Source: Caedibacter taeniospiralis
Lineage (GTDB): Bacteria; Pseudomonadota; Gammaproteobacteria; Francisellales; Francisellaceae
Direction of reading: 5' to 3'
Length of the DNA stretch: 32,000 nt
Assembly (NCBI RefSeq): GCF_002803295.2
Contig: NZ_PGGB02000001.1
Coordinates: 1 to 32,000 of the forward strand
Shown: piece by piece, positions 1 to 32,000 of the stretch
How positions within the stretch are numbered: the first letter of the stretch is position 1
Layout of the letters: the number at the start of each line of letters is the position of its first letter
Notes under the pieces: model-generated
Told to the model about the DNA's origin: nothing
The model's database searches: none
The model's input: the letters and a program-made list of their open reading frames with translations, nothing else
Program-made: the position numbers and the translations under genes

Positions 1-225
1 TCGCTGAGAATGTTCGGTGCAGGTGCCCAGGTAGTGGGTTTTTGAAGATGTTTAAAGAGATATAAGATGTAGATACTTGAATACTTTGAGCGAAGAATAT
101 TGCGGATTGTAGTCACTGTGTTAGTTTTGAATTTTAAATGTTTAATTGTGTGTTGAGTTATTTTAAATTTAACATTCATAATTAAACATTCAAAATTGAT
201 ATAAGTGGTTATGATCTAAGGATTT

Positions 226-1861
<1,636 letters not shown>

Positions 1862-1976
1862 AAGGTACGAGTATGATGTTGAATTTTTAATGTTGAATGT
1901 TGAATTTTTGATGTTTGAAGTACGAAAGAAATTAAGAAAGAGCGAGAAGTATTTGAGTGTTTACAAATGATGTTTT

Positions 1977-2092
1977 TTCTAGAGACTAGAAACTAGAGAC
2001 TAGAAACTAGAAACTAGAAACTAGAGACTAGAGACTAGAGACTAGAAACTAGAATACTTCTAGAAACTAGTCTCTAGTCTCTAGTATCTAGT
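1977..2092. repeat. Tandem CTAG-heptamer tract (about 16 units of ACTAGAA/ACTAGAG, then the complementary TCTAGT units) immediately 5' of tRNA-Ile
   Basis: Direct reading gives TCTAGAGACTAGAAACTAGAGACTAGAAACTAGAAACTAGAAACTAGAGACTAGAGACTAGAGACTAGAAACTAGAATACTTCTAGAAACTAGTCTCTAGTCTCTAGTATCTAGT. The two halves are partly self-complementary. Confidence 0.9.
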
Positions 2093-2169
<77 letters not shown>

Positions 2170-2311
2170 TCTAGAGACTAGTGTCAAGAGACTAGAAACT
2201 AGGGATTGAATCTTGCTGTGCGAGATGATTTTTTAAATGAATCATCGCGAAGCGATTCGAGTCTGGTTTCTAGTTTCTAGAGTAAGCGCAGCGAGCGTTC
2301 TAGTATCTAGA
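2170..2311 (+). mobile_element. CTAG-heptamer palindromic element, ITS copy 1 (142 bp), between tRNA-Ile and tRNA-Ala
   Basis: The sequence is TCTAGAGACTAGTGTCAAGAGACTAGAAACTAGGGATTGAATCTTGCTGTGCGAGATGATTTTTTAAATGAATCATCGCGAAGCGATTCGAGTCTGGTTTCTAGTTTCTAGAGTAAGCGCAGCGAGCGTTCTAGTATCTAGA. It is identical to 2388-2529. Confidence 0.9.
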
Positions 2312-2387
2312 GGGGCCATAGCTCAGCTGGGAGAGCGCCTGCTTTGCACGCAGGAGGTCAGGAGTTCGATCCTCCTTGGCTCCACCA
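2312..2387 (+). tRNA. tRNA-Ala (anticodon TGC)
   Basis: The sequence is GGGGCCATAGCTCAGCTGGGAGAGCGCCTGCTTTGCACGCAGGAGGTCAGGAGTTCGATCCTCCTTGGCTCCACCA. It has a G3:U70 pair, anticodon loop TTTGCAC and an encoded CCA. Confidence 0.97.
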
Positions 2388-2529
2388 TCTAGAGACTAGT
2401 GTCAAGAGACTAGAAACTAGGGATTGAATCTTGCTGTGCGAGATGATTTTTTAAATGAATCATCGCGAAGCGATTCGAGTCTGGTTTCTAGTTTCTAGAG
2501 TAAGCGCAGCGAGCGTTCTAGTATCTAGA
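2388..2529 (+). mobile_element. CTAG-heptamer palindromic element, ITS copy 2 (142 bp), between tRNA-Ala and 23S
   Basis: It is a base-for-base duplicate of 2170-2311, offset by 218 nt. Confidence 0.9.
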
Positions 2530-2535
2530 GCCGAG

Positions 2536-2550
2536 ATCTTTAACAATTTA
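2536..2550 (+). promoter_or_regulatory. boxA-like antitermination element in the spacer upstream of 23S
   Basis: ATCTTTAACAATTTA matches the core of the enterobacterial rrn boxA (TGCTCTTTAACAATTTA). It sits in the expected spacer position. Confidence 0.6.
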
Positions 2551-2729
2551 TTATAGAGTAATGACCAAGAGAATAAGCGCAAACGGCGGATGCCTTGGCA
2601 GTCAGAGGCGAGGAAAGACGTGATAGCCTGCGAAAAGCTTCGGGGAGCTGGCAAATAAGCATTGATCCGAAGATATCTGAATGGGGGAACCCACCTCACT
2701 CATAAAGTGCTCAGCACTTTATTCATTTC

Positions 2730-2762
2730 GAGAAACTAGAGATTGGAAACTAGAAACTAGAG
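2730..2762 (+). repeat. One-sided CTAG-heptamer tract inside an expanded 23S helix-9 region (expansion roughly 2693-2768)
   Basis: GAGAAACTAGAGATTGGAAACTAGAAACTAGAG lies inside a stem closed by CCTCACTC / GAGTGAG. A perfect small hairpin (ATAAAGTGC TCA GCACTTTAT) sits next to it. The region is much longer than its E. coli counterpart. Confidence 0.6.
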
Positions 2763-2837
2763 TGAGTAGAGGGTGTAATTTGTGCATGAATGAGTATTTT
2801 AAGAGTGGGGTATCACTGACGTAAGTTAAGTGAGGCG

Positions 2838-2868
<31 letters not shown>

Positions 2869-3200
2869 TAGGAAAAGAAATCAACCGAGATTCCCTAAGT
2901 AGCGGCGAGCGAAGGGGGAAGAGCCTGGTATACTTTAGCATGTGAGTTAGTCGAACATTCTGGGAAGGATGACCATAGCAGGTGATAGTCCTGTAGACGA
3001 AAGCTTGGATGTGGAACTAGGTATACGAATAAGTAGGGCGGGACACGAGAAATCCTGTTTGAAGAAGGGGGGACCATCCTCCAAGGCTAAATACTACTGA
3101 CTGACCGATAGTGAACCAGTACCGTGAGGGAAAGGCGAAAAGAACCCCGATGAGGGGAGTGAAATAGAACCTGAAACCGTTTGCGTACAAGCAGTCAGAG

Positions 3201-3345
3201 CTAGAAACTAGAGACTAGAAACTAGAGACTAGAGATTAGGGGTTGAAGCGCTTCGCGATGATTAATTTACAAAAATAAATCATCTTGCAAAGCAAGATAC
3301 GACTCCTGGTTTCTAGTCTCTAGTTTCTAGTTTCTAGGAGACTAG
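3201..3345 (+). mobile_element. Intervening sequence / CTAG-heptamer palindromic element at the 23S helix-25 position
   Basis: It is inserted between the conserved GTACAAGCAGTCAGAG and TGATGGCGTACCTTTTGTATAATGGGTCAGCGA. The arms are CTAGAAACTAGAGACTAGAAACTAGAGACTAGAGATTAG and TTTCTAGTCTCTAGTTTCTAGTTTCTAGGAGACTAG. The core is the reverse complement of the 6397-6529 core type. Confidence 0.85.
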
Positions 3346-3765
3346 TGATGGCGTACCTTTTGTATAATGGGTCAGCGAGTTACTTTTAGTGGCGAGGATA
3401 ACTGAATAAGGGATCCGTAGCGAAAGCGAGTTTTAATAGAGCGGACAGTCGCTAGGAGTAGACCCGAAACCGACGCGATCTATCCATGACCAGGTTGAAG
3501 GTTGGGTAACACCAACTGGAGGACCGAACCCGGTAATGTTGCAAAATTATGGGATGAGTTGTGGATCGGAGTGAAAGGCTAATCAAGCGCGGAGATAGCT
3601 GGTTCTCCCCGAAAACTATTTAGGTAGTGCCTTGTGAATGACTCGTTGGGGTAAAGCACTGTTTCGACTAGGGGGATTTTGCGATCTTACCGACTCGATG
3701 CAAACTTAGAATACGACGAAGTTGAATCACGGGAGACACACGGCGGGTGCTAAGGTCCGTCGTGG

Positions 3766-3803
<38 letters not shown>

Positions 3804-3838
3804 GTTATCGCTAAGTGGGAAACGATGTGGGAAGGCAT

Positions 3839-3902
<64 letters not shown>

Positions 3903-3957
3903 GAGTCGGCCTGCGCGAAAGATTTAACGGGGCTAAGCGATACACCGAAGCTGCGGG

Positions 3958-4392
3958 ACTAGAGACTAGAGACTAGAAACTGGAGACTAGAGGAGATAAG
4001 ATGCCGTATCACAATTTATCAGTATATCAGAAGGCATATCAGTTAGCGCTGGAGCTACACGTGGAGAGTATGAAGTGGCCGCGGATAGAACAGTGTGAGA
4101 TTGGGAGTCAATTAAGGCGAGCGAGCAAATCCATATGTGCGAACATAGCGGAAGGGATGGGCAAGCAAGCGAGTGAAAAGGAAGTAAGAAGGTTTGTTCA
4201 GATAGCGATAGGCTCTTGCGATGAATGCCGGGTGTGGCTGGATTTTGCAAGGGACTTAGGGTATATCGATCAGGAGAGTCATAGGGGCTACGATGAGAGG
4301 TATTGCGAAGTTGGGCGAATGTTAAGAGGTATACAGAGAAGATATAGCTGATGTCTATTCTAGTATCTAGTTTCTAGTATCTAGTTTCTAGT
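3958..4392 (+). mobile_element. ORF-bearing intervening sequence at the 23S helix-45 position, bounded by CTAG-heptamer arms
   Basis: It is inserted between CCGAAGCTGCGGG and CGGTAGGGGAGCGTTCTGTAAGC. The left arm is ACTAGAGACTAGAGACTAGAAACTGGAGACTAGAGG. The right arm is TTCTAGTATCTAGTTTCTAGTATCTAGTTTCTAGT. Confidence 0.88.
4001..4351 (+). CDS. 23S rRNA intervening-sequence protein (S23p-type four-helix-bundle family)
   Basis: The 116-aa ORF has family hallmarks: Y.KAYQLALEL, QLRRASKSICANIAEG, IAIGSCDEC and ARDLGYI. A GGAG lies about 7 nt upstream of the ATG. The position inside a helix-45 IVS is the classic context for this family. Confidence 0.85.
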   Translation: MPYHNLSVYQKAYQLALELHVESMKWPRIEQCEIGSQLRRASKSICANIAEGMGKQASEKEVRRFVQIAIGSCDECRVWLDFARDLGYIDQESHRGYDERYCEVGRMLRGIQRRYS

Positions 4393-4946
4393 CGGTAGGG
4401 GAGCGTTCTGTAAGCTTATGAAGGTGCATTGAGAAGTGTGCTGGAGGTATCAGAAGTGCGAATGCTGACATGAGTAACGATAAATAAGTGAGATTCTTAT
4501 TGGCCGAAAACCCAAGGTTTCCTACGCAATGTTAATCAACGTAGGGTAAGTCGGCGCCTAAGGCGAATCCGAAGGGAGTAGTCGATGGGAAACAGGTTAA
4601 TATTCCTGTACCGATGGTAGTTGCGATGGAGAGACGGAGAAAGCTAGGTCTGCCTGGCGGATGGTAGTCCAGGTGAAAGCGTGTAGGTAGTGCACTTAGG
4701 CAAATCCGGGTGTATGATGATCTGAGGCGTGAGAGGGAACAGGGCTCTACGGGGTTCTGCCAAGAGATTGATGCTCGGCTTCCAGGAAAAGCTTCTAAGC
4801 ATAAATTACCATTGACCGTACTGTAAACCGACACTGGTGGGTGGGTAGAGAATACCAAGGCGATGAGAGAACCCAGGTGAAGGAACTAGGCAAAATGACA
4901 CCGTAACTTCGGGAGAAGGTGTGCCTCATTAGGGTGAAGGACTTGC

Positions 4947-5045
4947 CTGACCACTAAATTCTATGATGGATGAAAGCTGTTGAGAGTTGTAGAGATAGAC
5001 AATTTGTTGATAGCCTGTTGTAGGACGTGGAATTTAGTGGTCAGG
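4947..5045 (+). other. Extended hairpin (23S helix-63 variable region) closed by a 15-16 bp perfect inverted repeat
   Basis: CCTGACCACTAAATTC (4947-4961) and GAATTTAGTGGTCAGG (5030-5045) enclose about 68 nt that are absent from the E. coli homologous hairpin. Confidence 0.6.
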
Positions 5046-5185
5046 TGAACGTCTGGAGCGTGAAGAGGTTGCAAATACCAGGTGGCTGCGACTGTTTACT
5101 AAAAACACAGCACTCTGCGAACTCGGAAGAGGAAGTATAGGGTGTGACGCCTGCCCGGTGCTGGAAGGTTAATTGAAGGGGTTAT

Positions 5186-5486
5186 CCTACCACTTAATTA
5201 TTTTGGAGTTTGATATGTATTGTGTATACGTGATTTATTCGAAAGAATTAGATAGTTTTTACTTGTGGGTTATAGTGAAAACCTAAGGAAAAGGATTGAT
5301 TCGCATAAGTCGGGTAGAAGTAGATATACAAGCCGAACGAGAGATTGGATTCTTGTCTACTACGAAGCTTACGCAAGTGAAAAGCTTGCTAGGTTAAGAG
5401 AAGCTAAATTAAAGCGAGCGAATCGAATGAGGAGTTTGTTGTATAAAGGCTTAAGAGAAGAAATATCAGAGTAATTAAGTGGTAGG
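5186..5486 (+). mobile_element. 301-bp insertion in 23S domain IV (hairpin just 5' of helix 69), bounded by a 15-bp perfect inverted repeat and carrying a GIY-YIG ORF
   Basis: CCTACCACTTAATTA (5186-5200) is the exact reverse complement of TAATTAAGTGGTAGG (5472-5486). The flanks GAAGGTTAATTGAAGGGGTTAT and AGAAGCTCTGGATCGAAGCCCCAGTAAACGGCGGCCG are contiguous in other 23S rRNAs apart from a short loop. Confidence 0.85.
5215..5474 (+). pseudogene. Small GIY-YIG nuclease-family ORF (UPF0213/YhbQ-like), frameshifted near codon 17
   Basis: The ATG at 5215 gives MYCVYVIYSKELDSFYLWVIVKT*, which contains the GIY-like strand. The frame from 5265 continues (V)GYSENLRKRIDSHKSGRSRYTSRTRDWILVYYEAYASEKLARLREAKLK, which contains the YIG, Arg and Glu motifs. 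The two parts join only after a 1-nt (or 2-nt) frame correction around 5260-5266. Confidence 0.7.
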
Positions 5487-5509
5487 AGAAGCTCTGGATC
5501 GAAGCCCCA

Positions 5510-5552
<43 letters not shown>

Positions 5553-5553
5553 C

Positions 5554-5591
<38 letters not shown>

Positions 5592-5664
5592 CGATGGCCA
5601 CACTGTCTCCAACTGCGACTCAGTGAAATTGAAATTGCTGTGAAGATGCAGCTTTCCCGCGGCT

Positions 5665-5696
<32 letters not shown>

Positions 5697-6095
5697 CTTT
5701 GCACTGGACTTTGAGAATATTTGTGTAGGATAGGTGGGAGACTAAGAGATTCGTACGCTAGTATGGAAGGAGTCGACGTTGAAATACCACCCTGATATTT
5801 TTGGAGTTCTAACTCAGACGAGAGTCGAGGACAGTGTATGGTGGGTAGTTTGACTGGGGCGGTCTCCTCCTAAAGAGTAACGGAGGAGTACGAAGGTGCA
5901 CTCGGCGCGGTCGGAAATCGCGCCAAGAGTATAAAGGCAAAAGTGCGCTTAACTGAGAGAGTGACGGCTCGATCAGGTACGAAAGCATGCTATAATGATC
6001 CGGTGTTTTTTTTTGAATAAGACATCGCTCAACGAATAAAAGGTACGCTAGGGATAACAGGCTTATAAATTCTGAGAGTTCCTATTAAAGAATTT

Positions 6096-6130
<35 letters not shown>

Positions 6131-6341
6131 TGGTGCAGAATCTGCCAAGGGTTTGGCTGTTCGCCAATTAAAGTGGTACGTGAGCTGGGTTTAAAACGTT
6201 GTGAGACAGTTTGGTCCCTATCTGTTGTAGAATTAAGAAACGAGGCTGAGATCGACGCCAGTACGAGAGGACCGACTAGAACTAGCCTCTGGTTCGGCAT
6301 CTATTTCAACAAAGGCATAGCCCAGTAGCTACGTTCGGAAT

Positions 6342-6374
<33 letters not shown>

Positions 6375-6396
6375 AGCCTCAAGATGAGATCTCCCG

Positions 6397-6529
6397 TCTA
6401 GAGACTAGAAACTAGAGACTAGAAACTAGGAGTTGAGTCTTGCTTTGCAAGATGGGTTGTTTTTTATAAATCAATTCATCGCGAAGCGATTCAAGCTCTA
6501 GTTTCTAGTCTCTAGTTTCTAGTCTCTAG
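6397..6529 (+). mobile_element. Intervening sequence / CTAG-heptamer palindromic element at the 23S helix-98 position
   Basis: It is inserted between AAGATGAGATCTCCCG and TTAAGGGTTGTTGAAGACTACGACGTTGATAGG. The arms are TCTAGAGACTAGAAACTAGAGACTAGAAACTAGG and CTCTAGTTTCTAGTCTCTAGTTTCTAGTCTCTAG. The core contains the hairpins CTTGCTTTGCAAG and CGCGAAGCG. Confidence 0.85.
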
Positions 6530-6668
6530 CTTAAGGGTTGTTGAAGACTACGACGTTGATAGGCTGGCTGTAGAAGTGCAGTAATGTATGAAGCTAACCA
6601 GTACTAATTGCCCGAGAGACTTGGTTATTACTCTATGATAGATTGTTAGAGCTTTCTGCTCGCAGGTT

Positions 6669-6784
6669 ACCTGATGAAAATAGCGACTGTGAACCACCTG
6701 ATTCCATTCCGAACTCAGAAGTGAAAACAGTTAGCGTCGATGATAGTGTGGCATTCGCCATGTGAAAGTAGAACATCATCAGGT
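6669..6784 (+). rRNA. rrf: 5S ribosomal RNA
   Basis: The terminal stem is ACCTGATGA...TCATCAGGT. The conserved CCGAACTCAGAAGTGAAA block is present. It lies directly 3' of 23S. Confidence 0.9.
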
Positions 6785-6796
6785 ATTTTATTTGAA

Positions 6797-6819
6797 AGGC
6801 ACCTCAGGGTGCCTTTTTT
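6797..6819 (+). terminator. Rho-independent terminator of the rrn operon
   Basis: AGGCACC TCAG GGTGCCT is a 7-bp GC-rich stem followed by TTTTT. Confidence 0.8.
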
Positions 6820-6926
6820 CGTTTCTGTAGGAATAGTGAATATTTTCGCTTTAACTCATTTGTATTTGTATCCTGGCACCTATCCCATATATGATGTTGT
6901 CGAGTAAAATACTAAGGAGGTGTGTG

Positions 6927-8417
6927 ATGTCACAGTATATTTTAACTTTGGATCAAGGAACGACAAGTTCAAGAGCTATTATTTTTGATCGGAAAGGACA
7001 AATTGTTGAAATGGCTCAACAGGAATTCAGACAAATATATCCAAAGCCTGGCTGGGTGGAGCACGATCCTAAGGATATATGGAGCTCGCAGGCAGCAGTG
7101 GCGACAACAGCGATCACTAAAGCAGGGGTCAATGGTAAAAATATTGCGGCTATTGGCATTACTAACCAGCGTGAAACAACTATTGTATGGGAGAGGGACA
7201 CAGGGAGACCCCTGTATAATGCGATCGTCTGGCAAGATCGACGCACGGCTGAGTTTTGTAATATGCTGAAATCTCAGGGGCATGCGCACATGATCCAAGA
7301 AAAAACTGGACTTGTAATTGATGCGTATTTTAGCGCATCAAAAATCAAGTGGATTTTAGATCATGTTGAAGGTGCGCGTGAAAAGGCTAAGCAAGGGAAG
7401 TTATGTTTTGGTACGGTGGATACCTGGCTTATGGCTAAATTTACAAACTTACGTTTGCATGCAACAGACGTAAGTAACGCGAGCCGCACGATGCTTTATA
7501 ACATCCATACCCATCAATGGGATGATGATTTGCTCGCATTATTTGATATTCCCAAAGCGATGATGCCAGAAGTGAAGTCTTCAAGCGAGATTTATTCGCA
7601 GACAGCAACGACCCTTTTTGCCACAAAAATTCCCATTGCAGGTGTTGCAGGAGATCAGCAAGCAGCTTTATTTGGGCAGATGTGTACGAAACCTGGGATG
7701 TTAAAAACAACCTATGGTACAGGATGCTTTATGATGATGAATACAGGAGGTACGCCCGCTATTTCAAAAAACAACCTTTTAACAACCATTGCCTGGCAGC
7801 TAGATGGTAAAACAACTTATGCACTTGAAGGTAGTGTGTTTATGGGAGGAGCTGTCATTCAATGGCTGCGTGATGAACTTGGCATGCTAAATAATGCCGC
7901 TGAGAGTGAAAAACTAGCACTTTCTGTGTCAGATAATGGTGGGGTTTATCTTGTTCCTGCGATGGCAGGCTTAGGGGCTCCGCATTGGGATCAATCGGCG
8001 CGCGGTTCAATCTTTGGCTTAACGCGTGGCAGCTCCAAAGCACATATTGCTCGAGCAGCACTAGAGAGTATTGTTTATCAGGTCGGTGACCTTGTTGCGG
8101 CACAAGTCTCCGATACAGGGATTAAATTAACTGAAATGCGTGTTGACGGAGGGGCTGTAGCTAATAATTTTCTGATGCAGTTTCAGGCAGATATGCTTGG
8201 TGCTAAGGTGATTCGCCCCAAGATATTAGAGACAACCGCCTTGGGCGCTGCGTATTTAGCAGGGCTTGCTATAGGTTATTGGTCTGATATTGATGAGTTA
8301 AAAGGCTTATGGTCTGTAGAAAGAGAATTTGTTAGTAAAATGGACAGTGCTATCCGCGAAGATAATACACGCTATTGGCATAAAGCAGTTAAGCGAGCAA
8401 AAGGATGGAGCGCATAA
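6927..8417 (+). CDS. glpK: Glycerol kinase
   Basis: The 496-aa product reads [21 protein letters not shown]...[10 protein letters not shown]...[10 protein letters not shown]...GAAYLAGLA, a FGGY kinase with GlpK signatures. AAGGAGG lies 6 nt upstream of the ATG at 6927. The track ORF start at 6891 is probably too long. Confidence 0.93.
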
Positions 8418-9332
8418 ATGGTGATCACTAAGCATCAACAAGGCATTTTAAAAAACTTACCTGATTCAGCGATCTATTTGTTTTTCACATTGGAAAATGA
8501 AAATGAAAAAGAATTAGCAATGACAATGCAAAGCTTGCGCCAACTGGTCGATGGACAATCCATCGTGCTTGGTCTGGGTGAAAAAATGATGGCAAGGACT
8601 GACATGAATCTCGCATATCACCCGTATCAACCAACGCCAAGACAGAAAAAGCTTGCAGTAAAAACAGTTTGTGATTTGGTGCTTTGGTTAAGAGATCACG
8701 ATCAAGGGGTGCTTATGCACAAAGCAAGACAACTGATTGCGGTTATAAAAGATGCTTTCATTTGCCGTGATATCGTCAGAGCCTGTACCTATTTGACCCA
8801 GGAGCAAGATGGAAAAGTGGTCGATCATGATTTATCAGGGTTTGAGGATGGCACAGAAAATCCAAAGGGTGAAGACCAATTCAATACGGCGATTATTCGT
8901 TCGGGGGATAAATATCTCAATGGTTCAAGCTTTTGGGTTATTCAGAAGTGGCAGCACAACTTGGAGTGGTTAGATAAATCCAGCCAGCAGGCGAAAGAAG
9001 AGTTGATTGGTAGAAGTCTTGATGATAATAGAGAGCTCGAGGATAGTCAGGCTTTTGCGCATGTTAAACGTACAGCCCAAGAGAGTTTTGCGCCTGAAGC
9101 CTTTATGTGGCGCCGTTCAATGCCGTGGATCAATGATCAACTGGAAGGAGGTCTCATGTTTTCATGCTTTGCCACGAGCTTCTATCCATTTGAGGTGCAG
9201 TTTGCACGCATGACTGGAGAAGAAGATGGGATTGTTGATGGGCTGTTTAAGTTTTCCAAGATTTTATCAACGCAGTTTTTATGGTGCCCACCCTTTGTTA
9301 AAGGGCAATTATTGCTGCCTGAGTTTACGTAA
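8418..9332 (+). CDS. Dyp-type peroxidase family protein
   Basis: The 304-aa product carries the Dyp GxxDG-type motif (SGFEDGTENPKGED) and the C-terminal FARM...DG..FS pattern. Its start abuts the glpK stop (TAAATG). Confidence 0.75.
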   Translation: MVITKHQQGILKNLPDSAIYLFFTLENENEKELAMTMQSLRQLVDGQSIVLGLGEKMMARTDMNLAYHPYQPTPRQKKLAVKTVCDLVLWLRDHDQGVLMHKARQLIAVIKDAFICRDIVRACTYLTQEQDGKVVDHDLSGFEDGTENPKGEDQFNTAIIRSGDKYLNGSSFWVIQKWQHNLEWLDKSSQQAKEELIGRSLDDNRELEDSQAFAHVKRTAQESFAPEAFMWRRSMPWINDQLEGGLMFSCFATSFYPFEVQFARMTGEEDGIVDGLFKFSKILSTQFLWCPPFVKGQLLLPEFT

Positions 9333-9385
9333 GCAGTTTTAGCATGGGACACAATAGCTTTTTCGCCGATAATGACGATTGCGTA

Positions 9386-9405
9386 GGGGCGTATTGCATA
9401 CGCCC
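9386..9405. terminator. REP-like GC hairpin between convergent genes (probable bidirectional terminator)
   Basis: GGGGCGTAT TGC ATACGCCC lies between the Dyp stop (9332) and the GNAT stop (9408). Confidence 0.5.
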
Positions 9406-9407
9406 TT

Positions 9408-9869
9408 CTAAAAGTGGGCGGTGACTTTGTCAAGACCTAACTTCTTCATGCGATAGGCGTTTTCACCATTTAGATAGTAGTTATGTAGGATCTTATAAAT
9501 ACTAAACCCAAGTTTCTGGTAAAGATGAATCGCGCCAATATTGCTGGTGTTGACCTCAAGTGTGAGCATGGCAATGGTGTTTGGTAACTCGTTGATAGCG
9601 TATTGGATTAAGTTGTGTGCGATTCCTTTTCCTTGATATGCTGGTAAGACTGCCAGCGAGTAAATGCGTGCACTTTTCTGGCGAACAAACAAGAGTATAT
9701 AGCCAATTACCTGATGGTTATCATGCGCTAGATATAGCAGATTCCGCGGTGAGCGAATGTGATAATAAAATTGTGATTTACTGATCTGATCGGTGTTAAA
9801 AAGCGTGTATTCTAGCTCAGTTAGTGCGACCACATCACTTTTTTGAGCAACACGTACGCTAATCGTCAT
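9408..9869 (-). CDS. GNAT-family N-acetyltransferase (RimI-like)
   Basis: The product reads MTISVRVAQKSDVVALTELE...LAVLPAYQGKGIAHNLI...LEVNTSNIGAIHLYQKLGF, which carries the acetyl-CoA motif Q/RxxGxG/A. The ATG at 9869 overlaps the stop of the upstream ATP-grasp gene (ATGACGATTAG), so the longer track ORF start is unlikely. Confidence 0.8.
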   Translation of the reverse strand: MTISVRVAQKSDVVALTELEYTLFNTDQISKSQFYYHIRSPRNLLYLAHDNHQVIGYILLFVRQKSARIYSLAVLPAYQGKGIAHNLIQYAINELPNTIAMLTLEVNTSNIGAIHLYQKLGFSIYKILHNYYLNGENAYRMKKLGLDKVTAHF

Positions 9870-11340
9870 AATGCACTCGTTTATGCTCCATGCGATTGAC
9901 AAATTCCAGCATGATACGGCTATACAGCTCATCGCCAAGATAAGCATCCTCCCAAGGGTGATCAATCGAAGGATTGTCATTGATTTCAATAATTACGGGT
10001 TTATCGTCAATCATTTTAATGTCTACCCCATATAAATCCCGACCGATTAAACGGCATGCCTTGATCGCGATTTTAATGACCTCCTTGGGCACCTGATGGA
10101 TGCCGAAGGCTTCTGCAGGACCAGCGGTCACGCTTTTTTTGCCGTGATTGACGATTTGCCAGTGATTGGGTGCCATATAATATTTACAGGCATAAAGCGG
10201 CTTATTGTTCAAAATACCGATTCGCCAATCATAATCGGTATAGTGGTATTTCTGGGCAATAATGATTGAGGACTGGGTCAAAAGCGTACTAAGGAGTGTC
10301 GACAATTCTTCCTTGCTTTTGGCTTTTTTAACCCCCTGAGAAAATGAACCATCGGGTATTTTCAACACCATAGGGAGTCCAAGTTTTTCGATAAGCATGT
10401 CACAATCTGGGGCTGAATCATCACGAAAAACAAAATAAGATTCAGGCATGGCTATGTGGTTTTTTTCCAAAAGATTATGCAGATAGACTTTGTTGGTGCA
10501 GCGCATAATGGTTTGTGTGCTATCCATCACAACCAGGCTGTTTTGTTCTGACTTTTTGGCAAACGCATAGCTGTAATGACTGATTTGCGTGGTTGTACGA
10601 ATGAATAAACCATCATATTCAGGCAGGCGAGCATAATCATCTTTGGTGATCAAATCGACATCTACGCCAAGCGCGCGCCCCGCTTTTATAAACTTTTTAA
10701 TTGCCTGATTATTGCTTGGTGGCAGAGACTCATTGGGGTCGACTAAAATAGCCATTTCATACCGATATTGCTTTTGTAATCGAGGTTTACGCCAGACTTT
10801 GGTACTAAAATCGCTTAGTGATTGCGCAAAAAGACTTTCTTCTCTATCGTTTAAACTTTGCAATGAAACGGTGTGCAGACTTTGTATTTGCCAGCTATTG
10901 AGTGTTTTGGCAAAATTAATCTGAAGAATGGGTGCGTTATAGGCATCAAAAATTTTACGCGCAAGCTTAGAAAAACCTGAATACTCTGATGTCCCAAAAT
11001 AAATTTTAATCTCAGAATGATCATCCACACAAAGGCGATCAAGAATTTCAACGCTTTGATTATTAAGACGCATGTTGAGCAAGCTAAACGATAGATCTTC
11101 CAAGTGTTGAAGATTATTAAGTGTGCTCACACTTGGAATAACTCTGTCACCATTGGCTTCAGCAAGCAAAGAAGCGTAGTATCCTTGACCAAGATAGCTA
11201 AGATCCTCAGAGAGGTTAATAAGGTAAGTATTGTGATTATGTTTAGTGGTGAGGTATTCTTTGGTCGTTATCAGGTTATCCGTTGGAAAGTAGGGGGCCC
11301 ATAGATCCAAATGGTCGATTAGTATTTTAAGATCCTTCAT
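9859..11340 (-). CDS. RimK-type ATP-grasp ligase with a ~200-aa N-terminal extension
   Basis: In the 493-aa product, the C-terminal ~290 aa follow the RimK/glutathione-synthase ATP-grasp pattern (LGLPMVLKIPDGSFSQGV, DWRIGILNNKPLYACKY, GVDIK...PVIIEINDNPS). Confidence 0.75.
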   Translation of the reverse strand: MKDLKILIDHLDLWAPYFPTDNLITTKEYLTTKHNHNTYLINLSEDLSYLGQGYYASLLAEANGDRVIPSVSTLNNLQHLEDLSFSLLNMRLNNQSVEILDRLCVDDHSEIKIYFGTSEYSGFSKLARKIFDAYNAPILQINFAKTLNSWQIQSLHTVSLQSLNDREESLFAQSLSDFSTKVWRKPRLQKQYRYEMAILVDPNESLPPSNNQAIKKFIKAGRALGVDVDLITKDDYARLPEYDGLFIRTTTQISHYSYAFAKKSEQNSLVVMDSTQTIMRCTNKVYLHNLLEKNHIAMPESYFVFRDDSAPDCDMLIEKLGLPMVLKIPDGSFSQGVKKAKSKEELSTLLSTLLTQSSIIIAQKYHYTDYDWRIGILNNKPLYACKYYMAPNHWQIVNHGKKSVTAGPAEAFGIHQVPKEVIKIAIKACRLIGRDLYGVDIKMIDDKPVIIEINDNPSIDHPWEDAYLGDELYSRIMLEFVNRMEHKRVHYDD

Positions 11341-11373
11341 TGATGCTTCCTTCGCGTGGTGGTGATTATCTGG

Positions 11374-12639
11374 TTACATCTGCTCTAGGGTTGCAATCTT
11401 AGTGACAACGGCAAGCACCTCAGTCGCTTTTTTAAGATCAGAAACACCAGGTAATGATGGCGCAATACGAATGTTACAGTCATAGGGGTCTTTTCCATAG
11501 GGAAAAGTCGCACCCGCGCTGGTGAGTTTGACGCCTGCATCTTGCGCCATTTTCACAATTTTTTTGGCTAAATTTGGCTGGCTGTTGAAGCTGATAAAAT
11601 AACCGCCTTTTGGTTTTTCCCAGTTTGCAAACTTTCCATTGGCGCCAAGTTCAGCGGTAAGCACCGCATCAACGGTATTAAATTTGGGTTTCAAAATGGC
11701 AGCATGTTTTGCCATGTGACTCATGAAGGTGTTTTTGTTTGGTAAAAGCTTTAAATGATGCAATTGATTAATCTTGTCATAACCAATCGTCTGCACTTTA
11801 AGATGCTTGATAAGCCAGTCATGATTAGCTTTATTTGCAGCGATAACAGCTACTCCAGCGCCTGCGTAGGTGATTTTGGAGGTGGAAGCAAATACAAACG
11901 CTCGATCAGGGGTCCCTGCTATTTCACACTCGGTTAAAATATTGAGAATGTCGATTTGTTGATTCATATCCAAGTGGTGTAGCGCATAGGCGTTGTCCCA
12001 GAAAATCCTAAAATCGCTTGCAGCGGTTGGCATTTGCGCTAAACGCCTGGTTGTTTCGTCGCTATAGCATTCGCCTGTTGGATTACTGTATTTTGGCACG
12101 CACCACATCCCTTTGATGCTGCTGTCTTCTGCCACCAGTTTTTCCACTTGATTCATATCGGGACCATGCCCAGTCAGCGGAATGTTGATCATTTCGATAC
12201 CAAATGACTCGCAGATGGCAAAATGTCTGTCATAGCCAGGAGTGGGGCACAAAAATTTAATTTTTCCCCGTTCAGACCAGCTTTTTGTTTGCCCTGGCAG
12301 TTTGTGTACCAGCGCTTTAATAATGATATCATACATCAAGTTAAGCGACGAGTTGCCACCAATGATAATTTGCTGTGGCTCGACAGCAAATACGTCTGCA
12401 AATAACTTTTTAAGTTCGGGTAAGCCCGTGAGTAACTCAGGGGGGCTGTAGTTGCGATAATCTGGTGGCAATACAACCTCGTTGTGATCGAGGTTATGCA
12501 ATAGCGCATCGGATAAATCAAGTTGTTCGGCACAAGGCTTGCCGCGAGTCATATCAAGGCTTAATCCTTGATTAACAAAAGCTTGGTAGCGTAATTTTAG
12601 TGCATCTAATTCATGGCTGTTGGATACGGCAAGCATCAT
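11374..12639 (-). CDS. PLP-dependent aminotransferase (class I/II fold)
   Basis: The 421-aa product shows an aminotransferase pattern (SNPTG, FWDNAY, a STSK-type lysine region FASTSKITYAGAG, and RIAPS near the C-terminus). Confidence 0.75.
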   Translation of the reverse strand: MMLAVSNSHELDALKLRYQAFVNQGLSLDMTRGKPCAEQLDLSDALLHNLDHNEVVLPPDYRNYSPPELLTGLPELKKLFADVFAVEPQQIIIGGNSSLNLMYDIIIKALVHKLPGQTKSWSERGKIKFLCPTPGYDRHFAICESFGIEMINIPLTGHGPDMNQVEKLVAEDSSIKGMWCVPKYSNPTGECYSDETTRRLAQMPTAASDFRIFWDNAYALHHLDMNQQIDILNILTECEIAGTPDRAFVFASTSKITYAGAGVAVIAANKANHDWLIKHLKVQTIGYDKINQLHHLKLLPNKNTFMSHMAKHAAILKPKFNTVDAVLTAELGANGKFANWEKPKGGYFISFNSQPNLAKKIVKMAQDAGVKLTSAGATFPYGKDPYDCNIRIAPSLPGVSDLKKATEVLAVVTKIATLEQM

Positions 12640-13179
12640 TTATTTTCCCCAAGCGATGACAAGATAAATATATATGCCTATGTACAACAAGAAAAATACA
12701 AAAGGCATATAGGTTTCAATGCGTTTTAGTGGCGTGAAAGAGCCTTTTTGCAGTGCAGTAACGCGTTCTGCCGAGAAAATTGGACTTGACGGCAAGCGTT
12801 TTTCCAGGGCTCCAATGACTTGCTCCTTGATGTTGACCGTATGGCGATAAAAGCGTACCACGCGCCACCAGCAGTAGCAAATGGCTAATAATCCCAATAA
12901 GGGTAGAACAAGCAAGCTCAGGGATAGTTCAGTGCTTGAGCGGCTAATGCCAAGCGCCATAATGCCGACAATGGCAATATTGGTAATTAAAAAAAACAAG
13001 TTGATGGAAACGCGGCGAAAGCTGGCGCGATCAGCCATTTCAACGTAAATTTTATATTGCTCAATTAGTAATGAATAATATTGCTCATTGCTGAAATGAT
13101 CTTGCTCTTCATTCCATAAATTATCCATGTTGATGTTATCATAACGACTCATGAATGATTGACTCCAATTGGTTGACAA
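12640..13179 (-). CDS. Small integral membrane protein (possibly RipA-like), first gene of the four-gene operon
   Basis: The 179-aa product has an N-terminal soluble helix (YKIYVEMADRASFRR) followed by 3 hydrophobic segments. Its stop abuts the start of the aminotransferase gene. Confidence 0.55.
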   Translation of the reverse strand: MSTNWSQSFMSRYDNINMDNLWNEEQDHFSNEQYYSLLIEQYKIYVEMADRASFRRVSINLFFLITNIAIVGIMALGISRSSTELSLSLLVLPLLGLLAICYCWWRVVRFYRHTVNIKEQVIGALEKRLPSSPIFSAERVTALQKGSFTPLKRIETYMPFVFFLLYIGIYIYLVIAWGK

Positions 13180-13389
13180 TTTAACGCTAGCCAGAGTAGC
13201 AGATTTGAAGGCATTGGACTATGGCAAAATGGCGTATTCTGTTATAAATCTATCTGGATTGCAGCACACCTCCTGCGGGCTTTTTGATTTTTAGATTAGC
13301 CACAGCGTCAAACAACTGTAATCTTTCGCTCTTCTTTAAATCAAAAAAAATTGCCAACTCGACCTAAGCTAACACCAAATGTAGCAACA

Positions 13390-14016
13390 TCACACATTTG
13401 TCTCGGAGCCTTTTGTGAGCACTACGCTTCGTGCCTTTAAAGCGAGCTTTTGAATGATGGTGGGATATAACTCATGCTCTAATGCTTTAACGGTTTGCTC
13501 AAGGGTTGCAGCAGTATCAAAGGGTAAAACCTTCATGCGCTTTTGGGCGATGATTTTTCCACCATCCAGACTTTCATCAACATAGTGGATGGTTGTTCCA
13601 TGTTCTCGATCTTTGGCATCAATGACGCGCTGATGGGTATTTAAGCCCTTATGTTTTGGCAGTAATGAAGGATGAATGTTAATGACTTTGTGTTCATATT
13701 GATGAATGAATGTGGAAGATAAAATACGCATAAATCCGGAAAGTACAATGAGATCTGGTTGAAATGGTGCGATAAGCTCAGTAAGTCTTTGATCGTAGTT
13801 TTCGCGAGACTGTTTTTTGTGCTTCGGTAAAAACAGGCAAGGAATATTTGCCCTTAAGGCACGCTGAACGGATTCGGAAGGGGTGTCTGACACAACCGCT
13901 CTGACTTCAATGTTATGCTGCAAATGAAGTTTATCAATAATAGCCTGCAGGTTCGAGCCAAAGCCTGATGATAAAATAACGAGTTTAAATGGATTATCCG
14001 TGGACATAGTTGACAA
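13390..14016 (-). CDS. purN: Phosphoribosylglycinamide formyltransferase
   Basis: The 208-aa product carries [26 protein letters not shown] and the [11 protein letters not shown] motifs. Confidence 0.9.
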
Positions 14017-15037
14017 AAGCTTGTTGTTGTTTACTCTGACTTAGGTAACCGATTTCCCACGCGCTTTCGCCCATGGCTGTTAGCGCGTTGAGCACAGCAT
14101 CTTTATCTTCTTTAGCAACAGCCATCACCATCCCCGCCCCGCAGTTAAAGGTTCTTAGCATCTCATGCTGGACAATACTTCCTTTTTGCTGAAGCCATTG
14201 GAAGATTGCAGGCAATTGCCAGCTGTTTAGATTGATATTCGCACAGGTATAATCAGGAAGCACTCGGGGAATATTTTCAGTAAATCCACCACCTGTAATA
14301 TGTGAGATGGCATGAATGTCAAACTTTTCAAGAAGGGTTAAAATCGTTTTAACATAAATTCTCGTTGGTGTTAATAAAGTTTTGCCCAAGGTGCTCTCGC
14401 CAAACGGCATGCTCAAATCTGCTTTAACGTGCGAGATGACCTTGCGCACCAGCGAATAGCCATTGGAGTGAACGCCCGATGAAGCGATGGCAATAAGTAT
14501 ATCATTAGCTTTAACTTTGCTGCTTGAGATGATTTTATCTTTTTCAACAATCCCGACACAAAAGCCTGCCAGGTCATATTCTTCAGCCTGATACATGCCT
14601 GGCATTTCAGCGGTTTCGCCACCAACCAGCGCGCAACCTGATTGTCTACACCCATCAGCAATGCCAGAGATGACCTTGGCAGTCTGATCAGCATTGAGTT
14701 TTCCTGTGGCATAATAGTCAAGAAAAAACAAAGGTTCAGCACCACCAACGATTAAATCATTGACACACATCGCCACAAGGTCTATGCCAATACTGCTGTG
14801 ATCATTTAAATCAAAAGCAAGCTTTAGCTTGGTGCCGACACCATCTGTACCAGAAACAAGCACGGGTTTTTTGTAGCGATCAAGCGGGATTTCAAACAGC
14901 GCACCAAAACCGCCTAATCCCCCAAGCACCTCTTTGCGCATCGTAGATTTTGCTAAGGGTTTTATTTTTTCAACAAGCAGGTTCCCTTCATCGATGCTCA
15001 CACCAGCGTCCTGATAGCTTAATGATTGATTTGCCAT
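13994..15037 (-). CDS. purM: Phosphoribosylformylglycinamidine cyclo-ligase (AIR synthetase)
   Basis: The 347-aa product carries [25 protein letters not shown] and [11 protein letters not shown]. It overlaps purN, the typical purMN arrangement. Confidence 0.93.
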
Positions 15038-15064
15038 GATTTTACGCCACTTGACACGTTTGCA

Positions 15065-15433
15065 ATGGGGAAAATTATAAGATACATAGAGCTAAAAGTC
15101 GCCTGGTTATCATCTATTTTTTGCGGCGCTAAATTTTTATTTTCATTTGCCATAATATTTTTTCTGTCAAGCTGTGCTACGACAGAACTAACAAAAGGTG
15201 GAAGGCTAGTTAGAGAAATAAATATTGATTGGCAAAATGAATGTAAATTTCTAGGTTACGAGACAGTTTATGAAAGCCCCTTTTCAGCCAGAGGAACTGG
15301 AAATATTAAAATGAGAAACAAGGTTTATGAGTTAGGTGGGAACGCATATATCAAAAAATCATGGATTCCAATATTTGGGAAATGGGAGCTTAATTTTGAA
15401 GCGTACAAATGCAAGGAGTATGAGGTCATTTAA
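15065..15433 (+). CDS. Small putative lipoprotein (DUF4156-like)
   Basis: There is a signal peptide plus lipobox (FFLSSC) followed by a ~90-aa mature domain ending in YKCK. The start at the internal Met (15065) is favoured because the track start at 15026 overlaps purM. Confidence 0.55.
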
Positions 15434-15585
15434 TAGTCATCGTTAAATCGTCTGGTGACGGTTTAGATATGCTTTTTTCTAAGCCTTTCTCTTTTCGACC
15501 ATCCTGCCTCAAAGCGTAAGCAGCCATTTGCAAGTCCGTAGCAAATAGCGCTCATCCGTGCGCTACTTCGTAGCAAATTAACTTA

Positions 15586-15793
15586 ACCGTTTTCGCCCTG
15601 TGCGGCAGTGAACGCTTCAATATTTATCTTATTAATTTCATTATTTTTCTAAGCTGCCTGTACGGCAGTGGACTAAAGAAGATATAGCTGCTAAAAAAAT
15701 AGCAATTTCTAAGCTGCCTGTACGGCAGTGGACAACAACCTTCATATGTGGGGCTTCCGCAATCTTTTCTAAGCTGCCTGTACGGCAGTGGAC
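15586..15793 (-). CRISPR. Type I-F-style CRISPR array: 4 repeats of 28 nt (the trailer-most one degenerate) and 3 spacers of 32 nt
   Basis: The minus-strand repeat GTCCACTGCCGTACAGGCAGCTTAGAAA sits at 15646-15673, 15706-15733 and 15766-15793. A degenerate copy GTTCACTGCCGCACAGGGCGAAAACGGT sits at 15586-15613. The periodicity is exactly 60 nt. The repeat closely matches the I-F consensus GTTCACTGCCGTACAGGCAGCTTAGAAA. Confidence 0.9.
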
Positions 15794-15939
15794 TGCAAAA
15801 TTTTAGATTAAAGCGCAGATAAAATAAAGGGTTGCTGACGCGTTGCCAATAAAAACCCTTATTTTTTAGTCATACTCTAAAGGCTTGATTTTTAAAGAAC
15901 TTCCAGCAGCCCCCCAAAAAAAGGGTTCAGCCTCAATCG

Positions 15940-16855
<916 letters not shown>

Positions 16856-17080
16856 AGCATAGAAAATGGTACTTGATTTTACATACGTTCTGTACGTAAA
16901 TTCGCTAACCTACGCTTCCATTGCATCTATGCAGGTGACAAAATATCATATTGACACATAAACACAAGTAGAAATATACCCGCCAACCCCATTGGCAAGT
17001 AATGAGGACAAGTGGTTAGCGCACAAGTAGTTATACTTTTGAACTGTTAAACATCGAGCTTGCAGAATTCACGGGGAAAT

Positions 17081-17374
17081 TTATAACAACAGCACCGACT
17101 TAAACACATCTGCAACTGCCTTAGCGCCATAGTGTTCTATTTTATTGCGACCATTTTTGCCCAATTTGTAAAAACGCAGGCTATCCATTTCTGGATCATA
17201 ACTATCCAAAAGTTTCATTTTCAACACACACCATTGATCGGGGCTTATGTCACATTCAAATACTGAGTTTTGCACCCTAACCCCATAATCCTGACAGGTC
17301 TCTGCAATTTTTCTTAAACGCCGAACGCCAGTTTCTTCCTTCAGTGATACATCATAAGTGATTAAAATAAGCAT
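17081..17374 (-). CDS. cas2: CRISPR-associated endoribonuclease Cas2
   Basis: The 97-aa product begins MLILITYDVS and contains VQNSVFEC. It is the last cas gene before the array. Confidence 0.9.
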   Translation of the reverse strand: MLILITYDVSLKEETGVRRLRKIAETCQDYGVRVQNSVFECDISPDQWCVLKMKLLDSYDPEMDSLRFYKLGKNGRNKIEHYGAKAVADVFKSVLLL

Positions 17375-17460
17375 CTGCTTCTCCCGAATAGCCTGTGTTT
17401 TTATTCACTTTAAAACTCACGTAAACGCACAGGCTGTTTTAACAAGACCATTAGAACCCT

Positions 17461-18703
17461 CTATTTAGGCATAAATGGTGGGTAAGCATCCAAGTCACCT
17501 CTTAAATGCCGCGCCAATAAAAGTGCCTGAACATGTGGCAATAACCCGATTTGCACCTCTTCACCCAAAAATGGGTGTTGGATCGTTTCCTGCTTACGGT
17601 CGCTGCGAGCCATGGAGAGCGGAACGCGAGGGCGAGTAGACCCGGGTAGCCTTGCGCTGTTGATCAGCAAGCGACGTGCCGAAGGCGCCAGAGCGAAGTC
17701 TGTGAAACAGCTTTTACCCAAGGCGTAGAGTAGAATCCCGGGCAAAATTTATACCGCCGAGGATAGCCGATTCGATTTTGTGTATGGATATACAAAATCT
17801 ATCATGAGGCCCGAGGCACCCTATTTGTAAAGTTACAAGCAATAGTTTTCTGGTATCATCCTTGAGTTTTACAGAACCACCCACTTCAATTTCAAAGTCC
17901 TGAGGTTTCACTTGACGTCGATTAATTAAACTCAACACCATACGATCAACAAACCAGGCACGAAACTCCTCCAAAATATCTTGTGCCAAACTATCTCTAC
18001 CGGGGCGCACTTGATGAAGAAATCCCATCTGTGGATCAAGCCCAACCCCCTGCAAAGCAGCACTGATGTCATTACCGACGACGCTATACAAAAATGATAG
18101 CATTGCATTTACAGGATCTAATGGTGGACGACGACTACGAGTATTAAATTGAAAATCTGTCCGAGCCACAGGTAGGATTAATTCATTAAAAACACCAAAG
18201 TAAGCAGATGCCGCCTCGCCTTCTAAACCTAAAATAAGCTCTAGACTTTGTGCTTTTTGCAAGCGGCGAAGTGCATAGCTTATTTTCTCAATGGCATTTT
18301 CGACTTCGCTATTTTGGTCATGATTTCGCACCCTACGATAAAGTACCGCACGAGATGAATTAAGCTTGGCAGCAATAACATTTCTGGCAATAGCCACGGG
18401 ATTGAGCTCGGCTATTTTATACTGTGTTTTACGCAATATAACATTACCATTTTGTCTACCATGCAATCGTCCAAGAAAACGTCCATACTCGGTAAAGAAA
18501 GCAAGGTGAACATTGTTTTCACCGCAAAATCCCAGTAAGAAGGGGGATAGCATTACATTGCCAAAACAGTAAATTGCCTGAATAGCATGAATAGGTAACT
18601 GCATTACTTTCTGCTTTGCGACTTCAATAACAAGCGTTTCACGTTCTTTGTGCAAATAAGCGCCCTGCCTAGTAATGTAAAGGGTGTTTTGTAATTTCTT
18701 CAA
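17461..18703 (-). pseudogene. cas1: cas1 (type I-C) interrupted by a 220-bp element at 17601-17820
   Basis: The upstream piece (18703-17821) ends ...DDTRKLLLVTLQ(I). The downstream piece (17600-17464) reads (D)[45 protein letters not shown]. Deleting 17601-17820 gives one 340-aa ORF of typical Cas1 length and C-terminus. Confidence 0.9.
17601..17820 (-). mobile_element. GC-rich non-coding insertion element, copy 1 (220 bp), inside cas1. On the gene's sense strand it reads GGTGCC...GCAGCG
   Basis: It shares a ~70-nt left module and a ~104-nt right module with 19747-19934 and 23600-23803. It has no ORF. Boundaries come from a three-way alignment and are good to about +/-3 nt. Confidence 0.85.
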
Positions 18704-19338
18704 TCCAAATCCTCCCTGAAAAGAGCATTAACATACAGCTGACTTTTATCTTTGAACGTCAACTTTGGATTACATAAATCATATAAGGAACAGGCATTAC
18801 ACTTTTTTTCATATTTAACTTTCGGTGTAACACCAGCCTGCAACAAAAGACGCGTTTCATCAACAATCTGTAAAGTCTCATCACGTAAAGCCTTCGTTAA
18901 TTCAACATCAATTCGGTGACGACTTTGCCAATACCACATTGCTGCGCGAGGAATGACTGTATTAAGCATCTCTTCCAGACACAACGCCTGCGCGCACAAC
19001 TGCACAAGATCAATATGATCTTCCTTAGGTTTCCCACGTTTATACTCAACAGGAAAACATGAACCTGTTTTAGTATCAAGTTCAACAAGGTCAAGCTTGC
19101 CAATCAACCCAATCTTAGGCGCTGATACATGCACACCACGTTCATAACGTATACCTTTACGCGTCTCAGGCACCCCGCTATCCACTCGCTGATGCAACTG
19201 CTGTCCTTGTGCGGTCAACCAATTCTCAGCCCATGCCTGCTCATTGTGAATAAGAGCGCATTGCCTGGGGCAGAAAGCATAGTGTTGCAAAGCAGAGAGG
19301 GGGATCAGGAGAGAATCGTCCAATTTAAAATCCATCAA
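18700..19338 (-). CDS. cas4: CRISPR-associated exonuclease Cas4
   Basis: The 212-aa product has an N-terminal Cys (YAFCPRQC) plus a C-terminal CNACSLYDLC cluster, and the RecB-like motifs (DLVE, EYKRGK). It overlaps the cas1 start by 4 nt. Confidence 0.88.
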   Translation of the reverse strand: MMDFKLDDSLLIPLSALQHYAFCPRQCALIHNEQAWAENWLTAQGQQLHQRVDSGVPETRKGIRYERGVHVSAPKIGLIGKLDLVELDTKTGSCFPVEYKRGKPKEDHIDLVQLCAQALCLEEMLNTVIPRAAMWYWQSRHRIDVELTKALRDETLQIVDETRLLLQAGVTPKVKYEKKCNACSLYDLCNPKLTFKDKSQLYVNALFREDLD

Positions 19339-20349
19339 TTATTTCAGGCTTAAGACCTTCAAGATCAGCAAGTGAGAAACTTCCATCAGGATTCACCGTT
19401 AACGATCGATGTACTTTTGCTGATGAGTGTTGCCCCGATCTGGAATTATGCAGCCACCAGATCAGTTTTTCCACCGCCATGGAGCCTTCTGGTCTTGCAG
19501 AAGAAGCATCACCCTCAAACAACTTTGGGAATATAGATTTTATGGTCTCTGCATCCGCATCGCTAAAACCAGTTTTTTCGGCTAGCTGCGGCGACATCGC
19601 GCCATAGGCAACGTAAACAGCAGTATCGACTCTGTGTTTCATACCCATGGTATCGGAACTTTTTTTACTGCCATCGCCATCACCACTAACACTTTTGGTA
19701 ATTTGCGTACTGGTAATGCTTACTGGCTCAATACTGAAAGCCGTAGGGTGCCTCGGGCCTCATGATAGATTTTGTATATCCATACACAAAATCGAATCGG
19801 CTATCCTCGGCGGTTTGGATAAAGCTGTTTCACAGACTTCGCTCTGGCGCCTTCGGCACGTCGCTTGCTGATCAACAGCGCAAGGCTACCCGGGTCTACT
19901 CGCCCTCGCGTTCCGCTCTCCATGGCTCGCAGCGAATGAATACTCACCGGACCACGGATAGGAATTGATACCCCATCCTTTTCTTCACTTTTAAAAGCAA
20001 ATAGTTGTCCAAAAGCACGCACATCGAACCAAGTTTCACAAGCTTTTTTTGCAGCAGTTTCTGGCTTGATTTTTTTAGCGTTTAAAACATCTTTACCTAG
20101 CACACCTTCAGCCCTGGCTCGAAGACTGTGATATTCATCCGTCTTCTTTTCATCTGACTGAACAAAAATAGCCTGGCCCGCATCTTGGAGGCGATCTCTT
20201 GCTTTTCGCTTCAAACATACATCTGTAACTTCGCCAAAACCATCATAATCTGTACGTGGCCGGTTACCATTTAAAGGATCACCGTTCGGATTAGCGTTTT
20301 TTACGGAAAAAATAATGGCGAAATCGATTTTTTTGCTCAGTGAATTCAT
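19325..20349 (-). pseudogene. cas7: cas7 (csd2, type I-C) interrupted by a 188-bp element at 19747-19934
   Basis: The N-terminal piece reads MNSLSKKIDFAIIFSVKNANPNGDPLNGNRPRTD...GVSIPIRGPVSIH. The C-terminal piece reads (T)AFSIEPVSITSTQITKSV...MGMKHRVDTAVYVAYGAMSPQLAEKTGFSDADAE.... Deleting 19747-19934 yields a single 278-aa ORF. Confidence 0.9.
19747..19934 (+). mobile_element. GC-rich non-coding insertion element, copy 2 (188 bp), inside cas7 and inverted relative to copies 1 and 3
   Basis: The plus strand reads GGTGCCTCGGGCCTCATGATAGATTTTGTATATCCATACACAAAATCGAATCGGCTATCCTCGGCGGT...CACAGACTTCGCTCTGGCGCC...CCATGGCTCGCAGCG. This is the reverse complement of the plus-strand reading of the other two copies. 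It lacks the ~32-nt central segment of copy 1. Confidence 0.85.
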
Positions 20350-20475
20350 TGTTGCTCTCCTTCATTGGTAGTTAATTCTATTTCGGATTTGGTTACCCAC
20401 ACACCCTTTTCCAACTTATGCTCCCTTAACCATTTTCGTTGGCAATGAAAGCCCAATAGGTACTCCCCGCTTAAC

Positions 20476-22365
20476 TTATCTTTTGAGGAAGCGAGTAAAA
20501 GCATCACAAATATCGTCCAACAATCTGTTGTAAGCAGCCTCTAAAGGTGGCAACTTAACACGTAACCGCTGTTGATATGGAGTCAAAGCTTCGCGAATAC
20601 TCTGCCAAGTTGATACCGGATGATGAGCAAAACGCTGCATTAAACGACTAGCATGTGTAGTGCGATTTTTTTCTCCCGCAATAGATATTGCCATTTCCTC
20701 AATCATTTCAGCTACTGCCAGCAGCCGCCCAAATAGATAATCCCGCCCTGTATATTTCATATCAAGTGACATAGCATATTCTCTCCTTTTATTTAAATTG
20801 GGTTGGCGTTCTGGGTGGTGAAAACCGCGATAGAGCGCACAGGCGACACCAAGGTTTCTCTCCCATTCCCAAAGTTCACTGTTGTTTCTGTTGCTGGCTC
20901 GACTGACAGCCAGGTTGACAATATCCATAGGTAAAGCTCTGCCTTCCAAAATACAGGGCATCATCCTTTCATAAAGGCTCTTTTTAAGCGCTTCATTGCT
21001 TTTCACCATATCACCATAGGTAGCTTGCAATATATTCCAAGGTGAAGGAGCACTGACAGACCAAAACACTGTTGTTTTTGGCTTTTTATTATTACCTGAC
21101 TCGACTTCCTTGCTAATCCGCTGCGGCCAAGCCAAATGGCTGTGCCATTTTTCGATAGTTTGCACGTAATCCTTAGCCATAAAATCGCGATAATAAATAA
21201 TCGCCATACGTCCAGGAGTGGCAGAGTCCAGCCCCATAATAACGATGCTTTCCTGATCCTTGAGTCTGGCGATGCGACCATCGAAATAACCTGCCATGTA
21301 TCGATTTAACGCTTTGACAAAGTTTTGTCCAAGGTCGCTCGTTACATTAATTTCAGTAGCCAATGAATCTTTTCCATCATCAGTAACTTCCTCGAAATTG
21401 TCCAGCTCCAGACTTGGCACCAATGGAGCAGGGATAGGTTTGCCTGATACTGCCCATGCCACCACCACCTGATCTCCATTCTTGCTAGCCTGATTAGCAA
21501 TCAGCCAACGCAATGTATTATGAGCTTTTTGGGTAATATCAAAACCGACGTTCGCAACCTGCTCTCCATCTGTAAATCGACCACGGAAAGTAAAGCCGGA
21601 TGTATCATTGGCTGATACCAGCTTTGCTTTATCACCTGTATGTCTAAGCTTTGCGGGATGATTTGAGGCTGAGGGTTGCAATAGTCCAGATACATAACAA
21701 AGCTCATCCTTCCCTGAACCTTCGGCATCAAAAGCTATCCATGACTGTTGTATTGATTTATCTTTCCAAGTATCTGGAAATAGGTCGCCTGGAGTAATAA
21801 CACTCCAGCAAACCATTGCGTTACCCTGATCCAGTTCGCCTTTTTCCTTCGGTAGGGTTTTGAATATTAAAGGCAAAGGATTTTCATCTGTTACCTCAAA
21901 TGGCCAAGAGGTTAAAAGCCGATTATTTTCATCCATATAACAAACTTTAGCGTTTATTAGATCTTCTATCACAGTCTGCTTAATGATGTAATTGCATACC
22001 GCTTGAACCTTTGGATGACTCACGCCAGAGTTACACCATTCTCTGATTTGTGACCGATATCCATCGAAATAAGGTTTTTTCTTCCCACCGAACTTTTCAT
22101 AGTCGGCTGCAACATATTGCAGCTTGTCCGCTAAAGGGTGTGGTGCTTCGCCACTACTTCTTCCTGCAGACTTTTCTGTAGATGGCAAAATGATCTGCGT
22201 CTTTTCTAAAACTTTTGCACCTATAAAATTTCCATCAAGATCTATTTGAATATTTATATGGGCATTCTGCATAGTATGGCTTGTCGGCATTAGCTGCTTT
22301 TCTTCCGGCAAATCCAGCGTCATAGCTTTTTCATAGGTCTCGTAAAGCTTTGCCATCCAGCTCAT
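20476..22365 (-). CDS. cas8c: Cas8c (Csd1), type I-C large subunit
   Basis: This is a 629-aa intact ORF between cas5 and cas7, in the canonical I-C position and size. It overlaps the cas5 stop by 4 nt. I have no specific motif check beyond context and size. Confidence 0.75.
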   Translation of the reverse strand: MSWMAKLYETYEKAMTLDLPEEKQLMPTSHTMQNAHINIQIDLDGNFIGAKVLEKTQIILPSTEKSAGRSSGEAPHPLADKLQYVAADYEKFGGKKKPYFDGYRSQIREWCNSGVSHPKVQAVCNYIIKQTVIEDLINAKVCYMDENNRLLTSWPFEVTDENPLPLIFKTLPKEKGELDQGNAMVCWSVITPGDLFPDTWKDKSIQQSWIAFDAEGSGKDELCYVSGLLQPSASNHPAKLRHTGDKAKLVSANDTSGFTFRGRFTDGEQVANVGFDITQKAHNTLRWLIANQASKNGDQVVVAWAVSGKPIPAPLVPSLELDNFEEVTDDGKDSLATEINVTSDLGQNFVKALNRYMAGYFDGRIARLKDQESIVIMGLDSATPGRMAIIYYRDFMAKDYVQTIEKWHSHLAWPQRISKEVESGNNKKPKTTVFWSVSAPSPWNILQATYGDMVKSNEALKKSLYERMMPCILEGRALPMDIVNLAVSRASNRNNSELWEWERNLGVACALYRGFHHPERQPNLNKRREYAMSLDMKYTGRDYLFGRLLAVAEMIEEMAISIAGEKNRTTHASRLMQRFAHHPVSTWQSIREALTPYQQRLRVKLPPLEAAYNRLLDDICDAFTRFLKR

Positions 22366-23066
22366 AACGATGCCTCCTCTGTATCCACATCCAGCAAGTT
22401 ATCTCCGATAACAAATTCTTTAGCTTTCATCTCACGAATAAAACGACGAATTTCGCAACTCCCTGGTCTTGGAAATTCCACAACACCATTTTTCATAACG
22501 GCATGCCAAAAACGGCTATGAAATTCATCTTTTCCCGTCTCGTCCGGGTAATCGAAACCATGAAACATCAAACCAAACGATAGCTCATCAATGTTGTCAT
22601 AGGCTCCAAGACCTTCTCCAAATTCGCAAGGCTCTACATAACCCTGGCAATCTCTTACACCAAGAAAAATATCTTGCCGCCCACCCTTTTCCAGCATGCG
22701 CTTTGCGATAGCAAAATGTTTTCCATCAATTTGATCCGCTGCCAATTCAGGACGATACTTGTTCATTTCAAAGTGTGCCTCTACCTGATACTCAACTTCG
22801 TGCAGAAAGGTATATATAGCCAAGCTATTTCCACCACCCCAAACCAGAGGTTTAGTGCCTTTGGTTTGAGTTCGAATGGACTTTATTACCCGAACCCTAT
22901 CCACATGCCAAACGATAGTTGGTTTCTAATAGATTGACTTGAGAACACCCTTAATCGCCTCATAAGTAGGCACATGGTAAGAGCATTTTTCCCCACCAAT
23001 CCTGGTAATTGGGTCGGTAAATAAAGCGTAACGTCCCCAAAGTCTGAAACTAATAATGTTTTTCAC
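22362..23066 (-). pseudogene. cas5: cas5 (cas5d, type I-C) with an in-frame TAG at 22926-22928
   Basis: The minus strand reads ...[28 protein letters not shown].... Cas5d proteins have a conserved (A/S)IYWKP here, so the TAG replaces TGG (Trp). The likely start is the GTG at 23066, preceded by AGGAGG. The N-terminus [19 protein letters not shown] is typical of Cas5d. Confidence 0.85.
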
Positions 23067-23074
23067 GTTACCTC

Positions 23075-25747
23075 CTATAAAATCTGAGTTGTCATCATAC
23101 CTACGCACTCGGTTCCAAGACCAAAACTTTTGCTGTAATACATCTCATCCAGGTAGTAAATGCCATGCCCAGGCTGAATTTCGTGCACTGCTTTCTCCTT
23201 TTTTAGTTTGTCCCAAACGTTAGGAAAGACATTCACGCTATATTTTTGCGCTTGTCGTAACAATTGATAGTAGCGACGAGCATTAAACTCCTTTGCTACA
23301 GAGCAAAGCTCAGCTACCAGCTTTTGCCCCTTCTTACCATATTGTACAATGACTGCCTGGGTTGGAGCGTCGATAGCCTTAAACTGTTTACCCGCCTCCA
23401 TAAAAGCCTGTCGCAAGAGGGGGACTTTCCCTTCACGATCAGAAAAATTTGAATTACATCCGATGCGAGAACTTAACAGGTTGAGCAAACTATCGTTCCT
23501 GTGATCTTTTCCTTTCAAGGGGTAGCTCATATCATCTGCTCGATCAAAAAAATAATAGCGAAAATACTGCTTGATCGCTGCCGGTGACAATACATCTTCC
23601 GCTGCGAGCCATGGATAGCGGAACGCGAGGGCGAGTAGACCCGGGTAGCCTTGCGCTGTTGATCAGCAAGCGACGTGCCGAAGGCGCCAGAGCGAAGTCT
23701 GTGACGTTGAGGCGGACGGCCCGGGCAAAATTTATACCGCCGAGGATAGCCGATTCGATTTTGTGTATGGATATACAAAATCTATCATGAGGCCCGAGGC
23801 ACCCTTGTACCCTTCAGAAAGAACCCTCTTCGCCTTCTCTTTGCCTATTTCAATTTCCTTCAGCATTCCTGTACTTTCACTGTCCGGGTTCACAATAAAA
23901 ACCTGCCCTTTGATCAAATTTCCTTGCTCATCTTTCAGATTGCCATTCCTATTACAGCGTCCTGCAGCCTGAGCAATAGAGTCCAAACCTGCCAAGAAGC
24001 GTATCACAGATGCAAAGTCCACATCAACGCCTGCTTCAATCAGTTGCGTTGAGATACAAAGCACGGGCTTTCGATGCTTCAGGTGCTTCTTAATTAGATA
24101 TAGGAAAATCCTGCGATGACGCGGACATTGATTTGTACTTAAATGGAATAAAGACGATGCATTCACCTGCTCGACACAACGTTGATACAACTCCTGCGCC
24201 CATGTTTTGGTGTTGACAATTACCAAGCAACTCCCGTGTATCTGGAGCTGCTCTACCGCCAGTGTAGATATCTCTGCGACATTCCAACCACCAGGCTTTA
24301 TTTGGTTATAAATACGTACCCGCCGAAGCTCAATAAAATGCCTATCAAAGTCGCCTGCCAGTTCATTTTCTTGGGGAATGACTAACTGCCCTTTATCAGG
24401 TTTTTTTAATTCGTTCAGTAAAGGCTGAGTCGCTGTACAAAGCACTACCGTAGTATCGCAACGCTGCACGAAAAAATTCATTGCGTTACAAAAAATATGC
24501 ACACAATTAATTGGCAATGTCTGAATCTCATCAAAAACAAGCACACTTTTAGCTAACTGATGCAAACGCCTAACACCTTTGGTTCCACCACTAAACAAGG
24601 TTTCCAGTAACTGCACCATAGTGGTCAGAACAATGGGAGCGTCCCAGTTTTCCGATACCAGTTTGGCGTGCCAGGTTTGCTGTTCAGACTCCAAATTAGA
24701 GTGATGTTCCAATACCCACGACCTAGCATCATCTCGATGCTCTACCACTTCGCGTATCACCTTAGCATTTTGCTCAATGATAGACGTGTATGGGATAACA
24801 TAGATAATACGCTCCAATCCGTGATGCTGAGCATGATGTAAAGCGTAACGTAAACTGGCGTAAGTTTTACCTCCACCTGTTGGTACAGTTAGCGTATAAA
24901 GCCCTTGGGACTTATACGCGTTACTCTTACAGTTATCGGAAATTTCCCGACGCAATTCATCTACATAGTTTCGCACTGACAGCCCCGAAAGATAATTTTC
25001 CAAGCGACCAATAGCAACGTCCCAATTAATTGATCCTGACTTTCCTAGGCGCTCTTTTAATCTGACAGGATCTTCAAACTCAGCGCTATTGAGTCTGTCA
25101 GCATCAATTAGGCAACTGAACAAAAAGCGGGTGAAAAATCCCAGGTTAAAGTAATCGATCATCGATGGCTTTTCAAAATTGACAAACTCTTTCAGTTTAT
25201 CAAACAGACCTTTTACCAACTCAACATTTGCAATTTGCTCAATTTTATCAAGTATCTCTTTCTCTGCGACCTGCCGACACTCGTCAAGGTTTACTTTCTC
25301 ATCAGCCTTACTCATACGATCAGAAAATACAGGCTTATCATCAATTCCAAAACAATCGATTAAACCACTGTGATGAGAGGCAATACATAAAGCCAGCATT
25401 TGACCACACAGCTCTCCTTGCCCAGCACCACCAATACGTTTCAGCTTCTGCCAAACCAAGTGAGCACCTGCTGTTGAGTGATCGACTTTCCCTTTCATCC
25501 CTTTAGCATCAACATAATCATCCTCATCAGGGTTAATTTCACCTGTAGCTGACTTTATATAGCGTTGAAACTCTTGGCTGTACTTTCCGAAATCATGCAA
25601 CAAACCAAGCAACCTGCCAGCATTTTCCGCACCCATTTTACTGGAAAAGGTACTAGCAATCTCTCCAACCTCATACAAATGAGTATGAAGAAACTGACAT
25701 TCTCCATCAATTTTTCTTTTGTGTGCAATAAATTTAGGCTTACTCAT
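23075..25747 (-). pseudogene. cas3: cas3 (HD nuclease plus SF2 helicase, type I-C) interrupted by a 204-bp element at 23600-23803
   Basis: The N-terminal HD motif (LLGLLHDFGKYS), Walker A (TVPTGGGKT), DEIQ box and later helicase motifs (AAGRCNR) are intact. The upstream piece ends ...RVLSEGYK. The downstream piece reads (E)DVLSPAAIKQYFRYYFF.... Deleting 23600-23803 gives an 822-aa ORF. Confidence 0.9.
23600..23803 (-). mobile_element. GC-rich non-coding insertion element, copy 3 (204 bp), inside cas3, in the same orientation as copy 1
   Basis: It has the same left and right modules as the other copies. Its central segment is ATAAATTTTGCCCGGG plus the unique stretch CCGTCCGCCTCAACGT. The length is a multiple of 3, but the element carries an in-frame TAA (23732-23734). 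Confidence 0.85.
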
Positions 25748-25986
25748 TGCTCCACTTTCCTTCTCAATTCCCTATAAAACCAAAGCATACCTTGCAAAAT
25801 AAAGCGTCGTCAACCAGTTCCCTCAAAAACCTCAGATTTATACCTGTTCCAAATTTTGTTCATACACACCTCCGTATCGACATCTATTTTACCCTGGCAC
25901 AGGTATCGCCGATTTATTCCTAATCCGCTTTCTATTTCCCTAAAACCTCTTTATTCTATAGCCTGATTTTTTAACACCGCTAACCT

Positions 25987-27129
25987 ATGGGGGATTTATG
26001 CCCGATGGAGAGAACACCTAATCACAAAAAACCGTTGATCAGTATTCGTAATTTAGTCAAACGCTTTGACGATGGACATACTGCGGTTGATGGCATTTCT
26101 TTAGATATTTATCCAAATGAATTTTTCGCTTTGCTTGGCAGCTCCGGCAGCGGCAAGAGTACTTTACTCAGGCTTTTAGCGGGGTTTGAACAGCCAACCG
26201 ATGGCAAAATTCTGATTGATGGTGTCGATATGACAAGCATCCCTCCTTACAACCGCCCCATCAATATGATGTTTCAGTCATATGCCTTGTTTCCTCATAT
26301 GACGATTGAACAGAATATCATGTTCGGGCTAAAGCAGGACAAACTCCCCAAAGCTGAAATTATCACACGCACAGCGTCTGCCCTTAAAATCATCAAAATG
26401 GAACACCTGGCAAAACGCAAGCCCCATCAGTTATCTGGCGGGCAGCGCCAGCGAGCCGCACTTGCTCGCTGTCTTGCAAAACGCCCTAAGCTTATTCTTC
26501 TGGATGAGCCATTATCTGCCCTGGATAAAAATTTACGCGATCAGATGAAATTTGAACTGGTTGACATTCAGGAACAAACGGGCAGTACCTTCATTATGGT
26601 GACACATGACCAGGAAGAAGCAATGACGATGGCAACCCGCATTGGCATTATGTCTGAAGGATGGCTAGAACAGGTGAGTCCGCCCCAGGAAGTCTATGAG
26701 TTTCCAAAAACCCGCTTTGTCGCTAACTTTATCGGTAAAAGCGCCATTTTTGAGGGGGCAATCAGTCAGATCAATGATGATTCAAGCGTTATTGATTCCG
26801 ATGAAGTAAAATGCGCTTTTAAACTGGATCGTCGCATCGATGGCGTCGAAGCTCAGCAGATATGGATAGGGCTAAGACCTGAGAAAATATCGATCTCAAA
26901 AACTCCACCCAGAGACTACGATTCCAGGCGCCCTGTGAATACTATTGTTGGCAGAGTTAAGGATATTGCCTACATGGGAGGGCTTTCCACTTATCACGTT
27001 GAGAGCACCAGCGGCAAGAGAGTTATAGCCACGGACTTTAATGTTGAAAGAAATGCCGATCACCCGACCTGGGAGGATATGGTTTACTTAACGTGGGAGC
27101 CTGAAAATATCATGGTGCTGTACTCATGA
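25987..27129 (+). CDS. potA: Spermidine/putrescine ABC transporter, ATP-binding protein
   Basis: The product carries Walker A (GSSGSGKST), the signature LSGGQRQR, Walker B (LILLDEP) and a C-terminal TOBE-like domain. The start may be the Met at 26005. Confidence 0.88.
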   Translation: MGDLCPMERTPNHKKPLISIRNLVKRFDDGHTAVDGISLDIYPNEFFALLGSSGSGKSTLLRLLAGFEQPTDGKILIDGVDMTSIPPYNRPINMMFQSYALFPHMTIEQNIMFGLKQDKLPKAEIITRTASALKIIKMEHLAKRKPHQLSGGQRQRAALARCLAKRPKLILLDEPLSALDKNLRDQMKFELVDIQEQTGSTFIMVTHDQEEAMTMATRIGIMSEGWLEQVSPPQEVYEFPKTRFVANFIGKSAIFEGAISQINDDSSVIDSDEVKCAFKLDRRIDGVEAQQIWIGLRPEKISISKTPPRDYDSRRPVNTIVGRVKDIAYMGGLSTYHVESTSGKRVIATDFNVERNADHPTWEDMVYLTWEPENIMVLYS

Positions 27130-28043
27130 AGTGGCTTGTCAACCTTAATCCCAATCTTGTGCACAAATGGCAGAATCGTTTTGTCATTCTGGTACCTATG
27201 CTATGGTTTATGCTGTTTTTGCTTGTCCCTTTTCTATTTGTCCTGACCATAAGCTTTACTTTGCCTGCGGATGGCACCCCTCCATTTACTGCCATTCTGG
27301 AATATGCTGAGCATACACTGCATATTATTTTACATCTTGATAATTATCTGCAAACGCTAAGCTCTAATCTCGTTTTTATCGCGCTTTTTGATTCCCTCAG
27401 TGTGGCATTTACCACCACGCTTCTGTGCATTTTAATCGGATATCCCATGGCATTGGCACTTGCGCATATCAAACGCAAAAATGTACAACTTATTTTTCTG
27501 ATCATGATTATCATCCCTTACTGGACGTCTTTTCTTTTGCGCACCTACGCCTGGGTAACACTGCTGGGAAATCATCAGTTGAATGTTTTTCTGATGGGAC
27601 TGGGTTTACCAAGCATGGCTTTACTGTATAACAATTTTTCCATGTACCTTGGCATGGTCTATTGCTACTTACCTTTCTTAGTACTCCCGCTTTATGCGAC
27701 TTTGATTAAGCTTGACCCCATTTTAAATGACGCTGCCGCCGATTTGGGCGCCACACCCATGCAAACTTTCTTCAAAATCACGCTACCTCTTTCCATGCCA
27801 GGGCTTATTGCAGGGAGTCTTCTTGTATTTATTCCAGCGGTTGGCGAGGTCGTTGTGCCACAAATCATGGGAGGATTAAACAGCGTTATGATTGGCAGTA
27901 TCATCTGGGAGCAATTTTTTACTGCCAATAACTGGGGAATGTCGGCTGCCATGTCAGTTATTCTGCTGATCATTCTGGTGATTCCTGTGATCTGGATGCA
28001 AAAAATTCAACAGCGGCAGGCAAAAGCCTCGGGGAGTGTATAA
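27126..28043 (+). CDS. potB: Spermidine/putrescine ABC transporter permease
   Basis: The 305-aa polytopic protein has the EAA-type loop (NDAAADLGATPMQTFFKITLP). It overlaps the potA stop. Confidence 0.85.
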   Translation: MKWLVNLNPNLVHKWQNRFVILVPMLWFMLFLLVPFLFVLTISFTLPADGTPPFTAILEYAEHTLHIILHLDNYLQTLSSNLVFIALFDSLSVAFTTTLLCILIGYPMALALAHIKRKNVQLIFLIMIIIPYWTSFLLRTYAWVTLLGNHQLNVFLMGLGLPSMALLYNNFSMYLGMVYCYLPFLVLPLYATLIKLDPILNDAAADLGATPMQTFFKITLPLSMPGLIAGSLLVFIPAVGEVVVPQIMGGLNSVMIGSIIWEQFFTANNWGMSAAMSVILLIILVIPVIWMQKIQQRQAKASGSV

Positions 28044-28861
28044 TGCGCATTTTTTCCTATAGCAAGATAATGCTCATCCTTGGACTTACTTTCTTATATA
28101 TCCCACTGGTCATCTTGATTCTTTTTTCATTTAGCGAATCACAAATCATCAACTTATGGGGAGGGTTTACCCTGTATTGGTATAAGGTGCTGTTTCAGGA
28201 CAGTGACATCATCGGTGCAGCGTTAATCAGCTTGCAAGTTGCCCTTATCGCCTCACTGTCCGCCACGATTTTAGGCACCATGGTCGCTTATATAATGACA
28301 AGATTTCACTACTTTAGAAGCAAAAACTTTCTTTACGGCATGGTCATTACCCCCTTAGTCCTACCTGATATTGTGCTTGGGGTATCGCTGCTTTTAATGT
28401 TTACATCACTGCAAAACCTGATCGGCTTGCCCCATGGCAGAGGAATGATGACCATTATTATCGCTCACATTACCTTTTGTACCGCCTATGTCACGATTGT
28501 GATGCAAGCGCGTATCGCCAGTGTCGATCGCTCGATCGAAGAAGCCGCCATGGATTTGGGCGCTAAACCCGCTAGAATCTTCTTCCAAATTACCCTGCCA
28601 CAAATCATCCCATCCTTACTCGCCTCATTTTTACTGGCATTTACGCTATCAATGGATGACCTGGTTATCACCGAGTTTGTTGCAGGTAGCAGTGATCCAA
28701 CCTTGCCTATGTATATTTATTCAACCGTTAAAAATGGTCCAACACCAGAAATCAACGCTCTGGCAACACTCATGATTGCTATTATTTCAACCTGTATCAT
28801 CATTGGAGCCTATATTGCATTTAAGATGGAAGGTAACCGTAAGCGACGGAAACGAAAATAG
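28043..28861 (+). CDS. potC: Spermidine/putrescine ABC transporter permease
   Basis: The 272-aa polytopic protein has the EAA loop (EEAAMDLGAKPARIFFQITLP). It overlaps the potB stop. Confidence 0.85.
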   Translation: MRIFSYSKIMLILGLTFLYIPLVILILFSFSESQIINLWGGFTLYWYKVLFQDSDIIGAALISLQVALIASLSATILGTMVAYIMTRFHYFRSKNFLYGMVITPLVLPDIVLGVSLLLMFTSLQNLIGLPHGRGMMTIIIAHITFCTAYVTIVMQARIASVDRSIEEAAMDLGAKPARIFFQITLPQIIPSLLASFLLAFTLSMDDLVITEFVAGSSDPTLPMYIYSTVKNGPTPEINALATLMIAIISTCIIIGAYIAFKMEGNRKRRKRK

Positions 28862-29015
28862 CGTATGGCTATGTGTGTCAACCCGATAAAGCGATGCGCT
28901 CTTTAAACCTTATTTTATGTTCCTCCTTATCCTTTAAGTACAAAAATCATCCTTGACTTCTGATGAATGATCGCCAAAATAGCGGCATAATTTTTGCCAG
29001 AAAAAACTTTTAACC

Positions 29016-30137
29016 ATGAGAAAACCGCTAAAAATCTTAATGCTATTAACCGCGCTTTTGCCCTTAAGTGTCTTCTCTAGCACAAGCATTAGTTTTGAAC
29101 CTGTCAATTATCAAGCATTACCTGATTGGGATTGTGGCGATCAAATGTACGCTTATCAGGCTTTACAAATTTCATGCAAAGTAATTTTAAAAAACACTAA
29201 CTACAACCGCGACTGGATTAACAGCTGTCAAAATATTCTAAGCACACCTGCGCACACAGATCGCCGCGCCAGAGAAATGCTCGAGAAAAACTTCACCCCT
29301 TATCTTGTGCGCTATGACGATAAAGCTGAGGGACTCTTTACCGGTTATTATGCCCCTGCTATCGCGGGGAGTTTATATCGCAGTGCTGAATTTTCTGTGC
29401 CTATTTACCGAACTCCTAAAGATTTAATTCAGAAAAAAACAGGTTCAGGCACACAGTTTGGTCGCATGGTTGATGGGAAGCTCATCCCCTACTACACGCG
29501 CGAAGAAATTGCCAAGAATAATTACTTGAGCAAGAAAGACGTCATCGTCTGGGTCAGATCACGCATTGAAAGAACATTTTTGCAAATCCAGGGCTCAGGG
29601 CGAATTGAGTTAGAGAATGGCGACAGCATATTGGTTGGTTATGACAGCCAGAATGGGCATCCTTACCGACCCATCGGTCGTTACTTAATAGAAAATGGAC
29701 TCATGCCGCGAAATGAAATCACGATGCAGTCGATTAAAACATGGCTTTACGACCATCCTGAAGAGGCGGATAAAGTCTTAAATTATGATCCTTCCTTCGT
29801 ATTTTTCCGTACGTTGAGCCACGGCAATCCAATAGGTGCACAAGGGGTACCATTGACTCCTGGATACTCCATTGCGATCGACAGTAAATTTTACCAGTAT
29901 GGAACCCCTGTCTGGTTAAGCTCATCCTACCATAAGCCCAATCAAAAAATACATAAGCTTGACCGACTCTTAATCGCACAAGATACGGGGGGAGCTATCC
30001 GTGGCGCTATTCGCGGGGATGTATTTTGGGGAAGCGGTTCAGATGCCGAATTTTATGCAGGACACATGAAAAATCTTGGGAAAATGTTTGTGCTTTTACC
30101 TAAGTCCAATGCTTTGAATTTTGTTAGCAATGACTAA
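29016..30137 (+). CDS. mltA: Membrane-bound lytic murein transglycosylase A
   Basis: The 373-aa product has a signal peptide and MltA-specific blocks (FTGYYAP, LQIQGSGRIEL, GYDSQNGHPYRPIG, AIDSKFY, DTGGAIRG). Confidence 0.88.
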   Translation: MRKPLKILMLLTALLPLSVFSSTSISFEPVNYQALPDWDCGDQMYAYQALQISCKVILKNTNYNRDWINSCQNILSTPAHTDRRAREMLEKNFTPYLVRYDDKAEGLFTGYYAPAIAGSLYRSAEFSVPIYRTPKDLIQKKTGSGTQFGRMVDGKLIPYYTREEIAKNNYLSKKDVIVWVRSRIERTFLQIQGSGRIELENGDSILVGYDSQNGHPYRPIGRYLIENGLMPRNEITMQSIKTWLYDHPEEADKVLNYDPSFVFFRTLSHGNPIGAQGVPLTPGYSIAIDSKFYQYGTPVWLSSSYHKPNQKIHKLDRLLIAQDTGGAIRGAIRGDVFWGSGSDAEFYAGHMKNLGKMFVLLPKSNALNFVSND

Positions 30138-30427
30138 TGCAACACTACCCACTTTCGACTCAGGATATTGTATTTATTAAGCTCTTGCTCATGAAATTTG
30201 GTTAGGAACTCACGATTATTTACTTCCATCGCAAATTCTTTTTGTGCCAGGCTTATCCCATAGCGGCGACACCAGCGCTTAACGGTCCACACCTCGTAGC
30301 CCATTAGTTCCGAGGCCTCAAGATAAGAAACACCTTGATCGTGCAAATCATTTAAAACCTTCTCGGCAGGTTTTCCATATTTCTTCAAAACATTTAATTC
30401 AAAATTATTGCTATATTGATTTGGCAT
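30134..30427 (-). CDS. Small helix-turn-helix protein of unknown function
   Basis: The 97-aa ORF has a probable HTH (VSYLEASELMGYEVWTVKRWCRRYGI). It is convergent with mltA and overlaps its stop by 4 nt. Confidence 0.45.
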   Translation of the reverse strand: MPNQYSNNFELNVLKKYGKPAEKVLNDLHDQGVSYLEASELMGYEVWTVKRWCRRYGISLAQKEFAMEVNNREFLTKFHEQELNKYNILSRKWVVLH

Positions 30428-30599
30428 TATCTGCTCCTATTGCAACTATTATTCCGTCAACGAGGTCAATTCTCACATAGAACAACTAAGCAAGCCAATA
30501 AAATAAAATAATCAACTACATAACAAAAAGCTATTGCTAAGGGGGTTTCAACTTAGATAACACTCAGTGCAGAATGGATGGGCAAACAGGTTGAGTATT

Positions 30600-30626
30600 G
30601 GTGGATGCGCCTTTGGCTTATCCACC
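30600..30626. repeat. REP-like hairpin downstream of marR
   Basis: GGTGGAT GCGCCTTTGGCTT ATCCACC is a 7-bp stem and resembles the GC-rich REP units of gammaproteobacteria. Confidence 0.4.
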
Positions 30627-30657
30627 CTACTACCTACCGTCAGAACGAATGGGTATC

Positions 30658-31146
30658 TTATGAAACTTTAGATCCCTGACCTGCTTCACTACTGTTCTGA
30701 AGCTCCTCTAGTGTTTTGGATAAGTTGGCTTTAAGCTTCTCCAGTGTCAGCATAAGGGATTTTTTTTCCTCTTGACTGACATCACTTAAAATTTCGGCAT
30801 AATGCGCAGCAACCGACTTATCAAGCTCCTCTAAGACAGCTAAGCCTCGCTTGGTTACCTGAACGCATTTAGCACGCCGATCACTCTCATGTGCTACGCG
30901 TTCGATTAACCCTTGCTCGGCAAGGCGATCCAAAACTCGAATTAAATTTTGTGCCTCGATTTCCAGATGTCCTGCCAGCTCTATTTGAGTGAGTTTTGGA
31001 CGAAATCTGGCATGCACTAACGCACGACGATCCAATACATTTAAACCGAGTTCTTTGGCGTGTACATTATAAATCTTACGAATCAGAAGTCCTGTGTCAC
31101 AAATAGCAAACTCCAGCAACTGCGTTGTCGCATCATCTATGCTCAC
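30658..31146 (-). CDS. MarR-family transcriptional regulator
   Basis: The 162-aa product shows the wHTH pattern (LTQIELAGHLEIEAQNLIRVLDRLAEQGLIERVAHESDRRAKCVQVTKRG). Confidence 0.85.
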   Translation of the reverse strand: MSIDDATTQLLEFAICDTGLLIRKIYNVHAKELGLNVLDRRALVHARFRPKLTQIELAGHLEIEAQNLIRVLDRLAEQGLIERVAHESDRRAKCVQVTKRGLAVLEELDKSVAAHYAEILSDVSQEEKKSLMLTLEKLKANLSKTLEELQNSSEAGQGSKVS

Positions 31147-32000
31147 CTATTCACCTTTTGTCTTTGTGTCTGGAGCCTGATTATAACAATGGCGCTAGCG
31201 ATTGTCAGCAGGATTCCCAACATCGTTAGACCATCATGAGACTCCGCAAAAAACAGCATCCCAATAGCAGCTGCAAAAATGACATTAGCATAGTAAAGCA
31301 CAGAAAAACTTTGCGCTTGAATATGCGCTAATGCGACTACCAATAGATATTGGACAAAGAAAAAAAGAATGCCTATTAAGCACAAAACCAATAAAGCTTT
31401 AATGGAAACGACTTGCCAAAATGGGATGCTAATAACCCCCGCAATCAAGCTTGAAAACAGAAAGTAATAAAAAACTGTTGTGACACCGCTATCATGTGCT
31501 GAAATTTTTCGCACCATAATAATGGAAAGCGCCATGGATAAGCCTGCCCCCAGTGCCACAATCGCATAGGGACTCATAATGTTTGCATCTGGTTTTAAAA
31601 TCATTACTACGCCTAAAAAGCCAAAACCAAGAGGTAGCCACAACGCATGCTGAAACTTTTGTCTGGCAAAAATAAATAAGATGAAGGGCACAAAAAAAGG
31701 TGACGTATTTGCCAGCAGCACACCATCCACTAGCGAGACATGTGTAATCGAAATAAACAAAAAATAACTAATGCCTAAGCTAAATACTGCTCGCGCCAGA
31801 TGCTGGAGTAGCACCTGTGTTTTAAACAGGTTTCTCTGCCAGTTTCGCCGTTGATAAAACATCAACGGTAGCAATATAAGCAGAGCCACCAAACTTTGAC
31901 TAAATACGATCATAGGAATACTAAGATTTAGGCTAAATACCTTAATTAACGCAGCTTGAACAGCATAAATTAACGCACTTAGCAACGTAAAACTTATCCC
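31143..32000 (-). CDS. EamA/DMT-family transporter (the N-terminus may lie beyond the window edge)
   Basis: At least 280 aa with about 10 hydrophobic segments. It overlaps marR by 4 nt. The reading frame stays open from the Met at 31985 to the window end. Confidence 0.75.
   Translation of the reverse strand, partial: GISFTLLSALIYAVQAALIKVFSLNLSIPMIVFSQSLVALLILLPLMFYQRRNWQRNLFKTQVLLQHLARAVFSLGISYFLFISITHVSLVDGVLLANTSPFFVPFILFIFARQKFQHALWLPLGFGFLGVVMILKPDANIMSPYAIVALGAGLSMALSIIMVRKISAHDSGVTTVFYYFLFSSLIAGVISIPFWQVVSIKALLVLCLIGILFFFVQYLLVVALAHIQAQSFSVLYYANVIFAAAIGMLFFAESHDGLTMLGILLTIASAIVIIRLQTQRQKVNR

Follow-up and report, generated by a model that had tools for sequence, protein, structure and literature searches.

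A previously undescribed mobile element, with family members of 190-290 bp, has recently jumped into three genes (cas1, cas7 and cas3) of one type I-C cas operon of Caedibacter taeniospiralis. We studied the operon within a stretch of 32,000 nucleotides, called the window in the following. Taken as a whole, the observations are probably best explained by a non-autonomous, lineage-restricted and non-coding element, the insertions of which are tolerated in an eroding operon.

Copy A (17601..17823, plus strand, 223 bp) lies in cas1, copy B (19744..19934, minus strand, 191 bp) in cas7 and copy C (23600..23806, plus strand, 207 bp) in cas3. An earlier note on this DNA had described three copies of one repeat in these genes and none elsewhere in the 32 kb. 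Sequence comparison confirms both statements, i.e., the modules of the copies show 97-100% identity over 70-122 nt, far beyond chance, and no fourth copy or relic was found in the window by BLASTN (word size 7) or an nhmmer profile search (--max). The lengths given there (220, 188 and 204 bp) are each 3 bp short, as the empty alleles discussed below fix the limits of each insert to the base. A fourth AGGCACCCT at position 6806 was rejected as an element copy; it is the unrelated terminator hairpin of the 5S rRNA. Compared to the 291-bp form of the element, copy A misses about 69 nt of the central region, copy B shows the largest internal deletion and copy C a deletion unlike the others. Diagnostic bases separate copies A and B (subfamily 'type 1', terminal base A) from copy C (subfamily 'type 2a', terminal base T). 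Copies A and C are antisense to their cas genes (2/3 copies), while copy B has the opposite orientation. All three window copies are found inside the 8.7-kb operon (p ~0.02 for a uniform model within the window), such that their clustering is suggestive but not overwhelming.

The earlier note had proposed to compare related strains for empty sites. Such polymorphism is present at all three sites, which are empty in a sister strain (Logan contig L023, ~99.7% identical). In the resulting three filled/empty pairs, 0 bp are duplicated and 0 bp are lost at insertion, in agreement with the claim that no duplication is left behind. Both strains differ by 14 substitutions and 2 indels, and their sequence divergence is ~0.25%. 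We infer that cas1, cas7 and cas3 were each hit independently, that the inserts stem from at least two source subfamilies and that all of them came after the window strain had split from its sister.

All cas genes of the operon are encoded on the minus strand, as is the type I-C CRISPR array (16491..16855; 6 repeats, the last one degenerate, and 5 spacers). Intact ORFs are found for cas2 (17081..17374, 97 aa) and cas4 (18700..19338, 212 aa; Pfam Cas_Cas4 on the orthologue). Copy A splits cas1 (17461..18703) into fragments 17461-17600 and 17824-18703, copy B splits cas7 (csd2; 19325..20349) into 19325-19743 and 19935-20349, and copy C splits cas3 (23075..25747) into 23075-23599 and 23807-25747. 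Each insert destroys its gene by introducing frameshifts or stops. When the element is removed in silico, Cas1 (340 aa), Cas7 (278 aa) and Cas3 (822 aa) are all full-length, so that the proposed restoration of each ORF holds. The restored Cas1 aligns to the type I-C Cas1 8d3l with E 4e-95 and gap-free at the junction. Likewise, the restored Cas7 is gap-free across its junction when aligned to solved type I-C proteins, and an intact Cas7 of 277 aa with exactly the predicted junction is present in public data.

Two further lesions affect the operon. The gene cas5c (22362..23066) carries a premature TAG at 22926-22928 (TGG->TAG, window position 22927). This in-frame stop had been reported by the earlier note and is real, since the sister strain shows TGG and a 234-aa ORF. 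The accompanying statement of 'no other decay' is wrong: cas8c (csd1; 20476..22365) is shortened by an 8-bp deletion (GAGGACTT) near 20491. The deletion removes the conserved last ~47 aa, which results in a product of 629 aa (vs. 675 aa) and a gap of 126 nt before cas7. That is, the window holds no functional type I-C gene set, given that cas3, cas7 and cas1 are split, cas5 has the TAG and cas8c is truncated. Lesions are also observed in two other lineages: the sister strain shows its own cas8c lesion (a +1 frameshift) and a third lineage (~80% nucleotide identity) a GAA->TAA nonsense mutation in cas7.

Beyond the window, the plasmid pKAP298 of C. taeniospiralis carries four full-length copies (291 bp) and one copy of 113 bp, and 19 metagenome contigs provide one copy each, with every site and flank being different. 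These further copies support the mobile, non-autonomous family that had been postulated, and the 291-bp version on pKAP298 and metagenome contigs supports the view of the window copies as deletion derivatives of a longer form. Concerning the suggested larger parent with a transposase, none was found; the 291-bp form is the longest one and non-coding. Its longest open frame has no homologue when used as a protein query, so the element is considered non-coding and is not captured in annotations. Other copies cut the Pfam domains of GlgC, DotM, an sCache_4 sensor protein, an AAA_28 ATPase and a YhcG nuclease, and the ORFs of a STAND NTPase and a Mu/Tn7-like transposase run open into element copies. 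The orientations relative to the interrupted genes are distributed about 6 to 7, i.e., both directions occur. Since varied genes are interrupted in both orientations, cas genes appear to be no special target. No element match was observed within a phage collection and viral contigs, and a scan of 185,579 species genomes with each element end gave no true match. The sole hit of these scans, a 23-nt match in a Bacteroidota glucanotransferase gene, was rejected as a chance match (L028).

The full-length element shows ~56% G+C (vs. ~42% for the genome) and is delimited by CGCTGCG…CACCCT plus one variable base. Only its ends (no more than 33 nt on the left and 70 nt on the right) are required, such that internal-deletion derivatives are still mobile. 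Terminal inverted repeats are absent: the left end CGCTGCGAGCC… and the reverse-complemented right end AGGGTGCCTCGG… do not match, and no inverted-repeat pair joining both ends of one copy was found. When reading the sequence directly, a 10/13 direct repeat GGATAGCSGA… is visible near both ends. The right end contains a 12-bp imperfect hairpin, located 23 nt from the end, while hairpins of the left end are weak or distant and none is convincing. Both strands and both ends, folded as RNA and as DNA, do no better than shuffled sequences.

Insertion takes place directly 3' of WWCNN(T). Among 9 sites, C at -4 as well as W at -5 and -6 are always found (9/9) and T at -1 in 6/9, such that only the C at -4 is a strictly fixed base. 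The insertion point is followed by T in 17/28 copies. For the terminal base of the element, we observe A > G = T and C in 0/28 copies. All type 1 copies end with A (8/8), i.e., the terminal base partly follows the subfamily and is thus carried by the element. This speaks against a base made anew at each event. Rejected were a copy from the target, as the filled/empty pairs show that the base is not target-derived, and complementarity to the -1 base of the target, to which no relation was found.

Mobilization would take place in trans, through an enzyme that recognizes both ends despite their difference and does not create a duplication. An IS200/IS605-type HUH transposase acting on single strands ('peel and paste') appears to be the best fit. 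The left and right cleavage sites of IS200/IS605 elements resemble each other. Here, the C at -4 from the cut is common to the left-flank motif (n=9 sites) and the 3' end of the element (C-C-T-D), with all other positions being degenerate. Similar in many respects are PATEs, which derive from IS200/IS605 elements (HUH Y1 transposase, single-strand transposition) and are non-autonomous: they are small and non-coding, show neither terminal inverted repeats nor target duplication and insert seamlessly beside a short one-sided motif. Their two ends differ, with a subterminal hairpin on the right, and internal-deletion derivatives are still mobile. In contrast to PATEs, no partner tnpA/tnpB was found within ~230 kb of related DNA, the motif is loose (its single fixed base is C at -4), a clear left-end hairpin is missing, orientations are mixed and the terminal base is variable yet transmitted. 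Further observations stand against the overall explanation. Orientations are mixed within 6 kb, while IS200/IS605 elements usually show a replication-strand bias. Furthermore, each of the young copies A, B and C has lost a different internal part, whereas the majority of copies elsewhere are full length. Via tblastn, neither IS200 / IS608 TnpA nor further reverse transcriptases were identified in the ~230 kb, and no transposase of any kind was found linked to the element. We found no literature on Caedibacter together with IS605 or MITEs, and transposases are not mentioned in the supplement of PMC7297999. The lack of inverted ends and duplication, the loose CNNN-type cleavage and the transmitted 'free' terminal base could also reflect a not yet described transposition system, maybe with an unrecognized enzyme, and/or the element could be preferentially recruited to CRISPR-Cas loci, or selected there, acting as a mobile tool that knocks out defence; we rate this combined reading as rather improbable.

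RNA-based and intron-based routes were considered as well. An RNA copy of the element (reverse-complement strand, 5'-AGGGUGCC…CAGCG-3') might serve as the template of a group II intron reverse transcriptase that acts at a nick, with the terminal base being a non-templated addition at the cDNA end. The base distribution (A > G = T, no C) indeed resembles polymerase end-addition, a group II intron reverse transcriptase adjoins one of the copies on pKAP298, and template jumps could yield internal deletions. However, this intron is dead (frameshifted ORF, ~110 nt of the 5' end missing compared to relatives), subfamilies largely pass on their terminal base instead of gaining it anew, every copy keeps both ends with no 5'-truncated copies, and there is neither a portable promoter nor a known ribozyme that defines the RNA ends. 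We thus consider retro-mobilization quite unlikely. That the element is itself the detached 5' part of the pKAP298 intron is scarcely credible. The plasmid copy at 38855-39145 directly abuts the intron body and one Rfam group-II-D1D4-6 alignment ran 54 nt into the element, but this extension gains only 4.5 bits at low posterior probabilities. In addition, the model of related IIC introns starts ~35 nt after GUGCG, so that ~110 nt are missing and not 291, no alignment is obtained between the element and the 5' ends of these introns and the flanks of all other copies are unrelated. Given Rfam and three related introns, we rejected the pKAP298 group II intron as an incidental neighbour. A group II intron or fragment thereof was likewise rejected as the identity of the element, based on the lack of an Rfam intron match, the antisense location of 2/3 copies and a would-be 5' exon flank that is not conserved. 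The earlier note had speculated about a bridge- or guide-type RNA within the conserved end. In a related reading, the element would be a remnant of IS110/IS1111 or IS605, with its conserved end encoding the bridge RNA or omega RNA by which insertion is programmed. Its richness in G+C, its non-coding nature and its roughly suitable size, as well as its lack of inverted ends and duplication, are compatible with this reading. Still, no Rfam family is found even at E up to 10 (noise only, for both a deleted and a full-length copy), folding is unremarkable (z-scores -1.7 and -0.9) and no recombinase or TnpB gene adjoins any copy. The flanks of 28 sites share neither an 11-14-nt target nor a duplicated CT core; since target sites are too diverse, RNA-programmed insertion is disfavoured and programmed targeting is already largely refuted. 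The claim is thus without support and the reading highly improbable.

Concerning the cluster itself, the type I-C operon is probably dispensable in this obligate Paramecium endosymbiont and is eroding. Insertions into neighbouring essential genes would be purged by selection, while those in the operon would persist. Given the operon's own further lesions and those of the two other lineages, the most likely origin of the cluster is that the operon is dispensable and tolerates insertions. Alternatively, the insertions might have been favoured because the I-C system is costly or harmful (targeting self, the R-body plasmid or a prophage), with the element providing the fastest knock-out. Within 6.2 kb and at ~0.25% divergence, 3/5 lesions are insertions, and function was lost independently in three lineages, which selection and relaxed selection yield equally. 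On the other hand, none of the 5 I-C and 3 I-F-type spacers matches pKAP298, the element or related DNA, many non-defence genes are disrupted too, and a single insertion suffices, such that the four further lesions look like neutral decay. Selected silencing thus seems unlikely. A reversible off-switch of immunity, also raised by the earlier note, would let the population toggle immunity by seamless excision. Precise loss would restore cas1, cas7 and cas3, as insertion neither duplicates nor deletes bases, and filled as well as empty alleles are present in public data. However, the cas5 nonsense mutation and the cas8c 8-bp deletion of the filled strain remain after excision, and three excisions would be needed at once. 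Furthermore, the 14 substitutions and 2 indels show that the empty strain forms a lineage of its own and did not arise by excision. The switch is not supported and very improbable. Among the three options of the earlier note, simple accumulation in a decaying locus is best supported, i.e., by the two further lesions, the lesions of other lineages and the unrelated genes hit. Since the element also breaks many other genes, the case is one of ordinary genome erosion in an endosymbiont, caused by an unusual transposon, and not of an anti-CRISPR device.

The element represents a new family, which is non-autonomous and lacks both inverted ends and target duplication. Classical MITEs, e.g., the Correia elements of Neisseria or the QMITEs of Coxiella, feature terminal inverted repeats and a fixed target duplication (e.g., TA). 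The element resembles MITEs, which are abundant in host-restricted bacteria, in being short, multicopy, non-autonomous and located in or beside genes, but it shows neither terminal inverted repeats nor a target-site duplication. With Rickettsia palindromic elements (RPEs) it shares the nature of lineage-specific short repeats within protein genes of an obligate intracellular bacterium; for RPEs, the mobilizing enzyme is not known either. RPEs are typically in frame and tolerated in the protein, whereas the element copies destroy their genes. As in the IS-mediated cas inactivation of other bacteria, insertion knocks out cas genes and the locus then decays. Here, in contrast, the agent is a tiny non-autonomous element with three independent insertions in one operon.

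The type I-C system was reported as an immune system of C. taeniospiralis (PMC7297999, probably the same genome), and the operon of the window carries five inactivating lesions. Recent transposition in an obligate endosymbiont is documented base for base, for an element that is invisible to annotation pipelines. The three exact filled/empty pairs and the target motif provide material for identifying the transposase. Should this enzyme be something other than an IS200/IS605 TnpA, a new mechanism of mobilization would be indicated. For now, we see a clear case of genome erosion in an endosymbiont and not a new biological principle.

A repeat search of the window finds two near-identical modules at three places, twice on the plus strand and once inverted, i.e., copy A at 17601..17823 (+), copy B at 19744..19934 (-) and copy C at 23600..23806 (+). 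All three lie inside the minus-strand type I-C operon. Their three-way alignment shows a common left module of about 105 nt and a common right module of 70-86 nt, joined by a middle that varies through deletions. Internal deletions are tolerated by the element (G+C 56%), and both ends, which are unlike each other, are kept in every copy. The left end reads CGCTGCGAGCC… and the right end …GAGGCACCCTD; no terminal inverted repeats are found in the alignment. A hairpin of 12 bp is placed 23 nt inside the right end, and a direct repeat GGATAGCSGA… lies close to both ends. A search of 5.8 billion proteins gives no homologue for the longest open frame of the element. Neither BLASTN (word size 7) nor a profile search (nhmmer --max) finds further copies or relics in the 32 kb.

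Repeats of another kind occur in the rRNA region (226-6628), where the 23S gene spans 4066 nt (2925 in the Rfam model) and the 16S gene 1636 nt (1533 in the model). Inverted pairs of CTAGAAA/CTAGAGA heptamer arrays are placed within and around these genes (296-327/394-421, 1979-2092, 2731-2761, 3197-3239/3309-3337, 3957-3992/4359-4392 and 6398-6429/6496-6529). These arrays look like hairpin-forming intervening sequences made of heptamer repeats. Furthermore, a 177-nt unit is duplicated in the 16S-23S spacer (2136-2312 and 2354-2530, 94% identity), such that the same repeat block follows both tRNA-Ile and tRNA-Ala.

Frame arithmetic shows that removal of the common core plus exactly one base restores each cas gene. 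When aligned to solved type I-C proteins, the Cas1 and Cas7 so restored show no gap across the junction. The predicted intact Cas7 is present in public data (exact look-up), namely on contig L023 of a sister strain, a Logan assembly of SRR28719869 that is present in four samples. L023 is 99.6-100% identical to the window over the aligned segments, and all three element sites are empty. For copy A (cas1), the window reads ttacggt[CGCTGCG…CACCCTA]tttgtaa and the empty allele ttacggt^tttgtaa; for copy B (cas7), attcatt[CGCTGCG…CACCCTA]cggcttt is opposed to attcatt^cggcttt; and for copy C (cas3), catcttc[CGCTGCG…CACCCTT]gtaccct to catcttc^gtaccct. Neither target duplication nor loss of host bases is seen at the three filled/empty junctions. 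The three copies reported in the earlier note are correct, with boundaries now exact to the base from the empty alleles, and its reading as a mobile element is right, since filled and empty alleles both exist. According to diagnostic bases, copies A and B are of one type ('type 1') and copy C of another ('type 2'), and the internal deletion differs in each copy. The three are therefore independent insertions and not local duplicates.

Insertion is seamless, with a one-sided target motif. Among the nine readable left flanks, C is found at position -4 in 9/9 (p ~8e-7, given that C makes up ~21% of bases), A or T at both -5 and -6 in 9/9, and T at -1 in 6/9. The base following CACCCT is A in 14, G in 7 and T in 7 of 28 copies, and never C. 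This base is brought by the element and not by the target, because the empty alleles show so; the next base, i.e., the true flank, is T in 17/28. When copies are sorted by internal diagnostic bases, all 8 type 1 copies end in A and the two type 2c copies in G. Type 2a copies with the same sequence over 130 nt still differ in this base. The terminal base is partly inherited, and we read it as a transmitted position that varies more than its neighbours and is almost free of sequence constraint.

The sole plasmid record matched by the element is pKAP298 of Caedibacter taeniospiralis, at five places with 100% identity. Four of the five have a length of 291 bp, and the window copies derive from this form by internal deletion. 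The fifth (113 bp) retains just 33 nt at the left end and 84 nt at the right. Using a degenerate right-end pattern, we retrieved 19 metagenome contigs with the element, most of which are broken within it. Each has its own flank, which therefore adds at least 19 further insertion sites. Sequence searches do not find the element in phage records, viral contigs or 185,579 species-representative genomes, the lone match among the latter being a 23-nt chance match. Among the papers searched, none links Caedibacter to such an element. The family appears to be undescribed and confined to Caedibacter. On pKAP298, an A+T-decayed relic of the right end (48085-48130, 81% identity, ending …CACCCT) suggests that much older insertions exist too. 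The contig L010 shows a second repeat family (GGCTACTTGCCNGTAATTCC…; 248-267, 352-371 and 2894-2913) in inverted orientation on both sides of a 769-aa ORF, and in one of its copies the repeat is joined to the terminal 25 nt of the present element.

A long reading frame is open up to the element in 9/19 metagenome contigs and in several plasmid copies. Pfam scans of nine such element-abutting frames show domain models that are cut off at the junction. The match to GlgC begins at model position 39 of 245, DotM stops at position 148 of 172 and an AAA_28 ATPase at 93 of 164. An sCache_4 sensor protein is truncated past its sensor domain, and a YhcG-type nuclease is missing the N-terminal half. Two further ORFs, of a STAND NTPase and of a Mu/Tn7-like transposase, continue open into the element, and on pKAP298 the end of the portal gene is replaced by one copy. 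Given these interruptions, the idea that the element targets cas genes is not supported. Orientations relative to the interrupted gene are about 6 to 7, so the element is not an intron and there is no selection for one orientation.

We infer that mobilisation would occur in trans, through an enzyme that does not cut the target in a staggered manner. Of the systems known, the single-strand mechanism of IS200/IS605 elements fits best. It works without inverted ends and without duplication and inserts 3' of a short motif, as is observed here. The left-flank motif (C-N-N-T) and the 3' end of the element (C-C-T-D) both have C at -4, and the element has the right-end hairpin and the GGATAGCSGA… repeat near both ends. 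However, the left end has no convincing hairpin, and orientations are mixed. No partner gene is found in ~230 kb of related DNA. We also considered mobilisation by reverse transcription, which would be in line with the terminal base pattern (A > G = T, no C) and with the one plasmid copy (38855-39145) that adjoins a group II intron (pKAP298, 39146-41058). This class IIC-like intron is, however, dead: domains V-VI are intact, but its reverse-transcriptase ORF (341 aa) is frameshifted with the maturase region in a different frame, and its 5' ~110 nt are absent exactly where the element adjoins. Furthermore, no alignment is obtained between the element and the 5' ends of related introns, and the terminal base is largely inherited. 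The idea of a bridge RNA or guide RNA, speculated on in the earlier note, or of an omega RNA fails because the targets are diverse and neither RNA-family searches nor folding give a signal. Provisionally, the element is best filed as PATE-like, i.e., akin to non-autonomous IS200/IS605 derivatives, without inverted ends or target duplication.

Near the I-C locus, an orphan CRISPR array (15614-15798, minus strand) has at least three type I-F-like repeats (Rfam CRISPR-DR4); the window contains no I-F cas genes for it. Between this array and the I-C array lies a Fic-like remnant ORF (15940-16473). Within the I-C array (16722-16823, minus strand), spacers 1 and 2 have the same first 17 nt (AAACATTGTGTTATCAT), which is unusual for spacers acquired independently. 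Spacers of neither array match the element, pKAP298 or the related DNA compared, and thus there is no sign of self-targeting in this DNA. The CRISPR locus of the C. taeniospiralis genome paper (3 repeats, 2 spacers; PMC7297999) fits the orphan array and not the I-C array. The same paper presents '7 CAS Type IC proteins' as a CRISPR immune system (PMC7297999); 5/7 cas genes are broken in the window sequence (17081-25747). A MAG labelled Cellvibrio sp. (MGB3609053.1, 158-kb contig) has an annotated Cas7 of at least 90% identity, i.e., either the I-C locus was recently transferred horizontally or the bin is mislabelled.

The operon is encoded on the minus strand in the order cas3-cas5-cas8c-cas7-cas4-cas1-cas2, followed by the six-repeat array. 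A comparison of the window, freed of the elements, with L023 gives 14 substitutions and 2 indels. The TGG codon that L023 has in cas5 is TAG in the window, where an 8-bp deletion in cas8c also leaves 629 aa of an ancestral 675-aa protein. L023 preserves the conserved C-terminus of cas8c and a stop overlapping the cas7 start, with an extra A (+1, position 3084) that frameshifts the gene. In L029, a lineage further removed (~78-84% nucleotide identity), the cas7 element site is empty and cas7 carries a GAA→TAA nonsense mutation (~575). Inactivating lesions are thus non-overlapping in the three lineages, with five in the window strain. This pattern indicates that the operon has been released from purifying selection, or is selected against. 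Three recent insertions within 6.2 kb are somewhat above the expectation of a uniform model. A reversible switch of immunity, one option of the earlier note, finds no support; the best reading is an accumulation of insertions in a dispensable, decaying operon.

What the first reader, a model, noticed from the sequence alone, without database searches (positions are those of the whole stretch)
17601..17820. cas1 is split by a 220-bp GC-rich non-coding element, and exact removal restores a 340-aa Cas1
The Cas1 reading frame runs cleanly to ...LLVTLQ(I). It resumes 220 nt later in a different frame at (D)[14 protein letters not shown]...YPPFMPK.
The intervening DNA has no ORF and is visibly GC-rich in an AT-rich gene. 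My hand count of the right module is roughly two-thirds G+C. It recurs in cas7 and cas3.
Neither Cas1 fragment carries any other lesion. The insertion is therefore either recent or removed in some way.
I see no target-site duplication and only weak, gapped terminal inverted similarity ((A)GGGTGCCTCGGGCCTCATGA versus the reverse complement of the other end, CGCTGCGAGCCATGGA). An AT-rich subterminal hairpin (ATTTTGTATA TCCA TACACAAAAT) lies about 25 nt from one end. These features recall IS200/IS605-type or IS110-type derivatives more than classical TIR/TSD MITEs.
Basis: partly seen in the sequence, partly recalled or inferred. Interest (0 to 1): 0.8.

Follow-up and report, generated by a model that had tools for sequence, protein, structure and literature searches.

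The report
Hairpin-ended mobile element splitting cas1
The cas1 gene of this Caedibacter-type endosymbiont is broken by a 223-bp non-coding mobile element that also breaks cas7 and cas3. The element belongs to an apparently undescribed family, with no inverted ends and no target duplication, that is shared with Piscirickettsia and Legionella and is helping to destroy an already decaying CRISPR system.

Summary
The insert is 17601-17823 (223 bp, not 220). Removing it gives a 339-aa Cas1c that aligns without gaps to 339-aa homologs.

Near-identical copies, differing only by internal deletions, split cas7 (19744-19934, opposite orientation) and cas3 (23600-23806). cas5c also has an in-frame TAG, so the I-C operon is decaying rather than being rescued by splicing.

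The element is one of a family of 51 to about 450 nt found on Caedibacter plasmid pKAP298 (5 copies) and in Piscirickettsia salmonis (37 left ends on one 188-kb plasmid). It also occurs in Legionella species, gammaproteobacterial MAGs and metagenomes.

- **Left end:** the 17-mer CGCTGCGAGCCATGGAG, used as the search pattern, folds into a conserved imperfect hairpin.
- **Ends:** there are no terminal inverted repeats and no target duplication; three P. salmonis empty sites match exactly.
- **Target:** insertion falls three bases after a C (59 of 60 sites), usually TC.
- **Coding:** no copy carries an ORF, and no Rfam family matches.

The most likely mechanism is trans-mobilisation as single-stranded DNA by an HUH transposase (IS200/IS605-like or IS91-like). 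The enzyme was not found, so this step is inferred.

I file it as a new variant of a known kind.

The parts
17601..17823 (+). Element copy A (223 nt) interrupting cas1. The left end is CGCTGCGAGCCATGGAG... and the right end is ...GAGGCACCCT plus one variable base (A).
   Evidence: The junction residue N matches the homologs only in this register.
17603..17637 (+). Left-end imperfect hairpin. The outer stem is CTGC/GTAG with a G.T wobble, followed by tandem GA/GA, a GCC/GGC stem, and an inner mini-hairpin GCG-GAA-CGC.
   Evidence: The outer part is invariant across taxa. The inner stem changes sequence but keeps its pairing (GC, GCC, GCG, GGC, CTT, GGCC, GTGC).
17775..17800 (+). AT-rich subterminal hairpin GATTTTGTGTAT-GG-ATATACAAAATC, with a G.T wobble on this strand, about 23 nt from the right end.
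   Evidence: The homologous hairpin with a different sequence in P. salmonis and Legionella is shown.
19744..19934 (-). Element copy B (191 nt) interrupting cas7, in the opposite orientation relative to the gene compared with copies A and C. It carries a larger internal deletion.
   Evidence: The repaired Cas7 matches Csd2.
23600..23806 (+). Element copy C (207 nt) interrupting cas3, with a different internal deletion. Its terminal variable base is T.
   Evidence: The repaired Cas3 is 821 aa with HD and helicase domains.
17461..18703 (-). cas1 (type I-C), split by copy A.
19325..20349 (-). cas7/csd2, split by copy B.
23075..25747 (-). cas3, split by copy C.
22362..23066 (-). cas5c with a premature in-frame TAG at 22926-22928 (Trp codon 47 changed to stop).
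   Evidence: The ORF after the stop covers profile positions 50-203. Read-through as W covers 1-203 of 203 at 248 bits.
17596..17600 (+). Target motif of copy A (ACGGT, with C at -4). The corresponding flanks are TCATT for copy B (minus strand) and TCTTC for copy C.
16491..16855 (-). Type I-C CRISPR array (six 33-nt repeats) next to cas2 (17081-17374).
   Evidence: (family D6).

Best explanation
The 223 bp at 17601-17823 are a DNA insertion of a non-autonomous transposable element. This part is shown.

**The family**
- Every member recovered carries the 17-nt left end CGCTGCGAGCCATGGAG, which was the search pattern. This end is part of a conserved imperfect hairpin.
- The right end carries a subterminal hairpin and a short tail.
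- The interior is dispensable and GC-rich, and has been whittled down by deletions at microhomologies.
- The element has no terminal inverted repeats, makes no target duplication, and inserts exactly three bases downstream of a C (usually TC).

**Likely mechanism (inferred)**
- The element most likely moves as a single strand, the strand that reads 5'-CGCTGCG.... That strand carries the G.T wobbles, the tandem G.A pairs and the GNA-type triloop mini-hairpin.
- An HUH-type transposase supplied in trans would cut and rejoin it. Candidates are a Y1 enzyme of the IS200/IS605 or RAYT type, or a Y2 enzyme of the IS91 type.
- The enzyme would recognise the end hairpins and cleave next to the flank motif.

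**State of the window**
- Three copies have landed in cas1, cas7 and cas3 of a type I-C operon that also has a nonsense codon in cas5c.
- The insertions are therefore recent knock-outs in a defence system that this obligate endosymbiont is losing. They are not a regulated or reversible interruption.
For: **Mobile insertion**
- Three window copies are 98-100% identical in unrelated genes and in both orientations.
- pKAP298, an independent record, carries five copies.
- One P. salmonis plasmid carries 37 left ends. Further copies lie in Legionella, MAGs and metagenomes.
- Three P. salmonis empty sites match the joined flanks at 100% over 120 nt, which shows exact boundaries and no TSD.
- Frame and full-length Cas1, Cas7 and Cas3 are restored only by removing the core plus 1 nt.

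**Target**
- C occupies -4 in 59 of 60 sites and in 25 of 26 complete sites.
- T occupies -5 in 18 of 26 sites.
- No position on the right flank is conserved.

**Only the ends are needed**
- Variants run from 51 to 292 nt with intact ends, and no copy has an ORF.

**Single-strand signature**
- The outer stem of the left hairpin has a G.T wobble and tandem GA.
- The inner 2-4 bp stem carries a GAA, GGA, AAA, TAA or GCA triloop, and its sequence covaries between taxa.
- The right hairpin has a G.T wobble on the same strand.

**Lead towards a Y1 enzyme**
- The right-side hairpin of family member L019 is 20/20 identical to a hairpin flanking a Y1_Tnp gene in L145. That contig comes from a close Caedibacter relative.
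- L131 and P. salmonis have the same CTCGG...CCGAG hairpin foot.

**Decay of the operon**
- cas5c has an in-frame TAG.
Against: - No transposase gene was found between or beside matching ends in about 1.15 Mb of fetched DNA. No Y1 gene lies in any element-bearing locus.
- The two IS91 lineages of P. salmonis have different ends and a CAAG/CTTG flank. Their resemblance to the element's ends is not above shuffled controls.
- The left and right hairpins of the element differ from each other, unlike typical IS200/IS605 ends.
- The flank motif is only one or two conserved bases, set three bases back from the joint. This is looser than known IS200/IS605 or IS91 targets.
- Orientation along the P. 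salmonis plasmid shows no clean replication-linked bias.
- The last base of the Caedibacter copies varies (A, T or G). This is unexplained.
Confidence: 0.5

Rival explanations
1. The element is moved by a recombinase of another or an unknown class, acting on double-stranded ends. Candidates are a tyrosine or serine recombinase, a DEDD/IS110-type enzyme, or a new enzyme. Under this reading the hairpin-forming ends are protein-binding sites, not single-strand structures.
For: - No HUH partner was found.
- Tyrosine recombinase genes are present on pKAP298, the P. salmonis plasmid and the L. antarctica plasmid.
- A motif of the type CCNRGGTAG occurs in direct orientation near both ends.
- Weak subterminal inverted similarity recalls IS1111-type ends.
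Against: - Tyrosine, serine and IS110 recombinases normally leave a shared core at both junctions or use long specific targets. Here the joints are exact, there is no repeated core, and the targets are almost random.
- IS110 relatives of the only adjacent fragment have an unrelated left end.
- G.T wobbles and GNA-triloop mini-hairpins sit on one strand only, which fits a single-strand substrate.
Confidence: 0.25
2. The insert is an intron-like element, or is otherwise removed at the RNA level or by regulated DNA excision, so the cas genes stay functional.
For: - Each of the three interrupted genes is otherwise intact and is restored exactly by removal.
- The element is GC-rich and structured.
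Against: - Copy B is in the opposite orientation relative to its gene.
- No group I intron, group II intron or ribozyme family matches, even at E up to 10.
- Fold energy is not exceptional: z = -1.7 and -0.6.
- Internal deletions of different extent are tolerated.
- cas5c has a nonsense codon, so the operon is defective anyway.
- The same family sits in intergenic DNA, in IS elements and in transposase genes.
Confidence: 0.04
3. The three hits in one cas operon reflect targeted inactivation of CRISPR-Cas by the element, not neutral accumulation.
For: - All three copies in the 32-kb window lie inside the 8.7-kb cas operon.
- Only one other lesion was found in the operon.
Against: - At the pKAP298 density of 5 copies per 49 kb, about 0.9 copies are expected in 8.7 kb. 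My own Poisson estimate puts the chance of three or more at roughly 0.06.
- The rest of the window is largely rRNA and housekeeping genes, where insertions would be lost.
- The three targets share nothing beyond the generic C at -4.
- Elsewhere the family lands in unrelated genes.
Confidence: 0.08
4. The insertion is an assembly artefact.
For: It is a high-copy repeat of the kind that confuses assemblers. Draft P. salmonis and Legionellaceae contigs often break inside it.
Against: - Each of the three copies has unique flanks on both sides and its own internal deletion.
- The truncated 329-aa Cas1 ORF is present in a public Caedibacter taeniospiralis record (P0123).
- The same element is in the independently deposited plasmid pKAP298.
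Confidence: 0.02

Closest known systems
IS200/IS605-derived non-autonomous elements (palindrome-associated transposable elements, PATEs)
   Same: They have no terminal inverted repeats and no target duplication. They are strand-specific, with subterminal hairpins at both ends, and insert flush against a short conserved flank motif. They are small and non-coding, and only the ends are required.
   Different: - The left and right hairpins are unlike each other.
- The flank motif is a single C (usually TC) set three bases back, not a full 4-5 nt motif.
- No parent IS with a TnpA and the same ends was found.
IS91/ISCR rolling-circle elements and Helitrons (Y2 HUH)
   Same: - The ends are asymmetric: one is very highly conserved, the other is looser with a subterminal hairpin.
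- They have no TIR and no TSD.
- A flank motif abuts one end only. In P. salmonis IS91 this is CAAG on the transferred strand, which also has C at -4.
- IS91 transposases are abundant in P. salmonis and present in L. antarctica.
   Different: - The ends of the two P. salmonis IS91 lineages examined do not match.
- IS91 target tetranucleotides are fully specified.
- No IS91 gene was seen in the 32-kb window or on pKAP298; the rest of the Caedibacter genome was not available.
REP/REPIN elements mobilised by single-copy RAYT (Y1) genes
   Same: They are abundant hairpin repeats with no internal transposase gene. GTAG-containing motifs sit next to the hairpins. A single-copy enzyme supplied in trans would explain why no autonomous copy was found.
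   Different: REPINs are symmetric pairs of inverted REPs and are extragenic. This element is asymmetric, up to about 450 nt long, and inserts into genes. No RAYT gene was linked to it.
Rickettsia palindromic elements and Coxiella QMITE1/QMITE2 (PMC5896051)
   Same: They are small repeats that invade the genes of obligate or facultative intracellular bacteria.
   Different: - RPEs insert in frame and are translated.
- The QMITEs have terminal inverted repeats and direct repeats (abstract of PMC5896051).
- This element has neither feature and disrupts reading frames: its lengths of 223, 191 and 207 nt are not multiples of 3.

Membership tests
Classical MITE (DDE-derived) | Terminal inverted repeats | tested here: not met
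   Only weak, gapped, offset similarity exists between the ends.
Classical MITE (DDE-derived) | Target-site duplication | tested here: not met
   Joined flanks equal the empty site at 100% over 120 nt in three cases. The cas frames are restored without any duplicated bases.
IS200/IS605-derived PATE | No TIR, no TSD, and subterminal hairpins on one strand | tested here: met
   The G.T wobbles lie on the CGCTGCG strand only.
IS200/IS605-derived PATE | Insertion immediately 3' of a fixed tetra- or pentanucleotide | tested here: inconclusive
   C is at -4 in 59 of 60 sites and T at -5 in 18 of 26. Positions -3 to -1 are only weakly biased.
IS200/IS605-derived PATE | Left and right hairpins alike, and shared with a TnpA-encoding parent IS | tested here: not met
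   The left and right hairpins differ. No Y1 gene lies in the element-bearing loci. The only lead is a 20/20 hairpin match between L019 and the hairpin next to the Y1 gene in L145.
IS91 / rolling-circle family | Y2 transposase element with the same ori and ter ends | tested here: not met
   The ends of P. salmonis IS91-A and IS91-B differ. Alignment scores are not above shuffles. Other lineages were not tested.
IS91 / rolling-circle family | Conserved tetranucleotide abutting one end only; no TIR or TSD | tested here: inconclusive
   Conservation is one-sided, but only C at -4 is fixed.
IS110/IS1111 family derivative | Long specific target, with a core dinucleotide at both junctions | tested here: not met
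   Targets are diverse and no core is repeated.
IS110/IS1111 family derivative | Non-coding end shared with a DEDD transposase element | tested here: not met
   The IS110 fragment near L019 has relatives (L138, L141) whose left ends do not match the left-end profile.
Group I or group II intron, or other ribozyme | Match to the catalytic RNA model, and one orientation relative to the host gene | tested here: not met
   Rfam gives no hit at gathering threshold or at E up to 10. The cas7 copy is antisense to its gene. The pKAP298 group II intron is a separate element.
Type I-C Cas1 (host gene) | End-to-end match of the repaired ORF to Cas1c | tested here: met
   TIGR03640 positions 1-339 of 340 at 482 bits. 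The alignment to 339-aa homologs has no gaps.

The most novel reading that the evidence does not exclude
This is a new class of bacterial transposable element. It is hairpin-ended, lacks TIRs and TSDs, and needs almost nothing from its target (one C three bases upstream). Its enzyme would be either an HUH transposase with unusual, relaxed target recognition or an enzyme not yet linked to transposition. The element spreads horizontally among intracellular bacteria of protists and fish (Legionellales and Thiotrichales).
Probability: 0.2. Interest if true: 0.75.

Novelty: new variant of a known kind. Interest (0 to 1): 0.5.

Why it matters
- **Annotation:** in the protein database, the public Caedibacter taeniospiralis protein named Cas1c (P0123) is the 329-aa ORF that runs into the element. 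The genome paper also describes the I-C system as a phage defence. In fact four of its seven cas genes are broken.
- **Genome decay:** the element is a major and recent agent of gene disruption in an endosymbiont. In the fish pathogen P. salmonis it is very dense, about one copy per 5 kb of a plasmid. It breaks draft assemblies and supplies false start codons.
- **Mobile-DNA biology:** the family has a left end identical across two orders, a minimal target requirement and no visible transposase. This gives a concrete case for finding either a relaxed-specificity HUH transposase or a new enzyme.

Tried and rejected
**RNA families**
- Rfam at gathering threshold and at permissive E-values found no family. 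I searched the window, pKAP298 and 13 other loci.

**Group II intron**
- pKAP298 has one at about 39.3-41.06 kb, next to an element copy. It is unrelated in sequence.

**IS110**
- An IS110-type C-terminal fragment lies 530 nt downstream of the L019 copy.
- Its relatives in Wolbachia-like and L. israelensis genomes have different left ends. I rejected this idea.

**IS91**
- The L. antarctica copy sits exactly at the stop codon of an IS91 tnpA. It is nevertheless a complete insertion with its own two ends and a TC target.
- The apparent sharing of the right end with a P. salmonis IS91-B copy is one IS91 copy abutting an element remnant. The other copies lack it.
- Similarity between the ends judged by eye was not significant against shuffles.

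**Search for an autonomous copy**
- I scanned 188 kb of a P. salmonis plasmid. All complete copies are about 288 nt. Every 'long' case is an element interrupted by IS6, IS30 or another IS.
- tblastn with IS200 TnpA and with the L145 Y1 protein found nothing in the element-bearing loci.
- tblastn against plasmids gave no close Y1 homolog.

**Other checks**
- Orientation along the plasmid against GC skew was patchy and inconclusive.
- The promoter and terminator scan found nothing inside the element.
- My metagenome scan used a 14-nt spacer, which is too short for most members, so it returned only 8 loci.
- Literature searches for the end sequence, for P. salmonis MITEs and for non-autonomous elements found no description.

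Full report
**1. What is at the site**

The cas genes lie on the minus strand:

| Gene | Coordinates |
|---|---|
| cas2 | 17081-17374 |
| cas1 | 17461-18703 |
| cas4 | 18700-19338 |
| cas7 | 19325-20349 |
| cas8c | 20476-22365 |
| cas5c | 22362-23066 |
| cas3 | 23075-25747 |

A six-repeat I-C array sits at 16491-16855.

Translation of cas1 runs cleanly to ...LLVTLQ, enters foreign sequence, and resumes in another frame at [10 protein letters not shown].... The foreign stretch is 55% G+C against 41% for the flanking cas DNA, and its left 100 nt reach 65%.

The same sequence recurs at 98-100% identity at 19744-19934 (reverse orientation, in cas7) and at 23600-23806 (in cas3).

**2. Exact boundaries**

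The three copies share a left block that starts at CGCTGCG and a right block that ends at GGCACCCT. They differ only by internal deletions relative to the 290-292-nt copies on plasmid pKAP298.

In all three genes the reading frame is restored only when the conserved core plus exactly one further base is removed: 223, 191 and 207 nt.

- For cas1 the three possible 223-nt registers give N, I or D at the joint.
- Nine close Cas1c homologs have T, T, N, N, N, N, N, A and Q there. Only 17601-17823 is therefore compatible.
- This register matches the left boundary proved independently in P. salmonis.

The repaired Cas1 is 339 aa. It covers TIGR03640 positions 1-339 of 340 at 482 bits. It aligns without a single gap to 339-aa homologs at 87% and 85% identity.

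Repaired Cas7 and Cas3 also give full family matches.

**3. The operon is decaying**

The cas5c ORF after its first stop covers only profile positions 50-203. Upstream and in frame there is a good Shine-Dalgarno sequence, a GTG start and 46 Cas5 codons, followed by TAG at 22926-22928 where the family profile continues.

Reading the TAG as Trp gives profile coverage of 1-203 out of 203, and the score rises from 164 to 248 bits.

Four of the seven cas genes are therefore broken. The genome paper treats the system as a working defence. In the protein database, the public Caedibacter taeniospiralis protein named Cas1c is the 329-aa truncated ORF (P0123).

**4. The element is a member of a widespread family**

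| Source | What was found |
|---|---|
| Caedibacter taeniospiralis plasmid pKAP298 | Five copies; this also identifies the window's organism |
| P. salmonis plasmids | A diverged homolog |
| Species-representative genomes, pattern CGCTGCGAGCCATGGAG | Dozens of P. salmonis loci, many Legionellaceae MAG contigs, Legionella sp., L. drancourtii, other gammaproteobacterial MAGs, plus chance hits in GC-rich genomes |
| Viral contigs | P. salmonis copies |
| Metagenomes | Further diverged members |
| L. antarctica plasmids | Old, diverged copies |
| One 188-kb P. salmonis plasmid | 37 left ends |

Complete members range from 51 nt to about 292 nt, with longer metagenomic members up to about 450 nt. 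Shorter ones are internal-deletion derivatives whose breakpoints fall at short repeats. No copy contains an ORF.

**5. Anatomy**

*Left end.*
- The 17 bases used as the search pattern are present unchanged in every member recovered.
- Together with GG(C/T)GAGTAG about 20 nt downstream they form a hairpin. Its parts are a CTGC/GTAG stem containing a G.T wobble, a tandem GA/GA mismatch and a GCC/GGC(U) stem.
- Inside sits a 2-4 bp mini-hairpin with a three-base loop. The stem is GC, GCC, GCG, GGC, CTT, GGCC or GTGC depending on the lineage. The loop is GAA, GGA, AAA, TAA or GCA.
- Several lineages carry GCGAAGC. From my own knowledge, this is the classic very stable DNA mini-hairpin.

*Right end.*
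- It carries a longer hairpin, AT-rich in Caedibacter and P. salmonis, followed by 5-30 nt.
- In P. salmonis, L019 and L131 the foot of this hairpin is CTCGG...CCGAG.

*Strand.*
- The wobble pairs lie on the strand that reads 5'-CGCTGCG. On the other strand they would be A.C mismatches.
- No Rfam family matches, and predicted folding energy is unremarkable.

**6. How it inserts**

Three P. salmonis insertions have uninterrupted paralogous sites. In each, the left flank joined to the right flank matches at 100% over 120 nt. There is therefore no target duplication, and the ends are exactly CGCTGCG...CTTACG.

- Across 60 different left flanks, position -4 is C in 59.
- Among 26 complete insertions, -4 is C in 25 and -5 is T in 18.
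- Positions -3 to -1 are weakly A/T-biased, and nothing on the right flank is conserved.
- The three window copies follow the rule, with flanks ACGGT^, TCATT^ and TCTTC^.
- The last base of the Caedibacter copies varies (A, A, T, A, G, G, T, A). I cannot explain this.

**7. Mechanism**

These features fit transposition of one DNA strand by an HUH enzyme supplied in trans:

- exact joints;
- no inverted ends;
- a one-sided flank requirement;
- strand-specific imperfect hairpins;
- tolerance of any internal deletion.

Two sub-models remain.

*Y1 (IS200/IS605 or RAYT type).*
- For: L145, a contig from a close Caedibacter relative with intact cas1 at 85% identity, carries a Y1_Tnp gene flanked by CTCGG...CCGAG hairpins.
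- One of those hairpins is 20/20 identical to the right-side hairpin of family member L019.
- Against: the element's two hairpins are unlike each other, and no Y1 gene lies in any element-bearing locus.

*Y2 (IS91 type).*
- For: the ends are asymmetric, IS91 is abundant in P. salmonis, and the IS91 flank is CAAG, which also has C at -4 on the transferred strand.
- Against: the IS91 ends I could define do not match.

The enzyme is therefore inferred, not shown. I put about 0.5 on an HUH mechanism. I put about 0.95 on the plainer statement that this is a trans-mobilised, non-autonomous DNA element.

**8. Alternatives tested**

- **Intron or RNA-level removal.** This is contradicted by the antisense copy in cas7, by the variable internal deletions, by the lack of any ribozyme match and by the cas5c stop.
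- **IS110-type.** The targets are diverse and no core is repeated. IS110 relatives of the only adjacent fragment have unrelated left ends.
- **Targeted attack on CRISPR.** This is not needed. At plasmid density about 0.9 copies are expected in 8.7 kb, and the rest of the window is largely rRNA and housekeeping genes.
- **Assembly artefact.** This is unlikely because each copy has unique flanks and its own deletion, and pKAP298 is an independent record.

**9. Novelty**

Searches of the paper library found no description. I searched for the end sequence, for P. salmonis MITEs, for Legionella MITEs and for non-autonomous elements. The Coxiella QMITEs differ: they have TIRs and direct repeats.

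I file the element as a new variant of a known kind, a hairpin-ended non-autonomous element. It is not a member of any named family, because the defining test (shared ends with a transposase-encoding parent) was not met for IS200/IS605, IS91 or IS110.

Noticed in passing
window 226-6784: The rRNA operon is much longer than the Rfam models: 16S spans 1636 nt against a 1533-position model, and 23S spans 4066 nt against 2925. The insertions are hairpins built from tandem heptamers (CTAGAAA/CTAGAGA and their complements). They lie in 16S near model position 80, at several places in 23S, and in the spacers around the two tRNAs.
   Followed up: no
window 15646-15793: A second, orphan CRISPR array of three 28-nt repeats (Rfam CRISPR-DR4) has no cas genes of its own nearby; the next genes are purM and others. 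The genome paper appears to describe this three-repeat array, not the six-repeat I-C array at 16491-16855.
   Followed up: partly
window 22926-22928: An in-frame TAG in cas5c replaces a Trp codon. It is a fourth lesion in the I-C operon and is independent of the element.
   Followed up: yes
window 17714-18703; protein P0123: The public protein named 'type I-C CRISPR-associated endonuclease Cas1c [Caedibacter taeniospiralis]' is the 329-aa ORF that runs into the element.
   Followed up: partly
window 17601-17615 (minus strand); L002 3005-3017; L027: The reverse complement of the left end reads ...CC ATG GCT CGC AGC G and opens an outward ORF (M-A-R-S-...). Gene callers use this ATG as a false start codon for downstream fragments. 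Examples are the Cas1 C-terminal piece here, a P. salmonis IS91 fragment, and an ORF in a Legionellaceae MAG.
   Followed up: partly
L121, L144, L156, L157 (P. salmonis plasmid NZ_CP038894): The element is itself a frequent landing site for IS6 (ISPsa2), IS30 and other IS elements, and it in turn lands inside IS6, IS91 and Tn3-family genes. The plasmid is a dense mosaic of nested mobile elements.
   Followed up: partly
L122 (pKAP298) 39300-41058: A group II intron (RT ORF 39601-40626, domain V-VI at 40945-41058) lies immediately beside an element copy (38854-39145). Its 5' part looks truncated or disturbed.
   Followed up: partly
L145 4304-8501 and 14724-15173: In a close relative with intact cas1, cas2, cas4 and cas7, the I-C operon is instead truncated by a Tn3-family transposon inside cas8c. 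The same contig carries an IS200-like Y1 gene with CTCGG...CCGAG hairpins. Near-identical genes (about 91% amino-acid identity, P0243) lie next to photolyase-type genes in several marine metagenome contigs, with an adenine glycosylase gene upstream in the longest one.
   Followed up: partly
window 16741-16869: The two spacers of the I-C array nearest cas2 share a duplicated stretch of about 19 nt (ATGATAACACAATGTTTCC) (family D3).
   Followed up: no

Follow-up and report, generated by a model that had tools for sequence, protein, structure and literature searches.

The cas7 (csd2) gene of Caedibacter taeniospiralis, an endosymbiont of Paramecium, is split by a recently inserted copy of a short non-coding DNA element, which shifts the reading frame and inactivates the gene, and sister copies of the element inactivate cas1 and cas3 of the same type I-C CRISPR operon. 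In the window, by which we mean the whole 32,000-nucleotide stretch analysed here, these three insertions all fall among the cas genes, within about 7 kb, and the remaining 25 kb are free of them. The insertion in cas7 is recent because near-identical contigs from a sister strain carry the sites empty. We consider it highly probable that the explanation as a whole is correct, namely that a non-autonomous DNA element, mobilised in trans, has recently inserted into an operon that was dispensable. The features of the cas7 locus are as follows:

19744..19934, minus strand: element copy 2, 191 nt, in cas7; limits from filled versus empty sites (L001, L002)
19821..19934, minus strand: 5' constant arm of copy 2, element positions 1-114, 100% identical to pKAP298 33116-33229
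19815..19820, minus strand: internal deletion junction of copy 2, ATCCAA on the minus strand, from alignment with full-length copies
19744..19814, minus strand: 3' constant arm of copy 2, 71 nt, 100% identical to all other copies
19769..19792, minus strand: subterminal hairpin in copy 2, 11-bp stem read from the sequence and present in every predicted fold
19935..20349, minus strand: N-terminal part of cas7 (csd2), from a profile match and comparison with the repaired frame
19325..19743, minus strand: C-terminal part of cas7 (csd2), from the repaired frame and the filled/empty comparison

By comparing the window with two Logan contigs from independent runs (L001 and L002, 99.6-100% identical to it), we found empty sites for the cas7 and cas1 insertions in both contigs and for the cas3 insertion in L001. 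The filled/empty junctions define the insert identically at all three sites, as exactly 5'-CGCTGCG...CACCCT+N-3', with a junction ambiguity of 0, 2 and 0 nt; the 2-nt ambiguity, a CG at the cas7 site, is settled by the other two copies. On the gene strand the element entered cas7 bluntly at ...TATTCATT^CGGCTTTC... The target-site duplication is 0 bp at each of the three filled/empty pairs, and the same method applied as a control to a different IS in the sister strain reveals a 7-bp duplication and 19-nt inverted ends. A preliminary description had rightly seen that the element splits cas7 but put the copy at 19747-19934 (188 bp), 3 nt off the true limits.

Removal of the insert from cas7, cas1 and cas3 gives open reading frames equal to those of the sister strain. 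For cas7, joining 19325-19743 to 19935-20349 yields 834 nt encoding 277 aa and a stop codon; the 188-nt excision proposed earlier also restored the frame, but kept one extra codon and so predicted 278 aa. The repaired Cas7 (277 aa, ...VSIHSAFSIEP...) is 100% identical to the database protein P0001, spans PF05107 from end to end (3.8e-73) and is 93% identical to Csd2 of Cellvibrio japonicus. Further defects in the repaired protein, which the preliminary description had named as grounds for giving up its reading, are absent.

Copy 2 reads 5'-CGCTGCGAGCC...GGCACCCTA-3' on the minus strand. Its ATCCAA junction stands in for roughly 100 nt of the full-length element, and its 3' arm terminates in CACCCT followed by a variable tail nucleotide, here A at 19744. 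The subterminal hairpin, ATTTTGTGTATGGATATACAAAAT on the element strand, lies 24-25 nt ahead of the 3' end. The other two copies and the remaining lesions of the operon are these:

17601..17823, plus strand: element copy 1, 223 nt, subfamily A, tail A, in cas1 (17461-18703, minus strand)
23600..23806, plus strand: element copy 3, 207 nt, subfamily B, tail T, in cas3 (23075-25747, minus strand)
22362..23066, minus strand: cas5, with nonsense codon W47stop (SNP at 22927)
20476..22365, minus strand: cas8c (csd1), its C-terminus frameshifted by loss of 8 nt near 20491
16491..16855, minus strand: type I-C CRISPR array, 6 repeats and 5 spacers, part of the disrupted operon

Copies of the element are about 97-100% identical to each other across their shared arms. 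An inverted-repeat search found 19744-19814 to be 100% complementary to 17753-17823 and 23736-23805, 19814-19935 to be 98% complementary to 17600-17721, and 19830-19939 to be 97% complementary to 23595-23704. These matches, far beyond chance, bear out the earlier observation that the cas7 copy is inverted relative to those in cas1 and cas3; the window thus holds the element in both orientations, and all three genes lie on the minus strand. The shortage of about 32 nt in copy 2 relative to copy 1 was likewise correctly noticed (191 versus 223 nt). The modular architecture of constant, variable and constant segments drawn from it does not hold: full-length copies on pKAP298 and in metagenomes point instead to nested internal deletions. 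The window copies bear three different deletions of this kind with exact, shared ends, that of copy 1 taking out exactly the predicted middle hairpin. Judged by alignment, the 223-, 191- and 207-nt copies are internal-deletion derivatives of an element of about 290 nt.

This full-length element is non-coding, and its G+C content of 56% exceeds the roughly 41-43% of its host. The C. taeniospiralis plasmid pKAP298, whose record is independent and dates from 2004, carries four copies of 290-291 nt, one copy of 113 nt and one diverged 3' end. Metagenome contigs contribute at least 19 further distinct sites, the majority lying where a contig ends, and at least one such contig comes from the window's species: an exact match to its DEAD-box helicase (L018) is present in the runs in which the window's locus is found. 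Overall we count at least 27 distinct sites, with copies of 113-291 nt and with empty alleles, and many unrelated genes as well as intergenic sites are among those hit. Scans with an exact 34-mer and with a degenerate pattern for the 3' end gave 0 matches in 185,579 genomes of other species, a collection from which the host species is apparently absent. There were likewise 0 matches in viral contigs and phage records, no copy in a related marine Fastidiosibacteraceae contig (L023, 21 kb), and 0 matches of element-encoded peptides to the protein database. Head-to-tail tandem copies and circle-junction sequences were absent from every locus retrieved.

The two ends of the element are unlike. Comparison of the first 60 nt with the reverse complement of the last 60 nt gave a best score of 15, against a mean of 14.3 for shuffled sequences, 206 of 500 of which scored equal or higher; terminal inverted repeats are thus absent at this level. 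A strong hairpin is predicted near the 3' end only, and the 5' end has no matching one. All nine copies whose 5' end lies in the retrieved sequence begin at CGCTGCG, with no 5' truncations. Neither strand folded better than shuffled sequence, whether as RNA or as DNA (z-scores -0.5 to -1.7), and an alignment fold of the copies revealed no compensatory changes. Rfam returned nothing relevant, either for the whole window at gathering thresholds or for copy 1 and one full-length copy at E<=10. In the element there was no match to the group II intron models RF00029 or D1-D4 at E<=10, and the genuine intron of pKAP298 was detected; the element ends, CGCUG...CCCUN, are not the 5' GUGYG and 3' AY of group II introns, and domain V is absent. 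No TnpA, TnpB or omega-RNA match was found in the element, nor any promoter signal above chance. The empty sites, the two orientations, the lack of an Rfam match and the shuffled-level folding agree with the preliminary description in arguing for insertion at the DNA level and against an intron or RNA processing. Entry of the element as DNA is now directly supported.

The element inserts with a weak preference on its 5' side, WWCRNT^T, for which nine left flanks are available. C at -4 was found in 9/9 sites (P about 4e-7, or about 4e-4 if an invariant base of any kind is allowed at any of 10 positions), as was W at -5 and at -6, and T at +1 in 17/28 sites (P = 8e-4). The last four flank bases (CGGT, CATT, CTTC, CACT, CGCT, CATA, CAAT, CGCT and CATA) have only the C at -4 fixed. 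This preference lies on the opposite side from the flanks TAG, TAG and AAG that had been put forward as a possible motif, and those trinucleotides turned out to belong to the element itself, being its final three bases, C-T-N, read in reverse complement. Among 28 copies the CCT before the tail nucleotide is invariant and the tail itself is A, G or T, mostly A and never C (P = 0.002). The filled/empty comparison places this nucleotide within the insert. No standard model accounts for the variable tail nucleotide.

Several known systems resemble the element in part. IS91/ISCR elements, Helitrons and their non-autonomous derivatives share with it unlike ends without terminal inverted repeats or target duplication, a hairpin shortly before the 3' end only, a short preference directly 5' of the element and an imprecise or variable 3' terminus. 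However, their targets are GTTC/CTTG or A^T and not WWCRNT^T, no Y2/HUH transposase was found in the sequences searched, and tandem or read-through copies of the element are absent. IS200/IS605 elements and PATEs also lack inverted ends and duplications and have a subterminal hairpin and a 5'-side-only preference. In contrast to these, the element has its conserved C at -4, separated from the insertion point by three unconstrained bases in place of an abutting fixed tetra- or pentanucleotide, lacks similar hairpins at both ends and occurs in both orientations within 6 kb of one replichore. Classical MITEs (Correia, RUP, Nezha) are alike in being small, non-coding, multicopy and trans-mobilised, in disrupting genes and in differing between strains in their insertions, but the element lacks the inverted ends and duplication that define them and is G+C-rich relative to its host where they are A+T-rich. 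Rickettsia palindromic elements are likewise selfish short repeats of unknown mobility lying within protein genes of an obligate intracellular bacterium; they are old, diverged, in frame and tolerated in functional proteins, whereas the element is recent and inactivating. Tn554- and Tn916-type elements share the absence of inverted ends and duplication and a possible carry-over of donor flank, yet they are large and autonomous with 5-7-nt coupling sequences, against one variable base and no linked recombinase here. The long target (>=11 nt) and shared core dinucleotide of the bridge-RNA families IS110/IS1111 have no counterpart in the degenerate, coreless target of the element.

An enzyme encoded elsewhere in the genome would move the element in trans, and we tentatively favour a single-strand nickase/transposase with HUH chemistry, like those of IS91, Helitrons or IS200/IS605, as the one that would act on it. 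This mechanism is unproven and we give it less than an even chance, but it fits best because the ends are asymmetric with a subterminal hairpin near the 3' end only, because the short 5'-flank preference WWCRNT^ is partly echoed by the 3' end of the element, CACCCTN^, and because the last nucleotide varies and internal deletions frequently span a hairpin. Pfam scans of 64 ORFs flanking metagenome copies and of the pKAP298 proteins detected Tn3, Rpn/YhgA-like, TniB, tyrosine recombinase and group II intron RT families, and an IS256-like transposase is annotated on pKAP298 in PLSDB. No HUH enzyme, whether Y1 TnpA or Y2/RepHel, was found on pKAP298 or among the 25 of 76 families listed for the 64 flank ORFs, and no candidate enzyme gene lies between element ends among the pKAP298 proteins or these ORFs. 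A novel route, rather unlikely in our estimation, would be a blunt, duplication-free insertion guided by the C at -4 alone, leaving one variable 3' base and catalysed by an enzyme not regarded as a transposase. The catalyst might then be one of the multicopy Rpn/YhgA-like PD-(D/E)XK nucleases, whose genes are found close to element copies as well as on pKAP298, or else the RT of the group II intron, working on an RNA that is not an intron.

It is also rather improbable that a site-specific tyrosine or serine recombinase moves the element through a circular intermediate in the manner of Tn554, Tn916 or IS607, the tail being a carried-over coupling base. Such a route would suit an element without inverted ends or duplication and with a variable tail nucleotide inside the insert, and pKAP298 does encode an XerC-like recombinase. 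However, the targets and the end-to-end junction of the element have no core in common (the ambiguity being 0, 2 and 0 nt), no recombinase gene adjoins any copy, and a single base varies after a CCT that is invariant in 28 copies, whereas known coupling sequences comprise 5-7 nt. We regard as very unlikely a SINE-like retroelement, transcribed, reverse-transcribed (for example by a group II intron RT) and inserted as cDNA, in which non-templated addition would account for the tail and template switches for the internal deletions. The mostly-A, never-C tail, the deletions spanning a hairpin, the group II intron RT/maturase on pKAP298 (TIGR04416, 293 bits) and, as a weak hint, the G-U pairing kept on one strand in 4/4 stem variants speak for it; against it, 5' truncations are missing (all nine available 5' ends start CGCTGCG), as are variable-length target duplications, domain V, the GUGYG...AY ends and a promoter signal above chance, and the intron of pKAP298 is itself cut short at its 5' end, where an element copy lies, and encodes a short RT. 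A link between the element and this intron was rejected: although the RT is that of a true intron, the element resembles the intron in neither sequence nor structure and only abuts its truncated 5' end. The small, non-coding, multicopy nature of the element might suggest a classical DDE-mobilised MITE, a self-splicing intron or an assembly artefact, all of which we consider refuted or nearly so. Both inverted ends and target duplication were tested for and are absent. Further evidence against these readings comes from opposite orientations in co-directional genes, from the lack of an Rfam match or folding signal, and from lengths of 191 and 223 nt, which are not multiples of three, the 207-nt copy still splitting the cas3 reading frame. 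The three different deletions with exact shared ends and the presence of the element in the independent plasmid record also count against them.

The concentration of insertions in the cas genes most probably reflects tolerated hits in a dispensable endosymbiont operon and not targeting of cas genes, because cas5 carries a nonsense codon, cas8c carries a frameshift, and in the sister strain another kind of IS has entered cas2 and cas3. In that strain cas8c is also frameshifted, and in the window two subfamilies of the element have struck the operon. A less probable, though not negligible, alternative is an adaptive one, in which the insertions, through selection or targeting, would have shut off a harmful CRISPR system, for example one that attacked the R-body plasmid of its own cell. 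The clustering of three insertions within some 7 kb and the independent loss of the operon in both strains would agree with this, as would the four additional spacers of the window lineage relative to the sister contig L027, which, if real, suggest recent activity before shut-down; however, the shorter L027 array could be a collapse of short-read assembly. Moreover, the spacers match neither pKAP298, the element nor any retrieved locus, and so supply no self-targeting reason for cas inactivation, the lesions are a mixture (point mutation, small indels and two different mobile elements) typical of neutral decay, and the element has hit many unrelated genes and intergenic sites as well.

The terminal sequences of the element were not found in the literature searched, and the Caedibacter and pKAP298 literature within that search makes no mention of the repeat. 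The element appears to be previously undescribed, although the original pKAP298 paper (Jeblick & Kusch 2005) lies outside this search and may contain an earlier description. It is unusual because neither of the marks that bacterial transposons typically leave is present: it has no inverted ends and has not duplicated its target. It is active and easily tracked, falls outside the definition of a MITE and has no known transposase in sight, and finding its mover might bring to light a mobilisation mechanism that has been overlooked or add a new host group to those with HUH-type transposition. A practical consequence is that repeats of 290 nt break short-read assemblies of C. taeniospiralis. In the genome paper of this species (PMC7297999), seven Cas proteins of type I-C were presented as a functioning immune system. 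Our data correct this picture: five of the seven cas genes are broken here, three of them by the element, and the operon is broken differently in the sister strain, a clean, datable case in which mobile DNA drives the loss of genes from a young endosymbiont.

A repeat search of the window found one sequence three times in its type I-C cas operon, which lies on the minus strand: in cas1 (+), cas7 (-) and cas3 (+), with shared arms of 70-122 nt at 97-100% identity. The cas7 copy is therefore inverted relative to the other two, as the preliminary description had proposed. By using the repaired Cas7 as a protein query, we recovered P0001, a database Cas7 of 277 aa with 100% identity, whose Logan contigs L001 and L002 (runs SRR28719869 and SRR28719868) are near-identical sister-strain sequences. 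Both contigs match window 17355-24308 at 99.6-100% identity without the element insertions, leaving empty sites in cas7 and cas1 (both contigs) and cas3 (L001). Comparison of filled and empty junctions between the window and these contigs at the three sites defined the limits of each insert.

Type I-C cas operon and element copies (window coordinates; copy limits from junction comparison)
16491-16855, CRISPR array of the type I-C operon
17081-17374, minus strand, cas2
17461-18703, minus strand, cas1
17601-17823, plus strand, element copy 1, 223 nt, in cas1
18700-19338, minus strand, cas4
19325-20349, minus strand, cas7
19744-19934, minus strand, element copy 2, 191 nt, in cas7
20476-22365, minus strand, cas8c
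22362-23066, minus strand, cas5
23075-25747, minus strand, cas3
23600-23806, plus strand, element copy 3, 207 nt, in cas3

Every one of the three inserts reads 5'-CGCTGCGAGCC...GGCACCCT+N-3', N being A, A and T in copies 1, 2 and 3. None of the sites carries a target duplication, and positional ambiguity is confined to 2 nt (CG) at the cas7 site. The comparison does detect duplications where they are present, since another IS in the cas2 gene of the sister strain gave a clear 7-bp duplication (TCACTTA). Cas7 is indeed interrupted, but the insert first placed at 19747-19934 was 3 nt short, and the TAG/TAG/AAG flank motif suggested with it belongs to the element, being its last three bases in reverse complement. 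Excision of 19744-19934 restores the reading frame, as anticipated, giving ...VSIHSAFSIEP... and a Cas7 with a PF05107 match along its length. Insertion occurs at the DNA level, as the precise empty sites confirm for the transposition originally postulated; it is precise, duplication-free and possible in either orientation, and it is recent and polymorphic between strains.

The nine left flanks (TACGGT, TTCATT, ATCTTC, TACACT, AACGCT, TTCATA, AACAAT, ATCGCT and TTCATA) share a C at position -4 (9/9; P about 4e-7, or 4e-4 when an invariant base at any of ten positions is counted), A or T at both -5 and -6 (9/9 each, P = 0.01 each) and a purine at -3 (8/9, P = 0.02), while T occupies position +1 in 17 of 28 cases (P = 8e-4). 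The element's own 3' end, CACCCTN^, likewise has a C four bases ahead of the cut. Although part of the insert at each of the three sites whose empty alleles are known, its final nucleotide is hypervariable (A 14, G 7, T 7 and C 0 over 28 copies, P = 0.002), in contrast to the near-invariant last 70 nt (one substitution across the 28 copies).

The element has no coding capacity, no terminal inverted repeat in an end-to-end test and no matching Rfam family. Its folding energy is that of shuffled sequences on either strand (z -0.5 to -1.7), and an alignment fold revealed no compensatory substitutions. Promoter-like and terminator-like sites are not clearly above shuffled expectation (12 vs 12.4, sd 3.5, and 9 vs 5.6, sd 2.7), and none falls inside any element copy. 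Locally, one structure is robust: a hairpin of 11 bp that lies 24-25 nt upstream of the 3' end. In the middle hairpin, G-U pairing is kept on the CGCTG->CACCCT strand at all four variable positions (about 1 in 16), a weak hint that this strand may act as a single strand.

Among the annotated collections, only Caedibacter taeniospiralis plasmid pKAP298 gave a match; it contains four copies of 290-291 nt, one of 113 nt and one diverged 3' end; the element copies in the window are identical to those on the plasmid. Alignment with full-length copies shows the three window copies to be nested internal deletions, which explains the differing middle segment previously read as modular architecture, and the copy 1 deletion takes out exactly the predicted middle hairpin. 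Copies 1 and 2 form one subfamily and copy 3 another, so at least two source lineages hit the operon. G+C content is 56% in the full-length element, 37% in pKAP298, about 43% in the window and 41.3% in the published genome (PMC7297999). With a degenerate 3'-end pattern, another 19 distinct sites were located in metagenome contigs. Most of them stand close to a contig end (about 100 nt away), indicating that the repeat breaks assemblies. At least one of these contigs (L018) is from the window's own species, judging by its DEAD-box helicase, which recurs exactly in run SRR28719867, whose run set also contains the window's locus at 99.7% identity. The element had no match in 185,579 species genomes, IMG/VR or phage records, and the Caedibacter and pKAP298 literature searched, a set outside which the 2005 pKAP298 paper falls, holds no description of the repeat.

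We infer that the element, which lacks coding capacity, is mobilised in trans. The best fit, held tentatively and with the greater weight of probability lying elsewhere, would be HUH-type single-strand transposition, IS91/Helitron-like more than IS200/IS605-like. Such a mechanism would suit the unlike ends with one 3' subterminal hairpin, the motif found on the 5' flank only and echoed at the 3' terminus, the imprecise terminal base and the hairpin-spanning deletions. Counting against it, the conserved target base does not abut the element and both orientations occur within 6 kb; no HUH gene was seen on pKAP298, nor in the 64 flank ORFs among the 25 of 76 families listed. Alternatively, a tyrosine or serine recombinase could carry over one base of 'coupling' sequence, or an unconventional nuclease could move the element, for example the multicopy Rpn/YhgA-like proteins, of which two are among the flank ORFs and one is on pKAP298. 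Retroposition through the group II intron RT encoded by pKAP298 is disfavoured, as 5' truncations and variable duplications are both absent.

Within 38855-41058 of pKAP298, the plasmid's 'reverse transcriptase' is a group II intron RT/maturase, with intron domains V-VI at 40945-41058. On the opposite strand lies an element copy (38855-39145), and the intron appears 5'-truncated there, its D1-D4 match not beginning until model position 101 (39185), about 40 nt away from that copy. On metagenome contig L012 (210-388 and 2892-2951), a 769-aa gene lies between 60-nt inverted repeats ending in GGCTACTTGCCGGTAATTCCTG. After the left repeat comes just the final 26 nt of the element, and 80 nt further on stands a second unit, shorter and with GGCACCCTA as its end. 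These units may be another element family with the same 3' terminus.

The operon carries further damage in both lineages. Relative to L001, window cas5 has a nonsense codon (W47stop, SNP at 22927) and an 8-nt deletion at ~20491 frameshifts the cas8c C-terminus. In the sister strain, cas8c bears a +1 frameshift (L001 position 3084) and a different IS, with terminal inverted repeat ACGCCATGTTCAACTTTTT, interrupts cas2 and cas3 at sites corresponding to window 17355-17361 and ~24308; neither the window nor pKAP298 carries this IS.

Positions of the sister-strain IS, by contig
L001, 1-26 and 6368-6394
L002, 2772-2798
L027, 1-27
L030, 1-28
L015, 8905-9140

These independent, heterogeneous lesions are better explained by an operon that is dispensable, decaying and tolerant of insertions than by targeting of cas genes. 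None of the spacers has a match in pKAP298, in the element or in any of the loci retrieved. One observation keeps an adaptive reading alive: in a further sister-strain contig, L027, window positions 16826 and 16589 adjoin, without the 236-nt stretch 16590-16825, so that its array has one spacer vs five in the window. Spacer acquisition may thus have been under way in the window's lineage not long before shut-down. The difference would reflect either recent spacer gain or loss or a short-read assembly collapse. Window spacers 4 and 5 have about 15-20 nt in common.

Other features of the window were also recorded. A mini CRISPR array (15646-15793; three type I-F-like repeats, Rfam CRISPR-DR4, two spacers) differs in repeat type from the neighbouring I-C cas genes, and the window has no I-F cas genes. 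It seems to correspond to the C. taeniospiralis locus described as having 'three repeats, two spacers', and the window has both a three-repeat CRISPR and type I-C cas genes, as published (PMC7297999). This pairing, the G+C values and the identity of the element copies to those on pKAP298 make C. taeniospiralis the very probable source of the window. Between the two arrays lies a Fic/DOC-family ORF (15940-16473, 177 aa; Fic-like_C 9e-25, Fic domain match only partial). At ~13000-14500, cumulative GC skew turns from rising to falling and gene orientation switches, which would fit a replication terminus but also a mere strand switch of the genes. The 23S rRNA match (2563-6628) spans 4066 nt vs the 2925-nt model, indicating large intervening sequences, one of which contains an ORF (4001-4351) for a 116-aa 23S rRNA intervening-sequence protein (PF05635, 7e-32). 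Inverted pairs of CTAGAAA/CTAGAGA heptamer arrays and their complements (296-435, 1979-2098, 3197-3344, 3938-4405 and 6391-6550) enclose the 16S gene's 5' part, the tRNA-Ile/Ala spacer units and the 23S insertions, and look like long processing stems made of tandem heptamer.

When tested, the element does not pass as a group I or group II intron or as an IS110-type element, nor, on target geometry, as IS200/IS605. It is MITE-like in being small, non-coding, multicopy, trans-mobilised and gene-disrupting, but has neither the inverted ends nor the target duplication that define MITEs. Its closest resemblance is to non-autonomous rolling-circle elements. As a phenomenon it also recalls the Rickettsia palindromic elements, which differ in being old and inserted in frame. 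We class it among bacterial non-autonomous mobile elements. Decay of a cas operon through mobile DNA is familiar; what is unusual is the insertion signature.

Follow-up and report, generated by a model that had tools for sequence, protein, structure and literature searches.

The cas3 gene of the type I-C CRISPR-Cas operon of Caedibacter taeniospiralis, an endosymbiont of Paramecium, is very probably a pseudogene, created by the insertion of a mobile element within a decaying operon. The window that was analyzed, a stretch of 32,000 nucleotides, is chromosomal DNA of this bacterium. The genes are arranged as cas3-cas5c-cas8c-cas7-cas4-cas1-cas2 plus a CRISPR array, and all of them are named by NCBIfam. 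In this operon cas3 lacks an intact open reading frame, since a TAA at 23732-23734 cuts off the last 174 codons. The coordinates of all features are collected in Table 1.

An element copy interrupts cas3

A sequence-only reading of the window had placed a copy of a repeated element inside cas3. A search with nhmmer confirmed the copy at this place and matched both of its arms (E = 4e-35 and 2.4e-35). The start given for it, 23600, stood, but the end at 23803 and the length of 204 bp had to be revised. Alignment with the DNA of an intact type I-C operon (L001) leaves a clean gap of 207 nt, and together with the alignment of homologues this sets the copy to 23600-23806. The length had been described as a multiple of three, and this is also true for the 207 nt. 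The element is inserted after TCTTC, between the codons of Tyr647 and Glu648. The lysine of SEGYK, formerly counted as a Cas3 residue, is encoded by the element, because none of the 15 intact Cas3 homologues that were aligned has a residue at this position; the closest ones read SEGY and then directly EDVLSP. Ancestral Cas3 thus had 821 aa (647 + 174) instead of the 822 aa first proposed.

Colinearity with I-C Cas3 across the junction had been named beforehand as the point on which the claim would stand or fall. With the 207 nt removed, Cas3 was gap-free and colinear over the junction with the 15 intact type I-C Cas3 proteins (57-83% identity), and a single tblastn frame covered residues 2-817 of the L001 Cas3. 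The break was also rightly located between the helicase core and the C-terminal part: it lies about 45 residues past helicase motif VI (QAAGRCNR, from residue 594) and ahead of the last 174 residues. In line with the HD and helicase motifs that had been proposed, the N-terminal open reading frame is matched by TIGR01596 (cas3_HD), along the entire model, at residues 20-222 (E = 3e-33) and by TIGR01587 (helicase core) at residues 286-610.

The open cas3 frame continues for 24 codons into the element (KGASGLMIDFVYPYTKSNRLSSAV) and ends at the TAA which, in agreement with the earlier reading, is brought in by the element. The truncated reading frame (23732..25747) encodes 671 aa and is identical (100%) to the 671-aa C. 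taeniospiralis protein P0006 at NCBI. The second reading frame that had been predicted, with a TTG start at 23590, exists as well (23075..23590, 171 aa) and covers the C-terminal part of Cas3. By landing after TCTTC the element has removed the last 174 residues and added 24 foreign codons and a stop.

An assembly artefact, in which repeat reads were misplaced inside cas3, is almost certainly not the explanation. The element is multi-copy and breaks short-read assemblies, but the NCBI protein of the deposited genome has the identical element-encoded tail. Moreover, the three copies of the window show copy-specific internal deletions, clean junctions and colinear flanks.

Table 1. Positions of the cas features and element copies. 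Coordinates refer to the window, except in the last two lines, which refer to plasmid pKAP298.
Feature	Position	Strand	Remarks
CRISPR array, type I-C, downstream of cas2	16491..16855	-	6 repeats, 5 spacers
Element copy 1, in cas1 after codon 293	17601..17823	+	223 nt, not a multiple of 3
Element copy 2, in cas7 at about codon 138-144	19744..19934	-	191 nt, not a multiple of 3
C-terminal frameshift in cas8c	20476..20534	-	near 20493, lacks 8 nt that L001 has
Premature TAG at codon 47 of cas5	22926..22928	-	Trp in L001
cas3, 3' part	23075..23599	-	last 174 codons (EDVLSPAAIKQYF...) and stop; same frame as the 5' part
Target motif TCTTC	23595..23599	+	directly 5' of copy 3; fits W-C-N-N-Y/A
Element copy 3, in cas3	23600..23806	+ (antisense to cas3)	207 nt, 5'-CGCTGCGAGCC...GAGGCACCCTT-3'; L001 gap, nhmmer
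TAA brought by the element, in cas3 frame	23732..23734	-	terminates the truncated Cas3 reading frame
cas3, 5' part	23807..25747	-	residues 1-647; HD nuclease and SF2 helicase core through motif VI
Full-length element copies on the R-body (killer) plasmid pKAP298	21747-22038, 25355-25646, 33116-33405, 38853-39145		
Deleted element copy on pKAP298	32011-32124		

Three element copies lie in a decaying cas operon

With a profile of full-length copies, nhmmer detected no copies in the window outside the cas operon. Three copies within one operon of 8.7 kb and none in the remaining ~23 kb exceed the expectation of a uniform model. The copies in cas3 and cas1 have the same orientation, as had been noted, and form a direct repeat (105 nt at 99% and 86 nt at 100%); the cas7 copy is inverted relative to both. 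The variable central segment had been taken for a copy-specific module. Instead, the three copies are three different internal deletions of an element of 290-293 nt. Copy 3 has 0 mismatches in 207 nt to the full-length pKAP298 copy at 25355-25646 (292 nt) and an internal deletion of 85 nt, copy 1 has 0 differences in 223 nt to the pKAP298 copy at 33116-33405 and a deletion of 67 nt, and copy 2 has the largest deletion of the three. The segment CCGTCCGCCTCAACGT, described as unique, has no second occurrence in the window, but a full-length pKAP298 copy (p25647) contains it, and two others contain it with a single base changed. A guide or cargo segment was also considered for the variable centre and rejected, since every variant derives by deletion from a single master sequence.

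Five of the seven cas genes are disrupted, cas3, cas1 and cas7 by the element, cas5 by a nonsense codon and cas8c by a frameshift after which the last ~60 residues run on in another frame; the lesions beyond the cas3 insertion are read from a single assembly. The operon has become a cluster of decaying pseudogenes and is neither a working system nor a specially split one; the element is one agent of this decay rather than the cause of a regulated or functional split. Because of the five lesions, we regard the type I-C system as disappearing through the ordinary reductive evolution of an obligate endosymbiont. During CRISPR-Cas loss, insertion sequences have been reported to inactivate cas genes, for example in Shigella and Escherichia. 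As in these cases, a mobile element has hit a cas gene whose operon is not being maintained any more. Here, however, the agent is a tiny unclassified repeat without terminal inverted repeats and not an insertion sequence, and three copies have entered one operon.

Cas3' and Cas3'' occur as separate proteins in some type I systems. This precedent would speak for a functional split Cas3, in which the 671-aa HD-helicase would reassemble with a C-terminal fragment that has its own start (TTG at 23590), and interference would still work. In addition, the frames of both parts are open, the insert is a multiple of 3 and the 171-aa TTG reading frame spans the C-terminal part. We nevertheless consider such a split highly improbable. 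The break is away from the natural HD/helicase boundary, and the element interrupts unrelated genes elsewhere too. The rest of the operon carries the stop at codon 47 of cas5, the cas8c frameshift and the out-of-frame copies in cas7 and cas1 (191 and 223 nt). With cas5, cas8c, cas7 and cas1 broken, no Cascade could form. For the same reason, a putative expression of Cas3 in two pieces is unlikely to matter.

The insertions might also have been selected, for example if silencing of CRISPR-Cas lets the cell tolerate the killer plasmid or some other mobile element. The cas operon contains all three copies found in the 32-kb window. These stem from at least two different source lineages and are therefore independent hits. 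However, none of the 8 spacers matched pKAP298, the element or any retrieved locus, and the point lesions of cas5 and cas8c are compatible with relaxed selection. A reduced genome of 1.3 Mb would also offer few insertion-tolerant regions, so that surviving copies would concentrate in dispensable genes. Selection of the insertions is thus unlikely. Self-targeting spacers as the cause of cas loss were rejected for lack of any spacer match to the plasmid, the element or the retrieved loci.

The element is recent and active

The full-length element is non-coding. Copies range from 114 to 293 nt, with three in the window, five on pKAP298 and at least 17 distinct sites in metagenomes. In total, the element was present in 20 metagenome contigs and one IMG/VR contig; two scans of genome contigs and a second scan of viral contigs yielded no copies. 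Eighteen of these 21 contigs end inside the element, as expected for a multi-copy repeat: 17 of them (16 from metagenomes and the IMG/VR contig L003) break off in the initial ~83-131 nt, the remaining one deeper in the element. Other copies interrupt unrelated genes, among them those of an adhesin, a histidine kinase and an integrase. At two sites pKAP-like metagenome contigs are filled where the pKAP298 site is empty (L013 versus 12502, L020 versus 13125). Both left junctions fix the 5' end of the element and show no duplication. Insertion is thus polymorphic between pKAP variants. From this polymorphism and the identity of plasmid and chromosome copies it follows that the repeat is recent and active. 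It appears to be previously undescribed, as judged from Rfam and from the accessible Caedibacter literature, which holds no mention of it. The CTAGAAA heptamers had prompted the idea of a cyanobacterial origin or of an SDR/MITE, which was rejected when the protein match turned out to be Caedibacter taeniospiralis.

The ends of the element are fixed, 5'-CGCTGCGAG ... GGCACCCT, followed by one lineage-specific base. This extra 3' base changes together with a SNP in the interior (Fisher p = 0.002) and therefore belongs to the element. A non-templated addition or a 1-nt duplication was rejected because of this co-variation and because the base does not correlate with either flank. No terminal inverted repeats were found between the two ends (seed 6), and no target duplication at the three sites reconstructed from L001. 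The orientation is constant, with the element always directly 3' of a short motif, W-C-(A/G)-W-(T/C/A) and usually then T. The left-flank logo of 26 independent sites gave the consensus WCAWT (C in 26/26, W in 25/26). A hairpin with 12-nt arms (11/12 paired) was observed that stops 24 nt short of the 3' end, and near the 5' end there are only weak, bulged palindromes. No Rfam family matched either strand (E <= 10), and the global RNA fold of the element was no better than that of shuffles. The orientation relative to GC skew was unbiased (12/18, not significant), giving no lagging-strand signal.

Mobilization of the element

In our reading the repeat is a DNA transposon that is non-coding and presumably non-autonomous. 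Since it has no inverted repeats, causes no target duplication and uses a short target on one side, we infer that it would most likely move as single-stranded or rolling-circle DNA. An ordinary MITE of a DDE transposase, derived from an insertion sequence or transposon of the plasmid (IS256-like IS4502 or the Tn3 family), is very unlikely. It is true that the element is small, non-coding and multi-copy, and that the host plasmid carries IS256-like and Tn3-family transposases. However, DDE MITEs of these families generate duplications of 5-9 bp. None was seen at the three reconstructed sites, the two filled-versus-empty left junctions fix the 5' end, and terminal inverted repeats are absent.

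An intervening sequence that is self-splicing or excisable (a group I or II intron or IStron-like) and is removed to restore cas3 seems extremely unlikely. The position inside a coding region and the length divisible by 3 would suit it, and one plasmid copy adjoins a group II intron with reverse transcriptase. Against it, neither strand of the element has a match among intron and ribozyme families, the cas7 copy is oriented relative to transcription in the opposite way from those in cas1 and cas3, and the internal deletions differ among copies. Furthermore, the element is inserted into the pKAP intron at TTCATA^ and is not a part of it, because intact copies of this intron (L028-L030, L025-L027) begin with GTGCGCCAAGC and contain 104 nt that are absent from pKAP298. 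The Rfam models D1-D4 and D5/D6 of the pKAP298 group II intron match outside the element only. We also considered that the element is domain I of this adjacent intron. The idea was rejected on account of the intact introns with their canonical GTGCG start and the 104 nt, and of the start of the element exactly at TTCATA^. Element and intron remainder add up to 2.2 kb, and an Rfam alignment ran into the element, which had made the idea appealing.

Retrotransposition is improbable as well. In a SINE-like scheme, RNA of the element would be copied into nicked WCAWT^ sites by the resident, En-less group II intron reverse transcriptase. Absence of inverted repeats and duplications, the one-sided target and the frequent internal deletions would agree with this, and an active-looking intron reverse transcriptase (444 aa) is present in C. 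taeniospiralis and relatives. However, all complete copies have exact ends and none was observed with a truncated end, the additional base at the terminus is lineage-inherited and not untemplated, and there is no structured RNA signal. To our knowledge, a SINE-like retroelement of this kind also has no bacterial precedent.

The signature of the element resembles that of IS200/IS605 or IS91 elements, to which it may putatively belong. Tentatively, a HUH-type transposase (IS200/IS605-like or IS91-like) acting in trans could mobilize it, making it the equivalent of a PATE. PATEs, the non-autonomous relatives of IS200/IS605 (HUH Y1), share with it the lack of inverted ends and target duplication, the oriented insertion with one end always beside a short target motif, a subterminal hairpin (here near the 3' end) and the non-coding, multi-copy nature at ~0.2-0.3 kb. 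In contrast to PATEs, the target (WCAWT) has a single invariant base; characterized IS200/IS605 elements use a stricter one, a tetra- or pentanucleotide that is fixed. In addition, the hairpin at the 5' end is weak, the insertions favour neither strand with respect to GC skew, and no TnpA, TnpB or omega-RNA-like signal was found. Elements of the IS91/ISCR type (HUH Y2) likewise cause no duplication, have a tetranucleotide-type target at one end only and have dissimilar ends. The element differs from them in its target, which is not GTTC/CTTG, and in that neither a transposase nor one-ended read-through products were found.

A search for an autonomous copy or a transposase bounded by these ends yielded none in the window, and none on the plasmid around 48085-48131, where a degenerate relic of the right end lies. 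Likewise, no HUH, IS110 or IS607 enzymes were found on the plasmid or in ~130 kb of flanking metagenome DNA, among 25 of 126 families listed. A family of its own, undescribed, without terminal inverted repeats or duplications and with its own target rule (WCAWT^T), could move between pKAP and the chromosome by an enzyme not recognized as a transposase; the triple hit in the type I-C operon would then have been favoured because CRISPR-Cas loss protects the plasmid-borne killer trait. We consider this combination rather unlikely.

Classical MITEs have inverted ends and duplications, and the element has neither. Rickettsia palindromic elements are tolerated in proteins as in-frame, stop-free insertions; here the cas3 copy contains a TAA and the cas1 and cas7 copies (223 and 191 nt) shift the frame. 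With both the Rickettsia elements and other MITEs of intracellular bacteria, such as the QMITEs of Coxiella burnetii (PMC5896051), the element shares that it is a small non-coding repeat which spreads in a host-restricted genome and lands inside genes.

Significance for Caedibacter

Decay of cas genes is unsurprising for an obligate endosymbiont. In the genome paper of C. taeniospiralis, the seven type I-C Cas proteins were stated to 'constitute a CRISPR immune system' (PMC7297999). Five broken genes out of seven contradict and correct this description of a functional type I-C system. In this endosymbiont lineage, assemblies are broken up and genes interrupted by the element. Its cas1 and cas3 copies, direct and 6 kb apart, are substrates for deletion of the operon, and such a deletion is a concrete path by which a defence system is lost during genome reduction.

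Insertion of a small repeat into cas3

An intact type I-C operon carried by metagenome contig L001, 77% identical to the window operon at the nucleotide level over its length, served as reference. Their alignment leaves three gaps with clean edges, of 207, 191 and 223 nt, where the window operon carries inserts. In cas3, the sequence-only reading had placed a 204-bp insert at 23600-23803. None of the 15 aligned intact Cas3 homologues has a residue at the lysine of 'SEGYK', the closest reading ...SEGY/EDVLSP...; this lysine is therefore element-encoded, the insert extends to 23806 (207 nt), and the ancestral protein has 821 residues instead of the proposed 822. With this 3-nt boundary correction the insertion was confirmed, and its interpretation is supported. 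The copy is oriented like that in cas1, its length remains divisible by three, it brings an in-frame TAA (23732-23734) after 24 foreign codons, and an ORF with a TTG start spans the C-terminal part. As proposed, the break lies beyond the helicase core, about 45 residues past helicase motif VI, and the repaired Cas3 was colinear with intact I-C Cas3 across the junction. The N-terminal ORF (23732..25747) encodes 671 aa and matches, at 100% identity, an NCBI protein from Caedibacter taeniospiralis, an R-body-forming Paramecium endosymbiont. The central segment CCGTCCGCCTCAACGT, which had been taken as unique, is ordinary element sequence and is found in the plasmid copy at 25355-25646. Overall, cas3 shows ordinary pseudogenisation through insertion of a small repeat, which appears to be undescribed and unclassified.

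Features of the window and of plasmid pKAP298
Feature	Position	Strand	Details
Type I-C operon	17081-25747	minus	cas3, cas5c, cas8c, cas7, cas4, cas1, cas2 (NCBIfam names)
Type I-C CRISPR array	after operon		six repeats
Repeat copy 3 (lesion 1)	23600-23806	+	cas3
Lesion 2	22926-22928		cas5 codon 47, TAG; Trp in intact homologue
Lesion 3	near 20493		cas8c, 8 nt deleted; last ~60 residues frameshifted (about 20476-20534)
Repeat copy 2 (lesion 4)	19744-19934	-	cas7; 191 nt, out of frame, opposite orientation
Repeat copy 1 (lesion 5)	17601-17823	+	cas1; 223 nt, out of frame
Heptamer-armed elements	about 285-430, 1972-2100, 2160-2234, 2378-2452, 3197-3344, 3938-4405, 6387-6550		rRNA operon
Intron D1-D4	pKAP298 39185-39366		Rfam
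Reverse transcriptase ORF	pKAP298 39601-40626		
Intron D5/D6	pKAP298 40945-41058		Rfam

Copies on the chromosome, plasmid and metagenome contigs

Repeat search and MAFFT alignment showed that the three window copies have arms of 97-100% identity and different centres; a profile search with nhmmer detected no further copy in the 32-kb window. In PLSDB, BLAST found the element only on pKAP298 (L004), the killer plasmid of C. taeniospiralis, in five copies. Four of these measure 290-293 nt, and the fifth, like the three window copies, is a different internal deletion of that sequence. Copy 3 lacks 85 nt of the pKAP298 copy 25355-25646 and copy 1 lacks 67 nt of copy 33116-33405, both without mismatch (0/207 and 0/223). 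Since they match different plasmid copies, the cas1 and cas3 copies derive from two source lineages. A degenerate AT-rich relic at pKAP298 48085-48131, 81% identical to the last 47 nt of the element, suggests older, decayed family copies on the plasmid.

A left-arm 20-mer matched 20 contigs from metagenomes and one from IMG/VR (L003). Seventeen of these, L003 and 16 from metagenomes, end inside the element's first ~83-131 nt, which is the behaviour of a multi-copy repeat with copies diverging there. Some element-bearing contigs are 99% identical to pKAP298 and are filled where the plasmid is empty, at 12502 and 13125. The left junctions are clean at both sites; this comparison proves recent mobility, with the 5' end fixed at CGCTGCGAG and no target duplication. 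The two extra copies (L013 4468 and L020 124 on pKAP-like contigs) lie 622 bp apart in inverted orientation, and the pKAP-variant insertions are polymorphic and locally clustered. Other copies break long ORFs for a cadherin-like adhesin, a hybrid histidine kinase, a coiled-coil protein and an integrase; therefore, the element is not cas-specific.

Element structure and possible mobilisation

No terminal inverted repeats were detectable in the element, and the three insertion sites reconstructed from L001 showed no target duplication. In each insert the conserved core is followed by a single further base at the 3' end (A, G or T), whose identity is associated with a G/T SNP at position 17 (Fisher p = 0.002). 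This base therefore belongs to the element, and its non-templated addition is ruled out. The 26 distinct 5' flanks read W (25/26), C (26/26), A/G, W, T/C/A, followed by the element; the base just 3' of it was T in 10/14 cases (manual count). Among local structures only one hairpin is strong; its 12-nt arms pair at 11/12 positions, and it ends 24 nt from the 3' end. DNA folding of the whole element was no better than shuffled sequence (z = -0.3 and -0.1), RNA folding of copy 3 gave z = -2.0 for one strand and +0.8 for the other, and an Rfam search of both strands returned no match.

One pKAP298 copy adjoins a group II intron (both within 38853-41063). A global Rfam alignment of this intron extended into the element, and therefore the element was tested as intron domain I. 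This was refuted: intact introns (L028-L030, reverse transcriptase 98-99% identical) and the more distant L025-L027 start with GTGCGCCAAGC and have 104 nt in common that are absent from the whole of pKAP298, and the element joins the intron precisely at position 105 of the latter, where a TTCATA^ site fits the target rule. The comparison thus indicates that the element inserted into the intron, which lost its 5' end afterwards. The plasmid reverse transcriptase is annotated as 341 aa, short compared with 444-447 aa in L028-L030. Spread of the element as a retro-element, by way of the intron's reverse transcriptase, is disfavoured by the precise element ends and the heritable terminal base.

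Insertion is oriented, without duplication or terminal inverted repeats, beside a short one-sided motif, and the ends are precise in every complete copy. Among known bacterial transposition chemistries, such a signature belongs to HUH single-strand or rolling-circle elements (IS200/IS605 with PATE derivatives, IS91/ISCR); serine (IS607) and DEDD (IS110) systems fit less well. Judged by this signature, mobilisation by an HUH enzyme acting in trans is the favoured mechanism, though only tentatively and with rather low confidence. Against it stand the degenerate target, the weak left-end hairpin and an orientation without GC-skew bias (12/18). A further argument against it is that neither a candidate enzyme nor an autonomous copy turned up in the window, on pKAP298 or among the families listed for flanking metagenome DNA.

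rRNA operon

The rRNA operon (226-6784) is oversized, with a 16S match of 1636 nt versus a 1533-nt model and a 23S match of 4066 nt versus 2925 nt. Tandem CTAGAAA/CTAGAGA heptamers form inverted arms flanking GGGRTTGAA cores; these resemble palindromic intervening or spacer elements, located within and between the rRNA genes. In the 16S-23S spacer (2136-2530), the tRNA-Ile and tRNA-Ala genes lie in a 218-nt tandem duplication (177 nt at 94% identity, heptamer repeats included).

CRISPR arrays and decay of the type I-C operon

A second, tiny array (15646-15798) has type I-F-like 28-nt repeats (Rfam CRISPR-DR4), three plus a degenerate fourth; I-F cas genes are absent from the window. The array with 'three repeats, two spacers' of the genome paper (PMC7297999) is this one rather than the I-C array with its six repeats. 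In the I-C array, spacers 1 and 2 (16722-16825) begin with the same 19 nt, GGAAACATTGTGTTATCAT, suggesting that part of the array was duplicated internally. Upstream of cas3, the intact relative encodes a WYL/BrxR-type regulator (L001 8958-9794); tblastn found no match to it in window 25748-25986, and an ABC transporter operon comes directly next.

The five operon lesions are independent of one another. A split Cas3 that still works, or an element that is spliced out or excised from cas3, is therefore very unlikely. Spacers of both arrays matched neither plasmid nor element, and thus no evidence was found for self-targeting as driver of cas loss. The lesions are most simply explained by relaxed selection on CRISPR-Cas in an obligate endosymbiont with a 1.3-Mb genome, insertions surviving where they are tolerated. 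This reading of the broken operon contradicts the published account, in which the seven I-C Cas proteins 'constitute a CRISPR immune system' (PMC7297999).
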